DNA of 64,000 nt, from the IMG/VR virus record IMGVR_UViG_3300020196_000017, one strand, 5' to 3'. This document shows positions 1-64,000 of the stretch, piece by piece. A model generated the notes under the pieces. That model was not told the origin of the DNA. It worked only from the letters and a program-made list of their open reading frames with translations, and did not search any database. Source of the DNA: an uncultured virus (IMG/VR IMGVR_UViG_3300020196_000017) (taxonomy: Duplodnaviria > Heunggongvirae > Uroviricota > Caudoviricetes). The translations under genes were made by a program, and so were the position numbers. Numbering within the stretch: the first letter of the stretch is position 1; the number at the start of each line of letters is the position of its first letter.

Positions 1-105
1 TGGCTTGGCACCCTTCTTGGGTGGCACAGCTTTTTTCTTGGCACCGGCTTCCTTGCCAGCTGGAACCATCCCCTTGCCGGGGACAAACTTTTTTTCTGGG
101 GCCAT
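1..105 (-). CDS. small Lys/Pro-rich basic protein (runs off the window edge)
   Basis: ATG at 105 reads MAPEKKFVPGKGMVPAGKEAGAKKKAVPPKKGAKP with no stop before the edge; TATAAT at 128-133 (-). Confidence 0.55.
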   Translation of the reverse strand, partial: MAPEKKFVPGKGMVPAGKEAGAKKKAVPPKKGAKP

Positions 106-141
106 GGGATTACAGGAATCAACCTTAATTATAAGTTTTGA

Positions 142-348
142 TTACCTACCCTTATAACGTTTAGCTGCACGAGCTGCCTTGCCTGCTTTCTTGGCTGCAT
201 CCGTATTAGAAACAAACTGTTTACCCTCACGGCTAGCAGCACGTTTCTTTTGATCTGTCTCCGCACGTTCTTCTTTAGACAGTGAGGCCCAGGCGCTCTC
301 TGGTAGGTAGCGTTTGGTATATCCCTTTTGTATCGCCTTGTCAGCCAT
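142..348 (-). CDS. small basic phage protein (C-terminal half of a DUF5872-like family)
   Basis: RYLPESAWASLS...GKQFV motif; K/R/A-rich. Confidence 0.6.
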   Translation of the reverse strand: MADKAIQKGYTKRYLPESAWASLSKEERAETDQKKRAASREGKQFVSNTDAAKKAGKAARAAKRYKGR

Positions 349-350
349 GA

Positions 351-584
351 TTAACCCAGTGTTCCTACGGTTGCTTGCATAATTGTGAATTTAATCTCAT
401 CTGGGTATTTACTTTTTTTGAGATCAGACATTTTAAAGGGATATTGAAACTCTAAAGCTGCTTTCTGTAGCACAGGATTTGTTGTTTGACTTGCGTACAT
501 CTGCATTAAACGTTGATCGGGAAACACATCAGGTTCGTAAAGGGGTCTATTGTCTTTTGCGTATTTGCCTGCTAATTCCATCAC
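351..584 (-). CDS. hypothetical protein
   Basis: 77-aa ORF tightly packed between same-strand neighbours. Confidence 0.55.
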   Translation of the reverse strand: MMELAGKYAKDNRPLYEPDVFPDQRLMQMYASQTTNPVLQKAALEFQYPFKMSDLKKSKYPDEIKFTIMQATVGTLG

Positions 585-865
585 TTACTCTCTTTATATT
601 TCTTGGCTGCGGCTTTAGCTTTACCGCGCTTCTCATATTCATCTTTGGTCATCCACTTTTCTTTCCCCCACTTCTCCAGAGATTTTTGTTTTTCTCCTTT
701 GCCGCCTTTGTATCCACCGCCAGCTTTTTCATACTCTTGTGCGACAAGCTGAGCCTTACGCGCAGACCACTGCCCAGGCTTGCCACCTTTAGATCCAGCC
801 ATGATGCGGTCTTTAATCCGCTCACGTAATTCCGGCTTGGAATATTTGCTATCGTCTTGTGCCAT
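581..865 (-). CDS. small basic phage protein (N-terminal half of a DUF5872-like family)
   Basis: KPELRERIK...GGKPGQWSARKAQL...GGGYKG motif. Confidence 0.65.
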   Translation of the reverse strand: MAQDDSKYSKPELRERIKDRIMAGSKGGKPGQWSARKAQLVAQEYEKAGGGYKGGKGEKQKSLEKWGKEKWMTKDEYEKRGKAKAAAKKYKESK

Positions 866-869
866 TACG

Positions 870-1325
870 TTATACCAGAGGAGGATTCTTTAAGCGCACA
901 TTGGTTGGACGGCCTGCACCAGGGTTGGGTACCAATTGCCGCATTTGTTCGTCATATTTAACCGGAGTGCTGGGTCCTTGGTTGGTTGCAACTACTTGCT
1001 CAGGGCCAACCTGTCCCATTTGAGGACCACCAAAGAACTGAGCATTGGCCATTCCTGCAAAATTGCCTGGCATCCCTGGCATCATGCCTTGGATCCCATA
1101 ACCAAAAGCTTGTTGGAATGGCACGTTAATTGAACCTTCTCGTCCAGGTTCATTCTGTGGAAATACACGGATGGGTAAATTATCTTTAGGTGCGCCAGGT
1201 CGATATTGTTCTTGGAAAGTACGAGTGCGAGCGCCTGTCCCAAATGGAAGTTCTGGGCCTCCAGCAACCATCCCGCCAATGTTTCCAGCAGCACCTGGAA
1301 CATTAATACCGCCGCCGTAAATCAT
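870..1325 (-). CDS. Gly/Pro/Gln-rich hypothetical protein
   Basis: 151-aa ORF, ATG start, collinear with the operon. Confidence 0.55.
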   Translation of the reverse strand: MIYGGGINVPGAAGNIGGMVAGGPELPFGTGARTRTFQEQYRPGAPKDNLPIRVFPQNEPGREGSINVPFQQAFGYGIQGMMPGMPGNFAGMANAQFFGGPQMGQVGPEQVVATNQGPSTPVKYDEQMRQLVPNPGAGRPTNVRLKNPPLV

Positions 1326-1582
1326 TTACTATTATTACGTTCTTTTAAGATTTTACTCCACTTACACGGACGTACGTTCATCTCCCAGTCTTTTGGAGGA
1401 TTTGGTATTGCTCGTTTTAATTCCTCAAAGTAATTCTCTAAACGTTCTTCGTCTGTAAATCGTTTAAACGTAGTCAATTACTTCTGCTTGCAAAACCAAA
1501 AACGACGTAATCCGTGGCGCCAAGTCATATTGATTCTTTTTTGGCGCCACTCAACGTAGTGATCTTGGAAGTGACTCATTGA

Positions 1583-1804
1583 CTAACTAAAGTGTCCTTT
1601 GGTTTCGTCTTTGCTGGACTTCATGGAGCTTCCCATCCGTTGCATAATGTCTTCCATGGCCTCCAGGGATTCGAGCCGCATCAAGATGTCGGCAATCGTA
1701 TGGATGGTGATGGGATGTTCGGCACGTGCGGCAAATGCCAACGCGTCACGCAGGCAATTGGTCGCTTGGTTGACCGATTCCTTGACTTGATTGGATAGAG
1801 TCAT
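1583..1804 (-). CDS. hypothetical phage protein
   Basis: Likely start ATG 1804 (MTLSNQVKES...LRDALAFAARAEHP) inside the listed 121-aa ORF. Confidence 0.55.
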   Translation of the reverse strand: MTLSNQVKESVNQATNCLRDALAFAARAEHPITIHTIADILMRLESLEAMEDIMQRMGSSMKSSKDETKGHFS

Positions 1805-1975
1805 TTCCGACTTCTTGGGTTCCCTCAGTATAATTGTTCCCAGCATTTTGTTTAGACAGAGCGAGACTTTGGAGTAGCTGAAGGTGTTGGTCGAGGAATT
1901 GATTTCCGTCTGCCAACATCTGTTGATATTCTTGCATTTGCATGACAACTTGCGGTTCGTAGAAACCGAAACAAC

Positions 1976-2446
1976 TTAAACCATAATAGACGTAATAACC
2001 GAAGCTGTGATACTGGCATAATCCGTACACACGCCGGAAACTTTGGTCTTCTTCCAATGCTCCATTGAATCTCTGGTGGGGTACAGCAGATCAACTAAGA
2101 TGCAGCCAGGTCCTGGTTGAACGTCTGGATAAGTCCAGATGTATCCCCACGACGTTAAAGCGTAGTCATCTTCCTGGTGCCAAAACGCATTAAAGCCTTC
2201 TTTGAGAACGTAGAGAGCATCTCGGTTTTTACAATGCAGCCAGAGGTAATCTTTCCGTTCTTTAAGCCAAACCAAATTAACGTAATACTGGGGGTCGTCG
2301 TGCCCCAAGAAAAACTGACCATCGATGAGACGGATATCGATCTCCACATCGAATAGATGATCAATTGCGGCGTCAATAGTCTCTGGCCGATTTTCTTCCA
2401 GGGGATCAGGGCCATGTAGATTTCCTCGGTGTGAAATGATTTTCAT
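1976..2446 (-). CDS. glycerophosphodiester phosphodiesterase-like (PLC-like) protein
   Basis: MKIISHRGN, EN, DVEIDI, LGHD, LWLHCKN and GVCTDY motifs; ATG 2446 abuts the upstream stop at 2448. Confidence 0.75.
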   Translation of the reverse strand: MKIISHRGNLHGPDPLEENRPETIDAAIDHLFDVEIDIRLIDGQFFLGHDDPQYYVNLVWLKERKDYLWLHCKNRDALYVLKEGFNAFWHQEDDYALTSWGYIWTYPDVQPGPGCILVDLLYPTRDSMEHWKKTKVSGVCTDYASITASVITSIMV

Positions 2447-2447
2447 C

Positions 2448-3824
2448 TCAGCCAAACTCCTTAAGGAATAACTGCAGATCCTCTGGTGTACCGAGCCCAT
2501 GCATGGCACGGACGGGGATTGCGCTAATTTTTTTGCCTTCGTTGATTGCGTAATTGTACGCAGGACAGATGTAAAACTCACCAAGGGTGCGATCGTCAGT
2601 AGCAATCATCTGATCAACGTACTTAACAAAGTCGCTGCCATGTCTCCACCAATACACACCGCAGGTTGCATCATGGCTAATGGGTTTCTTCTCGGCTACT
2701 TCCACAATGTTTGTTGTGCCTGACTCGCGTTTGACATAACTCCACTTGGGATGGGTGCTGTAGAACGTAAAGATTGCACCATCAGCATCGCTGTTTTGTA
2801 ATTGGTACAGACTTTGGATCGGGTCCCATTCCAGGAACTGGTCGCTGTTAAGGATCAGCAAGGGTTGGTCATTGTCAATAATGTCGCGTGCCAGAAGTGC
2901 AGTACATGCCGCACCGTCGGTGATGCCATTGACCGGAACGACAAAAGAACCAGGGGCAATCAAGTTGAGTAGGCTGGGCAGGCTGTACTTTTCGATGTGC
3001 TCTTCTTGGGCAAGAAATGTGTAATTAGCTTTGATACCAACGTTCTCAACAACAAGTTGGATCATCGGCTTACCCAATACGTCAATCAACGGCTTGGGGA
3101 ACGTAAATCCAGCGGCGGCAAAACGTGAGCCACGGCCTGCCATGGGGATCAGGACATTGAGATCATTCATGCGTGGTTGAGGTTTGGCTTTGAGTTTTTC
3201 ATCTACTAAGGTAATAGCTTCTTGAATCTTTTGCTCGGTAAGATCTGCGCGATTCTTGACAGCAATCACTTGAGCGCCAGACTGAAGGGCAGCTTGGATG
3301 CCAACGGCTGAGTCTTCAAAAATTACACAGTCTTTTGGTGTCACACCAAAGTGAATCATGCAGCGCCAATACAATTCGGGATGTGGTTTCTTGTGATGTA
3401 CTTCTTCGGCACTGATGAAGTAGTCGACTAAGGAAAACAAGCCGAGGGAGTGGATGGCATTTTGAACTGACTTGCGAATGCAGTTGGATGCAACGGCGAC
3501 CGCAATGTTCTCTGCTTTGATTTGCTCCAGAAGTTGGAACAGTTGTTTGTCTTTGGCGAGCTGGGAGAAATGATAAGTTGTGATCTTTTGTTTTAAGGCC
3601 CAGATTGTCTCATGAGTCTCGGGTGGAAGATTGCGTTCCTGGCTAAGGCGTTGCAACTTTTCGCTCGTTGGTAAACCATCGAAATAGGCAAGGTGATCTT
3701 CAGTGCTGATCACATACTTTTGGTCAATAGTTGTCAGGGCTTGATTGAGGGCTTCAAAGTGAATGTCTTTGCTATCAACCAGGACACCGTCAAGGTCAAA
3801 ACAGATGAGTTTGGTCATGGTCAA
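2448..3824 (-). CDS. HAD-family phosphatase fused to a sugar-nucleotidyltransferase domain
   Basis: FDLDGVLVDS (HAD motif I), KPHP, FEDS; then IPMAGRGSRF...PKPLI, EKKPIS and LGTPEDL (NTP-transferase). Confidence 0.85.
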   Translation of the reverse strand: MTMTKLICFDLDGVLVDSKDIHFEALNQALTTIDQKYVISTEDHLAYFDGLPTSEKLQRLSQERNLPPETHETIWALKQKITTYHFSQLAKDKQLFQLLEQIKAENIAVAVASNCIRKSVQNAIHSLGLFSLVDYFISAEEVHHKKPHPELYWRCMIHFGVTPKDCVIFEDSAVGIQAALQSGAQVIAVKNRADLTEQKIQEAITLVDEKLKAKPQPRMNDLNVLIPMAGRGSRFAAAGFTFPKPLIDVLGKPMIQLVVENVGIKANYTFLAQEEHIEKYSLPSLLNLIAPGSFVVPVNGITDGAACTALLARDIIDNDQPLLILNSDQFLEWDPIQSLYQLQNSDADGAIFTFYSTHPKWSYVKRESGTTNIVEVAEKKPISHDATCGVYWWRHGSDFVKYVDQMIATDDRTLGEFYICPAYNYAINEGKKISAIPVRAMHGLGTPEDLQLFLKEFG

Positions 3825-5377
3825 AGCCTCTGTCCTTTGTTGGCATCAACTTGGCTGAAGAACTTTTGATCCCTGTGCTCTTTCTGGTGATAAACCGTGC
3901 AGTTGTAAGCGCACTTGAAATGCACAAACGGACGTAAGCGATTCGTCCACTCCAGGTCTTCTTCCTGCATGTGACCCAGGGATTCATTGAAGGGTACTTC
4001 CAGGAGCAGGTCTCTGTGGACGCAGAAGATATTGCCTGAGATGTACACATCTCCTTGGTGTTGCCAGTCGCTGTAGTTGTAAAAGACACGTCGATCTAAT
4101 TCCCGTGGACCATCGAAGCCACTCCAGTCGTACCAAAACCTTTTACCATCTACGCGTTGTTGCGGGAACGCAAGTACAGACCAGGGATATTCCAACTCGA
4201 AACGGTGGAGTGCTTGGTACCAGTGGGGGCTGAGTGTTAAGTAGTCATGTAGTAAACAAAGGCGTTCATATTGTGCTTCTTGGGCAAGCACATTCTTTTT
4301 CTTGGTAATCCACAGGCGACGTACTGATTCATCGAAAGGAATGAACCGAAGGTTTGGATGAGCCAGATCTGTAGCTAAATCTTCGGGGCATTCAGGACCA
4401 ATCAAAAGAATTTCATATTCATCCAGGTCTTGGGCGTGGATTGAATTGACACATGTAATAAGGTGTTCTGGATTGTCGTACCCAGTGCAAATACCGAAGG
4501 TGATTGGTGTTTCGTGGTAGTAGTCCTGATTGGAAAATGTATATTTTTGTGACATCTCCAGGCGTTTGCGGTGATGCGCAACAACCTCAGCGGAGGGAAC
4601 TACTTCAACGTCATGTTTGATTTCGGCATGGATGAGTGGGTCAACAATGACTTCATATCCATTGTCACGAAGGGAACGGCAAAAAGCCCAGTGCTCGCAA
4701 CCTGCTTTTCCGTCCCATTGGACATTGAATTCCAGGGCGTCTGCTTTGATTAGTGCGACTGAACCAAAGGCACTCGATACACTTACCGGTTCTTCTGCCT
4801 CCCAGGTTTCACGGTCAATTGGAGACAGGAATGGGTTGGAGGCGAAGGTCATCGCCTGGTTACCATCGGCATCAATCAATGCCCAGCTGTCGTAATAAGA
4901 CGGCAAGCCAGTCTCTTCAATAGCATCGGTAACGTCTTGAACAGTATTGGGTGTGATCATGCCCCAGCTGGGGTTGTCGTCCAGGGCGTCAACCATTCGT
5001 TGAATCTGGTCGGGACGGAAGGCCACATTGGTATCGGCCACCAGGAGATAATCGAAATCCCAGTAGTCAAGGAGTTGCAGGCACATGTTGCGGTACCGTG
5101 CCAACCACTGGGTTCGTTCGGTTGACTGGACACTTCCCCATTGTTTGGAATCATTGTGCTCACTGATGAGAAACCCTTTACGGGTGTCAAGCCAGGAACG
5201 CAGGACAAATGGGGTTGTATCTGTGGAGTCGTTCTCCAGAAATGCGTAGATGAATCGATATTTTTGGGGGATCAGCTCGTCTTCCAGCCACTCGTAGTTG
5301 GCAACGGTTTGTTCGGTTCCTTGTCCATTGTTGCGCCACAAAGTGAGAACGGCGATACGCTTGGCAACTGGCGGCAT
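3821..5377 (-). CDS. two-domain GT-A glycosyltransferase (CAP59/Anp1-like N-domain plus GT2-like C-domain)
   Basis: ENDSTDTT, LARYRN, YYDSWAL, SAFG and CEH in the N-domain; WITKKKN, LLHDY and EED in the C-domain. Confidence 0.75.
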   Translation of the reverse strand: MPPVAKRIAVLTLWRNNGQGTEQTVANYEWLEDELIPQKYRFIYAFLENDSTDTTPFVLRSWLDTRKGFLISEHNDSKQWGSVQSTERTQWLARYRNMCLQLLDYWDFDYLLVADTNVAFRPDQIQRMVDALDDNPSWGMITPNTVQDVTDAIEETGLPSYYDSWALIDADGNQAMTFASNPFLSPIDRETWEAEEPVSVSSAFGSVALIKADALEFNVQWDGKAGCEHWAFCRSLRDNGYEVIVDPLIHAEIKHDVEVVPSAEVVAHHRKRLEMSQKYTFSNQDYYHETPITFGICTGYDNPEHLITCVNSIHAQDLDEYEILLIGPECPEDLATDLAHPNLRFIPFDESVRRLWITKKKNVLAQEAQYERLCLLHDYLTLSPHWYQALHRFELEYPWSVLAFPQQRVDGKRFWYDWSGFDGPRELDRRVFYNYSDWQHQGDVYISGNIFCVHRDLLLEVPFNESLGHMQEEDLEWTNRLRPFVHFKCAYNCTVYHQKEHRDQKFFSQVDANKGQRL

Positions 5378-5383
5378 GGTGAT

Positions 5384-5545
5384 CTACAAATCCACCCTAA
5401 TGTACTCAATTTCCCGTTCTAAAAGTTTTTTTTCATAAAAATCTGCAAGCTCGGTGTCAATATCCTCGAAAATCTTGCCATCCAGGCTGAGGACTGGATA
5501 CGCATCTACGTCTTCCAGGTAGAAGCGGGTCAGCTGACTAGCCAC
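5384..5545 (-). CDS. small acidic hypothetical protein (53 aa)
   Basis: GTG-start ORF MASQLTRFYLEDVDAYP... fills the gap between the hli and GT genes. Confidence 0.45.
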   Translation of the reverse strand: MASQLTRFYLEDVDAYPVLSLDGKIFEDIDTELADFYEKKLLEREIEYIRVDL

Positions 5546-5783
5546 AGACCAACTCCCAAATCCCTTTGCCTGTAAGGAGTTCCAGCCAAAGGACCGATGA
5601 AAGAGTAATCATTGCCACACGCCCGTTGATTCGCTCGGCATACCAGAGAAAGTCGGCTGGATGGGTGGGAATATTCCAGAATTTCAGATCGGGGCACTCA
5701 TCCCAGATGTATTTGATGGTCTCAAATAAGACCCAACTGAGACAATTGAGATAACCACGTATGGCAAGGATGAGTTTGTTCAT
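5538..5783 (-). CDS. hli: high-light-inducible protein (HLIP/chlorophyll a/b-binding-like)
   Basis: AERINGRVAMI...LELLTGKGI matches the HLIP ExxNGRxAM helix. Confidence 0.75.
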   Translation of the reverse strand: MNKLILAIRGYLNCLSWVLFETIKYIWDECPDLKFWNIPTHPADFLWYAERINGRVAMITLSSVLWLELLTGKGIWELVCG

Positions 5784-5946
5784 TTGAAGACTCCGTTGAT
5801 GATCACAATGTCAATAAGGGCAACCGTAAACATGGACGAGAGGATAAGTAAGACCACTAATCTGAACTCACTCATTGTCTGCGACTCATTTGAGTCTCAA
5901 ATAACTTAAAGGATGTTTACAATATAACTAATAAATCAGGTTATGA

Positions 5947-6774
5947 ATGACCTGCAGAACTAAAGATCAGTGGCAAAGCAAGCTTTCGGACCTCAACAAA
6001 GGGCCGGCTCGCATCACTCTTAACGGTAAAAGGCACTACGTCACGCCACTGCCATGTGGTCCGGCACCGTCTGTAACCACAATCATTTCTGAAACCGCAT
6101 CAGAAGCCAACAAGAAAAAGTTGGAGATGTGGTCCAAGGCAAACCCTGGTGTGAAGGAGGTTGCTGCTGAACGTGGCACGGCGGTACACTACGGGATGGA
6201 ACAGTACTTAAAGGGGAACAAGGCCCCTGAAATCCCTGATGGCTACCAGGATTTTTGGTCGGGCATGCCGCCAATTCTTGATCAATTTGAAGAAGTTCTT
6301 TGGGCGGAATCGCCTGTTGACGAACGTTTTAATTTCACTATTGGTGCCGATGACGTGGCTCGCGTCTGGGGTTGCGATGACGAAGGTCGCGCTTGGGCTG
6401 GTGCTCCTGACATTATTGGTGTGGTTAATAACAAGCTCACTCTTGCCGACTTAAAAACCAGCGTCAAACCGTATAGCCGCAAGTGGCCTAAGGACTTGGA
6501 GAAGGGATCGCCTGAATGGCGGGACTTGCTTGGTGGTCATATGAAATTCAAAAAGACTTGCAAGCAGCTGGCGGCATACGACCTGGCAATTGAACAAACT
6601 TTGGGTATGAAGGTCCAGCAGGCAGCCATCTTGGTTTCTACGCCAGTGCGTACTCAGATCTTTAAGATTTCCAGGAATTTTTTGAATTTGTTGCGGGAAG
6701 ATTGGTTCAAAATCGTTGAGGAATACTACAAGCAGGTCGAAAAACATGGAAACTATGACCCGGATTTGATCTGA
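5947..6774 (+). CDS. PD-(D/E)XK-family exonuclease
   Basis: PSVTTII, RGTAVH, AGAPD...LADLKTS and QLAAY motifs. Confidence 0.85.
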   Translation: MTCRTKDQWQSKLSDLNKGPARITLNGKRHYVTPLPCGPAPSVTTIISETASEANKKKLEMWSKANPGVKEVAAERGTAVHYGMEQYLKGNKAPEIPDGYQDFWSGMPPILDQFEEVLWAESPVDERFNFTIGADDVARVWGCDDEGRAWAGAPDIIGVVNNKLTLADLKTSVKPYSRKWPKDLEKGSPEWRDLLGGHMKFKKTCKQLAAYDLAIEQTLGMKVQQAAILVSTPVRTQIFKISRNFLNLLREDWFKIVEEYYKQVEKHGNYDPDLI

Positions 6775-6775
6775 G

Positions 6776-7129
6776 ATGTTGAAATTATTCCTTCAACAGA
6801 ATATTGATGCCATCGTCAAGTGGCTAAAGAAGGTTTGGTTTGAGGCAAAGCTGGCGGCTCGTCTCAAAATGATCGAACTTGAGAACCAGGTTGAGTCGGA
6901 GTTGGAGAGGGAGGAACAAGCTAAGCCGAAATATACGGAACATCCGATCAATCCTGAGCTTCAGACCGGTGAGTCTCGTTTGTTGGGTGGGGCGATGCAA
7001 CTGAGTGCGCCATGGAGCACGTTGTCACAAAACGAAAAAGATCGACGCATTGATCTGGCTGTATCAACGTCTTCTGCTATAGAAACCAGTGGTGACAAAG
7101 GATCTCAAAATGAGACAGATAAGTCTTAA
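6776..7129 (+). CDS. hypothetical protein
   Basis: 117-aa ORF starting immediately after the exonuclease stop. Confidence 0.55.
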   Translation: MLKLFLQQNIDAIVKWLKKVWFEAKLAARLKMIELENQVESELEREEQAKPKYTEHPINPELQTGESRLLGGAMQLSAPWSTLSQNEKDRRIDLAVSTSSAIETSGDKGSQNETDKS

Positions 7130-7202
7130 AAGATTTTAGGAATGCATAACGGTCGGCTTGGATTGGTCACCGTAGGATGATTAAAGTTTCAATTCCCACC
7201 CG

Positions 7203-7388
7203 ATGGACGTTCACGTCGCAACGGGAGAGTGGATAAATACCCTCATTAACCGTATGGCACATGCGGCGGATGGGGACTGTTTTTATCTGCCTTCCCAAAT
7301 GCATCTTCATGCATTTTTGTTGGCAAAAGAAAGCTCTTTCCCTGAGCGAAACTTTAGAGTGGAAGTTGAGGAGAAACAAGCAGCATGA
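7203..7388 (+). CDS. hypothetical protein
   Basis: 61-aa ORF with ATGA overlap into the primase gene. Confidence 0.55.
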   Translation: MDVHVATGEWINTLINRMAHAADGDCFYLPSQMHLHAFLLAKESSFPERNFRVEVEEKQAA

Positions 7389-10036
7389 CGAACAAGAACA
7401 AGCAAGCCCTTCGTCCAGGGGAAATCAAGCTCGGTTTGATTCCGAAAGATTGGCCCTTGACCCCACTGGGGGGAAACAAGGATCCATACGTCAATGGCTG
7501 GCAAACCAAGCCATTTAGTGTCGTTGAAATAGAAGACGAAATTACTAAAGGTAAGTGCAAGGCTGTCGGACTGATCGGCGGTCCTGTTTATAACCATCCA
7601 TATGGTTTTGTCTGGGTTGATGTCGATGGTCCTTCCGTCTATCAGCTCATTGAGCAAGTGTCGGACCTGCCCCTCCAGGAGGCACTGCCGTCAACTTTGA
7701 CGATTTGCAGCGGGAAGATTGGTCGTGAGCGGAAGCTGTACAAATTAAATCGAGAAAAACACAAGCATTTTGTCCGTAATAAGTACACGTGGCATGCAGA
7801 GGAAAATAAAGAAAAGCTTGAGATCCTTTGGCAAAAGCACCAGGGCGTTCTCATGGGGTTGCACCCTGAGACGGACGGTTACTTTACGGCAGAGGATGGT
7901 GGGTTTGAGTGGATTGAAACTCTGCCTGAACTGCCGGACTGGATTCTGCAGGCCATCATCCAAAAGAACGTAAGGCAGGGGGTTCCGGCAGGGGAAACCA
8001 CACGGATTGTTGGTCCGTCGTTCGCAGTACAGGCGTCAATCAACCTGGAACGCGACATGCAACTTGCCACCGAGGCAATGTGGGCTATGCCTCCAGAGGC
8101 AGCGGATGATTACGACATTTGGATTACGGTCGGTCAGTCGCTTCATGCACTGGATGAATCCTTGCTTGAAGTGTGGGAAGAGTGGTCGAAACAATCCGAG
8201 AAGTATCGGGATGGTGAATGCCACAAGCGGTGGCTTTCATTCTCGAAAGGTGGGGGACGCACCCTTGGCTCCCTCATTTACATGGCTAAGGAGCATGGCT
8301 GGCAGGAGTCGCAGGACTACCGGGCGATGAACGTCGATGATGACACGCTAGAGCACGTGTCCAATCTGTTACCTCAAATTGAGCAGGATCTTGGTATGAG
8401 TCCAGAAGTGTTGGAGGCTGCGGCCCAGCCATCGGTAAAGAAAACGATGTTGCGGCCAGGGAAGCCGGAATACCCATCAAAGAAAGAAAAAGAGCAGCGG
8501 CCCAAGAACGCATCATCGGATGTCATCGTCGATTTGCTTCTGCAAATGTACCAGGGAAATCTGAAGTACAGCATTCAGCACGGGCAATTCTTTCTGTATG
8601 AGCATGACACCAAGGGTCTTTGGTCTCCATTGACCAAGGTTGAAATGCTGGGTGACATCCGCTCCAAGCTGAAGACGAAAGGTGTATCGGATCTGTTGCC
8701 TGGTGGGTTTAATACCCGGATGATGAACGATATGTATGACCACCTCCAGACCTTGTTGTATTTCAGGGAGTGGTACGACGGTACAGACCATTTGCTGTTT
8801 ACGAATGGCGTCCTGGATATTCACACGAGGGAGCTGCTGCCGTTCAATCGTCAAATGCATATGACGCAACAAATGCCATATGCGTATGATCCGGCTGCCA
8901 CTTGTGAAGAAATTGTTAAGTGGCTGAAGCATATTCAGCACGACAGCTGGGAACGTGCTCAGGTGCTAAGGGCGTGGCTGCGGGCTACACTTCTTGGTCG
9001 TTATGAGATTCAGAAGTTTGTTGAGATTGTCGGACCAGGGAAATCAGGGAAGTCGACCTATGCAAACCTGGCGGTGGCACTGGTTGGCAAGAAAAATGTG
9101 TACTCAACTGACTTTGAAAATCTGGAGAAGAACCGATTTGAAGCGGCTGGTTACATGGGTAAGAAACTGCTGCTGTTCCAAGATGCGGATAGGTGGGGTG
9201 GTTCGGTATCTCGATTGAAGGCGATTACCGGTAATGACTGGATCCGTAGTGAACGCAAGTATCAGAACGAGAATCAGGAACCGTTTCAGTTCAAGGGTGT
9301 TGTAATCATTACGGCTAATGAAGCTATTCAGTCAACCGATTACACGTCCGGGCTTTCCAGGAGGAGACTCACTGTTCCATTCGATCGTCCGTTCAAGGGT
9401 GGTCCTCATGAACAAAAGGAACTGATCAAGTTTAATTCGCAGGGTGAACCGCAAGGTGAATTTGCACCCTTGTTGCCTGGTTTGGTGAACTGGCTCCTCG
9501 ATATGACGGAGGAGGAAATGCGGGAGTACTTAATGGAAACCGCCAAGAAGGTGAAGTTCTTCCAGAAGTATGAGAAGATGCAGAACCTTCGTTCCAATCC
9601 GTTACTGGATTGGATGGAACACCGACTGGTCTTTGATTTGAATGTGAGTACGGCGGTTGGATTCACCAAGAATGCACCGATGGGATCCAGTCACATTTAT
9701 GCGAATCATGATAAGTGGTTGTATGCCAGCTATGCAGAGTTCTGTCGGCAGTGCAACGTGGGCGTTATGTCCAGGAATAGGTTTGAGCCATTGTTCTTAG
9801 ACATCTGTACACACCAGTTAGGTGTCAACGTGTATGCCAAGAGGAGCAAGCGGGGCATGCGGATCATTAACGTTGCGGTAAGGGAGTCGAACCCGAAGTA
9901 TGAAAATTACCCCAGCATTGTTGAGGTTGCTGCTGACAAGAATAAATTCCAAGAGCATTACGGTGTTGATCTGTATGCACAGCCAAATGCCACTACGGAT
10001 GCAGATCCTGAGGAAGATGAAATGGAAGTGTTTTGA
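7385..10036 (+). CDS. bifunctional primase-polymerase / PriCT-2 / D5-like SF3 helicase
   Basis: Prim-pol VDVD and HPETDGY; PriCT-2 YDIWITVGQSLH...WSKQS.KY; Walker A GPGKSGKST; LKAITGND; ITANE. Confidence 0.9.
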   Translation: MTNKNKQALRPGEIKLGLIPKDWPLTPLGGNKDPYVNGWQTKPFSVVEIEDEITKGKCKAVGLIGGPVYNHPYGFVWVDVDGPSVYQLIEQVSDLPLQEALPSTLTICSGKIGRERKLYKLNREKHKHFVRNKYTWHAEENKEKLEILWQKHQGVLMGLHPETDGYFTAEDGGFEWIETLPELPDWILQAIIQKNVRQGVPAGETTRIVGPSFAVQASINLERDMQLATEAMWAMPPEAADDYDIWITVGQSLHALDESLLEVWEEWSKQSEKYRDGECHKRWLSFSKGGGRTLGSLIYMAKEHGWQESQDYRAMNVDDDTLEHVSNLLPQIEQDLGMSPEVLEAAAQPSVKKTMLRPGKPEYPSKKEKEQRPKNASSDVIVDLLLQMYQGNLKYSIQHGQFFLYEHDTKGLWSPLTKVEMLGDIRSKLKTKGVSDLLPGGFNTRMMNDMYDHLQTLLYFREWYDGTDHLLFTNGVLDIHTRELLPFNRQMHMTQQMPYAYDPAATCEEIVKWLKHIQHDSWERAQVLRAWLRATLLGRYEIQKFVEIVGPGKSGKSTYANLAVALVGKKNVYSTDFENLEKNRFEAAGYMGKKLLLFQDADRWGGSVSRLKAITGNDWIRSERKYQNENQEPFQFKGVVIITANEAIQSTDYTSGLSRRRLTVPFDRPFKGGPHEQKELIKFNSQGEPQGEFAPLLPGLVNWLLDMTEEEMREYLMETAKKVKFFQKYEKMQNLRSNPLLDWMEHRLVFDLNVSTAVGFTKNAPMGSSHIYANHDKWLYASYAEFCRQCNVGVMSRNRFEPLFLDICTHQLGVNVYAKRSKRGMRIINVAVRESNPKYENYPSIVEVAADKNKFQEHYGVDLYAQPNATTDADPEEDEMEVF

Positions 10037-10094
10037 TTAGCTGCTGCAGAAACTTATTTGTTTTTGTATAGTTAATCGAGATATTTCCGATTAA

Positions 10095-11363
10095 ATGACA
10101 AAAAAACCGAAGCTACTTTGGGTTGGTGACATTGTCGCCATGACGGGCTTCGCTCGTGTAACCCATAACGTACTGGAGCGCATTAAGGACAAGTACGAGA
10201 TTGTGGTCCTTGGGTGTAACTGGCATGGTGACCCGGATCCAATGCAGGAGCAGTATCGGATGTACCCTGCATCCAACAGATTCCAGCAGGCTCCTTTCGG
10301 TGAAGAACGTATTCGTGAACTGGTGGATCGCGAGAAGCCAGACATCGTATTCACGATTAACGACATGTGGATCGTCAATACGCAATACAACCAAATTAAA
10401 GATCTGCATAAGGAGCGCGGCTTCAAGTTTGTGGGGTATGTCCCAATGGACTCCTACAACTGGATCGGGTGCCTCGCAGATACTGCTAATGAATGGGACG
10501 CAATCGTTTCGTATACCGAATTCGGGGCTTACGAATTCATTAACGGTGGTGTCCAGAAGGCAATCTCGGTTATCCCTCATGGAGTGACGCCCGGTCAGTT
10601 CTATCCCAAGGACAGGGATGAGTGCCGTAAGGAGTTGAGTTTGAGCCCGGAAGACTTCATTGTCTTCAATGGAAACCGCAATCAATTCCGCAAAAGGATC
10701 GACATCACGATCGCTGGCTTTGCTGAGTTCGCCAAAGACAAGCCGAATGCCAAGCTCTACCTCCACATGGGGACCAAGGATCAGGGCTGGGATGTGATGC
10801 CGATGTTCCACAGGGAAATGCACAAGCGTGGCCTCGATCCGAATGGACGCATCATCATGACTAGCCCAACGGATGGCCCTCCGAACGTTTCCGTTGAACT
10901 ACTTAACACCATCTATAACGCCGTTGACGTGGGCGTGAACACATGCAAAGGAGAAGGGTGGGGACTGGTTAACTTTGAACACGCAGCCTGCCGTGTGGCC
11001 CAGGTAGTGCCCGATCACACGTCTTGTAAGGAGATCTTCCAGGGGTATGGCCGCCTCATCCGCTGCGACCACGTAGACGTGGATACCAACTTCGGTAGGG
11101 AGATGCCCTGCCCTTCCCACCAGCACCTCGCAGAGATCCTCACCGAACTGTACGAGGACCGCGAAAAGCTGGGTGCGGTTGCCGAACTCTGCTACACCCG
11201 CGCCACCGACGAAAAGTTCAACTGGGACTATGTGGCAGAGCAGTTCCACGGGGTATTTACTGAGGTGCTGAACCCAACGCTGGAGGTTGAGGCACTGGTG
11301 GAACCCAAGAGCAAAGGCAAAAAGAAAGGGAAGAACCGCGAGAAGGAACTGGTTACGGCGTAA
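10095..11363 (+). CDS. GT-B (GT4-like) glycosyltransferase
   Basis: TGFARV, IPHGV, NRNQFRKRID and EGWGLVNFEHAAC motifs. Confidence 0.85.
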   Translation: MTKKPKLLWVGDIVAMTGFARVTHNVLERIKDKYEIVVLGCNWHGDPDPMQEQYRMYPASNRFQQAPFGEERIRELVDREKPDIVFTINDMWIVNTQYNQIKDLHKERGFKFVGYVPMDSYNWIGCLADTANEWDAIVSYTEFGAYEFINGGVQKAISVIPHGVTPGQFYPKDRDECRKELSLSPEDFIVFNGNRNQFRKRIDITIAGFAEFAKDKPNAKLYLHMGTKDQGWDVMPMFHREMHKRGLDPNGRIIMTSPTDGPPNVSVELLNTIYNAVDVGVNTCKGEGWGLVNFEHAACRVAQVVPDHTSCKEIFQGYGRLIRCDHVDVDTNFGREMPCPSHQHLAEILTELYEDREKLGAVAELCYTRATDEKFNWDYVAEQFHGVFTEVLNPTLEVEALVEPKSKGKKKGKNREKELVTA

Positions 11364-11412
11364 GGTGGCCTGGGCGTGGACGGGATTTCCGGCCACGGTC
11401 GCAAGGGGAAAT

Positions 11413-11439
11413 GGCTCTCGCGGAGGCGGGGGCCTTTTT
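11413..11439 (+). terminator. probable intrinsic terminator
   Basis: GGCTCTCGC-GGAG-GCGGGGGCC stem followed by TTTTT, downstream of the GT4 gene. Confidence 0.6.
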
Positions 11440-11571
11440 ATTTGAGAACCAAGTCTTATGTTGAGACTCGTGTGTCGTGCAGACTCTCAACAACGTATCT
11501 TTATTGAGAATGGGTTTTGTTGCTGAAATGCCTTGGTATGACTGGTGTCTTGTTTTGAGACTTATTTGTTG

Positions 11572-11757
11572 GTGCAGAGAATGCAGACTTTGGGGGTGGT
11601 TTTAACCTTTTACTAGGTCAAATTACAAATCCAAGATCTTTGTCATTTTTTTGAGAATCATGAGACTCACCTAGGAGCAACAAATTACAAAGATCTGAAC
11701 TTTGTCATTTAGCTATAGATAAGATTAAAAAGACCCCAAAGTCTGCAAAGTCTGCAC
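11572..11757. repeat. long imperfect inverted repeat (~76-bp arms); candidate replication origin
   Basis: Left arm GTGCAGAGAATGCAGACTTTGGGG...AGATCTTTGTCATTT is complementary to right arm AAATTACAAAGATCT...CCCCAAAGTCTGCAAAGTCTGCAC. Confidence 0.8.
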
Positions 11758-11809
11758 TCAACCATTACAATCTTCGTAACTTTGTAATTGTTTTACGTAC
11801 TTTTGTACT

Positions 11810-12514
11810 ATGGCAAACGTCTGGAAACCCCTGGAGCTAACGAACAACCATGCCAACTTCAGGCATGTCGATCTCATTGACGCTCTCACTGAGTCTCAAC
11901 TGAGAGAAAAGGGGTACTATCGCGGGCACCCTTGTCCCCATGGCCACACCATTAGGGATCAAGACCACCACTGGTGTTACGAGTGTGTTCGGAAGATCAT
12001 GAGCAACGTCTGTGGGTTCGATGTCAACTACTTGCATCCCGAATACAAGGTCAAATACGCCTCCATATGGAAGCGAGTACCGGTTGGTTTCCCCCAGGAC
12101 TGCTGGCTGATGAACGTGGATGGAAACCGGACGCCATCAAGGGTCTGCCTGCCGTCCTACAGGTCTGGTTACAGCAAGCAGAAGTCTGAGAATGTGAATA
12201 TCCATAAGGCGATCTACCAGTGTGCCTGGGGGGATGTGGGGTCGCTGCAGGTAACGAGACTGTGTGGAGACAAGCGGTGTTGCAACCCTCTCCACTTGGT
12301 CTCAAGTTGGAATCGCAACCTGCCGCCAAAGTCCATTTCTCCGCTCGAGATTGAGTTCAAAGCTGAGAAGCTGATGCTCTACGGCAAGAGAAACAGAGAG
12401 CAACAACCCATGGAACCGGTCTTAAAGAAAGATTACAAAATGTCTATTACCGATCCACAATTTGTTAAGGAACCTCCCGAGTACAATGAGGATACGAATA
12501 TTTATGATTTTTGA
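11810..12514 (+). CDS. His-Me finger / HNH-type endonuclease-like zinc-binding protein
   Basis: CPHGH...CYEC, CWL, HKAIY and RLCGDKRCCNPLHL motifs. Confidence 0.7.
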   Translation: MANVWKPLELTNNHANFRHVDLIDALTESQLREKGYYRGHPCPHGHTIRDQDHHWCYECVRKIMSNVCGFDVNYLHPEYKVKYASIWKRVPVGFPQDCWLMNVDGNRTPSRVCLPSYRSGYSKQKSENVNIHKAIYQCAWGDVGSLQVTRLCGDKRCCNPLHLVSSWNRNLPPKSISPLEIEFKAEKLMLYGKRNREQQPMEPVLKKDYKMSITDPQFVKEPPEYNEDTNIYDF

Positions 12515-13257
12515 TGTCCACACGGTCATCGTTAAATCAGCGGCAGCGAACTAGAGACAATCCCCTGGTACTTGGTACGTTTAGTACCACATCGTTGCGT
12601 TATCTGACGGGAAGGTTGGGTCCTGAAAATAAGGTTGTTGGTCGCGCTGATACCAATCAATTTTCCAATGGTGGTTTTGGTGGTGGCACCATGAACCACT
12701 GGTTTCAAGTCAATATCAGTACGACTGTTTGGCTTATTGTTGCCAAGGGTCCGCCGAGGCCTCAATACATTCAAGTGTCTGCGTATGACTTGAATTTCAA
12801 TCCAATTCAAGCGCGGATGATATTCGATGAGGACAGTATCGCCACGGTTTCAGACGGAGCGATTGTTCATCCGTACTTAGGCCACGTAATGGCCGCTGGT
12901 TCATATTTCTATAATGATTTCAACACGTTTCGTTTAGACAAAGGGAATAATCTTTATTACACCCTGGAGCCAGGAAGCTATTTGCTTTGTGTTTCCAGTA
13001 CACGTAATGAGCTTCTGGATTATGCAGTTGGTCTTGTAATTGAAGTTTCTGATCGCAACCCATTCTTGTTGCTAGAAGATTTCTTTAATTTTGAATTTGA
13101 AAATTTTGATCAGATACTGTGTGATGTAACGCCTGACTTTACGGGTTCCGAAGAACATCAACATTCACTTGCTGAATGGACATTGTCCTGGAATCGAGAG
13201 CATCAAGATACAGACAAGCTACCTGCTGTATTTCCACCACTGACAACAGTTCCGTAA
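12511..13257 (+). CDS. hypothetical phage protein
   Basis: 248-aa ORF coupled to the upstream stop. Confidence 0.65.
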   Translation: MMSTRSSLNQRQRTRDNPLVLGTFSTTSLRYLTGRLGPENKVVGRADTNQFSNGGFGGGTMNHWFQVNISTTVWLIVAKGPPRPQYIQVSAYDLNFNPIQARMIFDEDSIATVSDGAIVHPYLGHVMAAGSYFYNDFNTFRLDKGNNLYYTLEPGSYLLCVSSTRNELLDYAVGLVIEVSDRNPFLLLEDFFNFEFENFDQILCDVTPDFTGSEEHQHSLAEWTLSWNREHQDTDKLPAVFPPLTTVP

Positions 13258-13388
13258 TGCGGTTTTATAACTGGTTGATCTGCAAATTATTTAAACGATG
13301 TGAGATTTATGTGCCGCCACATGAGGCTTTTCGTCGTTATTGTAAGGAAAATCCGTGGCATAAAAGCTGCAAAATTTTCGATCTGTGA
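13257..13388 (+). CDS. CP12-like mini-protein (43 aa)
   Basis: ATG overlaps the upstream TAA; C-terminus FRRYCKENPWHKSCKIFDL has the CP12 YCxxNPxxxxCxxYD spacing. Confidence 0.5.
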   Translation: MRFYNWLICKLFKRCEIYVPPHEAFRRYCKENPWHKSCKIFDL

Positions 13389-13609
13389 TGGATGACGCGT
13401 ATCAAAAGAAAGAAAAAACTATTTACAAAATACCTGAAGCAAAAGTATTACATGAAGCTGCGGTTGGTTCCGTGGATGAAAAGTTCTTGCGGTACGATAT
13501 GGCTCGCTTCTTTAGCGGTTGGCAAAAGCGTCAGGCAGATAAACGATTGGATGAACAAACGGTCAAGAAGACCCAGGGTTCAAAACATGAGTTCGACTTT
13601 GACCGGTAA
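13385..13609 (+). CDS. hypothetical protein
   Basis: 74-aa ORF coupled to the upstream gene. Confidence 0.5.
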   Translation: MMDDAYQKKEKTIYKIPEAKVLHEAAVGSVDEKFLRYDMARFFSGWQKRQADKRLDEQTVKKTQGSKHEFDFDR

Positions 13610-13832
13610 GTTGACGCTTGCTGATCAAAAATATCTAATCGAAAAGTTGCGTCAATGGTGTGAAGAACTTCCGATTCAAGATATGATTGCTTTACGTTGT
13701 GAATCTGTTGTTGCGGAAAAGCAATATCGTATCTGGAAAAGATGGTTGCTTACAAAAGAATCACCATATGGTTGGTCATTTAGCGATGAACATCTTGCGT
13801 TGTATTTTTATAAACACACCCCGATAGAATAA
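13587..13832 (+). CDS. hypothetical protein
   Basis: Likely start ATG 13587 (MSSTLTGKL...) within the listed 146-aa ORF. Confidence 0.45.
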   Translation: MSSTLTGKLTLADQKYLIEKLRQWCEELPIQDMIALRCESVVAEKQYRIWKRWLLTKESPYGWSFSDEHLALYFYKHTPIE

Positions 13833-13851
13833 CGATAGGTGCCTAAAAATC

Positions 13852-14016
13852 ATGCACAAGCTCAATGAATACCTGGAAGTTGCTCTTGCCATTCATGCGG
13901 CATGTTCTGCAATTACCGCTCTGACCCCCACCCCGAAAGATGATGCGATTGTTCGCAAGTTGTATCGATTAATTGAAATCGGTGCTCTTGCTATTGGTCG
14001 TGCAAAACAACGTTGA
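13852..14016 (+). CDS. small membrane protein, putative holin
   Basis: MHKLNEYLEVALAIHAACSAITALTPTPKDDAIVRKLYRLIEIGALAIGRAKQR; hydrophobic helix plus TPTPKDD, next to the endolysin. Confidence 0.55.
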   Translation: MHKLNEYLEVALAIHAACSAITALTPTPKDDAIVRKLYRLIEIGALAIGRAKQR

Positions 14017-14175
14017 TTATTCAACGGCAGAGAACCAAAAAACAACGCCATCATTTTGCTCAACCCATTTACGTGTGGCGTATGCTTCCTCTTTGGACAT
14101 CGTCACACATTTTTTTTCTTCACCAACTTCCCAACAAATATTTACACGAATGTGAGGATCTCTTTTTGCTTTCAT
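14017..14175 (-). CDS. hypothetical protein (52 aa)
   Basis: MKAKRDPHIRVNICWEVGEEKKCV...; starts just after the endolysin stop. Confidence 0.5.
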   Translation of the reverse strand: MKAKRDPHIRVNICWEVGEEKKCVTMSKEEAYATRKWVEQNDGVVFWFSAVE

Positions 14176-14178
14176 GCA

Positions 14179-15198
14179 TTAATAATCCCATCTAATACGT
14201 TGCTTAGAACTTCTAATTCCCAAATGCACGAATCCTTTTTTGGCGCCGTATCCTACTGAGTAAGGCCAATTTTTATCGCAATATTTTTCTACCGCATAAA
14301 TATCTGCTCCGTTGACATAGAAATCAATTGCTCCTTCGTTAGCAACACTATATAAATGTTCTGACGCACTTGCGCCGCCAACAGCTTTATTCACGGCTGG
14401 TGGACGATGGCCACTTGTGATAATAAGAGGTTTGTTACCAAAAGCAGCTCTTACTTTTTCCAGGAAGCGACACAGTTCAATTGCTGTTTCGCATTGATGT
14501 TGTTTTGTGAAACGCCGTGTTTCTTGCCCTAAGCAAAGTTCGCCGTAAGTGATGTTGGGTGTGATTTTATAGGTGAATGGGCTCCAAGGATTAAATGGTT
14601 TTGCTGCTGGGACCGGATCCTTGGGATTTGCTACTCCAGTAGTCGTGCCAATTTCTCGATCCATAATCTGGATCAACTTGGTTGCGTAGTCAGGATCAGT
14701 TGCGTAATTTTCTTTTACCAGCAGCTTGGCACATTCATTCCTATTTGTAGCTCGATTAACTCCTTTGTATACGCCAAAGTCTTTGTACCAGCGTTCAACT
14801 AGGTATTCAACACAGGTAAGTAAATCGGGAAAGTCAATGAATCCTGCTTTGATGGTGACCCATTGACCATTGATAAATTCTTGTGTATTTACGTTGGATC
14901 CAGCACCTTTCAGTCCAAAGTAGTTGTGCTTACCGGATGTGTGTTTGCCCCAGGAACTTTCGAGTGCCCATTGTGCAGCAACAACTTCCGGATACTTGGC
15001 ACCGCAATGCTTTCCAGCCGCAAGCACACCCTCCCAGTTGTTTTCGAATGCGTGTTTTGTCGGCGGTTTAATGCGGTATTTGGCGGCAAATTCTTCCAGG
15101 AGTTCTGGAGAAAGTTGCTCTTGTAACCACTTCCAGGCTGCAGTTTGATGTGGCTCTTCTTTGTAGTATTTAACTGCAGATATTAATTCAATTGGCAT
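14179..15198 (-). CDS. endolysin: glucosaminidase (GH73-like) plus peptidase M15 domain
   Basis: AAQWALESSWG, NYFGLKG, YATDPDY; ITSGHR...N..VGGASASEH...AID...FVHLG. Confidence 0.85.
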   Translation of the reverse strand: MPIELISAVKYYKEEPHQTAAWKWLQEQLSPELLEEFAAKYRIKPPTKHAFENNWEGVLAAGKHCGAKYPEVVAAQWALESSWGKHTSGKHNYFGLKGAGSNVNTQEFINGQWVTIKAGFIDFPDLLTCVEYLVERWYKDFGVYKGVNRATNRNECAKLLVKENYATDPDYATKLIQIMDREIGTTTGVANPKDPVPAAKPFNPWSPFTYKITPNITYGELCLGQETRRFTKQHQCETAIELCRFLEKVRAAFGNKPLIITSGHRPPAVNKAVGGASASEHLYSVANEGAIDFYVNGADIYAVEKYCDKNWPYSVGYGAKKGFVHLGIRSSKQRIRWDY

Positions 15199-15263
15199 AT
15201 TACCTAAAGCTTTTCTCTAACTTTAGGTCAGGTGTATTGATTGAACTATCCGGAAATGCCAGA

Positions 15264-15611
15264 TTATTCAACAGTTGCTTCTGTGCCAGGGAATGCGGGC
15301 CAGTTGCTGTAAGCTTGGTCGCGGATCAAGGCCGCTAATTCGTCTGTGGTGCTGGTTGCCTGAATTCCTGTAACCTTGGAAGCACATGTTTCACGGATTG
15401 ACTGCCTCCAGGTTTTGATGTCAGCCGGGCAAGCAGTTCCGTTATCAGCTTCTCGCACTACATACCAATCGTTTGGAGCGAGGAGAGTGTAAGCAGTTTG
15501 CTTGGTATTACCGGTCCAACGCTCTACGAGGTCGCCGTGATCTTGGGGGATGAGATTGCCGTTCTCATCGTATCCCCAATAAAACCATTGATCGTACGTC
15601 TGATCAGACAT
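15264..15611 (-). CDS. tail fibre assembly chaperone-like protein
   Basis: FYWG...LLAPNDWYVVR...WRQSIR...WP; follows a fibre gene; paralogue of 18190..18648. Confidence 0.7.
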   Translation of the reverse strand: MSDQTYDQWFYWGYDENGNLIPQDHGDLVERWTGNTKQTAYTLLAPNDWYVVREADNGTACPADIKTWRQSIRETCASKVTGIQATSTTDELAALIRDQAYSNWPAFPGTEATVE

Positions 15612-15650
15612 GTTATTGCACCTTTTATACTATTTTAAATCTTGCAATCT

Positions 15651-18152
15651 TTACCGTGCACGTGCGTATTTGAAGGGCGATTCGGCGTAGGCGGCGAAGA
15701 TGTAGGTGCCGCCGGAAGCGTTGCCTGCTGTATGAGAATCTCGGAGCTTGAATCCGTTGGAAAGGGCATCAATACCAACGCCGATGTTAAGGCTAACCGA
15801 GTTTTCTTCAGCCGATGAGTTTGGCACCCCCTCTAGGAACATTTTGTTCCCAGTATCTCTAGCGGTGTCATAGATCTGCCAGTTTGCTGAGCTGTCTGTG
15901 CGCTTAATCATGATCCAACGAGGGCGGAAGCCCAGGAACACGAACGGACCATCGCTGCTGCCGTTGCCGGTGTAGGAGCCGAACTTGCTGAAGCCCGCGA
16001 CTTCGGACCACAGGTAGGCGACTTGCGTCACACCATTTGCATTTAATCCAGACGCAGCCCCAACCGTAAAAACACTAGAAGTTGGGGCTGTATTGTTCCA
16101 AGCGGCGGTAAAAGTTAGGGCTGCGTCCGTAAGGCTTAGGAACAAGGTTTTTGTTGCTCCGATACTTTCGTGATAAACCCACCAATCTCCAGTAGCTCCT
16201 CTTGATTTCACAAGCACCATTTTTGGCGCTACACCAAGTGAATGTGAAACGTTTTGCGTTGCACCAGTGCCGTTAAAGGTCACGATGTCGAAGCCCGGCG
16301 TGGCGCTTTCGTCCCAGCACCAGGCGACGTAGGAATCCCCGGTAAGGTTGACACCCTCCATTGTGGATGTCCCGGCCAATGTAAATCCGTCCGAGGTAAA
16401 AGCTGAGATTGTGCCAGCACTTTCCGAAGAAGTTTCGGCGTCAATGGTGTTGCTTTTAAGTGTTTTATTTCCGCCACGCAGGGTATCAACAAATCGATGG
16501 TTGGTAGCTTGCGTTCGATCCTTCAGCCACACCAAATCAGGAGAAAAATTAAGCCCGCTGATGGTGCGCGGATTTGCATTATCTCCTGCCCACAGCACCG
16601 TATCCATATAACTATTGCCTTTAACAATAGTGGGTTCTGGAAGATTGGTACCAACTAAAGCTTTAAACCCAGTAGGTGCGGTGTATGCGAAGGGACGTTG
16701 ACCGAAGTTTACGGTAAGAGTTGTAAGAGCTCCTCCAGTATTAATTCCAAAATACAAACCACTGATTTCTGCAATATTGCTTACTGTTAATACAGGATTT
16801 GTCCCAGTATTTGGAACACCTATACCTACACTATTACTCCCCCATGTTCCATTGCGTCCAAACCAAACATTTCTTGCTCCACCTGTAAAATCAAAAGCAA
16901 CTTGTATTACATCACCAACGGAAAACGCTGACGTACACCCGGCTTTAATTGTGGTTGCTCCGTTTAAGACATCGCCGCCCTGACTTATGTAAAAAGTTCC
17001 TGCTGAGTTATATTGAAGATTACTTCGTGCAATACTTTCATATGCAAAACCTACTCCACCATTAGCGGTGCCTGCATATACGCATTCAAAATAACCCTTA
17101 AGATTTTCCGGGCTAAAAGTTGCACGTACATTACGATAACCGCTGTTATTGCTAACGTTTAAATCTAAATTACCGTTAGATAAGTAAAAATTTGCCGTTA
17201 AACCAGTGCCATCTAAAGGATTTAATGTGCAGTAATTCCCCCTTACTTCTCCACCAACACCAGTATCAGTGTTAAAGCTAGTGGGAGAATCAACTAAGGA
17301 GTCGTTACCTGCACCAGCTGTGACACTGAAGTTATTAGGTGTCCAGTTATTACTATTGCCACTGTTATCTTTGCCAAGAGTAGTGGAAGTAGTTCCGGAG
17401 TTATCAGAGAAGTTCAGGTAGAAACCATTGGTACCATAAGTACCTGTGTATTTTTTAGGAATCCATTGTCCAGTTGTCCCATCAGTTTCCGCAAAGTCAG
17501 ACGGTGTTAATGCTTGACCGTCAACAAAGTGTGTTTCGGCTAAGTAACTGTCAAGGTAATGGGGCGTGCCTCCTGTCTTACCAAAATGATGAACTGAGGC
17601 TGCGTTGACCCCAGTATTATCATTTTGATTCATGTTGCTTGTTGTGCTAAAAGCAGTTATTTCCGTTCCATTTACATAAAGTTTTATTCTATTATTAGCT
17701 GTGGCTTGCGTTGTATCTACGCTTACCACGACATGATACCAGCCTGATACATCTCTAAATACTTGAGAAGTTATTCGCCAGTAAGTGCTATACCCAGCAA
17801 GTAGTAACCTATCAGATTCAAAGCCTAAATCAAGCCAAGTTGTATCACTTGTCCCGTTGGGGGTACTAAATATCGCTTGGAATCCGCCCAACTTAGAACG
17901 TTTAACCCAAGCACTCAACGTCCACGTTTTTCTGTTCCCTGAACTTCCAGGAGTCCGGCTTAAATCCGCACTATCTGCTGAATTAAAGCGAAGGCTGCGA
18001 AAAACGTTATATCCTTCTGGGGGTGGGCCAGGCCATACGTCATCTTTGTTCAGTTTGAATTGCTGAGCACTATCCCATTCTCCGGTACGAGAAGTTGCAC
18101 TCCATGCAGAAGGAGTTGCTCCACGGAAACCACCTAAAGGACGAGTGCCCAT
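15651..18152 (-). CDS. tail fibre / receptor-binding protein with LamG/ConA-like and SPRY-like modules
   Basis: SLRFNSADS, WYHVVV, YGTNGFYL, NFGQRPFAYT, FSPDLVW, AESPFKYARAR. Confidence 0.8.
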   Translation of the reverse strand: MGTRPLGGFRGATPSAWSATSRTGEWDSAQQFKLNKDDVWPGPPPEGYNVFRSLRFNSADSADLSRTPGSSGNRKTWTLSAWVKRSKLGGFQAIFSTPNGTSDTTWLDLGFESDRLLLAGYSTYWRITSQVFRDVSGWYHVVVSVDTTQATANNRIKLYVNGTEITAFSTTSNMNQNDNTGVNAASVHHFGKTGGTPHYLDSYLAETHFVDGQALTPSDFAETDGTTGQWIPKKYTGTYGTNGFYLNFSDNSGTTSTTLGKDNSGNSNNWTPNNFSVTAGAGNDSLVDSPTSFNTDTGVGGEVRGNYCTLNPLDGTGLTANFYLSNGNLDLNVSNNSGYRNVRATFSPENLKGYFECVYAGTANGGVGFAYESIARSNLQYNSAGTFYISQGGDVLNGATTIKAGCTSAFSVGDVIQVAFDFTGGARNVWFGRNGTWGSNSVGIGVPNTGTNPVLTVSNIAEISGLYFGINTGGALTTLTVNFGQRPFAYTAPTGFKALVGTNLPEPTIVKGNSYMDTVLWAGDNANPRTISGLNFSPDLVWLKDRTQATNHRFVDTLRGGNKTLKSNTIDAETSSESAGTISAFTSDGFTLAGTSTMEGVNLTGDSYVAWCWDESATPGFDIVTFNGTGATQNVSHSLGVAPKMVLVKSRGATGDWWVYHESIGATKTLFLSLTDAALTFTAAWNNTAPTSSVFTVGAASGLNANGVTQVAYLWSEVAGFSKFGSYTGNGSSDGPFVFLGFRPRWIMIKRTDSSANWQIYDTARDTGNKMFLEGVPNSSAEENSVSLNIGVGIDALSNGFKLRDSHTAGNASGGTYIFAAYAESPFKYARAR

Positions 18153-18189
18153 TACTTATACTGCAACAGTTTTTTTAATTATAAATTAC

Positions 18190-18648
18190 TTAGGCTGGCT
18201 TCTCGGGCCAGGTGTTGTAATCACTTCCGGTCACGTAGATTTGCAAGCCGTAAGTATCTTCGGTTTCTTGAAGTTTGGTGCATTTTTCTGCAACAGCTTC
18301 ACGCACCGCTTGGCGCCATGCCTTGATTGCAGGGTCTACAGAGGCGTTCTCATCGAGTGACTGAATTACCACCCAATCTGTATCAGCAAGCTTACTGTTG
18401 GCGGTGTTGTGCGTTGCTTGCGTCCATTCTTTTACAAGCTGCGAACGCTTTTTGGGAATGCAGTAATTGCCTCCATCTACACCCCAATAGAAACGTGTAT
18501 CACAAACCGGCGGGTCAGGGCTTACTGTGATGCCCAGATGACGCAATTGATCGTGGGTAGCTTCCAGGAGCCATTTACCAGGGTATGTGATTTCGTTAAT
18601 GGTGAATGACTCGGTTGGGTCAAGTACCTGCCCGTTTTTTACAAACAT
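18190..18648 (-). CDS. tail fibre assembly chaperone-like protein
   Basis: RFYWG...LADTDWVVI...WRQAVR...WP. Confidence 0.7.
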   Translation of the reverse strand: MFVKNGQVLDPTESFTINEITYPGKWLLEATHDQLRHLGITVSPDPPVCDTRFYWGVDGGNYCIPKKRSQLVKEWTQATHNTANSKLADTDWVVIQSLDENASVDPAIKAWRQAVREAVAEKCTKLQETEDTYGLQIYVTGSDYNTWPEKPA

Positions 18649-18685
18649 GTTTCTACCTTTTTTTCTATTTTAAATCGTGGGTTAT

Positions 18686-21178
18686 TTACCTTGCACGTGC
18701 GTATTTAAACGGGTTTTCAGCGAAGGCTGCGTAGATGTAAGTGTTACTACTGGCGTTATAGTCGCCATAGTTAATTCGGAGTTTGAATCCGTTAGAGAGA
18801 ATATCAAAAGGATCGTTTGTGCTTTCGGCGATGGTTAAGTTGGCCCAAAGTCTTTTTTCGGTTGGGTTATAGGGATCTCTGGATGTATCGCGGATTATCC
18901 AGCTCCATCCTCCAGCATTAGAGGAGTTTTTAATTAATAGCCACCTTGGTCTAAATCCTGTATAAATAAACACGCCATCCGTGCTGCCGTTACCGATGTA
19001 ACTACCAAATGCAGAGTACCCAGCCACTGGGGCGAAGCAGTAGGCGATCATTGAGTCCCCAGATGCGTTCGGCGTGAATACTGAAGCTGTTGGTGCGGCT
19101 ACAACAGCATCTGCTTTTACATCTGTTGTATTCAAGCGCAAATAATCATATGAACCGTCTATAACCGTTGTGCCCACAAGCCAGTCAGAAGTTGTATCAC
19201 GTTTCTTTTCAATAATCAGTTTTGGTGCAACGCCAAGACCATGACCAACTGTGCCTGAAGGATTAGAATCGTAACTAACAATTGAGAATCCTGCACTTGC
19301 GTTTGCCCGAACAGTAGAAGCAATAGTTCCGTCGCTATTTGTGGAATTAGCTGACGCTGAATTCCAGGCCCAAGCAACGTAAGTGCTTGTGTTTAGATTG
19401 ACATAATTACCACTATCTGTATTATCACCAAGGCTAAATCCGTCTGCATTAAACGAAGTTAATTGTTTGGTATATGTAACTTCTGCTGCTGTATTGTTTG
19501 TTGACAGTATTTTTGTGTTTCCTCTTACGGCATCCATTACTGCGTTAAAGTAACCAGATGTGCTGCTCCGGTTTTGGATCCACACTAAATCAGGTGAAAA
19601 ATTTAATCCGGTAATATCTCTTGCACTTGCATTACCTGTATATAGTGCTATATCAAATTGAGTATTGCCTTTAACAATAGTAGGTTCTGGAAGGTTGGTG
19701 TCAACTAAAGCTTTAAACCCACTAGGCGCTGTGTATGCGAAGGGACGTTGACCAAAGTTGCAAGTAATTGTTACGCCTGTTGAATAATGATATGTGGCTG
19801 GAACCATTGGGTTTGTTAGACCAGTCGCACTAGGATTTGATCCTGTTGCCGGATTTCCAGACGCAAACCAAGTCCCATTTTTTCCAAACCAAATTCTGTT
19901 GTTATCAGCGTCAAATGCAACCATTAAAACGTCGCCAGAAGAAAGCGCGGTTCCGTAGGAACTAGAAGAGGCGTTTTGGCGCAATGTTGCGGCATCCATC
20001 CAACGCACTGTATCTGCTAATTCCCCTGGGACAGACGTGCTGGCAACACGCATAACACCAATGCCACCGTTATTGCCGCCTACATTGCCGCCTCCGGTAA
20101 AAGTGTATTCCGCATACCATTTACCAGACGAAAGAGCAAAAGTAGAAGTCCAGCCACTATCACTGTTTGTAACAGTTTTATTTGAAACAAGGTTTCCGTC
20201 AGTAGATGCAAGTGTTCCAGTTCCATAAGACTGAAGTGGATTTAATGTGCAGTAATTCCCCCTTACTTCTCCACCAACACCAGTATCAGTGCCATAAGAG
20301 GTAGGTGTATCTACCAGGGAATCATTACCGGCACCTGCTGTGACACTGAAATTATTAGGAGTCCAATCGTTACTACCAACACGGTCTTTACCAAGCGTGG
20401 TGGAAGTAGTTCCAGAGTTATCAGAGAAATCTAAATAGAAACCATTGGTACCATAAGTACCTATGTAATTAATAGGAGTCCACAAGCCAGTGGTTTGATC
20501 CGTTGCTCCAAACGAAGAAGGTGTTAATGCCTGGCCGTCAACAAAGTGTGTTTCTGCAAGGTAGCCATTTAAATGATAAAAAGCTGACGGAGAGTATCGT
20601 CCAATTGTATGCGCAGCTGCTTGATTTACACCTAAATCTGCATTTTGAGATGGATTTGTTCTTGTGCTAAATGCTGTAACTTGAGAGCCATTAACGTATA
20701 ACCTTACTCTATTATCTGCAGTTGCTTGTGTTGTGTCTACTGTTAGTACTAAATGATACCAGGCATTAGTATCTTTAAATACTTGTGATGTGACTAACCA
20801 AGTTGACGTGTATCCAACAATAGTTAGTGTTTCTGTGGGTGAAAAGTATACAGAAAATGCCCCAGCATCGGTGCTAGCAGAATAAACGTCAAAAAGCATT
20901 TGTGATCCCACGCCAAGCTCAGATCTTTTTAACCATCCACTCCATGTCCAAGTTTTCCTATTGCCCGCACCACTTGGCGTCCTGCTTAAATACGCACTAT
21001 CTGCTGAGTTAAATCTCAGACTTCTTGAGATTGTTACAGGTTCCGCTGGAGGAGTGGGCCACAGGTTATCTTTTTCTAAAGCAAACTGACTCCGCATGTT
21101 CCACATGCCGGAACGTACGGAGGAACTCCATGTAGTAGGAGTTGTGCCGAGATAACCACCTTCCCGCTTCTTACCCAT
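18686..21178 (-). CDS. tail fibre / receptor-binding protein, paralogue of 15651..18152
   Basis: Same block order; ends AENPFKYARAR. Confidence 0.8.
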   Translation of the reverse strand: MGKKREGGYLGTTPTTWSSSVRSGMWNMRSQFALEKDNLWPTPPAEPVTISRSLRFNSADSAYLSRTPSGAGNRKTWTWSGWLKRSELGVGSQMLFDVYSASTDAGAFSVYFSPTETLTIVGYTSTWLVTSQVFKDTNAWYHLVLTVDTTQATADNRVRLYVNGSQVTAFSTRTNPSQNADLGVNQAAAHTIGRYSPSAFYHLNGYLAETHFVDGQALTPSSFGATDQTTGLWTPINYIGTYGTNGFYLDFSDNSGTTSTTLGKDRVGSNDWTPNNFSVTAGAGNDSLVDTPTSYGTDTGVGGEVRGNYCTLNPLQSYGTGTLASTDGNLVSNKTVTNSDSGWTSTFALSSGKWYAEYTFTGGGNVGGNNGGIGVMRVASTSVPGELADTVRWMDAATLRQNASSSSYGTALSSGDVLMVAFDADNNRIWFGKNGTWFASGNPATGSNPSATGLTNPMVPATYHYSTGVTITCNFGQRPFAYTAPSGFKALVDTNLPEPTIVKGNTQFDIALYTGNASARDITGLNFSPDLVWIQNRSSTSGYFNAVMDAVRGNTKILSTNNTAAEVTYTKQLTSFNADGFSLGDNTDSGNYVNLNTSTYVAWAWNSASANSTNSDGTIASTVRANASAGFSIVSYDSNPSGTVGHGLGVAPKLIIEKKRDTTSDWLVGTTVIDGSYDYLRLNTTDVKADAVVAAPTASVFTPNASGDSMIAYCFAPVAGYSAFGSYIGNGSTDGVFIYTGFRPRWLLIKNSSNAGGWSWIIRDTSRDPYNPTEKRLWANLTIAESTNDPFDILSNGFKLRINYGDYNASSNTYIYAAFAENPFKYARAR

Positions 21179-21212
21179 CGGAGACTCTTTCTATATTTAT
21201 TTAGTCTATCAA

Positions 21213-21602
21213 TTAAGGCTGAATATCAAGCGCTGAAACGGTAAAAACAACACCAGAAGCAACCGAGGAACGTGCCCTTAATTTACTGCCGTAAGGAACG
21301 TTGGCTTTATTGACGATAAATTCCAGGGAGGAGTTGGCGGGTACCACAATGGTTTTACCCATTAAGAAACTCCCGGACTCAGTATCAACTGTACCCGTGG
21401 CAGTGCTAGTAGAGCCGGTCAGCGTGGTGTAAAGGCTTACGTTTACATCACCGGTGCTGGTGTTAGAAGCAAGCGCCGACAGCACAATGGAAACACCACT
21501 GGAGTTCGTTAAGGCACCGTCTTGGCCACTGGTGGGGTTATAAACATCAGCGATACCAGTGGTTGTTAACTGGGTACCTTTGAACTTAAAATACTCGGCC
21601 AT
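21213..21602 (-). CDS. putative virion (tail) structural protein
   Basis: 129 aa, Ser/Thr-rich beta-type composition, inside the fibre cluster. Confidence 0.6.
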   Translation of the reverse strand: MAEYFKFKGTQLTTTGIADVYNPTSGQDGALTNSSGVSIVLSALASNTSTGDVNVSLYTTLTGSTSTATGTVDTESGSFLMGKTIVVPANSSLEFIVNKANVPYGSKLRARSSVASGVVFTVSALDIQP

Positions 21603-21640
21603 TGCTAAGACTCTTTTCTACTGATTATAAGATCAAGAAA

Positions 21641-22240
21641 TTAACCAGCAAGGGCAATTACAAGCCCTAGGCTAACTCCTCCAGCGGTTGCTGCAGTTGT
21701 TTGCGTGGTGCCATCAGGGAACTTAAAGCCACCTGAGGTTGACTGAACAATACCTGACGTAACCACACCAGAGGCAAAGTTACCGCTGTTAAACAGGCTT
21801 AAGTTACCCCTGGTTGTAGCACCAGAGATTTGAGTAGTGAATACACCGGAAACAAAGTTGGCAGTCGTACCAGTTGTCGTTGTTCCCGTAAGAGTTGTGA
21901 AGTTCCCACCAAGGGCAGAAATATTAGTGAAGTTACCAGTATTACCAGTGACGGTGGCACCGGAAATTTGAGTGGTAAATACTCCGGAAACAAAATTGGC
22001 AGTCGTACCGGTAACAGTAGTACCAGTAAGCGTTGTAAAGCTGCCTCCAATGCCTGCAACATTGGTGAAGTTACCAGTATTACCAGTTACTGTTGCGCCA
22101 CTTACTTGGGAGGTAAATACGCCTGATGCTCCGGAAATCTGAGTAAAGCCATTTTGAACGGCTTGTGTAAAATCAAAAGTAGTATCACCGCTACCCGGAT
22201 CGTAAATAAGGGTATTAACTTTTAAAGTGCCGTATGCCAT
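21641..22240 (-). CDS. short Thr/Gly-repeat fibre protein
   Basis: SGVFTxQISGATVTG repeats; C-terminal GFKFPDGTTQTTA...SLGLVIAL. Confidence 0.7.
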   Translation of the reverse strand: MAYGTLKVNTLIYDPGSGDTTFDFTQAVQNGFTQISGASGVFTSQVSGATVTGNTGNFTNVAGIGGSFTTLTGTTVTGTTANFVSGVFTTQISGATVTGNTGNFTNISALGGNFTTLTGTTTTGTTANFVSGVFTTQISGATTRGNLSLFNSGNFASGVVTSGIVQSTSGGFKFPDGTTQTTAATAGGVSLGLVIALAG

Positions 22241-22260
22241 TGCGGTCTTTTCTTTTTATT

Positions 22261-24894
22261 TTAATTCAAGATTCTCCAGACACTTCCGGAGGGTATTGTA
22301 ACCGTAAAGCCGGATGCCACAGATGCTGTTTCAATAGAAGCAGCGTTGTAACCACTGGTAATAGTATAGTTCTGGTCAATGATTAATTTACTTTCTAATA
22401 CTGGTTTATCAATAACAATTCCACTACTGGTGCTGATAGCCCAAACTGTGCTTCCATTGCCAAGAGTTGTCAGTACGTAGCCTGAAAGCCCAACACTGTT
22501 TGGGAAAGAAAATTGACCAAAAGGTCGAACATCCCCTGCACCAGAAACAAACGTTGTTCCACCAGCAATAAAAGTAGAGCCAGAAACACGGCTGAACTGA
22601 CCAGATGTAACAGTTAAGGTGTCACCAGTAATTAAGGCGCCGGAAAGTTGGGAGGTAAATACTCCGCTGATCCCAGTAATTTGAGTGAATTGGCCATTAA
22701 TTCCGGTGATCGTAGTCCCCTGGATCGTATTACCGGTAATAGTTGTGCCTGAGATTTGGCTTGTGAATACACCACTAATTCCAGTAATAGTTGTGTATTG
22801 ACCGGTGTCTCCGGTAATTACGGCACCAGATAATTGACTCGTGAAAACACCAGAGCTGAAGTTGGCGTTTGTACCGGTAACGGTTGCGCCTGTGACGGTG
22901 GTGAATCCAGCGGTATTACCCGTTAATGTTCCAAATTGACCTGCATTTCCGGTAATTGTGGTACCAGAAATTTGTCCGGTGAAGACTCCACTAATGCCTG
23001 TGATTTGCGTAAATTGACCATTGATTCCAGTGAATGTGGTTCCCTGGATCGTATTGCCGGTAATCGTTGCACCGGAAATCTGGTTTGTGAATACACCGCT
23101 GGCAAAGTTAGCGTTGGTACCAGTGACAGTTGCACCGGTGACTGTTGTGAATCCAGCAGTATTACCAGTAAGAGTATTAAATTGCCCTGCATCGCCTGTG
23201 ATTACAGCTCCGGAAATATTAGTGGTTCCAACTAAGTAAGTTCCAGTAATATTTGTGGCTTGGATGTTTGTACCGGTAATTGTGGTACCACTTAAAGTTC
23301 CAGTGACATTGACACCAGAACTAAAAAATCCAGATCCTTGAACAACTAAATCACCGGTAACAGTTAGTGTTCCGGAAACCGTTTGTGAATACGCAGTTAA
23401 ATTTTGAAATGTACCGGAGGTGAAATGAGCAATATTACCGGTAACCGTTGCACCAGAAATTTGAGTGGTGAAAACACCCGAAGAAAAGTTTGCAGTAGTA
23501 CCAGTGATTGTGGCGCCGGTCAGCGTAGTGAAACCACCGCCTATTCCGGTAATACTTGTGAATTGACCGTTGGTACCGGTAATTGTTGTTCCGGTAATAG
23601 TCGTAAAGCCCGCTGTATTACCAGTCAGTGTGGTGAATTGGCCAAGATTACCGGTGACCGTGGCACCAGACAAAGTATTTGTAAAGGTTCCGCTACTGAA
23701 GTTAGCGTTAGTGCCGGTGACTGTGGCCCCTGTAAGCGTTGTAAACCCACCGCCAATACCAGTGATGGAAAAAAACTGACCCGTTGTACCAGTAATGGTT
23801 ACACCAGAAATACTGCCAGAGTTTACTGTTAAGCCTGAGGCAATTGTTGCTGTTTGACCAACGGTGAGTGTTCCGCTAGTAAGAATATTGCCAGTGACGG
23901 TAATGTTTTGTTTGACAACACCGGTTTCAAACGTTGCCGTAATAGCATTTAATGTTGTGAAATTTCCAGTATTTCCAGTGATTGTGGCGCCGGAGATCTG
24001 TGAGTTAAAAACTCCGCTATTACCTGTAAGAGTTGTAAAATTAGCAGTGTTTCCGGTAATCGAAGCACCGGAAATTTGACTTGTGAAAACACCTGATCCG
24101 CCAGTGATTGTGGTGAATTGTGCGTTAGTGCCAGTAACTGTTACGCCACTGACTGTTCCACTGATATTGACACCAGAACTAAAGAAGCCAGAGCCCAGTA
24201 CACGCAGATTTCCGGTAACCGCAAGGTCTCCGCTAATGTTCTGAGAAGCAACGTTTAACGTTTGGAACGTACCACTGGTGGCATTGATGTTATTGCCAGT
24301 GATTGTTGCGCCAGAAATCTGAGTGGTGAATACGCCACTGCTTGCATTGACCGTCGTACCTGTAATGGTTACGCCGCTGACGGTATTAGCAGTAACAATG
24401 TTTGAAAAATTACCGGTCAGTGTATTGACCGTCGTACCGGTAATTGTTGTACCAGAGAGCTGTGATGTGAATACACCACTGCTAGCGTTAACAACATTTC
24501 CGGTAACGGTAGTGAATTGACCGGAGGTACCAGCAACAAGATTTCCTTGGATCGTATTACCGGTAATTGTGTTGCCGGTCAGCGTTCCCGTAATACTCGC
24601 GCCGTTTTGTACGACTAAGCTGGCGAGGGTTGTGGTCCCAGTGACCGTAATGCTATTTAGTGTTGTGCTTCCAGAGACAGTAATGTTGTTGGCAAAAATT
24701 ACCGCACCGCTAACGGTACCGCCTGTAAGAGGTAAATAATAAAGATCTAAATATGCACGAACGCCGGAAACAGTTAGTTTTTTATTTTTAATTGTGGGGT
24801 CGACTTCTGCGACCTGTACAACGGTAAATAGGTCACCGTCCGCCAGATTGATCCCGGCGATTTCCTGTAGATCAGAGATCCTACGGTTTGCCAC
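22261..24894 (-). CDS. long Thr/Gly-repeat tail fibre protein
   Basis: N-terminal RRISDL; dozens of GTTITG/SGVFTSQISG repeats; C-terminal VTIPSGSVWRI. Confidence 0.8.
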   Translation of the reverse strand: MANRRISDLQEIAGINLADGDLFTVVQVAEVDPTIKNKKLTVSGVRAYLDLYYLPLTGGTVSGAVIFANNITVSGSTTLNSITVTGTTTLASLVVQNGASITGTLTGNTITGNTIQGNLVAGTSGQFTTVTGNVVNASSGVFTSQLSGTTITGTTVNTLTGNFSNIVTANTVSGVTITGTTVNASSGVFTTQISGATITGNNINATSGTFQTLNVASQNISGDLAVTGNLRVLGSGFFSSGVNISGTVSGVTVTGTNAQFTTITGGSGVFTSQISGASITGNTANFTTLTGNSGVFNSQISGATITGNTGNFTTLNAITATFETGVVKQNITVTGNILTSGTLTVGQTATIASGLTVNSGSISGVTITGTTGQFFSITGIGGGFTTLTGATVTGTNANFSSGTFTNTLSGATVTGNLGQFTTLTGNTAGFTTITGTTITGTNGQFTSITGIGGGFTTLTGATITGTTANFSSGVFTTQISGATVTGNIAHFTSGTFQNLTAYSQTVSGTLTVTGDLVVQGSGFFSSGVNVTGTLSGTTITGTNIQATNITGTYLVGTTNISGAVITGDAGQFNTLTGNTAGFTTVTGATVTGTNANFASGVFTNQISGATITGNTIQGTTFTGINGQFTQITGISGVFTGQISGTTITGNAGQFGTLTGNTAGFTTVTGATVTGTNANFSSGVFTSQLSGAVITGDTGQYTTITGISGVFTSQISGTTITGNTIQGTTITGINGQFTQITGISGVFTSQLSGALITGDTLTVTSGQFSRVSGSTFIAGGTTFVSGAGDVRPFGQFSFPNSVGLSGYVLTTLGNGSTVWAISTSSGIVIDKPVLESKLIIDQNYTITSGYNAASIETASVASGFTVTIPSGSVWRILN

Positions 24895-24944
24895 CTATTA
24901 AATCACATAGTCTCGTTATATGAATTATACTTTCACCAACTCCG

Positions 24945-25295
24945 TTATTTGAGCTTGATTTCAATGCGCGGAAGCGTGTTCATCAAAAAGGTTCCGGCCA
25001 TTTGAACACCAAAGACAACCCCACAGGAAACGACCAGTACAAGCAAAAGCTCTGCCACCGTCAAATTTCGACGCACATAAACGACTTGTTGCTGCGGCGG
25101 AACAAATGAAGGCACCGGAGGTTGCGATGCAAAAGCTTGTTGAATAGCTAACTCACGCGCTTTGGCCTTCATTTCTTCCAGCTGTTCAGGCGTGATGTTT
25201 CCAGGGATACTCACCGATCCTTGAACAGAAGCAAAAGGAGGAAGCTGGCTGTTGGGGATTTGTTCAGACATTGGAAAGGCAAAATCTTTTCCCAC
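24945..25295 (-). CDS. hypothetical membrane protein
   Basis: C-terminal hydrophobic helix; start may be ATG 25271. Confidence 0.55.
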   Translation of the reverse strand: MGKDFAFPMSEQIPNSQLPPFASVQGSVSIPGNITPEQLEEMKAKARELAIQQAFASQPPVPSFVPPQQQVVYVRRNLTVAELLLVLVVSCGVVFGVQMAGTFLMNTLPRIEIKLK

Positions 25296-25326
25296 ACACT
25301 AGCATTTAAACAAATCTTGTGGTGTT

Positions 25327-25755
25327 ATGACCTACGGCATCAGGAAAGGACTTGAAGACATTGCGTTTGAGCTGAAAGGAATCAGGGCTGCTCTCAGCGC
25401 AATGTGGAGAGTTCGCTACGAATATGACGAAACGGACGTATTGCATCCAGAGGTTTACGCAGATGAGTTTATCTCAACAGAAGAGTGCGCTCGTAGGCTT
25501 GGCGTCTCAGATCAAACGATTCGCAACTGGATTTCCATTGGGAGAAAAGATAAGAAAAACGGCTGGAAAGAAGGTTTGCATTACGTCAACATCTCCCCAG
25601 ATGGCCACAAGAAAGCAGTCATTCGAATTCCCTGGAACGAACTGGTGCGTTCAGTAGTTAAGAACCGTAAAACTACCTTCCAAGATTTTACGGAAGGCTC
25701 TCGGCCTATTTACCAGAAAGCTGCAGCGAAGAAAGATGTTGATAACAAGATTTGA
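25327..25755 (+). CDS. helix-turn-helix DNA-binding protein
   Basis: ISTEECARRLGVSDQTIRNWI. Confidence 0.75.
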   Translation: MTYGIRKGLEDIAFELKGIRAALSAMWRVRYEYDETDVLHPEVYADEFISTEECARRLGVSDQTIRNWISIGRKDKKNGWKEGLHYVNISPDGHKKAVIRIPWNELVRSVVKNRKTTFQDFTEGSRPIYQKAAAKKDVDNKI

Positions 25756-26248
25756 CAATTTTTCAATAGATGCGGTCACTGTTGAGAACTGTTCTCAATT
25801 ACTGCCCAACTCTTTGTATCTGCAGTTGGTGGATTTTCTTCCGCCCAGCGGCTCATTTGACGATGGCTGCCTCCAAAGATATTTGGAAAACCTTAAAAAG
25901 TACGAAGAAGAAGACGCCAATTCCGGAATGACTTTGGCAAATAGATTGCGGCTGGCATTCAAAGATATGCAACCTGACACAATCTGTGGTAAGTTTCCCC
26001 AAGCAGAACTGCCGCTTAAAAGACGGTTGCGCTGTGTAGCAGAGTATCTCATCCGTTCTGGTGAGTTTGATAAGCTGCGCGATGACAATGGCAAGCTAAT
26101 GAAAAAACGTGGAGTTTTAGGAAAGCTTGTCGTTATTTACAAACCGCTCCCGAAACTTTTAGAATCGCTTCAAAAGCAAGAGTTGATTAAAAATGAATCG
26201 AAGGGAAAAGCTGCTTCTTCAACTGTTGGGCAAGGATCTAGAGGATGA
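25736..26248 (+). CDS. hypothetical phage protein
   Basis: 170-aa ORF in the + operon. Confidence 0.6.
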   Translation: MLITRFDNFSIDAVTVENCSQLLPNSLYLQLVDFLPPSGSFDDGCLQRYLENLKKYEEEDANSGMTLANRLRLAFKDMQPDTICGKFPQAELPLKRRLRCVAEYLIRSGEFDKLRDDNGKLMKKRGVLGKLVVIYKPLPKLLESLQKQELIKNESKGKAASSTVGQGSRG

Positions 26249-26582
26249 AACTAAAGCAAAAATGCTGGAAACCACAGTTGCTCTTATCTTGGGCGACATG
26301 GGTAGCATGTATACAAAATTCTGGGAAGCCGAAGGACCGGGAATCTTGTGCTTCCAGCCAGCAAATAAAGAAAGGCAGGTTTTTTTCCTGACACTTAAAG
26401 AGTTGCACTCGGCACAAGAACAGTGCGAACGAGAGAATGATGGAGATATGGCAGAAACTTTTCGACGCATTCTTCAGGCTGCCCAAAAAATTAACCCACA
26501 AGAAAAAGCTGGTTACATCATTAATGATGAAGAGGGCATTCGCTATTTGGAAATAGACTATAACGTCGTTGCAGGTGACTGA
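26193..26582 (+). CDS. hypothetical phage protein
   Basis: 129-aa ORF; stop overlaps the next ATG. Confidence 0.6.
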   Translation: MNRREKLLLQLLGKDLEDETKAKMLETTVALILGDMGSMYTKFWEAEGPGILCFQPANKERQVFFLTLKELHSAQEQCERENDGDMAETFRRILQAAQKINPQEKAGYIINDEEGIRYLEIDYNVVAGD

Positions 26583-27166
26583 TGGGCGGTAAATTTCGTC
26601 AAAAAGTTGAAGATCTTGAGCTTATTACAAGCTTCGATTTAATTGGGGCTGCTCATGAACTACTGGGCAATATTGACTTAGATCCAGCCAGTTCAAAAGT
26701 TGCCAACTCCTATGTGCAAGCTGACAATTTTTTTACGCCTCAAGACGACGGGTTGAATAGCCAGCTTTGGTTTGGCAAAGTTTATTTGTTTCCTCCAAGT
26801 GGATCTTACTTTTGGGAAGAAAAGAATCAAAGATGGAAAATGACACGAGCAAGTTCAGTGTCTTTGATCTCGGGGCATGCCTTGTGGTTTAGAAAACTTT
26901 ACAAAGCCTGGATGAATGGAGAAGTTGAGCAAGGTCTTTATTTTAGTAACTGTCCAGACATGGTCAGATACGATCAAACAATCTTTGATTTCCCCATGTG
27001 TTTTCTCAGGACTGCTCCTGTTTTGATAAAAAACACCAGTGAAGGTATTGGGAGACATCGAACGTCTACCAGTTTTCTAGTTTATTTGCAACCGAAAGAT
27101 CGCTCAGGTGAGGCAACTCAGAAATTCATTGACATTTATTCAGATAGGGGACGAGTACTCGCTTGA
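26582..27166 (+). CDS. DNA N6-adenine methyltransferase-like protein with divergent catalytic motif
   Basis: IDLDPASS, DDGL and W.GKVYLFPPSG in place of NPPY. Confidence 0.65.
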   Translation: MGGKFRQKVEDLELITSFDLIGAAHELLGNIDLDPASSKVANSYVQADNFFTPQDDGLNSQLWFGKVYLFPPSGSYFWEEKNQRWKMTRASSVSLISGHALWFRKLYKAWMNGEVEQGLYFSNCPDMVRYDQTIFDFPMCFLRTAPVLIKNTSEGIGRHRTSTSFLVYLQPKDRSGEATQKFIDIYSDRGRVLA

Positions 27167-27199
27167 GTTCGGTATACTGAAAAACGAATTGAAGGTCTT

Positions 27200-27787
27200 A
27201 TGAGCGTTCTTGCAGATTGGGAAATTAAATACCTGGCCGAAAAAGAGGGGATGATTAGTCCGTTCCAGGATCATCTCGTCAGCGAAGAAAACGGACAACG
27301 CATTTTGAGCTATGGGCTTAGCTCTTATGGCTACGACATTCGCCTGTCAACAAAGCAGTGTTTAATTTTCGGTCGTACCCAGTCTGGCGATTGCGATCCT
27401 AAAGAATTTAATAAAGATATTCTTCATCCAGCCGAGTTACTGGAAGATGAAAAAGGTCAGTATTTCTTGTTGCCTCCTTTTGGTTACTGCCTAGGGGTTG
27501 CAGAAGAACATCTCAAACTTCCCAGGGACATAACTGTCGTCGCAGTTGGTAAATCAACCTATGCACGTTCTGGAATTTTGGTAAACATTACTCCAGCAGA
27601 AGCAGGATGGAAGGGTCATCTTACTTTGGAAATCAGTAATTGCACTGGACTTTTTAATCGCATCTATGCCAACGAAGGTATTACGCAACTGCTATTCCAT
27701 CGTGGTAGTTCGTGTGAAACCAGTTACCAAGATCGAAAAGGCAAGTACCAAAACCAAACTCACAAAGTTGTGCTCGCCAAGGTATGA
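27200..27787 (+). CDS. dcd: dCTP deaminase
   Basis: SYGLSSYGYDIRL, GKSTYARSG, GHLTLEISN, YANEGITQ, YQDRKGKYQ. Confidence 0.92.
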   Translation: MSVLADWEIKYLAEKEGMISPFQDHLVSEENGQRILSYGLSSYGYDIRLSTKQCLIFGRTQSGDCDPKEFNKDILHPAELLEDEKGQYFLLPPFGYCLGVAEEHLKLPRDITVVAVGKSTYARSGILVNITPAEAGWKGHLTLEISNCTGLFNRIYANEGITQLLFHRGSSCETSYQDRKGKYQNQTHKVVLAKV

Positions 27788-27984
27788 ACCCAACTACATG
27801 CTTAGATATTCTTGAGATTCTTTACGACGACGTTATCTGTTTAGAAGACGATACCCTGGCAACAAAACTTGCTAGGTTTCGATCTGAAGAAGTGCAATGG
27901 GTTTTAAATATGATTAAACCCAGGCTTGAAGAATTAAGAGATAGTTTAGAACTAGAAGAAATGAATCAACTTACGTTCGATTAA
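27784..27984 (+). CDS. hypothetical protein
   Basis: 66-aa ORF, ATGA-coupled to dcd. Confidence 0.5.
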   Translation: MNPTTCLDILEILYDDVICLEDDTLATKLARFRSEEVQWVLNMIKPRLEELRDSLELEEMNQLTFD

Positions 27985-28370
27985 TAATTGTAGGGACGGC
28001 CAAAGCTTGGTTGGGGTTTATTGGCATAGTTAGTGCTGCCCGCAGTGCCAATTGTATCTCCCATACTTGGCAACGTTGTTCCGTCGATCACGGCTTCGCT
28101 GCGCGGTGTTTTGCCACGAATCATCGGCTCGTCAATCCCAGCCTTTTGACGAAACTTGCCCGCACTTTTTGCGGCACGGAAATATTTAGCAACCCGATCT
28201 TGCTGGCGGGCATTTTCAGTATCTGCCCTGGAAGCAGTAAGTTTTTCTTCTGTATCTAAACGGCGTAAATCCGTGTCATACGCTTGTTCCGGATTGAGGT
28301 CCGAAAGTTCTGCTCCAGACGTTCCAGAGTCTTTCTGGGGATCGTAAGTAGGATCGAAGAAGTTAAGCAT
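27981..28370 (-). CDS. hypothetical protein
   Basis: 129-aa ORF with TAAAAT just upstream. Confidence 0.6.
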   Translation of the reverse strand: MLNFFDPTYDPQKDSGTSGAELSDLNPEQAYDTDLRRLDTEEKLTASRADTENARQQDRVAKYFRAAKSAGKFRQKAGIDEPMIRGKTPRSEAVIDGTTLPSMGDTIGTAGSTNYANKPQPSFGRPYNY

Positions 28371-28406
28371 GATAGTATTTTAAAAGAGGTAATTCCGGCT
28401 TATAAG

Positions 28407-28754
28407 ATGATGCACGGAGACGCAACAGGTTTCTTAGATAGCTTCGTAAAAGACGAAGTGTTGTGTCGTTGTTTGTCTGAAGAAGATTTTGGACAACCTC
28501 TCGCTACGGCAAAAAGTGATGTACCATTACAGGACATGTACAACCGTGGTTTAGTCGCATGTCAGGACGGAAGGGAGAGGACAAATTTGTCGATCGAGGG
28601 GGGACGGCCCGGAATGACGGGTTACATTCCGTCGATGGAGCAGGGACTTCAGATGGGAGCAGCACCCAAGCCCAAAGCATTGGTGATGGAGCTGGAAGAG
28701 CCGACCGAGGAGATGCGCGAGATGTCACGAAAGCGCCGTGGTTTAACCCGGTAG
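28407..28754 (+). CDS. hypothetical protein
   Basis: Likely start ATG 28407 (MMHGDATGFLDSF...). Confidence 0.55.
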   Translation: MMHGDATGFLDSFVKDEVLCRCLSEEDFGQPLATAKSDVPLQDMYNRGLVACQDGRERTNLSIEGGRPGMTGYIPSMEQGLQMGAAPKPKALVMELEEPTEEMREMSRKRRGLTR

Positions 28755-29089
28755 ATTCTTACAGTACGTCTGTAAATACTGTTCTTCCAGGATTGTTGTC
28801 TAATGATTGCGTGGATGGTGTGTGCCCAGTTCCCTGGGCCGTAGTTCCAACGCGACCGGAAATTAAAGAAGATGTAGTCAATCATCCCAGTCACTACACC
28901 GATGGTGGGATCGAATGTATTGAAGCAATTGAAGCTCAATTAACTCTTGAAGAGTATCGCGGTTACCTCAAGGGCAACATTGCAAAATATGTATGGCGTG
29001 AGCGTCACAAAGGAGGAAGTGAGTCCCTCAAGAAAGCCCAGTGGTACTTAACACGTCTTGTTGAGCTAGGCGACGTTCAGAAGGGCTGA
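28559..29089 (+). CDS. DUF3310-domain protein (start uncertain)
   Basis: VNHPSHYTDGGIECIEAI...GYLKGNIAKYVWR...KGG.ESLKKAQWYL. Confidence 0.8.
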   Translation: MSGRKGEDKFVDRGGTARNDGLHSVDGAGTSDGSSTQAQSIGDGAGRADRGDARDVTKAPWFNPVDSYSTSVNTVLPGLLSNDCVDGVCPVPWAVVPTRPEIKEDVVNHPSHYTDGGIECIEAIEAQLTLEEYRGYLKGNIAKYVWRERHKGGSESLKKAQWYLTRLVELGDVQKG

Positions 29090-29379
29090 AGCTCGTCTTC
29101 ATCATCGTCATCGTCATAGACCATACAGGCCTGGGCTAGTTCAGCTAGTTCCAGGTCCGTTGGAATATCAAAATCAAGTTCAATGTGTTCTCCGGCCATT
29201 ATTTCTTTTACCGCTTGCCACTCCATTAACCGCTGGTAGTAAAGGTTCAGGAGTGCGCTATGGAGTTGATCCCATGTCATTTCTTGCGCAGCAAGCTCAG
29301 CCTTACGCATGGAAAATTGAAGCTCTAATGGAAGTTCAAATTCGCGTGGTTCGACTGACCTCTCCATTGCGTTCTTCAT
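29077..29379 (-). CDS. nblA: NblA-like phycobilisome degradation protein with acidic C-terminal extension
   Basis: LPLELQFSMR...QEMTWDQL...LLNLYYQ matches the NblA pattern LxLEQQFxxR...QxMSxDQ...LxxLYxQ. Confidence 0.65.
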   Translation of the reverse strand: MKNAMERSVEPREFELPLELQFSMRKAELAAQEMTWDQLHSALLNLYYQRLMEWQAVKEIMAGEHIELDFDIPTDLELAELAQACMVYDDDDDEDELQPF

Positions 29380-29403
29380 GATTCTTTTGAAAGTATTCTA
29401 AGA

Positions 29404-30066
29404 CTAGCTTGCAAATATAGCGTCAAGGTCTTCTTCGGTGAATGGGTGCCAGGGGTTTTGCTTAATGTTGAATTCATTTGCAAATTCCGCCAGGAGATAG
29501 GGGTTGGTTACTTCTTCTAGTTTGCGGATTGCACGGACCTGGTGAGGTGCGGCACTGTAGTTTCGGAATGCAGTAAGAAGAATTTCAGTAGACGCCCAGG
29601 GACTGGCATTTACTTCTCGCAAGAACAAATCAACTTCTTCTCTCCGTCGTTCCAGCAAGCCACCAATGACTTTGTGTTCTTGGTCAAAGATCCAATGACT
29701 GATCTCATCTGTGGCAGCACCCCAGTCTTCTTGGTCGATGAAGTCGACGATGGCGCTGTAAAGAAAGGGTTCCCATCCAACAGAATGAACAAAAGAAATC
29801 AAAGCCTGTCGCATGGAGTCGTCCATATGGACATTTAACTCTTTCAACTGTTTATCAATTAGTTTGATTTCGTGAAACAGATATTCCAGGGCTTTTTCTT
29901 TGGTGCAGCAATGGCCTTGGCGCACAGCAGAACCATCGGGATAAAATTGAGTTCCATAACCAAATGTGTATGGGTCTTTGCCGGTTTGTTGATCCGGGTA
30001 CGCTTTTTCGTTAAAACCTTCGTATTTACGAATAATTTTTATGGCGTCGCCAAAGTAGCTACCCAT
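29404..30066 (-). CDS. phage lysozyme (GH24-like)
   Basis: KYEGF...AYPD...YTFGYGT; GLLERRREEVDLF. Confidence 0.8.
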   Translation of the reverse strand: MGSYFGDAIKIIRKYEGFNEKAYPDQQTGKDPYTFGYGTQFYPDGSAVRQGHCCTKEKALEYLFHEIKLIDKQLKELNVHMDDSMRQALISFVHSVGWEPFLYSAIVDFIDQEDWGAATDEISHWIFDQEHKVIGGLLERRREEVDLFLREVNASPWASTEILLTAFRNYSAAPHQVRAIRKLEEVTNPYLLAEFANEFNIKQNPWHPFTEEDLDAIFAS

Positions 30067-30112
30067 GGATTTAGATCAATTAAATCCATGATACACAAAT
30101 AATAATTAAGTG

Positions 30113-30238
30113 TTAGCCCTTTCCCTGGCCACGGGATTTTTTACGTCCGTGATTTGGCTTGGAATGTTGACCGTCACCTTGTTTGGTGCGCTTTGGCTTC
30201 GATTCTTTTTTTAAAGAAGTAGTTTTTGCTTTTCCCAT
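30113..30238 (-). CDS. small basic protein (41 aa)
   Basis: MGKAKTTSLKKESKPKRTKQGDGQHSK...RGQGKG. Confidence 0.55.
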   Translation of the reverse strand: MGKAKTTSLKKESKPKRTKQGDGQHSKPNHGRKKSRGQGKG

Positions 30239-30243
30239 TTAAG

Positions 30244-30549
30244 TCACCATTTAACTTTATCTGCCCAGTAAGCAGCCGACATCCTGCCTTTTGCAATGTT
30301 TTTTGCATGACGTGCTTTAAAGCTGGCACGTTTTTGTTTCATGCGTTCAGATTCACCAGCTTTGGGTTTACCAGCGGTCTCTGCTCCTTGCTCACCAAAC
30401 CTAATGATTTTTTCCTTCCCTCCTTCACACGCTTTGACAATGTGACTTTTCTTAGGATGCCCTGAAGTTTTTTGAGGTTTATTGCATGCCATTTCACTCT
30501 TCTTATACCGATGAGCGGCACTAGCTGCTTTTTTCGCCTTCTCAGACAT
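30244..30549 (-). CDS. basic conserved phage protein
   Basis: HPKKSHIVKAC...KIIRFGEQG...SFKARH...SAAYWADKVKW. Confidence 0.7.
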   Translation of the reverse strand: MSEKAKKAASAAHRYKKSEMACNKPQKTSGHPKKSHIVKACEGGKEKIIRFGEQGAETAGKPKAGESERMKQKRASFKARHAKNIAKGRMSAAYWADKVKW

Positions 30550-33289
30550 TTAAACCTTTAAACAACGAAGTAAATTCACCCAGGATTTGAGATCCGGTTT
30601 TGGATTTGTAATCCGAATCATCATCTTCTAATCCTAACTTAAAGTAATTATCCACAGTACCTGCTTTTTCTTCTTTATCAAAAGTATCTTTATCTTCCCC
30701 AAAGAAACTTTCAATCGTACCGAGGGATGCAAAGGGATCACTTAAATCAAGCCCAGAAGTTTTCAGTGCGGTATCTCTTCCAGACTTAGTAAGCAATACC
30801 TGTTCGCCACGATCTAAGTCTGGGAAAAAGTTTGTGTAAAACTCATCTTCAGTTCCTTGATACCCAGAAGATTGAAATACTCTATAAAGTTCGGTCTGGG
30901 GTTTGGCCATTTCATCTTTATAATCTTCTGGCCTTTCAATGTAAGTAACACCAAGCACTTCTTGAGTAGGGCGTTGGCGTTTCTCATTTAAGTATTTAAT
31001 TTCTTCTCGAATTTGTTGAGCAGAACCAGTGCGCAACGTTTCGATTACATACTGCTTTAACTCTTCAATATCTCCTTTAAATTCAGATAAACCATAACGT
31101 TCTAAAATCTCTTGCCAAGTATTTTTATCAGTAGGATCCAAGCCACGCAGCATCTCATCCGCAAATTCTTCTGGGGTTAAAAACTGCCCAAAAACCGACC
31201 CTTGCTTTAACGCTTCCTCTTTTAATGCCGGTAGTATTTGACTGTAAATATAATCGCTGACTTTGCTTGCATTAAGAATGTCATCAGCTGGGTCATAACC
31301 ACGTCCTTGTCCTTTTACCTGGAAGTGAACACGAGCAAATTGATCTTTATCGTTAACATCAATGCCAAAACGATAAGCTTGCTGAGCCCAGTACGGATCA
31401 CCGTTCTTTGCTGCTTCCCAATCAGCTTCCACGGTTGACTTTTGAGTAGCGTAATCAGCTTCTCTTGCTTTGTTTCCAGTGGGATTAAAGTAAAAATCAG
31501 CATCAAAATATCGACCAGGCGTGGACTTTAGCTGGTCAATATATTGTTTTGACCTAATATCTGCCACTAATTTGGCAGCATTCATAATGTCTTGCGTCTG
31601 AAAAGGATTTTGTTCTTCTTGTCGAATATCAAGATACTCAACAAATTCATCCATGGAACGAGATGTGTCAAAACGAGGAATCAAATACTTATCAATAAAC
31701 TCTCTTGCAAATTCGGCTTCTACTTTGATTTGTTGTTGTGCTTCTCCATCGGACAAGCCAAGCTCAATAGCTTCGTCATACTTAGTTTTTAACTCATTAT
31801 CAAACCATTGTTGCCAGTTGTAAGAAACATTGTTACGTACACCGCTAATTCCCTGGAGCTGTTTAAGCAAGGATTCTTCTGCTTTTCCTGCCGAAGTAAA
31901 GGAAAGCAGACCACCAACTCCTGAATCCCCCAGGATTGAATTAGATAGTTCTTTATTGATGTCGTAGATTTCAGAAAAACCACCAAAGCCCTGGAAGATT
32001 GCCAACTCTTGTTCTCTTGCTTTGGCTTTCTTCATTTCGCTAATGGTATCTTTTAAAACATTCTGTGCCAGGGCACCAAACTTTTTGACATCAACTTGGG
32101 CTTTTTCTCCTACTGCTTCGTTGATGGCGTCTTCTAATTCTGTAATTCCATAACCAGCATTAGCGTTGTAATTTAAACGAATTTGTTGATCCTCTGGACG
32201 ATCAGACAAACGGAATAACGCTGCAAAATCATCAGCTTTTGTTACATCTAAATAATTCTTTTTCGCCAGAGAATCCCAGTACGGATCATCGCGCTTAGCT
32301 TTTTCCCACTCAGCGGCAACTTCCGGAATGTTTAACAAACGTTGCGTTTGTGTATCTGTGTCAATACCTAACTGCAGGGTACGTGCCGCTTGAAGGTCTG
32401 CATCCGTGGGGGTTTCTTCAATGTATTTGTTAGCTGCTGTCGTTATTTCAGCAGCGTTACCGCGCCTTCCTGCTGCTTTACCTGTGTTTGTGTAATGTTG
32501 TAGGTAATATCCATTTTCGCCATACCTCTGGGTAATATCAATATCGTCATTGGCGACTGCAGCTTGCCAGGATTGGGAAACTTCGGGATTTTGGTTTTTG
32601 TAGTACGAAGGATCAAACTCACCATATGGCGGTTTAGCCCCAAGAGATGCATCCCATACTTGTAATTTTTCAGTCGAGTAAAAAGACTTGTAATAGTCTT
32701 CCAGGGTTTTCTTTAGTCTTGAGTCAATGTTCTGTATGTTACGAATTGTTTCCCGACGGTTAACATAATCACCGCCCTGCGTGTTGTTTGCCGTTCCAAC
32801 CGTTGTATCATATGCAGAGTTTTTTGCTGCATTTGCCTGGTTGGTACTGGTATTTGTAGCATTTAACTGCGAATTAGATTGATTGGTCGCTGCATTGATC
32901 TTATTTGCATTGCGATTTTGCTCGTTTAATTGAATATTGGTGTTGTTATATCGACTTCTTGTTTCGTAATCTGTGTAAGATTCTTGTTCCCAGTAACCTT
33001 GCTGAATTGGAACACTTTCAGTCCTTGTTACAGGAACCGCTGTCATTTGGGAACGACCCTGTGAATCGTATGTAGTTCTATATTCGTAAGTCGTGTATGT
33101 CCGCGTTTCCCAAACTGTTCGATATTTATAAACAGACCTGTATTTTGTTACCGGAACTCGATAGTAGTCAATCTCCGGGTAATCTGTTTTTAAATTCGTA
33201 GGAAAGTTAGTCGGATAATCAGTTTTATAATCTGTTTTTTCGTAACTTAAGTTCCATTTACGAGCAGCTGGATCATACGAAAGTCCCAT
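30542..33289 (-). CDS. large hypothetical protein, probably virion-associated
   Basis: 915-aa ORF in the structural module; internal W..AK..DPYW repeat. Confidence 0.7.
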   Translation of the reverse strand: MGLSYDPAARKWNLSYEKTDYKTDYPTNFPTNLKTDYPEIDYYRVPVTKYRSVYKYRTVWETRTYTTYEYRTTYDSQGRSQMTAVPVTRTESVPIQQGYWEQESYTDYETRSRYNNTNIQLNEQNRNANKINAATNQSNSQLNATNTSTNQANAAKNSAYDTTVGTANNTQGGDYVNRRETIRNIQNIDSRLKKTLEDYYKSFYSTEKLQVWDASLGAKPPYGEFDPSYYKNQNPEVSQSWQAAVANDDIDITQRYGENGYYLQHYTNTGKAAGRRGNAAEITTAANKYIEETPTDADLQAARTLQLGIDTDTQTQRLLNIPEVAAEWEKAKRDDPYWDSLAKKNYLDVTKADDFAALFRLSDRPEDQQIRLNYNANAGYGITELEDAINEAVGEKAQVDVKKFGALAQNVLKDTISEMKKAKAREQELAIFQGFGGFSEIYDINKELSNSILGDSGVGGLLSFTSAGKAEESLLKQLQGISGVRNNVSYNWQQWFDNELKTKYDEAIELGLSDGEAQQQIKVEAEFAREFIDKYLIPRFDTSRSMDEFVEYLDIRQEEQNPFQTQDIMNAAKLVADIRSKQYIDQLKSTPGRYFDADFYFNPTGNKAREADYATQKSTVEADWEAAKNGDPYWAQQAYRFGIDVNDKDQFARVHFQVKGQGRGYDPADDILNASKVSDYIYSQILPALKEEALKQGSVFGQFLTPEEFADEMLRGLDPTDKNTWQEILERYGLSEFKGDIEELKQYVIETLRTGSAQQIREEIKYLNEKRQRPTQEVLGVTYIERPEDYKDEMAKPQTELYRVFQSSGYQGTEDEFYTNFFPDLDRGEQVLLTKSGRDTALKTSGLDLSDPFASLGTIESFFGEDKDTFDKEEKAGTVDNYFKLGLEDDDSDYKSKTGSQILGEFTSLFKGLNV

Positions 33290-33290
33290 G

Positions 33291-33653
33291 TCACACCGCC
33301 AAGGTCAAGCTGCTGTCGTAATGTAAAAAAATGTCGATTACATCTTGCGACATCCAAGCTTTAATTCTATCCAGCCTAGCTTCGCTAAAGAATTCTTGAT
33401 TTTGATACCACTGTTCCATGGGTGTACTGGACTTGGACGCATTGCAACGTCGACAGCATGGAATTAAATTATATCGATTGCTGGAACCAGAACGAAAACG
33501 GGGTATGATGTGATCCAAGCTTGTTGCATCTGCATCACAATATCCACACTTATGTTCCCAGTCTTTGTAAATCTCCTCTCTAAAACGTTTTTTAGCAAGT
33601 TTGGGGGTTATCTCAACGAGTAAAGCAAGTGGTTCATGCTCGCTCGCAAACAT
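33291..33653 (-). CDS. HNH endonuclease
   Basis: CGYC...SLDHIIP...NLIPCCRRCNASK. Confidence 0.85.
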   Translation of the reverse strand: MFASEHEPLALLVEITPKLAKKRFREEIYKDWEHKCGYCDADATSLDHIIPRFRSGSSNRYNLIPCCRRCNASKSSTPMEQWYQNQEFFSEARLDRIKAWMSQDVIDIFLHYDSSLTLAV

Positions 33654-33788
33654 ACTTTTCAGTAGTCGTTACCTTATTCTAAGTTTGATCATCCGTATAG
33701 AACTGTTACAAAACCATTAAAGCTTTCTTAAAAACCATGTCGTTTTTTTCATAATCGGTAAGGTGTTTTTGTACGCGTTTCTTTGCGC

Positions 33789-34014
33789 CATGACCAAAGT
33801 CCGAGGTTGGGTTCCTGTCAGCAGAGCTGTTGAGCTGCTCGGTATTGACCGCAAGACTCTCTTTAAGCTCCGCGACAACGGCACCTTGAAACTGGGGCCG
33901 CACTTCGCAGCTTTTCCTGAGACCCGTTCCCGTGATAGCTATCGGTGGAATACCGAAAACATCAGGAAGCATCTGCGGAAACAAGCTCCGGAATTGCTGA
34001 CTGTTTCAAATTAA
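33789..34014 (+). CDS. small HTH / excisionase-like DNA-binding protein
   Basis: GWVPVSRAVELLGIDRKTL...YRWN; likely start at MTKVRG (ATG ~33790) within ORF 33763..34014. Confidence 0.6.
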
Positions 34015-34423
34015 TTTGCTTATAGAATTTTTTGCGAAATTGATAACTAAGAACCAGATCAGTAATGTTGTACGACACCTGACCTGACGCAATAGTTTTA
34101 TAGATCAAAAAGCAAAGTTCTTCCCAACAGCTTTCCACATTGGAAGGCTGTTTTTCTTTAAGTTGAAATAAAAGAACCCATTGTGGATGCAATGGGCGAA
34201 GAGGTCTTTTTTTATTTTTAATTGATATTGTGTTATCAACATTCCAACGGAAACCTTTTAGTTCTTCTGGCTTAACACCAAAGGTTGCCATCATGCCATA
34301 AAACCAACTTATCTTTCGACCGTTGCGGAATGAAAGACTATGGAAAAAATCATCCACTATCCGCTGGTCAAGCGGCGGAGGCTGAAAAGGAATCATGGCG
34401 TGTACTGCGGCGGTAGAACCCAA
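33962..34423 (-). CDS. degenerate tyrosine-recombinase-like protein
   Basis: WFYGMMATFGVKPEEL resembles the integrase box I (ATYGLRPxE); PLHPQWV; no clear HxxR or Tyr box. Confidence 0.45.
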   Translation of the reverse strand: MGSTAAVHAMIPFQPPPLDQRIVDDFFHSLSFRNGRKISWFYGMMATFGVKPEELKGFRWNVDNTISIKNKKRPLRPLHPQWVLLFQLKEKQPSNVESCWEELCFLIYKTIASGQVSYNITDLVLSYQFRKKFYKQINLKQSAIPELVSADAS

Positions 34424-34523
34424 CCGTATGCATGGTACCTAACAGAGCGTCAGCTCTAAAGCAATTCTTAATGAGTCCCGTGGGACTTAGTATAAGTATA
34501 CATTATGCATTAAGCAATATTAC

Positions 34524-34751
34524 TTAGTCAGGTCCTATGCCACTTGCATATGCAGCCCAGGCTTTTCCAATTGCACTCATGGTAGACGTTTCACCAGATA
34601 CGTAAGGAAGGTGTACAACATCACCCACGTGATAAACAGTGGGAATACCGCTGTAAGATACTTTACTATTGCCATAAATACGGCCATCTAATTGGTCAGA
34701 AGAATAAATAAAATTAGTGTCAACAACGTCACCAAAAATTGGTCCGCTCAT
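34524..34751 (-). CDS. hypothetical protein
   Basis: 75-aa ORF coupled to the upstream gene. Confidence 0.55.
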   Translation of the reverse strand: MSGPIFGDVVDTNFIYSSDQLDGRIYGNSKVSYSGIPTVYHVGDVVHLPYVSGETSTMSAIGKAWAAYASGIGPD

Positions 34752-36301
34752 AATCCTGGTCTTTGATTAAGTGCCGGAGTATAGAAATCTCCATTTTTAT
34801 CAATCATTTTAAAACCTGCCATGCGCACAAATGTCGATGGTACGTTAAATAATTTTTGCATCATCGGCATCATCATTGGTGCTTGGCAATTGTAAGGAGG
34901 CACATCCATTCTTGCCAGCGACATTCTTTGTAAATCAGCTGCCCTTGCTTCTGTTTGGTCTTTTTCTGTATCTTCTACCAGCTTTTGTTCCCATGCTGTC
35001 ATGCTCTCAATGCCAACAGGAAAATCAGAAGGCTCGGGAGGAAACACACCTTCTTCATACTTCATGGCATAAATATGTTTGCAATAGCGAATTTCATCAA
35101 GCAACGGAGTCCATGTATCTGTAATCGCAGTAATTACATTTCCTGTAGCAGCATAATCATTGTAAGTAGGCATGCCTTCCGACCTTGATCCAGGTAATGA
35201 AGGATTGCTGGTGCTTCTTAAATACATTGAACCAAAATCTCGAAAAACGCCTGGATTATCTCTATTTGCACCAGGGACTGTAGATGAGCTTGGCGTAACA
35301 GTTGGAGGAACATTAAATTGAGGTGCCGGAGAAATAATTTTCATTTCCCTATTTTCTTGCGCAGAAGTCATCGCAGAGTTATCCACTACTCCACGCTTAG
35401 TCATGATTTCATATCGACCGGGCTTTAATACTGCAATATTCGTACGGGGAAATGCACGTTTATTCGTATCGCTTAACGTTTTCATATATTGATAATCACG
35501 CCGAGTAAAGTCTTGACAAGAACAACAGTACCTTGTTCCGGTCATCAAAAACCTACCAACATTCGGTGGTCTGCTTGCAGGAGTAATTAGTTGCCGATCA
35601 GGTGTTGCTTCAACCGAACCTTCTTTGCGTAATTTAAGAATGCCTGTAAATGGATCCGTATCAACTAAAACAGCTTGTACATAACCATATCTTTTTTGTG
35701 TTGTAGGATCAATCGTGTCCCTGGTTATAGGAACACCATTTGCAGTAATAATACGATCTTCTAAAATTTCGCCATTAATTGCTTTTAGTCCACCAGGTAC
35801 TCCTGGGATCGCAACATAAAGGGGAGGTGGAAGCGGATTTGTAGTGCTCCAGGATCCTGCTAATTGTATATACCAATATGTATCATCTTCTGTGATTGAA
35901 GCAATAGAAGTCTTAACTCCTGTGCTGTCTTCAACGTTATCAAAACGCAAGCTGCCAGCAACTCGGATACCAGCCCAATGCATTCCAAATTCTTTGTTCT
36001 TAGTGGGAAAGCCTTTAAAAATACCTGGAATTAAAGGCGGATTCCCTGTATTGGACGGCGTTCCAGAAGGTACTGGAATTGTGTATTGAAATGGATATTC
36101 GTAAGAATTGTCATAAAAACAAGCCGTGGCAATTTCATAGCCACGCCTCCAGCGAGTCCAAGCAGATTCTCTATTTACAGCATATAAAGAATCTGGAACA
36201 GAACCTTTGGAGAATTCTGTTGTAATTGGTTTTACCGGTCTAGGGTCAAACGTTTTTACTTTTCCAAAGGTTCCGAAAGAGCTTCCACTCTTTTTTGCCA
36301 T
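34748..36301 (-). CDS. hypothetical protein with a split SWIM-like Zn motif
   Basis: YCCSCQDF...(long insert)...YCKHIYAM. Confidence 0.7.
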   Translation of the reverse strand: MAKKSGSSFGTFGKVKTFDPRPVKPITTEFSKGSVPDSLYAVNRESAWTRWRRGYEIATACFYDNSYEYPFQYTIPVPSGTPSNTGNPPLIPGIFKGFPTKNKEFGMHWAGIRVAGSLRFDNVEDSTGVKTSIASITEDDTYWYIQLAGSWSTTNPLPPPLYVAIPGVPGGLKAINGEILEDRIITANGVPITRDTIDPTTQKRYGYVQAVLVDTDPFTGILKLRKEGSVEATPDRQLITPASRPPNVGRFLMTGTRYCCSCQDFTRRDYQYMKTLSDTNKRAFPRTNIAVLKPGRYEIMTKRGVVDNSAMTSAQENREMKIISPAPQFNVPPTVTPSSSTVPGANRDNPGVFRDFGSMYLRSTSNPSLPGSRSEGMPTYNDYAATGNVITAITDTWTPLLDEIRYCKHIYAMKYEEGVFPPEPSDFPVGIESMTAWEQKLVEDTEKDQTEARAADLQRMSLARMDVPPYNCQAPMMMPMMQKLFNVPSTFVRMAGFKMIDKNGDFYTPALNQRPGL

Positions 36302-36304
36302 GAC

Positions 36305-37084
36305 TTAGAAGAATCCGCCTTGAGCACTAATGTGAGCACCTGGAGTATAACCAGAGATATTGGGACCGTCAGGGAAAACGCCAACGTAAATACGGTCGCC
36401 GCGTTCTAAATAAACACCTTTATTCCGAAGAGGAGAACCGTTACCAAGTCCAGTAGTGTTACCAGCGGAAACCACAGGAACGGCAAGTTCAGGCATTACA
36501 TCAGTACAGTCAACACGCTGTGTATTGGCTGGGACTTGTTTAATAAATAAAACTTTGTAATCACCTGACGCGGGAATCGGGGTCGTTGTACCACGGGTGT
36601 GGTAGAACACAAAAGTTACTTCTGGTTGATAACCATAGTTAACACCGTTGTAATTAAACCCGGAAGAAGTACCACCTGAATAAAGAAGATTGGTATTAAC
36701 ACCTGTAAGTGTTGTAGCTCCGGTATAAGTGTAATAACCAAAACCATTTGAGGCGGCACTAGTTAAGACGCCAGTTTCAAAAACAAGAACAACTTGCCCA
36801 CTTACCAACGAGACAACAGCGCCTGAGGTAGCAGCACTTACAACGTAATCAGCATCGCGGTAATAATCGTTTCTAACAATTTCAATTGAGTCAACAACAC
36901 CGCCATTATTGTTGTCTTCGCTAAGGGCAGCATCCATGTCCACCAAAATAGATGGAGCTTGGCCGCCTTGAACAAACACAGTATTTGAAGAAGCGCTGCC
37001 AACGGTTTGAGTCGTGACACGCACCGAATCAAACAGCGGCCTATCAATAAAAAGGGGTTGCTTGTTCGTGCTAGTACTTGACAT
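36305..37084 (-). CDS. putative virion structural protein
   Basis: 259 aa, Ser/Thr/Gly-rich, in the structural module. Confidence 0.65.
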   Translation of the reverse strand: MSSTSTNKQPLFIDRPLFDSVRVTTQTVGSASSNTVFVQGGQAPSILVDMDAALSEDNNNGGVVDSIEIVRNDYYRDADYVVSAATSGAVVSLVSGQVVLVFETGVLTSAASNGFGYYTYTGATTLTGVNTNLLYSGGTSSGFNYNGVNYGYQPEVTFVFYHTRGTTTPIPASGDYKVLFIKQVPANTQRVDCTDVMPELAVPVVSAGNTTGLGNGSPLRNKGVYLERGDRIYVGVFPDGPNISGYTPGAHISAQGGFF

Positions 37085-37164
37085 TCACTTTCTCCTGCTT
37101 AGCTTTTGCGCAGCACCGCTTAGGGTTATAGCTTTTATTTTAGTAGACAATACTTCTATTTGCT

Positions 37165-37425
37165 TCAGGTCATGAAATCTTGAAAGCTGCCAAAAGGAGT
37201 CTCTGGCAAAGGCATGGAAAGCCTGGCCATGATCTCTGGATCATTTTGCATTGCTAAAAATCTTTGAAAATATTGACCTTCGTCAGTACCTGGTTGAAAT
37301 TTAAATTTCTTTTTTGCCATGTATGCTGTTTTTAATTGAGGATACGCACCGTAATCCTCTAAACCAGCAGAATAAACTTCCCCTGGAAGATAAGAAGAAT
37401 CTACATAATCAGAAAATTTGGCCAT
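37165..37425 (-). CDS. hypothetical protein
   Basis: 86-aa ORF, TAATG-coupled. Confidence 0.55.
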   Translation of the reverse strand: MAKFSDYVDSSYLPGEVYSAGLEDYGAYPQLKTAYMAKKKFKFQPGTDEGQYFQRFLAMQNDPEIMARLSMPLPETPFGSFQDFMT

Positions 37426-38183
37426 TACGCTTCTTCTCCCACGAAAAATTTTAAGAAATCTTGAGGTGTTGGTAAGTTCATCCCTGTGTCCAAAGATAAT
37501 AAATTACCAACTGCTGGTGCACTCATCAACGAACTCCGTTGTTGACGAAGAAAAGGAATCGCGCCCATAACTTTTTGGAGTAAGCCGGAACCTAATAAAT
37601 CACCACGTTGAACTTGTTGCGCGGTAACTGATGGTTGTGCCTCCACAGCGGCAAGAGAATCAGATCCCTGGGGCGCACGTGCTTTTCCTTGTTCAAAAAA
37701 CTTTTGAATCTGAGAAGAAGATTTAACGGGTTGTCCGTAATAGCTTTTACCAGACATAGTGGGGAAAGAAGCCCACTCAGGAGAAAGAGCTGCCTGAATC
37801 TGCGGAGTTAATGTGCCCGCCTTACTAATTGCCGCTAATCCGCCCAAGGGCATAAGACGTTCCCGTACTTTTGCAAGCATGGCAATGTCTTGAGATTGAG
37901 GACCAAAATCCTTTAGCCCCAAACGTTTTTGAACAGCTGCATAAGTTCCGGGCATAAATTGATACGCACCAGCAGCCGCACTGGAATAACCGCCAGGAGA
38001 ACTGATTACACGATCTGGATGGCGCGAAAAGTCCTTAAAACGACCGCCGCCAAACATGACATTGTAACCAGGGCCACCACCAAGGATTGTTCCTTCTGCA
38101 CCAGCGATAGCTTGTTTTAAGCCAGAGAATGCGCCGGGATTTTGCCTGGCCCACTGCTCTAATAACTGACGCTCCTTGGACAT
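37425..38183 (-). CDS. lambda-R-like muramidase / lytic transglycosylase, probably virion-associated
   Basis: AEGT...YNVMFGG...DFSRHP...SAAAGAYQF...DFGPQSQD...EWASFP...YGQP. Confidence 0.85.
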   Translation of the reverse strand: MSKERQLLEQWARQNPGAFSGLKQAIAGAEGTILGGGPGYNVMFGGGRFKDFSRHPDRVISSPGGYSSAAAGAYQFMPGTYAAVQKRLGLKDFGPQSQDIAMLAKVRERLMPLGGLAAISKAGTLTPQIQAALSPEWASFPTMSGKSYYGQPVKSSSQIQKFFEQGKARAPQGSDSLAAVEAQPSVTAQQVQRGDLLGSGLLQKVMGAIPFLRQQRSSLMSAPAVGNLLSLDTGMNLPTPQDFLKFFVGEEA

Positions 38184-38196
38184 TGGTGCTTCCGGT

Positions 38197-38313
38197 TCAA
38201 TCTCCTACCCAATTTGATTCTGCCTTAAGACCGGGGATGAATACTGCTTGGAGTGCCAAAACAAGACTCAGTTTGGCAGTAAGTCGACGGACAAAATTAC
38301 GGCAGAGAATCAT
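38197..38313 (-). CDS. 38-aa signal-peptide-like ORF
   Basis: MILCRNFVRRLTAKLSLVLALQAVFIPGLKAESNWVGD. Confidence 0.4.
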   Translation of the reverse strand: MILCRNFVRRLTAKLSLVLALQAVFIPGLKAESNWVGD

Positions 38314-38416
38314 TTGGTTAATGCAACAACACTGGCCTCCGTAGATCAAAGATCTGTTATCCAGCTGGTGGACTTACGCACAAAGTACTGCCAAGTAAAT
38401 TTAGTTTACCAGGAAG

Positions 38417-39523
38417 TTATTTTAAACCCCGTTCAAACATGCCTTTCGTGCGAGCAGCTTCTTGCATGTTCATAAAACCACTTAAAAACTTAAGAGGATT
38501 GGCATAGGCTTCCATGGAGTTGGGTTGGAAGTCACTAAATTTTTCAGAAATACCAACTTGACTCGGAGCTTGAAAATTAATTCCGGTCAAAGGAGTTTCG
38601 AGCTGATAAGGATTAACACCTTGAGCACTTAATGCTTGAAGTCCGGTATTAAATTTGTCTGTAAACTCCATATTGCCAGCAGCTTTTTGCAATCCCGCAA
38701 AAGGAGTTTGTGCAGTGAATGCACTTACCGCTTCTTCGTAACCAATCTGACCAGGTTTTAATTTCTGTGCAAGTTGAGGATTGGTTGTCGCCCAGATTTG
38801 CAAACCAATCTTTTCTTTTTCTTCTGGACTACCAGCGGCATTATACGCTTTGGTTAAGTCTGCGACTTGGTATTTTTTAGCCAGAGGATCTTGAGCTGCC
38901 ATTTGAGCAACCCTTTGCTTTTCGGCTTCGTATGTACGGTCAGAAGGAGCGGCAGTCATGTTATTTAAAATAGAAGGTGGAGGAAGGTCTGGGGCAGGAG
39001 GGGGTGTTGAATCAACAGGCAAAGTCCAACGTTTTTGTTGCAATCCTGGAACGTCACGACCGGTAACATCTCCCCTGGAAGAAGCACCGGTAGCAGCTGC
39101 TGCAGATGTATTTGGAATAAAAGGTGCTGCTAAAAAACCAAGTGGTGATGCGAACTCCAATACTCCACCAAGACCTTTTTTCTCTTGTTCGCGAGCAAAG
39201 TTCATTAAAGGACGTTCAATTGGATCAGGTACAATTGAACTTACAAAACGATCAAGAGCGTTTCCTGGAGCTGCCGGAGACTGTTGATTAAGTGCTTGCC
39301 TGACTGCCTCGGTCGACCCAACAGCCGTTAATGCTCCGGCTGCTTGCATGGGCCTGGTTCTAGCAATAATATTCAATCTTGCCGGAAGACTTCCTGCAAC
39401 AACTGCTTTTCTTACTTGAGGGCCAGCGGCGCGGGAAGCTCGAATTAAATCACGAGTTATGAAATCATCGACCACTCCGACTGCACGGCGCCCTTGATTA
39501 AACAAAAAAGAAAGTGGGTTCAT
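38417..39523 (-). CDS. hypothetical protein, probably an internal virion protein
   Basis: 368-aa Ala/Gln/Pro-rich ORF. Confidence 0.65.
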   Translation of the reverse strand: MNPLSFLFNQGRRAVGVVDDFITRDLIRASRAAGPQVRKAVVAGSLPARLNIIARTRPMQAAGALTAVGSTEAVRQALNQQSPAAPGNALDRFVSSIVPDPIERPLMNFAREQEKKGLGGVLEFASPLGFLAAPFIPNTSAAAATGASSRGDVTGRDVPGLQQKRWTLPVDSTPPPAPDLPPPSILNNMTAAPSDRTYEAEKQRVAQMAAQDPLAKKYQVADLTKAYNAAGSPEEKEKIGLQIWATTNPQLAQKLKPGQIGYEEAVSAFTAQTPFAGLQKAAGNMEFTDKFNTGLQALSAQGVNPYQLETPLTGINFQAPSQVGISEKFSDFQPNSMEAYANPLKFLSGFMNMQEAARTKGMFERGLK

Positions 39524-39984
39524 TACCGCCAGCTCACTTGAAGATAAAGACGAGAACCCACTGCAGTGTCAGCAGGACCAGGTAAAGATTGAATAAATTC
39601 CGCACCTGAGCGCTCATAACGATAACGAGCCTGGAAAGGATCTTTGTAGTTAGGAACGTAAAGAATATTGGCAAGACGATTTGTTTCGTAAAGATAAATT
39701 TCGTCCCATACTTTTAACGCTTCTTTGGCATTGCTGGAGCGGATCGTACGATCTACGTCACCTGCAATACTTTCAAGACGCGTAGAAGGAGAAGTCGCAA
39801 CTTCTGTTTTCTTTTCAGCAGTATCACAACGACCGATTTGAATAGTAATCTTGTCGTAAAAGTATGAATCCGGAATGGTATTCATACTTTCTTCAAGACG
39901 AGCATAGTCACCTGCGGGCACTGAAACAGTGAAATACCCCAGGTGATACCTGACTCTACTTTTGTCAAAGTCAGATAACTGCAC
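39523..39984 (-). CDS. conserved structural protein (possible head-completion/adaptor)
   Basis: DKSRVRYHLGY N-terminus; position downstream of the capsid genes. Confidence 0.6.
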   Translation of the reverse strand: MQLSDFDKSRVRYHLGYFTVSVPAGDYARLEESMNTIPDSYFYDKITIQIGRCDTAEKKTEVATSPSTRLESIAGDVDRTIRSSNAKEALKVWDEIYLYETNRLANILYVPNYKDPFQARYRYERSGAEFIQSLPGPADTAVGSRLYLQVSWR

Positions 39985-40024
39985 TTTGTTCTCTCGGTAT
40001 GTTTTTAATTATAAAACTAAGTAA

Positions 40025-40738
40025 TCAGGCAAATTGATTCATAACACTTGGATCTAAAACCATGCCTTCATACGGATTGCTTGCCATTAATTGATCAAAA
40101 ACAGAAAGCCGACGTTGAGTAGCTTGTTGCAAGGCCCGTGACAATAAAGAATCTCTCAAAGAACGTTCTGCATCTTGTTTGAATAAATCTTTGAGTAATG
40201 TAGCAATGGCACCTTCATTGTCACGTTCGCCAGTACCTTCTGGTGCAGGTAGTGCAGGAGCTGCTGGAACTTCCATGGAACCAACTGCTTGTTCTTTTGG
40301 TAATTGAGAAAGATGTAACGTATCAAGACGGTACCGACCACTTGGATCTAACAAGCTGCTCATGTTGCCTGCTGCCCCAGCATTGGCCATGGGTGTGACT
40401 TTACCACCTCCCTTAAACGCAAGTTGGGTGCCAGCAGGAAGTCCATAATCTTCGCCCTCATGCATTCTTTGGCCTCCAAGGACTGGATGCTCGCGCATGC
40501 CATGGGGGCTAGTCATTGGAGCATTTTTATTTAATACGAACTGACCACCGGACTGTCCGTATAACTGCTGCCAATTTTTTTGACCTGGTAATTGAAAATA
40601 AATATTTTGCCCAAGATCACTCCTTGCCCATGACAAAGGAATTCTTTTTTTCTGCTGAGTGTCATAAACACGAAAATCAACATGGGCGCCAGTAGATCTG
40701 CCAGTACTACCAACTACACCAATGGGAATCCAGGCCAT
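40025..40738 (-). CDS. M23-family peptidase-like protein, circularly permuted
   Basis: IGVVGSTGRSTGAHVDF precedes HPVLGGQRMHEGEDYG...GN...LHLS. Confidence 0.65.
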   Translation of the reverse strand: MAWIPIGVVGSTGRSTGAHVDFRVYDTQQKKRIPLSWARSDLGQNIYFQLPGQKNWQQLYGQSGGQFVLNKNAPMTSPHGMREHPVLGGQRMHEGEDYGLPAGTQLAFKGGGKVTPMANAGAAGNMSSLLDPSGRYRLDTLHLSQLPKEQAVGSMEVPAAPALPAPEGTGERDNEGAIATLLKDLFKQDAERSLRDSLLSRALQQATQRRLSVFDQLMASNPYEGMVLDPSVMNQFA

Positions 40739-40763
40739 GTCTTTTTCTTTTTATTTTAAAACT

Positions 40764-40790
40764 AAAAAACCCCCGGTTTCCCAGGGGCTT
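40764..40790 (-). terminator. probable intrinsic terminator of the capsid operon
   Basis: On (-): GCCCCTGG-GAAA-CCGGGGG followed by TTTTTT. Confidence 0.65.
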
Positions 40791-40806
40791 TAGCAGAGAG
40801 ATGAAA

Positions 40807-41232
40807 TCAGACTCGAATTAGATTGTCTGCAAGAATTGCATCCCAATCAACTCGTTTAATCTGTTTTAACTGCTCAAGATTATTAAAACGTTCACCCGAT
40901 AAGGACATCTGAAGGTCTTTAATGTCTCGAGCAGTTTTGAGGCCAATACCTTTGATATGATCAGCAATCATTTGAGCAGTGGCACTGTTGATATTCAAAC
41001 GAGTATCAGGAGGAAAAGAACGAGGTTCTTCTTTCGAAGCCTTGTCCTTTACCTGTAGCGCCTTTACTTTTTTGGTTGCTTCTTCATCAGGAACAAGCTC
41101 GGTTTTGTAGGCGGTGTAGACACGCTCGTCCTGGTCTTGAACCATGAACCATTCGCCGTCATCCCACTCGCCTACAATTTTTACCCGAGCACCTGTCTTT
41201 TTGTGTTGATAAAGAAGCGCTTGATTGGACAT
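40807..41232 (-). CDS. helix-hairpin-helix (ComEA-like) domain protein
   Basis: RLNINSATAQMIADHIKGIGLKTARDI...FNNLEQLKQI. Confidence 0.75.
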   Translation of the reverse strand: MSNQALLYQHKKTGARVKIVGEWDDGEWFMVQDQDERVYTAYKTELVPDEEATKKVKALQVKDKASKEEPRSFPPDTRLNINSATAQMIADHIKGIGLKTARDIKDLQMSLSGERFNNLEQLKQIKRVDWDAILADNLIRV

Positions 41233-41267
41233 AGGACCAGGTTTTATCTGGTCCTAGTTTAACTCAA

Positions 41268-42074
41268 TCAGCTGACAGTGCGACCAAGAAGGTAACCGTC
41301 GATGTCTTCGTAACCAGGAGCCACATCAGGCTGGATGTAGCACACTTCCGTAACCAGGTAACCGGTACGGCCAGCAGCTGAATCAGCGTTAGAGATGTAC
41401 ACACCACCGGAGACGGAGGTAGCAGTAGTCGACTCGCGAGCAAACACCTTGAAGGTGGTGGCGGAATCAACTTTCTTATAGATGCCGGAAGCATCCACAC
41501 CAGCAGCGCCGGTAGCAGTCAGGAACGGGGTCGAACCATAAGCAGCCGAACCACCAGCGAAGTAAATCTTGGTGGCAGCATCACCAGAGGTGGTGGAAGT
41601 CAGGTTGGCCTGAGCAATGGGTTCGCCAGCGCCGGTTTCGGCAACAGGGCCACTGGAATCACGGCAGAAGGTGATGACGTTACCGGTGGAAGCATACACA
41701 CCCGAAGCGGCACGGCCATCGCCCCAGCCCGAAGCAACGCTCAGGGTGGCACGATAAACGAACGCAGGGAGGGCAGAGCTACCAGAGATCACCATGCCGG
41801 TGATGTCGGGGCGGGTGTCGTCCTGGCGGTAAGGCGAAGGAACGATCACGTTCATGGTTTGACCCTTGGCGGCAGCATCGCCAGAAGCCCAGGTCACAGG
41901 AACGTAACCACGCTGCTGAAAATAGCGATAACCAGGGACAGCAAGGACGGAAGTAGGGCCGCCCTTGGAACCATCATTGCTACCGCTGTCGTCGGTATCA
42001 ATGTTTTTATACCAGCCATTCAGGGGTTCAGCCCAGTTGCCGGGATAAATTTTCTTAGCAGACAAATAAGTCAT
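41268..42074 (-). CDS. putative minor capsid / decoration protein
   Basis: Directly downstream of the MCP gene with the same biased codon usage. Confidence 0.65.
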   Translation of the reverse strand: MTYLSAKKIYPGNWAEPLNGWYKNIDTDDSGSNDGSKGGPTSVLAVPGYRYFQQRGYVPVTWASGDAAAKGQTMNVIVPSPYRQDDTRPDITGMVISGSSALPAFVYRATLSVASGWGDGRAASGVYASTGNVITFCRDSSGPVAETGAGEPIAQANLTSTTSGDAATKIYFAGGSAAYGSTPFLTATGAAGVDASGIYKKVDSATTFKVFARESTTATSVSGGVYISNADSAAGRTGYLVTEVCYIQPDVAPGYEDIDGYLLGRTVS

Positions 42075-42106
42075 TTATTTTTCCTTTGTTGTGTTTATGT
42101 TATTTA

Positions 42107-43258
42107 TCAGACGCTACCGTCATCAGACACAAAGCTGTAGGCGGTGGTCACGAAGTCCTTGTTCAGGATCTCGAAGCCAGCGTACAGTTGCCAGATGAGG
42201 ATGATGAAACGGCTGAAGTCGTCGTTGTTGTTGATCAGCACCTGAGCGTTCGGACCGCCGATACCAACGCCAATGGCTTGAGGACCGAAGAAGAAACCTT
42301 GGGCAACTTCTTGGTTGGCATAAGGGGCAGCGCCGGTGAAAGAAGCCGAAACGTTCTTGGTCGGGAAGTTGGTCGACTCGAAGAACTTAACGCCTTCAAA
42401 CTGAACACCAGTCGGCATGACGGGTTCACCAGCCAGGAAATAAGCCTGACCAGCTTGGGGACCCATGTAGAAGCTGGCGTTGTTAGGCATCATGGGGTTG
42501 CCCATGTACATGCCTTGGCCAGGATTGCCAGCGTAACGAGCAATTTCACGGAAGTCGGGATCACGACGCAGGTGCATCATGAAGGTGGGATCGCAGATGC
42601 AACGATACAGACCATCAGCGAAGGTAGGAACGTTACGCTTGCGCAGATCCTTGACAACAGTCAGAAGGTCGGTACGCACCGAGAACTGCTGCACATCAGC
42701 GGTGTACTCAGCGGAGCTGTAAGTAACTTGGCTGGAAGAGTTCTTGGCTTTGTTACCAGGGAAGTAGTAACCACCTTGGGTGCTGGAAGCTTGACCATTG
42801 GCATCAGCTTTGGCCAGTTCGTCAATGAAGACGCGGTCACGCCAACGGCGATAGTCATCAAGCAGCGTCAGGCTACCGATCGACTGGTGGAACATATTCA
42901 GGTTGCCGGTGTCCAGCAGCAGACGCTGGGCGGTAACCAGGGTTTCACGAGCAATCTTGAAGGTGCTGGGCTGGGTCGGATCGCCCGGATCAGCAGGGCC
43001 GGTGTACTCTTTCAGCACAACAAGCACCTTCTCTTTGGTGATGTTGCGGCTGTTAGCGGTACCGATGGTTTGGTCAGCCACGCGCTCACGGCTGTCCTTG
43101 GTACCAGGAGTACCCCAGAACTTATAGCGGTCGAGCTGAACGGTTTGACCAGGCTGACGAGTGAAGTCGTGAACAACCACGGGCTCCACAGCCATCTCGG
43201 CAATATATGCAGGGTGCGGACGATAGAGTTCCGCGCCTAAAATCTTTGGAAAATCGTT
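42107..43258 (-). CDS. major capsid protein, exon 2 (spliced CDS joins 44091-44080 to 43258-42107; 387 aa)
   Basis: Frame extends 21 codons upstream of the listed ATG (NDFPKILGAELYRPHPAYIAE-MAVEP...); capsid-like PGQTVQL, CICDP and DDFSR; follows portal and scaffold. Confidence 0.85.
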   Translation of the reverse strand, partial: NDFPKILGAELYRPHPAYIAEMAVEPVVVHDFTRQPGQTVQLDRYKFWGTPGTKDSRERVADQTIGTANSRNITKEKVLVVLKEYTGPADPGDPTQPSTFKIARETLVTAQRLLLDTGNLNMFHQSIGSLTLLDDYRRWRDRVFIDELAKADANGQASSTQGGYYFPGNKAKNSSSQVTYSSAEYTADVQQFSVRTDLLTVVKDLRKRNVPTFADGLYRCICDPTFMMHLRRDPDFREIARYAGNPGQGMYMGNPMMPNNASFYMGPQAGQAYFLAGEPVMPTGVQFEGVKFFESTNFPTKNVSASFTGAAPYANQEVAQGFFFGPQAIGVGIGGPNAQVLINNNDDFSRFIILIWQLYAGFEILNKDFVTTAYSFVSDDGSV

Positions 43259-44079
43259 CTCCTGGTCCCTAATTTCTTAGAGGGGTGGACTATCTCTTCA
43301 TCCCTGTGGGATGCCGGACGCTAAATCTGGTATTACGTAACAAGATCGTGTTACCCCCAGTAGTCTCTGCACCTTCCAATCACGGGCTTGATTGGCTTGG
43401 CTCAGGATTACCCTCGTCTTTACGTTAGGGCTTCCCTGAATTCATCCGGTTTGCACTCATCAATTACTCGATGAGGTGACAACGTTGAGCGTTCAGTTGA
43501 GGTATGATTTGGAAACCTGTTCATAAACAACATGGATCCAAAATTAGTTCCTGGATTTGGTAACCTTTACTTAACAGAAAGAGGAGAAGCTTTTGAAAAA
43601 CAACTTGATGAAAACAACCAAGAATATTTTCAAAAAATTGCAATTAGCTCAACCAGTACTTATGACCGTATTTCTGTTCTTGTAAATGGAAGAAGAAAGA
43701 GGTTTCATCTTCACGTCTTGATGGCTATTGCTTTTTTAGGGTTAGATCTTCGTTCACATGGAACAAATAATTTTTCCCTTCAAGTAGATCACAAGGACAA
43801 CAACAAAAGAAATAACTGCGTCGATAACCTTGAAATCGTAACCAAACAAGAAAATCTTACAAGAGCTTGGGAAACCGGTTGTTACAAGAACAATGGTTTT
43901 GCTAGTAAAGGCAGACCGAAAAAAACTTTAAGAAAATTTTCTTCGGAAGACGTGAAGCAAATTAAAACTTTAAAAGAAGCAGGACTTTCTTATCGAAAGA
44001 TTGCGGAAAAGTTTAACTGCAATCACGGTGCTATTTACCAAATCCTAAAAGGAAATACCTACCAGGATCTGAACTAGCT
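43259..44079 (-). mobile_element. group I self-splicing intron (821 nt) carrying a homing endonuclease
   Basis: P AAUUCAGGGAAGCC, Q AAUCCUGAGCCAAG, R GUGCAGAGACUAC, S GAAGAGAUAGUCC; P3 and P7 pair; 5' exon ends in U, intron ends in G; IGS CGUUGUCA. Confidence 0.9.
43532..44077 (+). CDS. HNH homing endonuclease with C-terminal HTH, intron-encoded, antisense to the host gene
   Basis: HVLMAIAF...VDHKDNNKRNNCVDNLEIVTKQEN; LSYRKIAEKFNCNHGAIYQI. Confidence 0.88.
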   Translation: MDPKLVPGFGNLYLTERGEAFEKQLDENNQEYFQKIAISSTSTYDRISVLVNGRRKRFHLHVLMAIAFLGLDLRSHGTNNFSLQVDHKDNNKRNNCVDNLEIVTKQENLTRAWETGCYKNNGFASKGRPKKTLRKFSSEDVKQIKTLKEAGLSYRKIAEKFNCNHGAIYQILKGNTYQDLN

Positions 44080-44091
44080 ATCAATAAACAC
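44080..44091 (-). CDS. major capsid protein, exon 1 (GTG TTT ATT GAT = MFID)
   Basis: GGAGG SD at 44102-44106, 10 nt upstream; unspliced frame stops two codons later (AGC TAG). Confidence 0.8.
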
Positions 44092-44186
44092 CTTGGTTTA
44101 TCCTCCAGTGTTAATTTTGTTATCGGGTGAGAAGACTTGGCTTTTGCCTCATCTACTACAAATTGTAGCAGTCAGTAATTTATTTA

Positions 44187-44726
44187 TTACGTGTACTGCA
44201 TGGTAGGTGCTTTATAACGAGCACCCATCGAATTACTGGAGCCATAAGACTCCGGATCAACTACAGCTTGCTGGAATCCAGGGAGACCCATGGCACCAGG
44301 AATAGCGCCAAGGGCTACACCGCCAAGACCGGCAGCAGCAGCAGAAGCAGGAACTAAACCAAGAGCCACGTTCCTACCTAGCACACGCGTAGTTGCCGCA
44401 GTTGCTTCAGGAATAGAACCTGCGCCACCTGCTACATCAGCTAGCTCCAACAGAGCTTTCTGACGTAAACCGCCTTCACGCATCTTTGTTGCTTGTTCAA
44501 AAAGGAAGTCCTGTTGTTCTTGGCCCAAATTTTGGATACCTTTTACCATTTGAGGAGCGTACTTCCCGGCTAGAGCACGTGCCCCAAGTAAACCAGCTGC
44601 ACCACCAAGACCACCGGCCGCAGCAGCAAGTGCCGCAGAACCGGGATCCTCTCCTTGAGAAAGGGCGTACCCACCCGTGGCTAAGCCAGCAGCAATAGGT
44701 ACGCCATAAGCTAAGCGCTTACGCAT
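44187..44726 (-). CDS. Gly/Ala-rich hydrophobic protein
   Basis: 179 aa with several AG-rich hydrophobic stretches. Confidence 0.65.
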   Translation of the reverse strand: MRKRLAYGVPIAAGLATGGYALSQGEDPGSAALAAAAGGLGGAAGLLGARALAGKYAPQMVKGIQNLGQEQQDFLFEQATKMREGGLRQKALLELADVAGGAGSIPEATAATTRVLGRNVALGLVPASAAAAGLGGVALGAIPGAMGLPGFQQAVVDPESYGSSNSMGARYKAPTMQYT

Positions 44727-44730
44727 CGCC

Positions 44731-45696
44731 TTACTCCATCACAAACAGTTTGTTTGCCAGCGTTTGAGGCTGAGCTTGGTTCATGAGCCGCCAGGCGTTC
44801 TGGGGATCACGAGCCATTTGCTCGCTGAAATTAGCCCAGAAGTTTTCAGGTTGCTGAGGAGCATCAGCAGCCGGAGGGGCAGGGAACTGATTCATGGCAG
44901 TAGGTTGCACAGCTTCGGTGCGATAACCAGGACGCTCAAGTTCCACTTCGTTTTCGTACACGGGGTACGGACCTTCAGGACCAAAGAACTTCAGGGTGTA
45001 ATCACTGAGAACGTCAGGATTAGTCAGGATTTCGTTGTACGCCAGGTTCTCTTGATGCTCATTAACAGCAAACTGGGCGTAACCCTGAATGGTATCAGCG
45101 GCGCGGTTTCCCCACGCGACGGCGCTGTCCAGCATTGCCTCCAGATTCAGGGCGTAGTTGTTCAGAAGGGCGGGTGCCTCGATTCCGAACGCGTCCATTA
45201 CTTGGCGGCTGTCCTGGCTCATTCCCAACTGGTCCGCGAGCGCCACCAAGGAGGGAGCTGACGAGGTTTGGGAAGAGTTGGGCGATAAGGCCGGGTTGGC
45301 TTGCCAGGTCTGCGGAGCCGATTGTTGCGTAACTTGGGCGCTGGCTTGTTGGCCGTAGTTCGCCGGGGAATACTGAGTCGTCGGCTGCGAGGGTTGACCC
45401 TGGAACGGGGATTGGACTGGTGCGCTCAGCAGATTCACCACCTTGTTGAACGCCGATTCCCACGGATTCGAGATAGTTTCCGAGGTCGTCGGGGATTGGG
45501 GGGCGTACTGAGTAGGGGCTGATTGGTAATTGGGGGCCGCCTGCGGCACCGCTTGGGGGTAACTGGTACCCACCTGATACGGCACCGGAGCCGGGGAGGC
45601 TGCCTGTTGCGGAGCTGCCACCACGTAGCTGCTCGGAGCGACGGCTGCGGGTGCTGGGCTCGTCTGTGGGATCGATTGGACGGTAGCGTCCTGCAT
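44731..45696 (-). CDS. putative capsid scaffolding protein
   Basis: Gln/Pro/Ala-rich, lies between portal and MCP; AAGGAG SD upstream of the ATG. Confidence 0.6.
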   Translation of the reverse strand: MQDATVQSIPQTSPAPAAVAPSSYVVAAPQQAASPAPVPYQVGTSYPQAVPQAAPNYQSAPTQYAPQSPTTSETISNPWESAFNKVVNLLSAPVQSPFQGQPSQPTTQYSPANYGQQASAQVTQQSAPQTWQANPALSPNSSQTSSAPSLVALADQLGMSQDSRQVMDAFGIEAPALLNNYALNLEAMLDSAVAWGNRAADTIQGYAQFAVNEHQENLAYNEILTNPDVLSDYTLKFFGPEGPYPVYENEVELERPGYRTEAVQPTAMNQFPAPPAADAPQQPENFWANFSEQMARDPQNAWRLMNQAQPQTLANKLFVME

Positions 45697-47443
45697 AACT
45701 CATCTCCTTTTGTAAGGCCTCTAATGTTCGATACAGATATGGGGTTAAATCCAGTCTTGGATCCGCAGCCATCGGAAGATCCGGTGATTGCGGGTGAGGA
45801 GTCTGCATCATGCCCCCCACTAAACGAGCGAAAGAAGAATATGCATTCTGCAATTCGCCCACCATCCTGAACGGGAACCCAGATAACATCTCGGCCCGCT
45901 CCTCATCCGTCTTGGACGGGAAGAGGTATTTCAGTGCCTCAATGCTATCAACACCTAATTCCTGAAGGTTGCGCACCACAATGGAGTTGTTCAGGATGTC
46001 CTGTGTTGAATCCTCGTATACGGGACCCAACCAACGCCATTGAACAGTAATGTCACCATCGGGAATTAGCCCCAGCACCCCTGGAGGAATCTGCTGGGTT
46101 TTAACGCATGCCATCATTAATTGCTTTACTTGATCTTCAAAAGCAGTCAACGCATCTGCATAAAGCGCCAACTCGTTTTCATCAGCATTTTCGTCCGGCT
46201 CAACAGGTTTTTCAAGACCTGCTGCAGCTGCCAATGTGGTGCGGAAAATCTGCTCTTCTTGATAAATAATTAATTCAAGACAGCGACAAATGCCATACGT
46301 ATACACAGCATTTGCTTTTTTCTTTGATGTTGCCGAAACACGTCCAAATAAGGACTTGTACTCTGTTGCCGTTACACCAGCGGAAATAGACAGTTCATCA
46401 ACACCGCCCAATGCCGTACGAATTTCTTCGCGGTATTGACGAGCAAATGAATTTTGATCACCAGTAATAGCATCTGGAACAATGTAACCAACTCGATCGT
46501 TTGGTTCCAGGTTTGCAATGACTCGTGGAACACGGATTTGACCGTCAATGCCACGAGCTAAAGGATCAGATTTAAACCGAGACTGGCTTAAGCTGCCCAT
46601 CCCAGTAAAGCCTGAATTAGCTGCAATGGAAGGGCGTTGAACAACGGTGTCACCACCAGCTTCCATCAGGTCAGTCTTAGGCCTGGAAGAAAGAAGAGTA
46701 GGATTACCAAAGAACTGAACGTTCTTACGCATGGTGCGAACCATTTCGTCATGCGTAACAATGTGATTGGCGAGTGCATCAAACTCACCAAATCCTTCAG
46801 TTGAAAAGCCTTTGGGGTTATTAAAGATTTCAACACAAGGGATAAACCCTAATGTGTTACGAAATGTTTTTGTTTTACCAGGGGTTGCATAGCTGGGTTG
46901 ATCGAATGAAATTTCACCTTCCGCATGCGTTTCTTCAATCGTTTTTCTTTTGATCGAAAGTTTGATATAACGTCGCGCACCTTGATTAATCGTGGCTGGA
47001 CCTGTCAATTTGGTTGCCGCAATATCTTGATCAAACCCAATACCACGACGAACTTTATAGCTGTAGATAATTACGACTTCGTCCAGTTCTCCATCGATGT
47101 TGTAATACGTCCGATACTCATGTTTGCGGAAGTAATACATTCTGTAATTACTGTCCGTGGGACGGATATAAAAAAGTCCTTGTCCGTCACAAAGAAAATA
47201 ATCCCAGACTGAATCTAAGCGTGTATCAATTTGATTGTACTTAAGAACGCGAGTGACAAAGTCCTTGCGTTGATTCCCAAAATTATCTTGCGCTGGAAAA
47301 AACTCAACCCCTTGGCGAATGCCAAAAAGTTTCATTTGTGCTAAATGAGACGCAATGACCCCAGTATCGACCATTGCGCTACCGTCTCGTTCCAGGTAGG
47401 CGTCAATGATTTCTTTTAAGCGAGATTTTGCGTCAGCAGCCAT
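45095..47443 (-). CDS. putative portal protein with long C-terminal extension
   Basis: 782-aa ORF between TerL and scaffold/MCP; function assigned from synteny and size. Confidence 0.65.
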   Translation of the reverse strand: MAADAKSRLKEIIDAYLERDGSAMVDTGVIASHLAQMKLFGIRQGVEFFPAQDNFGNQRKDFVTRVLKYNQIDTRLDSVWDYFLCDGQGLFYIRPTDSNYRMYYFRKHEYRTYYNIDGELDEVVIIYSYKVRRGIGFDQDIAATKLTGPATINQGARRYIKLSIKRKTIEETHAEGEISFDQPSYATPGKTKTFRNTLGFIPCVEIFNNPKGFSTEGFGEFDALANHIVTHDEMVRTMRKNVQFFGNPTLLSSRPKTDLMEAGGDTVVQRPSIAANSGFTGMGSLSQSRFKSDPLARGIDGQIRVPRVIANLEPNDRVGYIVPDAITGDQNSFARQYREEIRTALGGVDELSISAGVTATEYKSLFGRVSATSKKKANAVYTYGICRCLELIIYQEEQIFRTTLAAAAGLEKPVEPDENADENELALYADALTAFEDQVKQLMMACVKTQQIPPGVLGLIPDGDITVQWRWLGPVYEDSTQDILNNSIVVRNLQELGVDSIEALKYLFPSKTDEERAEMLSGFPFRMVGELQNAYSSFARLVGGMMQTPHPQSPDLPMAADPRLDLTPYLYRTLEALQKEMSYAGRYRPIDPTDEPSTRSRRSEQLRGGSSATGSLPGSGAVSGGYQLPPSGAAGGPQLPISPYSVRPPIPDDLGNYLESVGIGVQQGGESAERTSPIPVPGSTLAADDSVFPGELRPTSQRPSYATIGSADLASQPGLIAQLFPNLVSSLLGGARGPVGNEPGQPPSNGRVRNRGTRPSEQLRPESGGNAGQRRRVGKPRR

Positions 47444-47479
47444 TAACTATTACGGGTCCAGGGTCACTCTAGGTTTATT

Positions 47480-47662
47480 TTACTCTTCTTCTACTTCATA
47501 ACCAGCAGGGTCATTGACTTTTGTCAAGATGACTCCATTGCTTTTTATATCCCAATTCAGTACATCGCCTTCTTGCCAGCCCAGCTCTTCCATCAGTTCA
47601 TCGGGAAACGTAAGAAAAAGCTCTCCGTTGTCGTCTTCTTCTACTTCAAGGATGTAGCTCAT
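47480..47662 (-). CDS. AbrB/MazE/SpoVT-like small DNA-binding protein
   Basis: LFLTFPDELMEELGWQEGDVLNW. Confidence 0.7.
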   Translation of the reverse strand: MSYILEVEEDDNGELFLTFPDELMEELGWQEGDVLNWDIKSNGVILTKVNDPAGYEVEEE

Positions 47663-47952
47663 TTGGTCAAAAGCTTTTCCATAAGCTTATCAAGTTTAAT
47701 GTTGATTTGTTTAAAGTGGTCTTGCATTTCTTGAATTTCTCTTAAAAAGTCAACTTTTAACACATATTCCAGAGGGAGGCGGTTCACTTGGTGTTCCACT
47801 GAATTAACACGGTTTTCCTGGAGGTCAATAATTCTATTTAAATCCCGAATTTTTTCGTAAAATCTATTCAAAATTTTATTTGCTGTCCATACGCCGCCCG
47901 TGACCGACGAAGCAATGACGGTAGCAAGCAGCGCTAAATACTCTGGACCCAT
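47659..47952 (-). CDS. membrane-anchored coiled-coil protein
   Basis: N-terminal hydrophobic helix; YVLKVDF...INIKLDKL. Confidence 0.6.
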   Translation of the reverse strand: MGPEYLALLATVIASSVTGGVWTANKILNRFYEKIRDLNRIIDLQENRVNSVEHQVNRLPLEYVLKVDFLREIQEMQDHFKQINIKLDKLMEKLLTK

Positions 47953-47983
47953 GTCTGTAAAACTTTTTTTTCAATTCTAAGAT

Positions 47984-49510
47984 CTAGAAATCAAGTTGAA
48001 GTTGTCCTTTTCTAGCAAGACCGGTCACCAACCAAACAAGCGCATCTACACAGTCGTCGTGACTGCTTACGCCAAAGTTTGTAAGCTCTTCAAACATATT
48101 GGTGAAGTTGCGGTAACGATTAAAAACAATCTTGCGGTCTTCAAACATACCAATAATCCCACGGAATCGAGCTAATTTATCCGCTCGGAATCCCTTAACG
48201 GGATGCCAAATTAAATTGTACAAACCCTCATTACTTAAGCAAATACGTTTAAAGTCTGCTTCCAGAGATGCCTGATACTGTACAGCTTCACTCCAAATAT
48301 CGCACGTCGAATAAGTCGGAAAATAGTTACCGTTTTCGTCCTTACCTACCACAGACCAATCATTAAGCAATTCTTTAAGGGCATCCAATTTTTCAAGATT
48401 ACCCATGACACGAATACGGCGGTAATCAATAATATGAATGCGATCTCCAATACGACCGCCAAGAACCATTACGGTGTAATCATTCTTTTCTCTGACTCCA
48501 GCAGATAAGTCAACCCCAATACCAAGTGCATCAAATTCTGTAGAAATTTCGGCTTTAACGATTAATTCTGGTGCAAGAGACAATTCATTTTGTCGAATAA
48601 TTTGATTCATGTACTGGAACGAAAAAGCAATAGGTGCTTGTCGTTTCTTTTCTTTTAGATACTCCAGAGACCACATCTCTGGCCAATACGACAATTCATC
48701 TCCTGTTTTGGGATCAGTCAGAATTGCAGAAAGAACAATTTGCGACCAATTGTTTTGATCGTTAAATGTTGTGGCATGAATGTCATCATGCCGGAAACGT
48801 GTACCAAGACAGACTGCGCGACCACCTTCGAACATCGTTGGTGCAATCACAGCATTCCAGTTATCCTGCATCATCTTTCTGATGTCAGGATTTGAAATGT
48901 CAGCAGCTGATTTGATAGGGTCATCAATGATTACCAAGTGAGAACGCTTGGATGTCACTGAACCTTTAAGGCCTGCCGCACAAAGAGTAAATTGTTCATC
49001 ACCTGTTACGTCAATGCCAGCAAATTTATGATCGATTGACCAATATTCATTGCTGGTGACGTTTTTTAAAAGACGTACAGAGGGAAAAACTTCTTGATAC
49101 CGTTTGCTTTCAATAATTCGTTTAATAGTTGCTGATTTAGAACGCGCAATATCAACCGTGTAAGACAAGTAAAGAATCTGTAACGGAAGCTTAGCTTGAG
49201 TGTGAATACCAATAGCCCATGCAGTAAATAAACCAAGGACTGTTGATTTAGCCGAACCCCTGGGGCCAAGAAGATCTACGTTTGGACCAGCAATTTTAAT
49301 AAGGCACGAACTATCTTGATCTGTTACAAAGTGATGATGCCATTCTTTGTGATGCCGAGCAGGGGGTTTGTCTGCGACGTACTCACAAAAATAACCAAAG
49401 TCTTCGCGAGCCTTCTTAAGATCAGTTTCGTTTTTAGGAACTTTGATCTGGTGATTACGCGCAGCCGCTTTTGCGTTGCGCCGATACGCGAGATGAACGT
49501 AAGAAGGCAC
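47984..49510 (-). CDS. terL: terminase large subunit
   Basis: Walker A GPRGSAKST, Walker B VIIDDP, GTRF, nuclease GVDLS and HDDCVDA. Confidence 0.9.
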   Translation of the reverse strand: MPSYVHLAYRRNAKAAARNHQIKVPKNETDLKKAREDFGYFCEYVADKPPARHHKEWHHHFVTDQDSSCLIKIAGPNVDLLGPRGSAKSTVLGLFTAWAIGIHTQAKLPLQILYLSYTVDIARSKSATIKRIIESKRYQEVFPSVRLLKNVTSNEYWSIDHKFAGIDVTGDEQFTLCAAGLKGSVTSKRSHLVIIDDPIKSAADISNPDIRKMMQDNWNAVIAPTMFEGGRAVCLGTRFRHDDIHATTFNDQNNWSQIVLSAILTDPKTGDELSYWPEMWSLEYLKEKKRQAPIAFSFQYMNQIIRQNELSLAPELIVKAEISTEFDALGIGVDLSAGVREKNDYTVMVLGGRIGDRIHIIDYRRIRVMGNLEKLDALKELLNDWSVVGKDENGNYFPTYSTCDIWSEAVQYQASLEADFKRICLSNEGLYNLIWHPVKGFRADKLARFRGIIGMFEDRKIVFNRYRNFTNMFEELTNFGVSSHDDCVDALVWLVTGLARKGQLQLDF

Positions 49511-49537
49511 AGAACTAAATCAGAGTATTGCTAAATA

Positions 49538-50908
49538 CTAACCGAATACGGCTTGCTGTCTGAACGGATCTTCTGATTGAGCTTGGCGACGATACTCTTT
49601 AGACGCCGCACTGGCTGCCTTTGCTTTCTGTGGATCGTACTCAGATTGAAATGCACCCTGTGCTTTTTGTTCTTCTGAAGTTTTTGCTGCAGTAGCAATT
49701 GCAGTTTCGAACTGTTGATCTTCTGGAGCGGTGGACAAACCAGGACCCGTTTGAGGAGATCTATCAAATGGATTTTGAATCATATAGCCTTCACCTGGTT
49801 TAAATTTTGATCCAGGTGTAATAAGGGGCATGATATTACTTGGATGGTACGAACCAGGAGGCCTATCCATGCCCCTTGGGCCAAGGTTTGAAGAAGGTGC
49901 CTGAGCAATCAGCTCACCTCTTGGGCCTTTGGAAGAAGACCAATCAACTGCTTCACCTTTTGCTTGATCTAACAACTTGTTTTCAAATTCTTCAATTTTT
50001 TCTTCTGATTGCATATTCGCTTGTTCTTTTTCCCACAAGATAGAATACGCATTTTGCACTTTCTCGGAAGCACGTCTTTGACGATAATCTTCTCGTCCAA
50101 CATTTTCTAAACCGTATTGTTGAACTTCGTAATCTTCAGGAGTTGCTGCACGATCAAAGTAAGAATAATTTCCTTCTACCAGGGGTATTTCAAACCCCAT
50201 TTCAACTAACTGTTGTCTGTAAGCTGCACGAGATGGAGCATCTGCCGTACTTTTATATTTAGCATTTTCTAAAGGAGTTTTGTAAAGCTGTTCAAATAAA
50301 GCAGTTCGTTGTTGTGAAGCAGCATTATATCGATCCATATAAGTGGACATATCTCCACCCGTAGGATATGGCGCCAACCTGTCTGCGGCTTCTGCATAAC
50401 GTTTATACAATTTACTGCCTAAGCTATATCCTAAATTTTCTCGCGAAAAGTAACCTCCGTATTCTCCATACGCAGGAGAATAATAAACATTTGGAGTGAT
50501 GTAATTAGTTGCCGGAACTTCTGCGTAATAACCTTCTGCTGTTTTTTGTAATGCTGGCGATGGTTTTTGATTTGCTTTAACTTGCTCCAGGGCTTGTTTA
50601 TAAACCCTTTCGGCTCTTTGTTCTGGAGTCTCTTTAGGCGCTTTAGGTTTTGGAGGTGGTTCAACAACCGATCTTTGAACTAAGTCGGGAGAAACAGAAG
50701 CCAGAGTTCCGCTGCTGCGTTGCAAATCATATGTTTGCGTAGCAAGAGCTTTTTGAGGATCTCCTCCAGCGCTTGCTAAAGGTACATAAGCACCCCTGGG
50801 CAAAAAAGGATTCGCACCTGGTTTTGCATTGGGATTATTCCTATACCACTCGGCAGGTCTTATGCCATACGTTTTGTGAATCCAGTTATATAAATTTTCG
50901 TTAACCAT
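49538..50908 (-). CDS. hypothetical protein
   Basis: 456-aa ORF. Confidence 0.65.
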   Translation of the reverse strand: MVNENLYNWIHKTYGIRPAEWYRNNPNAKPGANPFLPRGAYVPLASAGGDPQKALATQTYDLQRSSGTLASVSPDLVQRSVVEPPPKPKAPKETPEQRAERVYKQALEQVKANQKPSPALQKTAEGYYAEVPATNYITPNVYYSPAYGEYGGYFSRENLGYSLGSKLYKRYAEAADRLAPYPTGGDMSTYMDRYNAASQQRTALFEQLYKTPLENAKYKSTADAPSRAAYRQQLVEMGFEIPLVEGNYSYFDRAATPEDYEVQQYGLENVGREDYRQRRASEKVQNAYSILWEKEQANMQSEEKIEEFENKLLDQAKGEAVDWSSSKGPRGELIAQAPSSNLGPRGMDRPPGSYHPSNIMPLITPGSKFKPGEGYMIQNPFDRSPQTGPGLSTAPEDQQFETAIATAAKTSEEQKAQGAFQSEYDPQKAKAASAASKEYRRQAQSEDPFRQQAVFG

Positions 50909-50917
50909 TGTTCTGTT

Positions 50918-51073
50918 TTACTTCTTTTTGTTTTTTTGCTCTTGATATTTACGAGCTTTATCTAATGCAGCTTTGCGTTTTTCTTTATCGGACATTTCAG
51001 TCCCATCTTCTTTTTTAGCTTCTTTCTTCTTGAAATGCTCAAGAAGTTGAGGCGGCATCTTACCCTTAGCCAT
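50918..51073 (-). CDS. small Lys-rich protein (51 aa)
   Basis: MAKGKMPPQLLEHFKKKEAKK...; TGATG-coupled. Confidence 0.6.
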   Translation of the reverse strand: MAKGKMPPQLLEHFKKKEAKKEDGTEMSDKEKRKAALDKARKYQEQKNKKK

Positions 51074-51411
51074 CAGCGCTGAACCATTTGACGAATGCGA
51101 TCAACCATCGCCTGGTAATCCGGCGTACCTTGCTCGGGCATGCGACGTGCACGACCAGGACCAAACACAATGCCTGGACTTAATTGAACGGGGCCTGGAT
51201 TTTGGAATCCAGCGCGAGTGGCAGGAGAAGGAAAAGGAGCAACAGGCGCTTCACCTTTAGCTGCTTGTGCGAACACTGCTTCAGCTCCTTCAGGACTTTC
51301 TTGCTGCTGCACTTCTTGTGCGCGTTGGCCAATAGCAGCACGACGCTGACGAATACCTTCAGCTGCTAAAGCTCGCTCATTAGGCCCCATGCCACGAGTT
51401 TCTGCACCCAT
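51073..51411 (-). CDS. hypothetical protein
   Basis: 112-aa ORF. Confidence 0.55.
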   Translation of the reverse strand: MGAETRGMGPNERALAAEGIRQRRAAIGQRAQEVQQQESPEGAEAVFAQAAKGEAPVAPFPSPATRAGFQNPGPVQLSPGIVFGPGRARRMPEQGTPDYQAMVDRIRQMVQR

Positions 51412-51447
51412 TTCTATTAAGAATTCTTTATAAGTATCTTAGCTTAA

Positions 51448-52065
51448 TTATTCTTCAAGTTGCATTCGAGCCCATACGCTCATCGATGCTTCCTGCAAGG
51501 GACCCTCAATCGGATCATCTTTAAAAATAAACATTAACTCACGAATAGCTCTATCTGCTCCAGCCATCAGCAAGCCTTTTCGATCCTTGGAAGAAGTAAA
51601 CGACTCTACTTGAGCAATAGTCCCCCGGAGTTCTTTTTCCATTGCCGCAATACGTGCTACACCCGCATCACGTTTAACACCAAAATTTTCAATGTCTTCA
51701 CGGAGTTTGCGAATATCTTCCTGCATCTCACCAATCTCCATAAGGAGTGTTTTACGGTGATCAGGCTTTTTGTAATGCTGTTTAATCCAAGATTCACACG
51801 AAACAATGCTCCCCTGGTAACCAAGGAAGCGAGCATATAGATAGCTTTCAATTACCGAATAATTATCGGATGCAAAAGCACAGAAAGCTTCTTGGGTTGA
51901 ACTATCGAGATTATCGACCCACTGGTCAAATAGCTCAATATCGATAAGCTCGTTGGGCCTGCGCGTAATCTCGTGCTTCGTCTTGTTGGCGGAACTCTTG
52001 CTGTTGCTCAGCGGAAGTTCGCTGTTCGGTTGCACCTTTACCGATGGTTTCACGCTCTTGCTCAC
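51448..52065 (-). CDS. hypothetical coiled-coil phage protein (start uncertain)
   Basis: Protein-like sequence from ELIDIELFDQW onward; 5' part overlaps the upstream gene. Confidence 0.6.
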   Translation of the reverse strand: MSKSVKPSVKVQPNSELPLSNSKSSANKTKHEITRRPNELIDIELFDQWVDNLDSSTQEAFCAFASDNYSVIESYLYARFLGYQGSIVSCESWIKQHYKKPDHRKTLLMEIGEMQEDIRKLREDIENFGVKRDAGVARIAAMEKELRGTIAQVESFTSSKDRKGLLMAGADRAIRELMFIFKDDPIEGPLQEASMSVWARMQLEE

Positions 52066-52183
52066 CAGCAGTCTCCATTTTCTTTTTGGAAAATTCGTAA
52101 GCCACGCCAGCCGCTTGACGATATTTGTCTAGGTCAAACCAATCGTCAACGTCTACTTGTCCAACAGGAACGGAACTGGTCAT
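51935..52183 (-). CDS. small hypothetical protein
   Basis: MTSSVPVGQVDVDDWFDLDKY; N-terminus resembles the upstream 58-aa ORF. Confidence 0.6.
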   Translation of the reverse strand: MTSSVPVGQVDVDDWFDLDKYRQAAGVAYEFSKKKMETAGEQERETIGKGATEQRTSAEQQQEFRQQDEARDYAQAQRAYRY

Positions 52184-52208
52184 GGCTTATAAATCTTACA
52201 AGAAAAAA

Positions 52209-52385
52209 TCAGAAGTTGCTCATCATTTGAGCAAGGCCAGTAGCAAAGATGTCACGACGACTTTCCAGGGACTTTTGCCGTTGTTGACGACCCTTGGGGG
52301 CTTCAAGACGCTCAAGCAGCTGCTCAAACTTATTGATATCAAAGTAATCTTCTGCCGTGGATTGGCCGACCGGGGTGGAAGTCAT
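52209..52385 (-). CDS. small hypothetical protein (58 aa)
   Basis: MTSTPVGQSTAEDYFDINKFEQLL...; TATAAT at 52408-52413. Confidence 0.6.
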   Translation of the reverse strand: MTSTPVGQSTAEDYFDINKFEQLLERLEAPKGRQQRQKSLESRRDIFATGLAQMMSNF

Positions 52386-52427
52386 TGGTGTTTAACTCAC
52401 TGAAATAATTATATCAAGCAATATTTA

Positions 52428-53315
52428 TCAGAAACTAAAGGAGCCGACCAGTGTCTGATAAATATTGCCTTGAGATTGTACTTTGGCGAGTTCTTTGGAC
52501 CCTTCATTTTTTAACTTTTGGGTTTCTTTGTCAATCTCGCCTTGTAAGTTTGTCAAGCCAGCACTATACAAATACTGCCGGGTGTCGCGAACATTTTGTA
52601 ATTGCTGTTCAATTTCTGCTGGAGTACCAGTGAATTGATCACCAAACTCAGGAGTTGCAATTTTAGTCCGTCCAGCAATATCTCCTGAATACGCAGGAAG
52701 AAGTGTCTTATCAAATTTAAAAGTGCGCTTACCAGTACGATCACCAGCTTCGTCGGTAGTTTGCTTACCGAACATAGTGTCGTAATAGTTATCTAAATAA
52801 CTTTGATTAAATTTCTTTTGATATTCAGCACTCTTGGTAAGAGAACTCTTGAGATCTTCAACGTTGGAATAATATCCCTGGTTAAAGCGCTCCAGGGCTT
52901 TTGTTTGTTCTTCTTCTGTAGCTTGACGACCAAGAAGTTCTTCATACGCAGCAGACACACCAGTCTTTCTACGTTGAGGAAGAAGCTCTTGCGTATAAAT
53001 ATTCGTTAAACGAGAAATGTCCTCTTCTGGAGGAGTAATGTCATATCGTGACGCATAATCACGAAGTTGAGAAGTAACATCACCGTACCCTACAAGACCT
53101 TGACGCAGTTGTGATTCAAGACCACGAACAAGACCTGAGTAACCAGCGGCACCAGAAGCTTTCCGCGCTTCTTCTTTTGCCTTTGCCTCTGCACGTTCCT
53201 GTGCCGCACGTGATTCAGCAGCAGCTTCTTTCTGTTGTTGATATTGAAGAAACTTCTCAAAACTATCATCCTTAGGGATGGGAGTTGGAGTGTAATTAAC
53301 AGAAGTACCGCCCAT
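52428..53315 (-). CDS. putative internal virion protein
   Basis: 295-aa helical ORF in a Gln/Ala-rich cluster. Confidence 0.6.
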   Translation of the reverse strand: MGGTSVNYTPTPIPKDDSFEKFLQYQQQKEAAAESRAAQERAEAKAKEEARKASGAAGYSGLVRGLESQLRQGLVGYGDVTSQLRDYASRYDITPPEEDISRLTNIYTQELLPQRRKTGVSAAYEELLGRQATEEEQTKALERFNQGYYSNVEDLKSSLTKSAEYQKKFNQSYLDNYYDTMFGKQTTDEAGDRTGKRTFKFDKTLLPAYSGDIAGRTKIATPEFGDQFTGTPAEIEQQLQNVRDTRQYLYSAGLTNLQGEIDKETQKLKNEGSKELAKVQSQGNIYQTLVGSFSF

Positions 53316-53317
53316 GG

Positions 53318-53905
53318 TTAAATATTAGTGAAACGACGACTAAAAGCAGTAGGACCAAACATTCCCTCCATTTTGGCGGCTTCTTGAAAACCTGTACGTT
53401 TCATATTAAGCAAATTTTCAAACAACGCAGCCTCTTTGGATTCAGGAGAGATACGGGCAAGTCTTTCACGACGAGACCGTTCGGACATCAAAGCAGTTTC
53501 TTGTGGGGCAAGTTCACTAAAAGCAGTTTGAAGCGCACGGCGTTGACGAGCTTCTTCTATATCAGATCCAGTGGTGGCTTGGAAAAGAGGCCCCCACATT
53601 CCCATGCCCATCTGGGCTTTGGCAGTATCTCGACCAATCTGAACGTCGGAAAGGCGTTTTGCATCAGCAGCTGCAAACTGAGCTTGTGCTGCGCTTGCGG
53701 CACTTTGCGCTCCCATGATTCCGCCAAAAAGACTGGAACCAATTCCGAATACACCTAGGCCAAGAGTTAATGGATCCATGCCGCTTTTTAACAGATTCCC
53801 ACTATTGAAACTATTTGATTCTCCACCGCCAAAACTAAAGCGAACGTCTTTTAACCGAGGATCGGCTTGTAGTTGTCCTTCTCCAGTTCCGTAGTATGCG
53901 GCCAT
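53318..53905 (-). CDS. putative DNA-ejection / internal virion protein
   Basis: MDPLTLGLGVFGIGSSLFGGIMGAQSA-type Gly-rich hydrophobic segment followed by an Ala/Gln helix. Confidence 0.6.
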   Translation of the reverse strand: MAAYYGTGEGQLQADPRLKDVRFSFGGGESNSFNSGNLLKSGMDPLTLGLGVFGIGSSLFGGIMGAQSAASAAQAQFAAADAKRLSDVQIGRDTAKAQMGMGMWGPLFQATTGSDIEEARQRRALQTAFSELAPQETALMSERSRRERLARISPESKEAALFENLLNMKRTGFQEAAKMEGMFGPTAFSRRFTNI

Positions 53906-53914
53906 GAATTCATT

Positions 53915-54376
53915 TTAACCTGTATAGCTTCCGTAATATTTAGTCGGTTGAAAATTATATCCAGGTGTTTGGATATTCATGCCATATTGCTGTGGCTGTG
54001 CGTAAATATTGGCTACGTTTCCAGCAGCTGCAAGTTGAAGAGCAGCTTGCGCACCAAATGCGTTTGCAATTGATTGAGGAATGGTTTTAAACAAGGCACC
54101 ATATTTAGCGCCTTCACGCATACTTTCTAAACCAATTTTTTGTGCCCGTTCTGCCCGACGACCTTCAAACTCTTCAAAACGTTGCAGTTCTTCTTGAGTA
54201 GGTAATGCTGTTTGGCTACGACCAATATTTGAAAACACATCACCCAAGGCTTGTGTTTCAATTAGATTTTTTAAAGTTCCTGCACGTTCTTTCTCAGGAA
54301 GCAAGCCAAGCATTTGCTGAACCTGCGGAGGCAGCCCAGGGATTTTTTGTTGGAAAGAACCGGCAAGTTCTGGCAT
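53915..54376 (-). CDS. putative internal virion protein
   Basis: 153-aa Gln/Ala-rich ORF. Confidence 0.55.
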   Translation of the reverse strand: MPELAGSFQQKIPGLPPQVQQMLGLLPEKERAGTLKNLIETQALGDVFSNIGRSQTALPTQEELQRFEEFEGRRAERAQKIGLESMREGAKYGALFKTIPQSIANAFGAQAALQLAAAGNVANIYAQPQQYGMNIQTPGYNFQPTKYYGSYTG

Positions 54377-54389
54377 TTTATTTCTCCAA

Positions 54390-55328
54390 TCAGAAGCTAA
54401 TGCTGGGGGCTTGCATTACGGCGCCAGCGTAGGGACTTTGGCTAATGGCTGTACGGAATGTTGCACCACGCTCTTGCTGACCTTCGCGAGCCAACGCACC
54501 CATGGTGGCTTGACGCCCAAGAGTCTGATAAGCAGACGTTTGAGAAGCAAGTAAAGCCTGCTGATTAACAAGTTGACTACGCTGCAAACGCTCAATAAGA
54601 GGAAGTTGAGCTTTCTGCATTTGAAGCTCTTGTTGCATTTGGAATTGCAACATCTCTTTATCAAGAGCAAGCCCCGCTTGACCCATGCGAGTTGCTTGCT
54701 GAACAGCGTAATCTAAATCACGACGCCGAGTCTGTTCTTCTGCAGCAGCAGGAGTAACAGGAATTTCACCAAACGGAGTAGGAATTGAGATTGCCGGACC
54801 CGTAGGACGCTCGCCAGCAGTCGTTGCCTGTGGAGTGGGTTGTCCTTGAGGAGTAACACCACGCACCTGTTGAACGCCAGCGGCAGCAGCTTGTTGGACA
54901 CCACCACCAACGAGAGCAGGCACCGCAAACCGAAGACCCATCCCCAGTGCTTTAGCTGGACCAGGGCCTGCAATTAAACCTTGAGTTGCTGCCGTCACAA
55001 GCGGGTTAGCAACTGCACCAGCGGTAAGACCAATCGGAGCAGAAATTGCAGCACTTAACGGATCACCGCCCATGGCAGTACCAAGTGCACCAAAAAGAGC
55101 ACCTGATTTGCCGCCACCAGCACCGCGATACTGTCCGGCTTGATTAACAAACATGCCGCCAGGTTGCGTAGGAAGTTCCAGCAGCTCCTGCACTGCAGCT
55201 TGCTGAGCTTGCTGACCCCTGGCACCCATTAATTCACCAAGGCGGCGTTGGTAGTAACGAGAACGTGCCCCCAGCATTGTCGTGGGGTCATCCAGGGGAT
55301 TCAACCTGGGGCTGGGACCTTCAGCCAT
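54390..55328 (-). CDS. putative DNA-ejection / internal virion protein
   Basis: Gly/Ala hydrophobic core followed by a Gln-rich coiled coil. Confidence 0.6.
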   Translation of the reverse strand: MAEGPSPRLNPLDDPTTMLGARSRYYQRRLGELMGARGQQAQQAAVQELLELPTQPGGMFVNQAGQYRGAGGGKSGALFGALGTAMGGDPLSAAISAPIGLTAGAVANPLVTAATQGLIAGPGPAKALGMGLRFAVPALVGGGVQQAAAAGVQQVRGVTPQGQPTPQATTAGERPTGPAISIPTPFGEIPVTPAAAEEQTRRRDLDYAVQQATRMGQAGLALDKEMLQFQMQQELQMQKAQLPLIERLQRSQLVNQQALLASQTSAYQTLGRQATMGALAREGQQERGATFRTAISQSPYAGAVMQAPSISF

Positions 55329-55348
55329 ATCTGAGTATATCTATATGT

Positions 55349-56296
55349 TTAAATTTTACCAGTGGTTGTACTTTGATATTGATTAGTTGTTGGAAGTTTT
55401 GGACGATTTGCTGCAGCAATTGCTTCATTAGTTACATTGCCACCTGCAATTCCTGCCAAAGAACCAGCTAAACCACCAACCATTGCACGTACTGCTTTTT
55501 GACGTGGCGTTCCAGGGGCACGAGCAGCAAGATTTGCAGCAACAGTGCCACCAGCAAAACCACCAACCATTGGAACATTGACAGGGAAACCAAGCATGCG
55601 CAACTCAGGTTTGCCCTCCAAGTTTTCCATTGTTCCTTTAACAATGCCAAGGCCCAACAAACCTTTTTCTTGGTAAAGAAAATTCATGTAGTTACCATAA
55701 CGCTCAGGAGTAAGCGACGGAATTTCTTGTTTTGCCGTAGCGTACTTAAGTGGATCGCCAGTGCGACCAAGAAAAAACCGTTCAAATAACTCTTGAGCTG
55801 GTTGGCCAGTTTGGCGCCGATCTTCTGCACCCTTAGGTGAGTAAGTCTGTGCGTACCCTTTAGGACGAAATTGTTCTTCAGGATTCGTAATATCATAAGT
55901 ACCTGCAGCCGCAATAGCTGGTGCAGCAACCCCAAGTGCTACAGCAGCCCTAGCAGTAGGAGAAGAAAGAACATTTTTATTTACACCAACTTCTACTCCA
56001 CGTTGGGCAATTGCAAGTGGGTGATTCCAACGCCACCAATACGTACGAGTACCATCGTTGGCAACATCAATCAAAGCCCTGGATGTATATGCGCCAAGAA
56101 ATTGGGCCGGTGTTTGCCGAGCACTAATGCCTTGCGCTTTAAGTTCTTTTTTAAATCCTGGACCTAAAACACTTTGCCCATAACCAACTCCTTGTTCTTT
56201 TGCTTTTGCAAGCATACGAACTTGAATATCATCAGCAGTTCTAAAACCCTGAAGATAATTTTGAGCAAGCTGTTGAGCTTGTTGAAAAATATTCAT
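55349..56296 (-). CDS. putative internal virion protein
   Basis: 315 aa with a glycine-zipper-like C-terminus. Confidence 0.6.
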   Translation of the reverse strand: MNIFQQAQQLAQNYLQGFRTADDIQVRMLAKAKEQGVGYGQSVLGPGFKKELKAQGISARQTPAQFLGAYTSRALIDVANDGTRTYWWRWNHPLAIAQRGVEVGVNKNVLSSPTARAAVALGVAAPAIAAAGTYDITNPEEQFRPKGYAQTYSPKGAEDRRQTGQPAQELFERFFLGRTGDPLKYATAKQEIPSLTPERYGNYMNFLYQEKGLLGLGIVKGTMENLEGKPELRMLGFPVNVPMVGGFAGGTVAANLAARAPGTPRQKAVRAMVGGLAGSLAGIAGGNVTNEAIAAANRPKLPTTNQYQSTTTGKI

Positions 56297-56850
56297 GACT
56301 GTCTCATTGCTTGCAGCACTTCAGGTGGAAGTGTTACCCCAGGATAATGAAGCGTTTGTTCCACGCCTTGCATTTGAAATTGCGTACCAGGAGCCAGCGC
56401 TTGTTTCTGAAGGTTATTGATTTGCTGACGTTGAACTGCTTGTTGATAAATTTGTTGCTCTTGTGAAATATTCGTAGGTTCTACAATTTGAGCATTTTGA
56501 TACAACGCACCTTGAGTTGCTAAATCTACCAAAGGCATTGAGGCAAGAGATGCACCCAGGTTAATTGCTTGTTCTGGCCCAGAAGGTTGATACGCAAGTT
56601 CCTTGGTAATTGTTTTACCAGCTGGTGTTTTAATTGTTGCAGTACCAGCAGGAGTGCCTGGAAATGTTTTACGCGCTAATCCAACAAGTGGATAGTTAAG
56701 CAAAAAATCTCCAGCCGCATATGCTGCACCAGCAACAGGACCGCCCGTTAATGTGCCAACGGCAAAGTTAAGAGCTGCGCCGGGCAGCGCTGCTTTAGCT
56801 GCCTGACGTGACGTTTGACTTGCTAATAATTGACCCAGTCCCGCGAGCAT
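56293..56850 (-). CDS. putative internal virion protein
   Basis: 185-aa Ala/Gly/Gln-rich ORF. Confidence 0.55.
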   Translation of the reverse strand: MLAGLGQLLASQTSRQAAKAALPGAALNFAVGTLTGGPVAGAAYAAGDFLLNYPLVGLARKTFPGTPAGTATIKTPAGKTITKELAYQPSGPEQAINLGASLASMPLVDLATQGALYQNAQIVEPTNISQEQQIYQQAVQRQQINNLQKQALAPGTQFQMQGVEQTLHYPGVTLPPEVLQAMRQS

Positions 56851-56880
56851 ATCTTGTTTTATTTTTTATTTTACGGCAAG

Positions 56881-57525
56881 TCAGTCAATCGTTTTACCAG
56901 GGGGAACATTTGATTCTTTACTTTCATCAGCAACAGTAATTTCTCCTTCTCTTTCATCTTGCTCGCGTTGAACTAAATCTTTACGCTCTAAGAGTTGAGA
57001 CACAGAAAGATTGTTTTCACTTTCGTTTTCAGCACGTTGTTCCGCAATAGACATTAAGTATCCATTCGGATCAGGGTTCTTTAACCGAGGCATTGGATTT
57101 TTAGCTATTTTGCCAGGGTTAATGGTGGGGCTAATGCGATAAGCTTCCACCCAGGCAGGATTAAAGTCTGGTTGGCTTTGTGGGCGCTGGGAAGTCCTTG
57201 CTCTTCCTTCTTCAAAGTCATAATCTTCAGGACGATTAAACCGACCTAGTCCCTCAAATAACTGATAACTTTCATTTACAGCTTTGTTGTTATCAAAAAA
57301 GGGAGAATTAGGAATAAAGTTGAGATCTGGATTTAACTGACGTTTACGCGTCATCATCCGCTTGACGAGATCTACTTCGTCAAAACGAGATGGATTCCAA
57401 GGATATTGACCTGTAGTTGGCTTTGAACGAAAAATATCATCAAAGTCAAGCTTGCGAGAAACTTGACCTTTACTGTTAAATGGGTTGGTTATATATCGAC
57501 CAAGATCTAGGCGTTGGTCTCTCAT
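56881..57525 (-). CDS. hypothetical protein
   Basis: 214-aa ORF, TAATG-coupled. Confidence 0.6.
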   Translation of the reverse strand: MRDQRLDLGRYITNPFNSKGQVSRKLDFDDIFRSKPTTGQYPWNPSRFDEVDLVKRMMTRKRQLNPDLNFIPNSPFFDNNKAVNESYQLFEGLGRFNRPEDYDFEEGRARTSQRPQSQPDFNPAWVEAYRISPTINPGKIAKNPMPRLKNPDPNGYLMSIAEQRAENESENNLSVSQLLERKDLVQREQDEREGEITVADESKESNVPPGKTID

Positions 57526-57740
57526 TAGCCTTTAGACTTTTTCTTTTTCAATCCTACCAACGTTTTACGAAGCCGCGCTTGCTTCACGGTTTTTTCATCG
57601 TATTTGCTTGGGTTTGCAAGAACATTTTCCTGCAGTTGAGCAGTTGTAATACCTTTCTTTTTGGCTTTAGCAGTAAAGGCGCCTTCTTTTATTTCCGCAC
57701 CTTGAATCCACTTTTTATCTTTCTTTTTTTCTTCAGCCAT
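57525..57740 (-). CDS. small basic phage protein
   Basis: KKWIQGAEIKEGAFTAKA...KQARLRKTL. Confidence 0.65.
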   Translation of the reverse strand: MAEEKKKDKKWIQGAEIKEGAFTAKAKKKGITTAQLQENVLANPSKYDEKTVKQARLRKTLVGLKKKKSKG

Positions 57741-57742
57741 GA

Positions 57743-59662
57743 TTAAATGTTCCGTCCAAGTTGACGACGCAAGAAATCTTGCGGATCACGTCCTTCGATT
57801 CTAGCTCTACGCAATACTTCACTTACTGCAATACTTTCTTTAGCAACTTGACGACGATCAAGTTCTCTTTGAATTGCAGCAGCACCTGACTTGGTAGATT
57901 GCCCCAAGGCTCTAGTTAAACCTTCTGTTGTTACACCCGAGTATGGTGTTGCTTCTTGTTTTGCAATCCACTTGGGAACGTCGGTTGGTTTACGTGTTGC
58001 AGCAGCCGAATATTGTCCCGTTACTTTGCTCATAGCACCAGGTACATAGCCAGCCTCTTGTCCATAAATACCCATACCAGCAGAACCACCAGGGATTTCA
58101 GGCAGTGGTGCTCGATTTAAAATACTGTATTTAATTTCTTGTTTTGATTGTTGCGTTGTCGGCAAGTCCGGTGGCATTGCACCAGTGACTCTTAAAGCGC
58201 CTGGAATATCTTGTCCCGTTTCCATGGGAACACCTGGGACTAAGGGGTCGCCAGTACCAAAGAGTTGACGTTCTTCAACTTTAGGTAAAACTTCTTGCAA
58301 ACTAGGCGATGCACCACGAATAGCGGTACCAACAGCCGTCGACTCAATCTGTGCTTCAGGCCCAATGTTTACAAGGGTCGTTTCAGAAGGTCGCCCGGTT
58401 AAACCAGGGATGCGTTCTGATTCCGGCACTTCTTGAATACTGGCTGCTTCCACTGCTTTACGCACTGTGGTTGGAAGAGAGATGTTCTGACGAAACTCTT
58501 CAGTGCCAGGCTGTAATCCCGCTTTAGATGCCCAACCTTCTGCCAATGCACGTTCAAAGCGAGTAGTACCAGGGCGCAAACCGCGCTCAACTAACTCTTG
58601 ACGCCGTTGCATCATTTCAGTTTTGGCAATATCCGCTAATTCTTGCGATGACAGTGAACGTGCTTGCTCAATTTGATCAACCGGAAGACCATCTGGAAGT
58701 TGAGACGCAACTTGATTAATAGGACCATCGTCCACATAACCAATCATCTGTGATGGCTCTGCTTCTGCCATCATGCGTTGCCGTTCTGCTTCAACAAAAT
58801 CTTCTAAGAAACTAATCTCACCAAGATCATTGTCTTCATTTTGTTGAAGACTGTGCATAACCCGACCAGTTTGTTGATCTTCTGCAGATTCAACAGCATT
58901 AAATTTTTGATCAGCAATTAATGGTTGTTGAATTTTTTGTGAATCAGTCAATGTTTCTGCTGGTGCTAATGACCCAGTAGATTCAAGATATGCACGAGGA
59001 TTAAACCCTTCAGCGCCAGAAGAACGAATTTCAGTTAAAACATCATCAACTTGACGTTCAATACCTTGAACTTGTGCAGCTTGCCGCCGCATTTCTTGTT
59101 GAGTAGCGCGACCGGTTTCCAAACGCTTTGCTTGTTCATACTCTGGTGCGTACTTTTGAATAATGTCGTACGCAACATCGGAACCCAAAAGGTTTTGCGG
59201 TACAACTGAAACGTTGACTGGAGTTACGGCTTGAGTTTTAGGGGTATAAGGTAAATCCCAAGGACTTGGTGCAGCTTGTTGAGAAACAGATGGTTGAACA
59301 ACAGGTTCTTTAGAGGGAGGAGGAGTTGTTTCTTGTACAACACGACGAACTGGTGACACTTCAGCCCCCATTTCCGCCAAGTCAACCTGACGAACACCAG
59401 CAGTTGCGGACTTTGCGGGACCACGGAGTAAACGACGACCGGCAATGGTGGCTCCTACGCCTCCAGCAAGAGCTAAACCTACGCCAATGCCGACTGATAG
59501 TGGATCAAACCCCTTTGATTCTTGCGATTCAGGTGCTTTGAGCTGATTACGACGGAATTCCAGTACTTCTGGCGCCATCTGAGCCCTTTCTTCTGGCGAT
59601 TCGGGGACAGGAACCCCGGTTGCGCGACTATATGCGTAAAAATCAGCCGGAGAAATGGCCAT
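57743..59662 (-). CDS. large low-complexity protein, first gene of the late (-) module
   Basis: 639-aa ORF with one hydrophobic helix; TAGAAT at 59697-59702. Confidence 0.7.
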   Translation of the reverse strand: MAISPADFYAYSRATGVPVPESPEERAQMAPEVLEFRRNQLKAPESQESKGFDPLSVGIGVGLALAGGVGATIAGRRLLRGPAKSATAGVRQVDLAEMGAEVSPVRRVVQETTPPPSKEPVVQPSVSQQAAPSPWDLPYTPKTQAVTPVNVSVVPQNLLGSDVAYDIIQKYAPEYEQAKRLETGRATQQEMRRQAAQVQGIERQVDDVLTEIRSSGAEGFNPRAYLESTGSLAPAETLTDSQKIQQPLIADQKFNAVESAEDQQTGRVMHSLQQNEDNDLGEISFLEDFVEAERQRMMAEAEPSQMIGYVDDGPINQVASQLPDGLPVDQIEQARSLSSQELADIAKTEMMQRRQELVERGLRPGTTRFERALAEGWASKAGLQPGTEEFRQNISLPTTVRKAVEAASIQEVPESERIPGLTGRPSETTLVNIGPEAQIESTAVGTAIRGASPSLQEVLPKVEERQLFGTGDPLVPGVPMETGQDIPGALRVTGAMPPDLPTTQQSKQEIKYSILNRAPLPEIPGGSAGMGIYGQEAGYVPGAMSKVTGQYSAAATRKPTDVPKWIAKQEATPYSGVTTEGLTRALGQSTKSGAAAIQRELDRRQVAKESIAVSEVLRRARIEGRDPQDFLRRQLGRNI

Positions 59663-59765
59663 TTGCAGTTATTACGGGTACTTTTGACCTGTTGTCATTC
59701 TATTGTTGACAAATCTTAAGTGTGCCGCCGTTATAGTAAGAGAAATGTGGTTGTAAGTTCCAGGG

Positions 59766-59978
59766 ATGGACGCTGGTACTAGGCAAAAACGGGTTGAAGC
59801 CCTTGAAAAAATCAAAGACCGTGCCGTAAACATGGCAAAAGAAGGAAGAGATTCCTTTGAGGTACGAGATTTTGTTACTAAAGCCAAAAAAGAATTGGCA
59901 TATGAGCTTCCAGATGAGGAAGCTTTTACAAAAGCTATGAATGCAACGTTGGCTTATAAACGCAAAAGCAACAAATAA
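59766..59978 (+). CDS. hypothetical protein
   Basis: 70-aa ORF followed by a terminator. Confidence 0.6.
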   Translation: MDAGTRQKRVEALEKIKDRAVNMAKEGRDSFEVRDFVTKAKKELAYELPDEEAFTKAMNATLAYKRKSNK

Positions 59979-60003
59979 GTAAAAAACAACATAAATTTTA
60001 ATC

Positions 60004-60029
60004 GCGGAGTTTAACCACTCCGCTTTTTT
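60004..60029 (+). terminator. probable intrinsic terminator
   Basis: GCGGAGT-TTAACC-ACTCCGC followed by TTTTT. Confidence 0.65.
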
Positions 60030-60206
60030 GGCTGGTTTTTTGGGCTAATTAGGGAAAATAATTACAAAAATTGTTTTTATTTTAAAGACTGGCCCGTATA
60101 TCTACCAGGTTGGGGTGATAGTTACTTTACTCTTCTCCACCCGCCCGTCCGAATGTGAATGTGGAGAGAAAAAAAAGAAAGGGCGGGGGTATGTGAAATG
60201 TAGGAG

Positions 60207-60329
60207 CCTGACTACGTTTAGTGAAGGTTACCTGACTACGTTGTGAGGATTCTGAAGGAAGCCTGACTACGTTGGATGGTTACTGTAGGTTACCTGACTA
60301 CGTTTAGAGGAAGGATACCTGACTACGTT
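60207..60329 (+). repeat. five direct repeats of CCTGACTACGTT
   Basis: Exact copies start at 60207, 60231, 60262, 60293 and 60318. Confidence 0.9.
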
Positions 60330-60820
60330 TAGAGGAATGAGAGATTCTATCGCGAAGGACGAAGGAAGTCAGGCGAGTTTACATTAATCTTTCCAATTCA
60401 CAAGGTTAAGTATTAACTACGTTTCACACCGAGCGGGCTACGACCCGCTCTTATCTGTCTACGTTATGCGTCACTGCGCATATACACATAGCGATTGGTT
60501 ACATATCTGATCAATTGCTTCGTTTGATACGAATTCGTATCACCATTTCGCTCTAATACGGTACAAAATCAATGCTTAGCGCTCCGCTCCGCTGGAAGTG
60601 CGTTATAGAACGGTGTAGAAATTGGGGGTTGACACGCCCTAATTTTCGTTTGTTTATTGATATTACTTGGCTTTCACTTCGCCAGAGGTGATGTAAGCCC
60701 AATGTGCACTAGGGCTTAGGCCCTCTCGCAGGGTTAGAAGCCCTGAACTTCCACAGGTTTAGGCCTGCCAACTAACTTCTGCCCTTTGCGGAGATAGGCA
60801 CCGCACTATTGGAGTAGACC

Positions 60821-60988
60821 ATGTCGGTTTACGTTGTTATCCTCTGTGATCTGTACCAGGATCACTTCAATATACGGAACATCTTGGGTTTATTTGCTAG
60901 CCGTGAAGCGGCTGACAAGTATGTTCAATCCCAAGAACTTGAGGAAGGTGAACGGTTTCTTGTTTATAAGGAATACGTTCGAAACTGA
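60821..60988 (+). CDS. small early protein (55 aa)
   Basis: GGAG SD; MSVYVVILCDLYQDHFNIRNILGLFASREAADKYV... Confidence 0.6.
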   Translation: MSVYVVILCDLYQDHFNIRNILGLFASREAADKYVQSQELEEGERFLVYKEYVRN

Positions 60989-61102
60989 TCCGTCAAAGCG
61001 GGAGGACAGGTGCAAACCCTGTCCCAGTTATTGCGTAGGTACACACGTACTACTGCGCATCCTGCCCGTAAGGGCAGGCACTCAACTCACTGCATTATCC
61101 TT

Positions 61103-61351
61103 ATGTTTATCTATCAACCCAACCAGTATTCCGACGATCGTGTCGTATGGTATGGCGGTGAATCGACTCAGCTCCATTACGAGAAGGAATGTGTTGATGA
61201 CAACGGCTGTCCTGAATGGAGAGGTGTTGCAGTACGTCCTTTTGGTAATGGGCTTCCCAGTGGCATGTCAGAAATGCATGCTGAGCTAGTTGATTACTAC
61301 TGCTATTGCAACACGATGAAGTATGAAAAGAAGTTAGCTATGGCTGACTGA
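61103..61351 (+). CDS. small early protein
   Basis: Likely start ATG 61103 (MFIYQPNQY...). Confidence 0.55.
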   Translation: MFIYQPNQYSDDRVVWYGGESTQLHYEKECVDDNGCPEWRGVAVRPFGNGLPSGMSEMHAELVDYYCYCNTMKYEKKLAMAD

Positions 61352-61449
61352 TACTTGATTCCTGCACCTACCCATTACTTTTAACAAGAGGTGATGGGTT
61401 TCTGCAGGCTTCACACCTGCACAACTCAACTCAACCCAACAGAAGTCCC

Positions 61450-61692
61450 ATGACTCCTAAAGCTGTTGAACGTCTTCTCACTCAAGAAGCTCGTCTTCTT
61501 GCACGTCGAGATACTCCTTTCATTGACCAAGAAATTGAGAGTCAGCGTCAAGCTGCTCTTGATGTCTTTTATCAGTGGCAAGATGGCTTGGTACAGTTCC
61601 AGGACATTGTTCCTTTTTGCGTGGTGCTCGAACGTAAAGTTCGTCTGAACCATGATCTTATTAGATGGGAACTTAACCATCTGATGGATTGA
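61450..61692 (+). CDS. small early protein
   Basis: 80-aa ORF flanked by hairpins. Confidence 0.6.
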   Translation: MTPKAVERLLTQEARLLARRDTPFIDQEIESQRQAALDVFYQWQDGLVQFQDIVPFCVVLERKVRLNHDLIRWELNHLMD

Positions 61693-61784
61693 TTTCTGCA
61701 TTTAACCCTTCCCATCCATTGTGATGGGTGGGTTTACTGCAGAGTTCAACTCTGCTTGTTTACTTACTTAATTCAACTCAACTT

Positions 61785-62183
61785 ATGGCTTACGCTGACC
61801 TCCAAACAATTTCACTTGTTGGTCGCATCGCTGATCTCACCGTCATTAAGACGGAAGATGAGCGTAACTGCCTCATTGTCACCCTGTATCACCGCATCTC
61901 ACCAGATGCACTAATCACTGTTAAGTTCCTTAACTCCAACGGATTGCTCACTGCTTACACCAATGACAACTTGGTTGTAGGACAAGAACTTACCGTCGTT
62001 GGTAAAATTCAAGCCATTCGTTCTTTCTACATGAAAGACGATGAACTTACTCCGCTCAAGCAACCAGAGTTCCAACTGAAAGTCATCGACTATGCTTTTG
62101 GTTCCAAGCCTCAACCAAAGGCCGAACCCAAAGCTACCAAGAAGACCAAAGCTCAGCCTACGCTTGAGCCAGTGGAACTCTAA
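61785..62183 (+). CDS. putative single-stranded DNA-binding (OB-fold) protein
   Basis: ISLVGRIADL...VGQELTVVGKI pattern; likely start ATG 61785. Confidence 0.55.
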   Translation: MAYADLQTISLVGRIADLTVIKTEDERNCLIVTLYHRISPDALITVKFLNSNGLLTAYTNDNLVVGQELTVVGKIQAIRSFYMKDDELTPLKQPEFQLKVIDYAFGSKPQPKAEPKATKKTKAQPTLEPVEL

Positions 62184-62264
62184 TTGACGGTTACACTAAG
62201 GGACTTCGGTCCCTTTCTGTAGCCCTCGATGGCTACACCACTTATTACACATTCACTTCACAAC

Positions 62265-62456
62265 ATGAAACAAGTTATTAAACTACGTCCCAACAGTTAT
62301 GTCCACCTTGATTCCTATGGCGAAGCTAAGGATTCATTTATTGCCAACATGCTGATTACTCTTGTTGTTGTCGGTATTGCTGCAATGACAGGAGCCGCTG
62401 CTGTTGGCGTGGACATTACTAACATTCAACCTATTACTATTCAACAATCCAAATGA
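62265..62456 (+). CDS. small membrane protein
   Basis: MKQVIKL...LITLVVVGIAAMTGAAAVGV. Confidence 0.55.
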   Translation: MKQVIKLRPNSYVHLDSYGEAKDSFIANMLITLVVVGIAAMTGAAAVGVDITNIQPITIQQSK

Positions 62457-62803
62457 CTACTGCCCTTGCATCTCGTTTAGAAACTCTTGCTAATCGCATC
62501 AATCAACTCTTTGTTGCATTGTGTGAGAACTATGCCAAGAGCAATGCCGGTAGTAAGTATTACCATCCGGATCAACTTAGTTTTGAAATCGTTTCAGGAA
62601 CTAAGTACCACAAAATTGTCATGCACCACCAGGGCAGTCGATCTGTCCATGCGTTTGTCCACAAACAATCTGGTGCTGTCTACAAACCTGCTAGCTGGAA
62701 ATCACCAGCTAAACACGTGCGTTACAACTTGCTTGATGACGCATCGTTCGAGGATTGCCTCAAGCGTGCTGACTGGGCAGGTGGGTATTTATACCTACCG
62801 TAA
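62453..62803 (+). CDS. conserved hypothetical phage early protein
   Basis: SVHAFV...GAVYKPASWKSPAKHVRYNL...DWAGGYLY. Confidence 0.7.
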   Translation: MTTALASRLETLANRINQLFVALCENYAKSNAGSKYYHPDQLSFEIVSGTKYHKIVMHHQGSRSVHAFVHKQSGAVYKPASWKSPAKHVRYNLLDDASFEDCLKRADWAGGYLYLP

Positions 62804-62862
62804 GCCCCAGCTTTGCACACTAGCAAATCCTCGCTATCCTATCAACGTTCCCAACTCATACC

Positions 62863-63297
62863 ATGGAACTTCTATCCCAGCTTGACGTTCAGAACCCTGA
62901 TCACGTCAGCGTTATTACCCGGTCTGGTCGTGTCATTATCTCCGTTCGTAAGAATGGATCTGATGTGACTGTCGGTTTTCCCGTCAACACATCAATCTTT
63001 GACACTACCCCCAGACCCCCGCTGGCACAATCAGCGCCAGCACCTAAACCTATTAGAGACGAACTACGTCAGAAACGTATTGAATCAGCTGCCGCTCGTA
63101 TGAGTAAAGCTGCTCGTTTTAATACCAAACTCACATTGCAATCAGCACGTCAAATTAAAGACATGCTGGTAGACAAAGAGATTATGGCTAAGTTCAGGTC
63201 TAGGCACCAAGCTCATTTGCAAATTGCACAAGCCTATGGTGTGAGCGTTCATGCCATTAGGGCAATTGACAAAGGTACGGCTTGGAAATCTGCCTGA
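62863..63297 (+). CDS. hypothetical protein with C-terminal HTH-like segment
   Basis: IAQAYGVSVHAIRAI..GTAWK. Confidence 0.6.
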   Translation: MELLSQLDVQNPDHVSVITRSGRVIISVRKNGSDVTVGFPVNTSIFDTTPRPPLAQSAPAPKPIRDELRQKRIESAAARMSKAARFNTKLTLQSARQIKDMLVDKEIMAKFRSRHQAHLQIAQAYGVSVHAIRAIDKGTAWKSA

Positions 63298-63429
63298 CTT
63301 ATGCCACGTCTTGGGCAGGCGAAGCGTAATGTTTAATCAATGGACTCACTTGGATTTATCCCAGTGGGTCCTACACACCTTCGGTGACGTTAAACTGCCT
63401 ATTCTTTTTGGCTACACAGCATTCAACTC

Positions 63430-63582
63430 ATGGATCTTAATCAATTCGAAAATGACATTCCATCTGATGCACTTGATGCATTAGCTGATCTTGCTTATTT
63501 TCAACGTCAAGCAATGATGGAAGAACTCATTACTCAACCATCTACAACTCATGAAACCATCCTCTACTCCCCAACAACATGA
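63430..63582 (+). CDS. small acidic protein (50 aa)
   Basis: MDLNQFENDIPSDALDALADLAYFQRQ... Confidence 0.45.
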   Translation: MDLNQFENDIPSDALDALADLAYFQRQAMMEELITQPSTTHETILYSPTT

Positions 63583-63651
63583 CATAGTTTTGGTATTGAT
63601 ATTCATTATCATTACCAGCGTTCAGCTCTTCATTCAATTCATTGCAGAACT

Positions 63652-64000
63652 ATGGCATTTCATCCAGTTACCCAAGAAATCGCAGAAGCTTTCGGCTATG
63701 AACCCATGTCCGAAGCTGAGCGTAATCAACAATTCCAGCTCACTCCAAACTACGACTCCATTCAAGACGGAGTCCCAAAAGCTGGAAGTATCTATCTCAA
63801 CAAATGCGGAGTCTATCGCTATTACTGGATCCCAGAAGGTGACAACTACACCGACGAAGAGAAAGGTGACCTCCAAGGCTGGTACGATATCCCGCTCAAC
63901 GAAGACATCGAAGACTGGTGTTTCGATTCCTGCGCTTTCACGCCAGCGGAAGATGAAGTCGAACCTGACCACCCAGACAGCTGGCTTAGGCTTCTCGGTT
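63652..64000 (+). CDS. acidic hypothetical phage protein (runs off the window edge)
   Basis: MAFHPVTQEIAEAFG...DWCFDS...VEPDHPDSWLRLLG, open to the window end. Confidence 0.6.
   Translation, partial: MAFHPVTQEIAEAFGYEPMSEAERNQQFQLTPNYDSIQDGVPKAGSIYLNKCGVYRYYWIPEGDNYTDEEKGDLQGWYDIPLNEDIEDWCFDSCAFTPAEDEVEPDHPDSWLRLLG

Follow-up and report, generated by a model that had tools for sequence, protein, structure and literature searches.

A probable mobile group I intron with an opposite-strand endonuclease gene in an S-EIV1-like cyanophage's gene for the major capsid protein

In the virus sequence analyzed here (64,000 nt, hereafter the window), a capsid gene on the minus strand appears to stop shortly after its start, and its reading frame is resumed only after a gap of 821 nt (44079-43259, minus strand). 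What interrupts the gene at this position, and how could a complete capsid protein still be produced? A preliminary description of this DNA proposed that a group I intron splits the major capsid gene after four codons. All of its coordinates were re-read on the minus strand and proved to be correct, and the observation was confirmed; the interpretation is supported by an Rfam match, intronless loci in relatives and covariation among intron copies. The structure of the intron as described there stood, but an open reading frame (ORF) of 181 codons for an endonuclease, antisense to the intron, had been overlooked. On the basis of these results, the segment is very probably a mobile group I intron in a cyanophage major capsid protein gene.

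The interrupted gene and its true start

The Shine-Dalgarno sequence of the capsid gene, GGAGG, is located at 44106-44102 (-), and the arrangement GGAG(G/A)ATA, 6-9 nt and a start codon (GTG or ATG, varying among relatives) is kept in related phages. It is followed by exon 1 (GTG TTT ATT GAT, encoding MFID; 44091-44080, -), whose final U precedes the 5' splice site and whose GAT would, if unspliced, be followed by AGC and the in-frame stop TAG. The intron extends from the A of this AGC to a terminal G that forms the 3' splice site (43259, -) and was found in all 62 distinct copies as well as in two other loci (L089 and L096). Exon 2 (43258-42107, -) opens with AAC GAT TTT CCA AAG and contains 383 codons and a stop. 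The insertion point in the gene for the major capsid protein thus lies between its fourth and fifth codons.

Examination of 81 related capsid loci revealed that 62 were without the 821 nt, 14 had the intron with its 5' junction and the remaining 5 had an intron cut by the end of the contig. The 62 intronless loci read GTG TTy aTT GAT|AAC GAy TTT CCA AAG, exactly the ligated exons predicted for the window, and removal of the intron gave a continuous frame identical to that of these loci and of Synechococcus phage S-EIVl. More generally, (G/A)TG TTy nTn GAy is directly joined to AAC/ACC GAy TTy CC in intronless alleles. A GAC variant of the insertion region was seen in L026, L047, L050 and L053. 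At the protein level, intronless homologues, comprising the 62 IMG/VR loci and database proteins of 387 aa (start V/MFIDNDFPK), begin with (M/V)FIDNDFPKILGAELYRPHPAY, and the S-EIVl capsid protein begins with MFIDTDFPK. An MFID-type start is what intron-less homologues have, and the alternative MAVEP start came only from intron-bearing alleles.

The identity of the host gene was assessed by both sequence and predicted structure. Its product matched PHROG 1357 'major head protein' (2.6e-17), whereas no match could be found in Pfam, even at an E-value of 10, or among PDB sequences, so that a fold search was needed. When the AlphaFold2 model (pLDDT 83.2, pTM 0.83) was compared with the PDB by Foldseek, the best matches were phage capsid proteins, first that of cyanophage P-SCSP1u (1.4e-13) and then those of Pan3, Ralstonia GP4, T7 and HK97. 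Based on this model, the product is an HK97-fold major capsid protein, and the PHROG assignment and the predicted fold agree with the proposal that the major capsid gene is interrupted.

The expectation that ORF callers would truncate the N-terminus of the protein was borne out, as the called product in the window is a 362-aa form beginning with MAVEP (P0010); a 377-aa form beginning with LGAELY (P0091) was found among other called products. The true start is missed by gene callers because the intron falls four codons after it. The capsid gene is also mis-called in S-EIVl, the type phage, as deposited in GenBank.

Ribozyme structure, splice-site pairing and splicing

A covariance-model search identified a strong match to the Rfam group I intron model RF00028 at 43266-43509 (-), which covers the full model (1-253 of 253) with 94.2 bits (E 5.6e-23) and was the only Rfam match within the 64-kb window. 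Considering that the gathering score of this model is 50 bits, the intron signal is far above chance. Intron copies of nine relatives scored 74.6-93.7 bits, and a search of the intronless S-EIVl with RF00028 gave no match. Non-standard pairs occur in the window sequence within the helix that comes first in the Rfam alignment, which is a point against the model. Within the matched region, which represents the ribozyme core (P2-P9), the elements P (AAUUCAGGGAAGCC, 43442-43429), Q (AAUCCUGAGCCAAG, 43409-43396), R (GUGCAGAGACUAC, 43372-43360) and S (GAAGAGAUAGUCC, 43299-43287), all on the minus strand, had been placed correctly, as had P3 (CCGGAUG/CGUCCGG), P7 (GACUA/UAGUC), the GAAA-capped P9 and the terminal G.

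Comparison of 56 distinct core sequences showed that 99.7% of 2964 cells could be paired (23-40% in slid controls) and that 21 of 53 core pairs were compensated, including six in P2, three in P3, one in P6, four in P6a, one in P7, two in P8 and four in P9, whereas P4/P5 were invariant. Among the 13 whole introns without the endonuclease region, 97.1% of the cells were paired (27-37% when slid) and 19 pairs had a compensatory change, a score that was reached by none of 500 shuffles. A two-part hairpin resembling P7.1 (43360-43327, -) lies between P7 and the 3' strand of P3 and is an insertion relative to the Rfam model. The MAFFT alignment of this region was out of register between lineages, and the region was omitted from the count of 56 cores and assessed by folding each variant separately; all 29 distinct variants folded into two parts, with many compensated pairs. 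Extra helices P7.1/P7.2 at this position define subgroup IA. Unannotated stretches in jumbo phages of Klebsiella and Escherichia, as well as sites in terminase genes of Vibrio phages, shared 75-77% identity with the core over ∼180 nt; for the psbA group I intron annotated in S-CBWM1, the identity was 70.7% over ∼115 nt. Our analysis demonstrated the family and the structure of the ribozyme.

The internal guide CGUUGUCA (43484-43477, -) contacts both exons: its GUCA pairs with the exon in P1, GUU with intron positions +1 to +3, and CGUU with AACG of the 3' exon in P10. The pairing GUCA/UGAU previously proposed for the 5' exon was retained, but P1 comprises 7 bp rather than 4, since exon UGAU together with intron AGC (44083-44077, -) is complementary to GUUGUCA (43483-43477), with a U.G at the splice site. 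Both guide assignments are backed by covariation. UGAU/GUCA was present in 50 of the 62 distinct copies and CGAU/GUCG in the other 12 (that is, U-A and C-G, respectively, at exon position -4), none was mismatched, and all 62 combined T at -1 with a matching guide. The P10 pairing AACG/CGUU was found in 58 of the 62; its third pair changed from AAC/GUU to AAU/AUU between two loci (L166 and L092), a compensated change in one copy, and was a U.G wobble in another copy. Together with the intronless loci, these data demonstrate guide-exon covariation and the exact insertion site.

Three peripheral helices surround the endonuclease region. P1a is formed by GUUCAG (44074-44069, -) and CUGAAC (43496-43491) and had four compensated variants (GUUCAG/CUGAAC, GCUCAG/CUGAGC, ACUCAG/CUGAGU and GCUUAG/CUAAGC); on the plus strand, the same bases also code for the last residues of the endonuclease. 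P1b, formed by AGGUAU (44060-44055, -) and AUACCU (43505-43500), closes the loop that contains the endonuclease gene, and endonuclease-less copies have a short hairpin in place of this loop. Finally, UCCUGGU (44067-44061, -) is complementary to the 3' tail of the intron, ACCAGGA (43266-43260). This tail helix was CCUGGU/ACCAGG in 48 distinct copies and CCUGAU/AUCAGG in 10, with one G.U intermediate; one copy had a tail altered beside the helix (ACCAGGCG), and two introns of 233 nt were without the tail-helix segment. This helix presumably has a function.

With these elements, folding of the capsid pre-mRNA would bring GUUGUCA into pairing with UGAU, the four final bases of the exon, and with the three bases that open the intron; P1 would be prolonged by P1a and P1b and would close over a loop of 555 nt. 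Guanosine bound at P7 would attack after the U at 44080, the guide would next pair with AACG of exon 2 to form P10, and displacement of the terminal G at 43259 would join the exons as GAU|AAC, giving a capsid protein of 387 residues (MFID|NDFPKILG...). As judged from the sequence, such splicing chemistry probably takes place in vivo. In all four RNA libraries compared (X1, X2, X10 and X12), contigs, which carry no strand or start information and whose depth cannot rank the parts, had a joint skipping exactly 821 bases, and X12 also had a 555-base joint corresponding to the endonuclease-less form; the share of matching sequence words in the RNA runs was small (≤0.13). It should be noted that intronless DNA alleles near-identical in the capsid gene exist, so these joints are ambiguous and might come from intronless phages or library DNA.

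Given this ambiguity, the intron might be regarded as a decayed, non-splicing relic, with synthesis of capsid protein initiated at an internal ATG (43195, MAVEP) and the 25 codons upstream disused. An unspliced start at this ATG could in principle give a capsid protein 25 residues shorter, and it is the one that callers pick on intron-bearing alleles (P0010, 362 aa). We consider this explanation very improbable. The core has been maintained by compensatory changes in diverged lineages, and the Shine-Dalgarno sequence, the start, the four exon-1 codons, the U at -1 and the match to the guide are kept in 62 of 62 distinct intron-bearing copies. Moreover, in the stretch of 22 codons that ends with the internal ATG, relatives differ at 21 third positions, three first positions and two second positions, indicating purifying selection on this part of the capsid gene across all 80 matched loci, those with the intron among them.

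The exon contributes just 4 bp to P1, and P1 closes over a 555-nt loop, which counts against the splicing model. Splicing could therefore be non-autonomous, requiring an RNA chaperone or maturase of the phage or the host, or it could be efficient only in endonuclease-less forms; besides the short exon pairing, this would fit the long loop insert with its antisense gene and the frequent short forms of 233-277 nt (13 of 62 distinct copies). However, P1a, P1b and the 7-bp tail helix flank the insert and covary, in line with the usual tolerance of peripheral ORFs, and the majority of distinct copies (49 of 62) are long although they reside in a presumably essential gene. A dependence of this kind appears to be rather unlikely, and we favor splicing by the intron as modeled above.

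The opposite-strand endonuclease gene and the patchy distribution of the intron

The endonuclease gene (43532-44077, +) encodes an I-HmuI-like HNH homing endonuclease of 181 codons. It accounts for 555 nt of the intron, lies in the terminal loop of the extended P1 stem, and its stop TAG (44075-44077) corresponds to intron positions +3 to +5. The product matched Pfam HNH_3 (PF13392; 32.3 bits, cut-off 24.8), PHROG 59 (3e-27) and, in a PDB search, 1U3E 'HNH homing endonuclease' (2.1e-5), and a C-terminal helix-turn-helix matched HTH_38 slightly below the cut-off (26.5 versus 27 bits). The ORF was intact in 47 of 49 distinct copies with a median pN/pS of 0.17, demonstrating that the gene is under purifying selection. 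Its GC content (33-37%) is lower than that of the flanks (52-60%). Between 29.4 and 59.7 kb it is the single plus-strand ORF of at least 130 aa, with the exception of two frames that are antisense within the capsid and portal genes. No sigma-70-like promoter or intrinsic terminator could be identified on either strand of 42900-44400, and inspection of the A/T-rich stretch before the endonuclease ATG revealed no convincing promoter spacing, which counts against the model as well. The product would presumably cut or nick capsid alleles that have no intron, at their conserved start, and repair would then copy the intron into the cut allele (homing); the intact ORF, its low pN/pS and the patchy distribution of the intron are indirect signs of such an activity.

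Free-standing endonucleases adjoining introns are known in cyanophages. We examined whether the endonuclease here could likewise be a free-standing intergenic insertion, the true intron being only the ∼250-nt core with its 5' exon at 43533-43504, where ATG TTG TTT ATG AAC AGG TTT CCA AAT resembles the ligated exons by eye. This is so improbable as to be almost negligible: the local alignment score of the segment (19) is below the level of chance (25-28 for unrelated window matches), the guide fits no pairing at this position, and in relatives the same segment is N-terminal coding sequence or leader of the endonuclease on the plus strand. The segment 43533-43504 also overlaps the start of the endonuclease gene; the same score, from a scan of both strands, and its leader or coding nature in relatives led us to reject it as a pseudo-exon or operator. 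Furthermore, endonuclease-less alleles join GAT|AGCUGGUUCAG... to the core via a short hairpin, and the endonuclease gene is therefore a loop insertion inside the intron.

The intron was present in 93 copies with both junctions, 62 of which were distinct. The long form with the endonuclease region was found in 49 of the 62 and short forms of 233-277 nt in the other 13. A 325-nt intron (L175) is a deletion remnant. The states seen in relatives, intronless, endonuclease-plus, endonuclease-decayed and endonuclease-less (233-277 nt), comprise all stages of the homing cycle. On the capsid tree of 81 rows, intron presence was scattered and at least 12 changes were needed, and even pairs ∼1% apart differed in this respect, which demonstrates a patchy distribution of the intron. 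Two relatives have several introns in the same capsid gene, five in one (G002) and three in the other (G004), and at least seven insertion sites were observed. At least 597 capsid relatives could be found in IMG/VR. The nearest record (G001) ends inside the intron, and contigs also break at it (L002, L031, L051, L055, L077 and L078).

Relation to known systems and significance

The solved structure most similar to the endonuclease, 1U3E, is what we take to be I-HmuI of Bacillus phage SPO1, an enzyme that nicks one strand. In both systems, a group I intron of a phage contains an HNH_3 enzyme that has a helix-turn-helix at its C-terminus. The I-HmuI gene and its intron, which interrupts a DNA-polymerase gene, share one strand, whereas the endonuclease here is antisense and lies in the P1 loop of a capsid-gene intron.

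The general view, adopted in the preliminary description, that phage group I introns mostly sit in DNA-metabolism genes has to be qualified, as exceptions in capsid genes have been published (PMC3706429). Mycobacteriophage LittleE has an intervening sequence of ∼819 bp in its major capsid subunit gene, and RT-PCR together with N-terminal sequencing proved that it is spliced (Pope et al., 2013, PLoS One, PMC3706429). It shares with the present intron a U ending exon 1, a G ending the intron, a bottom-strand endonuclease ORF ('transcribed in the leftwards direction') and an intronless sister phage. On the other hand, LittleE belongs to another phage lineage with another host, and its insertion is deeper in the gene than the 12 nt after the start observed here; its intron type was 'unclear, most likely group I' to the authors, whereas the Rfam model fits at 94 bits in our case, and alleles with the endonuclease, without it and without the intron are not described there as a population series (PMC3706429). 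The same source cites a group I intron in lactococcal phage Tuc2009's capsid subunit gene, which resembles our case in that it, too, is of group I and resides in a capsid gene.

Other partial likenesses concern single features. The freshwater cyanophage Pf-WMP3 has a group IA-type intron with the HNH nicking endonuclease I-PfoP3I and shares with our system an HNH endonuclease in the intron of a protein-coding gene, but that gene is for DNA polymerase and not capsid (PMC3428280). Antisense homing-endonuclease genes exist in nuclear rDNA group I introns and are likewise opposite in strand to the ribozyme; however, these are eukaryotic, code for His-Cys box enzymes in whose expression spliceosomal introns take part, and are unrelated to phage late genes (PMC9548176). 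Staphylococcus phage Twort has three group I introns in orf142 (as cited in PMC6669764), an invasion of one gene at several sites that is comparable to the relatives with five and three introns, whereas the window itself has only one. A literature search, supplements aside, identified the LittleE precedent but no published account of an intron in the capsid gene of S-EIV1-like phages. A capsid-gene intron with an opposite-strand endonuclease is of a kind already known from LittleE, and our finding therefore extends earlier work and does not overturn it.

The position of the intron raises one further possibility, which we offer only tentatively and consider unlikely on present evidence: splicing may gate the timing or amount of capsid protein, with antisense transcription as a second layer and the 7-bp tail helix as a tether of the 3' splice site. 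The 5' splice site, 12 nt after the start codon, is within the footprint of an initiating ribosome. A ribosome on unspliced RNA would cover the entire 5' strand of P1 and halt six bases into the intron, at the UAG; the loading of ribosomes and the formation of P1 would hence be mutually exclusive, and splicing would act as the gate. Antisense transcription of the endonuclease gene could run against the capsid pre-mRNA, and the covarying helix (G-C, A-U and one G.U) from the internal loop between P1a and P1b to the 3' tail might represent a previously undescribed tether that would span the 555-nt insert and bring P1 and the 3' splice site together. If true, this capsid gene, with three or five introns in relatives, would lend itself naturally to studies of intron load in a very highly expressed late gene.

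For annotation, intron-bearing alleles in the widespread S-EIV1-like lineage get a capsid gene that is short by 10 or 25 residues, and contigs also break at the intron. The compact natural ribozymes (233-277 nt), with their rich covariation, are directly testable. With respect to the biology of these phages, a single site in a late gene that is presumably essential provides every state of the homing cycle as a full natural series, in which the intron was gained or lost at least 12 times on a small tree, from the empty site and the endonuclease-bearing intron through decaying or deleted endonuclease genes to a minimal ribozyme of 233 nt.

Intron position and identity of the interrupted gene

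On the minus strand, a Shine-Dalgarno sequence GGAGG (44106-44102) lies upstream of a GTG start, and the first exon (GTG TTT ATT GAT, 44091-44080) is followed by in-frame AGC TAG. The reading frame resumes 821 nt past exon 1 with AAC GAT TTT CCA AAG (from 43258), as a 383-codon open reading frame (ORF) extending to 42107. The intervening sequence (44079-43259) matched the full length of the Rfam group I intron model (43266-43509, minus strand; 94.2 bits, E 5.6e-23, gathering score 50), which was the sole Rfam family detected in the 64-kb window. The preliminary description had proposed P, Q, R, S, P3 and P7, a P9 with a GAAA cap, a terminal G and the internal guide CGUUGUCA (43484-43477, minus strand); each was found again in place. 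The element is very probably a functional group I intron whose predicted removal would join MFID to NDFPK. The finding of the preliminary description is real and its interpretation correct.

The 383-codon ORF resembled PHROG 1357, 'major head protein' (2.6e-17). No match was found in Pfam or in a PDB sequence search, and its structure was therefore predicted using an alignment of 35 diverse homologs (pLDDT 83.2, pTM 0.83). The model was most similar to solved phage capsid proteins, first that of cyanophage P-SCSP1u (E 1.4e-13), followed in order by Pan3, Ralstonia GP4, T7 and HK97. The adjoining 782-aa ORF resembled a 'virion structural protein' PHROG (3.4e-300). By family match and predicted fold, the interrupted gene is an HK97-fold major capsid gene. 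Among the longest ORFs, one of 321 aa (44731-45696, minus strand) overlaps the 782-aa virion ORF (45095-47443, minus strand) by about 600 nt; in Synechococcus phage S-EIVl their counterparts measure just 134 and 158 aa, with no overlap, and the long overlapping 321-aa form is probably a first-start-codon artefact.

S-EIVl, the only isolate relative (85.6% capsid protein identity), has an uninterrupted capsid gene that reads GTG TTC ATT GAT ACC GAC TTT CCT AAG (MFIDTDFPKILGAELYRPHPAY) behind the same Shine-Dalgarno sequence. At least 597 capsid-protein relatives were present in IMG/VR, of which the best 80 were inspected together with S-EIVl (81 loci). The 62 intronless loci read (G/A)TG TTy nTn GAy directly followed by A(A/C)y GAy TTy CC, which matches the prediction for ligated exons exactly; the intron and its 5' junction were present in 14 loci, and in the other five the intron was cut by a contig end. 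Database proteins from intronless homologs were 387 aa long and started with V/MFIDNDFPK, as had been expected. The anticipated N-terminal truncation by ORF callers was also observed, as a 362-aa form starting at MAVEP that includes the window's own called product, and a second truncated form (377 aa, LGAELY) was found. Across the 22 codons through the internal ATG, 58 distinct sequences varied at 21 third, 3 first and 2 second positions; the regular expression behind this count held many of the first and second positions constant, but 80 of the 81 loci matched it. This near-exclusive third-position variation indicates that the stretch is coding and that the start is at 44091. Capsid synthesis can soundly be inferred to depend on splicing, leaving slight room for initiation at the internal ATG.

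Four RNA sequencing libraries (X1, X2, X10 and X12) from four studies were compared with 42700-44400 at 85% likeness. All four held a contig skipping exactly the 821 bases (joint 43257/8 to 44079/80). X2 also contained an intron-bearing contig, and X12 a 555-base joint that represents the endonuclease-less form. These joints are compatible with splicing, short of showing it; they are ambiguous because they come from contigs, DNA may be present in the libraries and near-identical intronless alleles exist.

Several other features of these loci were observed. The GenBank record of S-EIVl (KJ410740.1) lists two CDSs, one on the minus strand named 'hypothetical protein' (2911-3672) and a short one on the plus strand (3667-4137), whereas the sequence itself contains a single 383-codon capsid ORF (2986-4137) with a GTG start (MFIDTDFPK); the annotated minus-strand CDS is a shadow frame of the capsid gene, equivalent to 42086-43240 (plus strand) in the window. 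Four intronless loci (L026, L047, L050 and L053) have ATT GAC AAC where others have ATT GAT AAC; their C before the insertion site is incapable of forming the U.G pair, and the variant may be a homing-resistant or post-loss allele. Six contigs end within the intron (at L002, where contig G001 ends, and at the starts of L031, L051, L055, L077 and L078), which suggests that assemblies break at the polymorphic intron site.

Guide pairing and core structure

A search of IMG/VR with a 20-base core pattern yielded at least 120 further stretches, all listed ones lying at the same capsid-gene site, with more diverged lineages among them. Among the matches listed, 93 copies had both junctions, 62 of them distinct. 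P1 paired exon and guide as UGAU/GUCA in 50 distinct copies and as CGAU/GUCG in 12, with no exceptions. The proposed pairing of guide with exon was borne out in 62 of 62, but the helix is longer than first described: P1 is 7 bp, since intron AGC pairs with guide GUU. The P10 pairing AACG/CGUU, also claimed previously, was seen in 58 of the 62, and it changes from AAC/GUU to AAU/AUU between two closely related minimal introns (L166 and L092, respectively; 233 nt, with a plain 10-bp P1 hairpin).

RNAalifold applied to 13 whole endonuclease-less introns recovered P1, P1a, P2, P3, P4, P5, P6, P8 and P9; for structure counts, P7 was added as a pseudoknot, and slid pairings and shuffles served as controls. 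In these introns 97.1% of cells were paired (27-37% when slid), compensatory change occurred in 19 pairs and none of 500 shuffles reached the observed pairing. The corresponding values for 56 distinct cores were 99.7% and 23-40%, with 21 of 53 pairs compensated. Compared with the Rfam model, there is an inserted two-part hairpin, placed after P7 and before the P3 3' strand; each of the 29 distinct variants folded this way, and many of the pairs were compensated. An extra paired element at this position is a mark of subgroup IA group I introns, and the hairpin may point to that subgroup. The core shares 75-77% identity across about 180 nt with unannotated stretches in Klebsiella/Escherichia jumbo phages and with Vibrio phage terminase-gene sites; with S-CBWM1's annotated psbA group I intron, the figure is 70.7% across about 115 nt.

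An additional 7-bp pairing could be formed between UCCUGGU (44067-44061), located between P1a and P1b, and ACCAGGA (43266-43260) before the terminal G. Distinct copies carried CCUGGU/ACCAGG (48), CCUGAU/AUCAGG (10) or a G.U intermediate (one), and in one the tail was changed beside the helix (ACCAGGCG). The minimal introns lack the UCCUGGU segment, and their tail complements the P1 3' strand instead (7 bp in L092). This helix would probably tether the 3' splice site to P1, with few independent changes behind it.

Antisense endonuclease gene and intron distribution

A 181-codon ORF on the opposite strand (43532-44077, plus strand), which separates the 5' splice site from the core, had been overlooked. 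It contains an HNH_3 domain (32.3 bits, cut-off 24.8) and, towards the C terminus, a helix-turn-helix (HTH_38, 26.5 bits, just below the cut-off of 27), resembles PHROG 59 (3e-27), and has as its nearest solved structure the HNH homing endonuclease 1U3E (2.1e-5). Its GC content is 33-37% vs 52-60% in the flanks. The gene is single copy within the window, and the sole other plus-strand ORFs of at least 130 aa in the 30-kb minus-strand block are two antisense frames in the capsid/portal genes. In alleles that lack the gene (268-277 nt; L037, L049 and others), a short hairpin takes its place; thus, the gene is a 555-nt terminal-loop insertion in an extended P1 stem, comprising P1, P1a GUUCAG/CUGAAC (four compensated variants) and P1b AGGUAU/AUACCU. 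The last codons and TAG stop of the ORF overlap P1a and intron positions +3 to +5, and L037-type copies have AGCUGG vs AGCUAG at the 5' intron end. Right before the endonuclease ATG (43504-43531, plus strand), a short inverted repeat GTTGT...ACAAC with an A/T-rich centre is present in several lineages. An upstream ATG in the same frame lengthens the protein by 3 or 11 residues in some relatives; the window has a TGA that closes this extension.

The endonuclease ORF was intact (176-192 aa) in 47 of 49 distinct long copies and truncated in two, with a median pN/pS of 0.17 (619 pairs). Cut-down ORFs of 118 aa occur in L110 and L121, and the 325-nt intron of L175 (125-473) retains both ends of the gene with nothing between; these three copies are decay stages of the gene. 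On a tree of 81 capsid-gene rows, from which 30 nt beside the insertion site were left out, the 20 intron-bearing rows required at least 12 changes, 11 of them forced by well-supported branches. There are also pairs about 1% apart, L042/L045 and L060/L062 among them, in which one member has the intron and the other lacks it. Such a distribution is that of a homing element undergoing active gain and loss.

Multi-intron relatives and known systems

Rfam matches combined with tblastn exon mapping revealed relatives with several introns. Contig G002 (3446-7329) has five within the first ~146 capsid codons, with exons that, numbered on the exon-2 product of the window (first residues NDFPK), cover 1-27, 28-49, 51-84, 84-142 and 141-350. 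Contig G004 (15401-17969) has three, after gene codon 4 and after exon-2-product residues 44 and 282. All sites differ between the two contigs save the common one after codon 4. Three of these introns scored 80-90 bits and the others 22-50 bits in Rfam; some lower-scoring ones seem to hold inserts of ~0.9-1.1 kb. The window capsid gene has one intron only.

In Pope et al. (2013; PMC3706429), RT-PCR and N-terminal sequencing demonstrated the splicing of a ~819-bp, probably group I, intron from the major capsid gene of mycobacteriophage LittleE; the bottom strand of that intron carries an endonuclease ORF. The paper also cites lactococcal phage Tuc2009 as having an intron in a capsid gene. The LittleE and window introns are alike in interrupting a major capsid gene and carrying an opposite-strand endonuclease ORF. 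Other sources describe antisense endonuclease genes in nuclear rDNA introns (PMC9548176) and an HNH-bearing IA2 intron in a cyanophage polymerase gene (PMC3428280). In the literature covered, the S-EIV1 genome paper excepted, no introns in S-EIV1-like capsid genes were found. Given these precedents, group I introns in phage structural genes are already published, and the window element adds another example to that kind. Alongside this precedent, the locus offers a natural series of unusual completeness, has its endonuclease gene antisense within the P1 loop and its splice site within the footprint of ribosome binding, and lies in a capsid gene that accumulates introns.

Follow-up and report, generated by a model that had tools for sequence, protein, structure and literature searches.

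A probably mobile group I intron with an antisense HNH endonuclease gene in the capsid gene of an S-EIV1-like cyanophage

The capsid gene and its intron

The window analyzed here, a stretch of 64,000 nt from an uncultured virus (IMG/VR record IMGVR_UViG_3300020196_000017), belongs to an S-EIV1-like freshwater cyanophage and carries the major capsid gene on its minus strand, where it is split after codon 4 by an intron that contains an HNH endonuclease gene on the opposite strand. The elements of the capsid gene and of the ribozyme are:

44101..44106, minus strand: Shine-Dalgarno sequence GGAGGA, preceding the major capsid start codon and kept in relatives as GGAGGATA or GGAGAATA
44080..44091, minus strand: capsid exon 1, GTG TTT ATT GAT (M F I D); S-EIV1 and 61 intron-less IMG/VR loci have GTGTTYATTGAT followed by AACGAY
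43259..44079, minus strand: group I intron of 821 nt, last base G (43259); Rfam RF00028, boundaries from intron-less alleles
42107..43258, minus strand: capsid exon 2, 383 codons and stop; 82.6% DNA identity to S-EIV1; PHROG 1357
44077..44083, minus strand: P1 5' strand, exon UGAU and intron AGC, pairing with GUUGUCA through a U.G wobble at the splice site
43477..43484, minus strand: internal guide CGUUGUCA, matching the ligated exons (UGAU joined to AACG), directly 5' of P2
43456..43475, minus strand: P2 hairpin with GUAA loop; compensatory U-A to C-G change among relatives
43266..43509, minus strand: ribozyme core, P2 to P9, the extent of the covariance-model match

Exon 2 was assigned to PHROG 1357, major head protein, with an E value of 2.6e-17. 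In the GenBank record of S-EIV1, which has the intron-less gene, the region is annotated as two overlapping fragments on opposite strands, and capsid genes of this kind get split or truncated by automatic annotation. Exon 1 comprises 12 nt (four codons) with its 3' end at 44080, the intron starts directly after the exon-terminal U and exon 2 begins at 43258; excision of the 821 nt restores an uninterrupted capsid reading frame, as in the 62 intron-less alleles of an 82-row comparison (see below).

The intron scores 94.2 bits against the RF00028 covariance model (gathering score 50 bits), with model positions 1-253 aligned to 43509..43266 on the minus strand. Within the guide, GUUGUCA (43483..43477) pairs with UGAU and the following AGC to form P1, including a U.G wobble at the splice site, while CGUU (43484..43481) pairs with AACG of exon 2 to form P10. 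By Rfam score, U and G ends and P1/P10 guide, the element is a group I intron. The true P1 is left unaligned by the covariance model, both here and in the short endonuclease-free allele L036 (92 bits against RF00028), hence the P1 assignment relies on manual pairing; the P1/P10 guide is invariant in all alleles and therefore shows no covariation. The alignment to the general RF00028 model has a 38-nt insert between P7 and P3', which forms nested hairpins in minimum-energy and consensus folds; hairpins P7.1 and P7.2 at this place are the criterion for subgroup IA according to passages of PMC3428280.

Among relatives, the core (here the 238 nt at 43259-43496, beginning with CUGAAC in the P1 extension and reaching the intron 3' end) is 95.0-97.9% identical, compared with 79-85% for the endonuclease part. 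The GC content is 34.8% in the endonuclease open reading frame (ORF), 54.5% in capsid exon 2 and 49.6% in the ribozyme core, which agrees with an earlier sequence-only reading that had described the ORF as more AT-rich than the capsid gene. Related intron cores with ~76% identity occur in other genes of Klebsiella and Vibrio phages.

The endonuclease gene and its place in the P1 extension

The endonuclease gene, its candidate promoter and the helices around it are located as follows:

43532..44077, plus strand: I-HmuI-like HNH homing endonuclease gene, 181 codons; Pfam, PHROG and PDB matches, dN/dS, intact ORFs
44060..44077, plus strand: last five codons and stop of the endonuclease gene (Y Q D L N, stop), intron sequence that is present in endonuclease-free introns too
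43503..43508, plus strand: candidate -10 hexamer TATGAT, 23 nt before the ATG, its position conserved in relatives
44069..44074, minus strand: P1 extension, 5' strand GUUCAG, pairing with CUGAAC; present in alleles with and without the endonuclease gene
43491..43496, minus strand: P1 extension, 3' strand CUGAAC, pairing with GUUCAG
44055..44060, minus strand: apical stem of the P1 extension, 5' strand AGGUAU, pairing with AUACCU at 43505..43500
43500..43505, minus strand: apical stem of the P1 extension, 3' strand AUACCU, pairing with AGGUAU

The predicted protein matches Pfam HNH_3 (PF13392) with 32.3 bits (cut-off 24.8) and PHROG 59 with an E value of 3e-27, and its nearest solved chain is I-HmuI of Bacillus phage SPO1 (PDB 1u3e, E 2.1e-5), aligned over residues 43-118 across the HNH motif, where VDHKDNNKRNN...NLEIVT corresponds to VDHKDGNKDNN...NLRWVT of I-HmuI. 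The latter is likewise an intron-encoded phage enzyme, with remote sequence similarity. I-HmuI nicks one strand, and its gene has the same orientation as the DNA polymerase intron that contains it. A C-terminal helix-turn-helix (HTH) is suggested by HTH_38 (26.5 bits, cut-off 27) and HTH_7 (21.5 bits, cut-off 23.8), both just below threshold, and by PHROG 517, HTH DNA binding protein (E 1.2e-6). These matches, in which the His and Asn residues of the motif are retained, support a homing-endonuclease gene of the HNH I-HmuI type, whose product is predicted to nick DNA.

The ORF is intact in 13/13 copies of a first set of relatives and in all of the 80 best IMG/VR endonuclease relatives (45 further relatives are outside this set), one of which has a GTG start. 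All 80 lie at the same intron site, antisense and wholly inside the intron, as does the ORF of the window. Mean dN over 55 pairs is 0.073 and mean dS 0.708, giving a dN/dS of 0.10 with a maximum of 0.17, and by this measure the gene is under purifying selection.

The sequence-only reading had placed the ORF antisense to the intron and capsid gene, in L1, flanked by the 5' splice site and the guide; the strands (ORF on plus, intron on minus) and the comparison with 14 endonuclease-free introns bear this out. Its closing helix was recovered as well, with AGC (44079..44077) paired with GCU (43490..43488) and GUUCAG (44074..44069) complementary to CUGAAC (43496..43491), and it was right that the complement of the stop codon belongs to the 5' strand, TAG (44075-44077) being the complement of intron nt 3-5. 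In the endonuclease-free introns, which were found twice among 80 loci and 14 times in a pattern scan of IMG/VR, GUUCAG and CUGAAC form the base of a short hairpin, and a hairpin of 17-22 nt stands at the place of the gene. Since GUUCAG/CUGAAC is invariant across alleles, this helix is without covariation, whereas the hairpin shows compensatory changes (AAACAA/UUGUUU, AAGCAA/UUGCUU, AGGCA/UGCCU), which places the endonuclease gene at the tip of the P1 extension. That the short hairpins covary and have GNRA loops argues for a functional state rather than fresh deletions. In gene-bearing alleles this stem is retained as AGGUAU/AURCCU, the apical stem; among 26 distinct strand pairs, most have standard base pairs at positions 1-6, with position 5 alternating between A-U and G-C.

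Minimum-energy and consensus folds suggested a long-range clamp, including GAUUUGGUAA paired with UUACCAAAUC, which was dropped, as the duplex energy of the insert ends was unremarkable against interior windows and shuffles: beyond the two short helices, end-to-end complementarity in 11 alleles was no better than in shuffles (z -0.1 to -2.6; row L033 mis-anchored). Only these two helices, common to endonuclease-free introns, were kept. Minimum-energy folds also contain an alternative helix that rivals the P1 extension, in which UCCUGGU pairs with ACCAGGA at the intron 3' end and GUUC with the terminal G and AAC.

At intron nt 3-6, CTAG is a stop codon read on both strands. The A at nt 5 seemed to mark the presence of the endonuclease gene (13/13 versus 0/2) and was discarded as a marker, since 8/14 endonuclease-free introns also have CTAG. 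Nucleotide-invariant codons are concentrated at the end of the gene, with 12/17 eligible codons among the last 20 compared with 37/119 overall (p 3.5e-4) and 6/6 in the last-six-codon window TYQDLN, the stop uncounted (p 6.7e-4). On this codon comparison, the 3' end is under dual constraint, from coding and from the P1 sequence.

Alleles among relatives and RNA contigs

The capsid comparison comprises 82 rows, including S-EIV1 and 80 IMG/VR loci that were examined out of 597 capsid loci. The intron is lacking in 62 rows (S-EIV1 and 61 of the 80 loci), in which GTGTTYATTGAT is joined exactly to AACGAY, 13 rows contain the intron with the endonuclease gene, two contain a 276-nt intron without it and five are cut by a contig end, so that each of the three allele types for which the sequence-only reading had proposed a survey occurs at this site. 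Besides ATTGAT joined to AACGA, intron-less junctions show the natural variants CTTGAT, ATTGAC, ATCGAT and ACCGA. The closest record, G001, stops within the intron and is uninformative here. On the capsid tree of the 82 rows the intron state changes at least 12 times (17-20 times in the ten shuffles listed), and sister rows can differ, as seen for L041 with the intron (branch 0.0068) and L044 without it (0.0032). These changes give the element the appearance of mobility, and the patchy distribution is compatible with homing and also with recombination.

Six RNA runs contained 8-15% of the sampled words, and four of them were compared with the window. In RNA contigs from two, X19 and X23, precisely the 821 nt at 43259..44079 are missing. 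They were rejected as proof of splicing, because skipping contigs differ from the window at ~10% of sites overall (38/358 exon positions for the X23 contig) and intron-less strains are common, hence the joint is inseparable from that of intron-less strains. Contigs from X24, X19 and X23 span the intron and part of the ORF, with neither strand nor ends visible. A contig end at 43258 could be an assembly break between alleles.

Proposed transcription and homing, and the reverse orientation

The endonuclease gene is the sole plus-strand ORF of at least 150 aa in a minus-strand block (29404-59662), shadow frames excepted, i.e., plus-strand ORFs overlapping longer minus-strand ORFs, and the nearest upstream plus-strand ORFs end ~14 kb away. 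The sequence-only reading had given the gene a promoter of its own with TATGAT as candidate -10, and this stood in part: the position is conserved, as TAnnnT occurs at -33..-27 in 78/80 of the best endonuclease relatives, but a generic two-hexamer sigma-70 scan of 42900-44400 returned no promoter and no terminator. TGnTAnnnT, with varying inner letters, precedes the ATG in 71/80 of these relatives, while the allele of the window has TATGAT without the TG. From this conservation, a candidate promoter belonging to the gene is plausible.

We favor, at a probability of about 0.8, the explanation that the capsid gene of this S-EIV1-like phage carries a mobile group I intron, with an antisense HNH gene in the terminal loop of the P1 extension, that spreads by homing. 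Splicing would join the 12-nt exon 1 to exon 2 across a P1 loop of 590 nt, both exon ends being aligned by the guide CGUUGUCA, and the long P1 extension would consist of GUUCAG/CUGAAC followed by AGGUAU/AUACCU, with the gene on the opposite strand in the terminal loop. The endonuclease gene would be transcribed from its own promoter, lacking a -35 element, at the edge of the insert, and the enzyme would nick intron-less capsid alleles of co-infecting phages near the junction of ATTGAT and AACGA, upon which repair would copy intron and gene into the nicked allele. With the orientation reversed, the endonuclease may be expressed independently of the late capsid transcript, which is strong, and ribosomes may be kept off P1.

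The sequence-only reading had further proposed that the plus-strand transcript could base-pair with the splice site and the ribosome-binding site of the capsid gene and so time its expression. As an antisense RNA that also covers the start codon, it could delay or tune capsid synthesis, a role that we consider unlikely. The geometry is permissive: 2 nt separate the stop codon from the splice site and 14 nt separate it from the start codon of the capsid gene, the fold downstream of it is unremarkable (z -0.5) and no terminator is predicted before the capsid ribosome-binding site, so that a 3' UTR of at least 30 nt would complement the capsid initiation region; there is also a reported parallel in cyanophage S-PM2, an antisense RNA that connects psbA with a homing endonuclease gene, cited among the references of PMC3428280. 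Nonetheless, 62/82 related capsid genes do without both intron and gene, and capsid timing is therefore independent of them, the late capsid transcript would be expected in far excess over that of the endonuclease, and coding and ribozyme constraints alone account for the conserved features.

An equally doubtful extension of this thought makes the reverse orientation a built-in timer rather than an accident, with homing and capsid production separated in time by convergent transcription. Early on, the promoter at the P1 tip, which lacks a -35 element, would be active, and the endonuclease would be made from a transcript that passes the 5' splice site and the four-codon exon and then crosses the capsid ribosome-binding site. 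When the capsid operon is transcribed late, the collision would stop endonuclease synthesis, and leftover antisense RNA might mask the unspliced capsid leader. Convergent transcription would thus run through a ribozyme helix, with CTAG (intron nt 3-6) as the pivot of the shared use.

Slightly less probable still is a silent or decaying passenger gene that has no promoter of its own and is expressed by rare read-through, with the intron kept by descent and recombination. The negative promoter scan and the persistence of endonuclease-free introns would fit such a passenger, as would segD of phage T4, an antisense endonuclease gene beside a capsid gene for which no promoter was found according to passages of Edgell, Gibb and Belfort (2010; PMC2988022), where segD is free-standing and of the GIY-YIG family, unlike the present gene. 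Decay, however, is contradicted by the dN/dS of 0.10 at a dS of ~0.7 and by ORFs intact in all 13 and 80 copies; TGnTAnnnT is kept in 71/80 although its inner letters vary, read-through would have to come from ORFs ending ~14 kb off, and the intron state changed at least 12 times on the capsid tree. Very improbable, finally, is a free-standing intergenic endonuclease gene outside any intron, with the capsid start at the ATG at 43195 and exon 1 as a relic, since, although an ATG-initiated ORF (42107..43195) exists and exon 1 has only four codons, all 62 intron-less relatives encode a continuous MFI(D)-(N/T)DFPKILGAELYRPHPAY... with GGAGGA before the start codon, the guide matches both exon ends, and the short introns, which have no ORF, follow an identical exon 1.

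The layout of the intron with its reversed endonuclease gene has a published precedent in the capsid intron of mycobacteriophage LittleE, which contains gp14 (Pope et al., 2013, PLoS One 8:e69273; PMC3706429). According to passages of that paper, the LittleE capsid gene is split by a group I-like intron of ~820 bp, the exon ending in U and the intron in G, the homing-endonuclease ORF is on the bottom strand and transcribed leftwards, and a related intron without endonuclease gene exists in BAKA. There, splicing was shown by RT-PCR and N-terminal sequencing, whereas here it is predicted from the sequence; the LittleE enzyme is LAGLIDADG-like rather than HNH of the I-HmuI type, and the phage is a temperate siphovirus of actinobacteria rather than a cyanophage. 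The LittleE passages give no intron loop for the ORF and mention neither P1 overlap nor a promoter (PMC3706429). I-DirII of a Didymium iridis nuclear rDNA group I intron also has an antisense ORF with its own promoter, but this is a eukaryotic system whose promoter is of the Pol II type and which involves poly(A) and a spliceosomal intron, and the host is neither a protein-coding gene nor a phage (passages of Edgell et al., 2011; PMC3073962). A further comparable system is I-PfoP3I of cyanophage Pf-WMP3, a nicking HNH endonuclease of a group I intron (IA2, with P7.1 and P7.2) in a protein-coding gene of a freshwater cyanophage; in the passages describing it, the ORF has sense orientation and begins within P6a, P2 is absent from the intron and a DNA polymerase gene serves as host (PMC3428280).

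No intron, intron alone, and intron with reversed gene thus occur at one site in an abundant lineage of uncultured cyanophages, a natural series of how an endonuclease gene colonizes a ribozyme without breaking it. The gene has been placed in the 5' splice-site helix, from which it borrows its last codons and stop, and it apparently brings a candidate promoter. An unrelated mycobacteriophage has a capsid gene with a similar reversed arrangement, which hints at a general solution for elements residing in very highly expressed late genes.

Capsid gene and intron boundaries

Judged by its sequence, the region is from a phage related to S-EIV1, a polar freshwater phage of Synechococcus (82.6% DNA identity to KJ410740 in capsid exon 2). 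A minus-strand structural block of ORFs (782, 321 and 179 aa, the capsid gene and others) surrounds the intron, and the PHROG match of capsid exon 2 is family 1357, major head protein (E 2.6e-17). Over the whole 64 kb, Rfam reports a single group I intron (minus strand, 43509..43266; 94.2 bits, gathering score 50). As the same gene is unbroken in S-EIV1 (GTGTTCATTGAT ACCGACTTTCC, protein MFIDTDFPKILGAELYRPHPAY), the intron can be delimited to 821 nt, splitting the capsid gene after codon 4:

44106..44101, minus: capsid Shine-Dalgarno sequence GGAGGA
44091..44080, minus: capsid exon 1, GTG TTT ATT GAT, then the intron start AGCUAGUUCAG
44079..43259, minus: group I intron, 821 nt
43484..43477, minus: guide 5'-CGUUGUCA-3', directly 5' of P2
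43475..43456, minus: P2 hairpin with GUAA loop, adjoining the guide
43259, minus: terminal G of the intron 3' end, ...GGGACCAGGAG; exon 2 follows with AACGATTTTCCAAAG

In P1, exon UGAU and intron AGC pair with GUUGUCA, with a U.G pair at the splice site, while P10 pairs the first exon 2 bases AACG with CGUU, so that both exon ends are aligned on one contiguous guide. P1 was assigned manually, as the covariance model forces it elsewhere, and its guide bases and those of P10 are invariant among relatives, hence there is no covariation. The coordinates in the sequence-only reading, and its pairings, were all correct. The palindrome CUAG occupies intron nt 3-6 and, read in the capsid frame, also supplies a UAG two codons beyond the splice site (AGC UAG).

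Two side observations concern this locus. In the S-EIV1 GenBank record (3001-4227) the capsid region carries two 'hypothetical protein' CDS that overlap, one on each strand, where a single continuous GTG-initiated ORF of 383 codons is present. An imperfect hairpin is kept in the stretch that separates the capsid Shine-Dalgarno sequence from the 179-aa gene upstream (AGAUAAGACA...UGUCUUUAUCU in relatives, then UUUCACCC; window 44110-44170, minus; 1255-1310 in L036, a relative with an endonuclease-free intron; 4165-4225 in S-EIV1), with the window version weaker than in relatives (fold z -0.5). It may end transcription or stabilise the capsid leader, and might also serve as a two-way stop for an antisense transcript.

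An endonuclease gene at the tip of P1

Introns without the endonuclease gene read AGCU(A/G)GUUCAG(A/G)UCCUGG, a segment of 17-22 nt, then CUGAACGCUCAACGUUGUCA. The segment forms a small hairpin, with changes that are compensatory (AAACAA/UUGUUU, AAGCAA/UUGCUU, AGGCA/UGCCU) and frequent GNRA loops (GUAA, GAAA), and this defines a natural P1 extension in which GUUCAG/CUGAAC leads through an asymmetric internal loop to an apical stem-loop. The earlier placement of an antisense HNH ORF in the P1 loop is borne out by this short hairpin at the same place, and by sequence comparison the cassette of the long alleles is in the apical loop of the extension. The closing helix proposed then is likewise supported and can be refined, as GUUCAG/CUGAAC is followed in long alleles by the retained apical stem AGGUAU/AURCCU (window 44060..44055 with 43505..43500). 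The 89 loci parsed (at least eight contigs being in the set twice, and four further loci left out) give 26 distinct strand pairs; stem pairs 1-3 and 6 show standard pairing in 26/26 and pair 4 in 25/26, and pair 5 is A-U in 17, G-C in five, A-C in three and U-U in one.

43532..44077, plus: HNH ORF; intron nt 3-5 are complementary to its stop codon TAG (44075-44077)
44060..44077, plus: last five codons and stop, TAC CAG GAT CTG AAC TAG, a sequence also in endonuclease-free introns
44061-44074 with 43255-43266, minus: strands of an alternative helix, in minimum-energy and consensus folds

Because endonuclease-free introns share these 3'-end codons, the reading frame ends in P1 extension sequence that belongs to the intron itself. 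Synonymous variation is suppressed in this part: of the last 20 codons, 12 of the 17 eligible ones are nucleotide-invariant, versus 37/119 gene-wide (hypergeometric p 3.5e-4), as are all six of the last six (p 6.7e-4). CTAG is found in all long alleles; that it perfectly tracks the endonuclease gene was ruled out by its occurrence in 8/14 short alleles, and hence the stop may pre-date the gene.

The alternative helix (11 bp) joins GUUC-AGA-UCCUGGU of the intron 5' region to ACCAGGA-G-AAC, the last eight intron and first three exon 2 bases; the P1 extension and this helix compete, and endonuclease-free introns have the helix too. Chance may account for it, as about two 7-mer matches are expected in an intron this long; alternatively, it may keep the 3' splice site near P1.

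The encoded protein matches Pfam HNH_3 (32.3 bits, cut-off 24.8) and PHROG 59 (E 3e-27), scores 26.5 bits against a cut-off of 27 for HTH_38, and has I-HmuI (1u3e) as its nearest solved chain (E 2.1e-5, motif aligned). GC content is 34.8% in the ORF, 49.6% in the core and 54.5% in the capsid exon, in line with the AT-richness first remarked on. The ORF is intact in 13/13 of the first set, with a dN/dS of 0.10 (maximum 0.17; mean dN 0.073, mean dS 0.708; 11 distinct sequences, 55 pairs); identity among relatives is 95.0-97.9% in the core versus 79-85% in the endonuclease part. By these measures the gene is alive.

Alleles and mobility

With capsid exon 2 as query, an IMG/VR scan gave 597 confirmed relatives; the best 80 of them, combined with S-EIV1 and the window, provide the allele survey that the sequence-only reading had suggested.

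Table. Alleles at the capsid insertion site (82 rows)
No intron: 62/82; junction GTGTTYATTGAT joined to AACGAY, or close variants
Intron with endonuclease gene: 13/82; window and 12 loci, 83-88% identical across the whole intron
276-nt intron without endonuclease gene: 2/82; L036 and L048
Intron truncated by contig end: 5/82

A pattern scan of IMG/VR aimed at short P1 loops raised the endonuclease-free introns to 14, these two included. The exact site, ATTGAT joined to AACGA, is present in 32/62 intron-less alleles, and the other 30 deviate within six bases of the insertion point (CTTGAT, ATTGAC, ATCGAT, ACCGA, AATGA). AACGA is found in 19/19 intron-bearing loci, and the intron is absent from all 14 ACCGA alleles; such variants may be resistant sites, or sites where P10 could not form.

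In a maximum-likelihood phylogeny of capsid exon 2 (quick search, 82 rows), intron presence needs at least 12 changes, compared with 17-20 in the ten shuffles listed. The intron-bearing locus L041 and the intron-less L044 are sisters (100% support, branches 0.0068 and 0.0032), so near-identical capsid genes can differ in intron state, and the locus L059 clusters with three intron-less rows. This patchy distribution fits homing or frequent recombination.

A second IMG/VR scan used the endonuclease protein, and the best 80 of 125 relatives were kept. The complement of capsid exon 1 directly follows TAG in 80/80, hence all lie in the same intron site and orientation. A 181-codon ATG ORF is present in 79/80 of these; L136 has a GTG start, with an in-frame ATG three codons upstream.

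Expression and precedents

The endonuclease ORF is the only plus-strand ORF of at least 150 aa in 29404-59662, shadow frames of longer minus-strand ORFs aside. An extended -10 element of sigma-70 promoters can work without a -35 element, and TGnTAnnnT before the endonuclease ATG has this pattern.

43503-43508, plus: candidate -10 TATGAT, 23 nt before the ATG

Among the best 80 of 125 relatives, TAnnnT occurs at this place in 78/80 (of the other two, one is truncated at a contig end and the other went unscored) and TGnTAnnnT in 71/80, with differing inner letters (TATGCT, TACAGT, TACGCT, TATCAT, TAAGCT and others). The proposal of an own promoter at TATGAT is thus plausible, although a generic two-hexamer promoter scan gave no match and the window allele, with a spacer 5 nt shorter, lacks the TG. 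No Shine-Dalgarno sequence precedes the endonuclease ATG, and a small AU hairpin does (UUGUUUAUAAACAA in most alleles). Many alleles have extra in-frame ATGs above the conserved start (ATGAACAAC ATG, farther up MLCFGNLF...), which the window lacks (43509-43531, plus); a transcript started at the -10-like site would not include those upstream of it.

The stretch is contained in 24 runs, 18 of lake-water DNA and six of RNA with small shares. Among the contigs of four RNA runs, some from two studies omit exactly the 821 nt; being ~10% diverged from the window, they may represent intron-less strains. The core and a portion of the ORF are represented in other RNA-run contigs.

Antisense endonuclease genes have been described, with I-DirII as a eukaryotic case (PMC3073962) and T4 segD among opposite-strand genes (PMC2988022). 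The closest precedent is mycobacteriophage LittleE, whose major capsid gene intron (~820 bp) is spliced in vivo and carries a bottom-strand endonuclease ORF (PMC3706429), so the general layout is already published. The LittleE enzyme is LAGLIDADG-like, whereas that of the window is HNH. Beyond the excerpted LittleE account, the window and its relatives add an HNH enzyme, a position resolved to the P1 tip, an ORF whose end, two bases short of the splice site, is P1 sequence, conservation of TGnTAnnnT, and a cyanophage lineage in which a population series shows three alleles. Two side matches were seen elsewhere: in Vibrio phage 1.187.O (222-2496) a terminase-like gene, annotated in at least three pieces and adjoined by a GIY-YIG gene, has two stretches resembling the window core and is probably multi-intron, and Klebsiella phage phiKp_21 has an unannotated stretch (1501-1681) ~77% identical to the ribozyme core, between jumbo-phage tRNA genes.

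That the antisense transcript acts on capsid expression, as the sequence-only reading had proposed, we consider improbable: the geometry permits it, as any 3' tail of at least 30 nt on the endonuclease mRNA would be able to pair with the capsid start region, with no terminator predicted downstream of the gene, but the element is absent from most relatives. The reverse influence, in which late capsid transcription would switch off the endonuclease gene, seems more likely.
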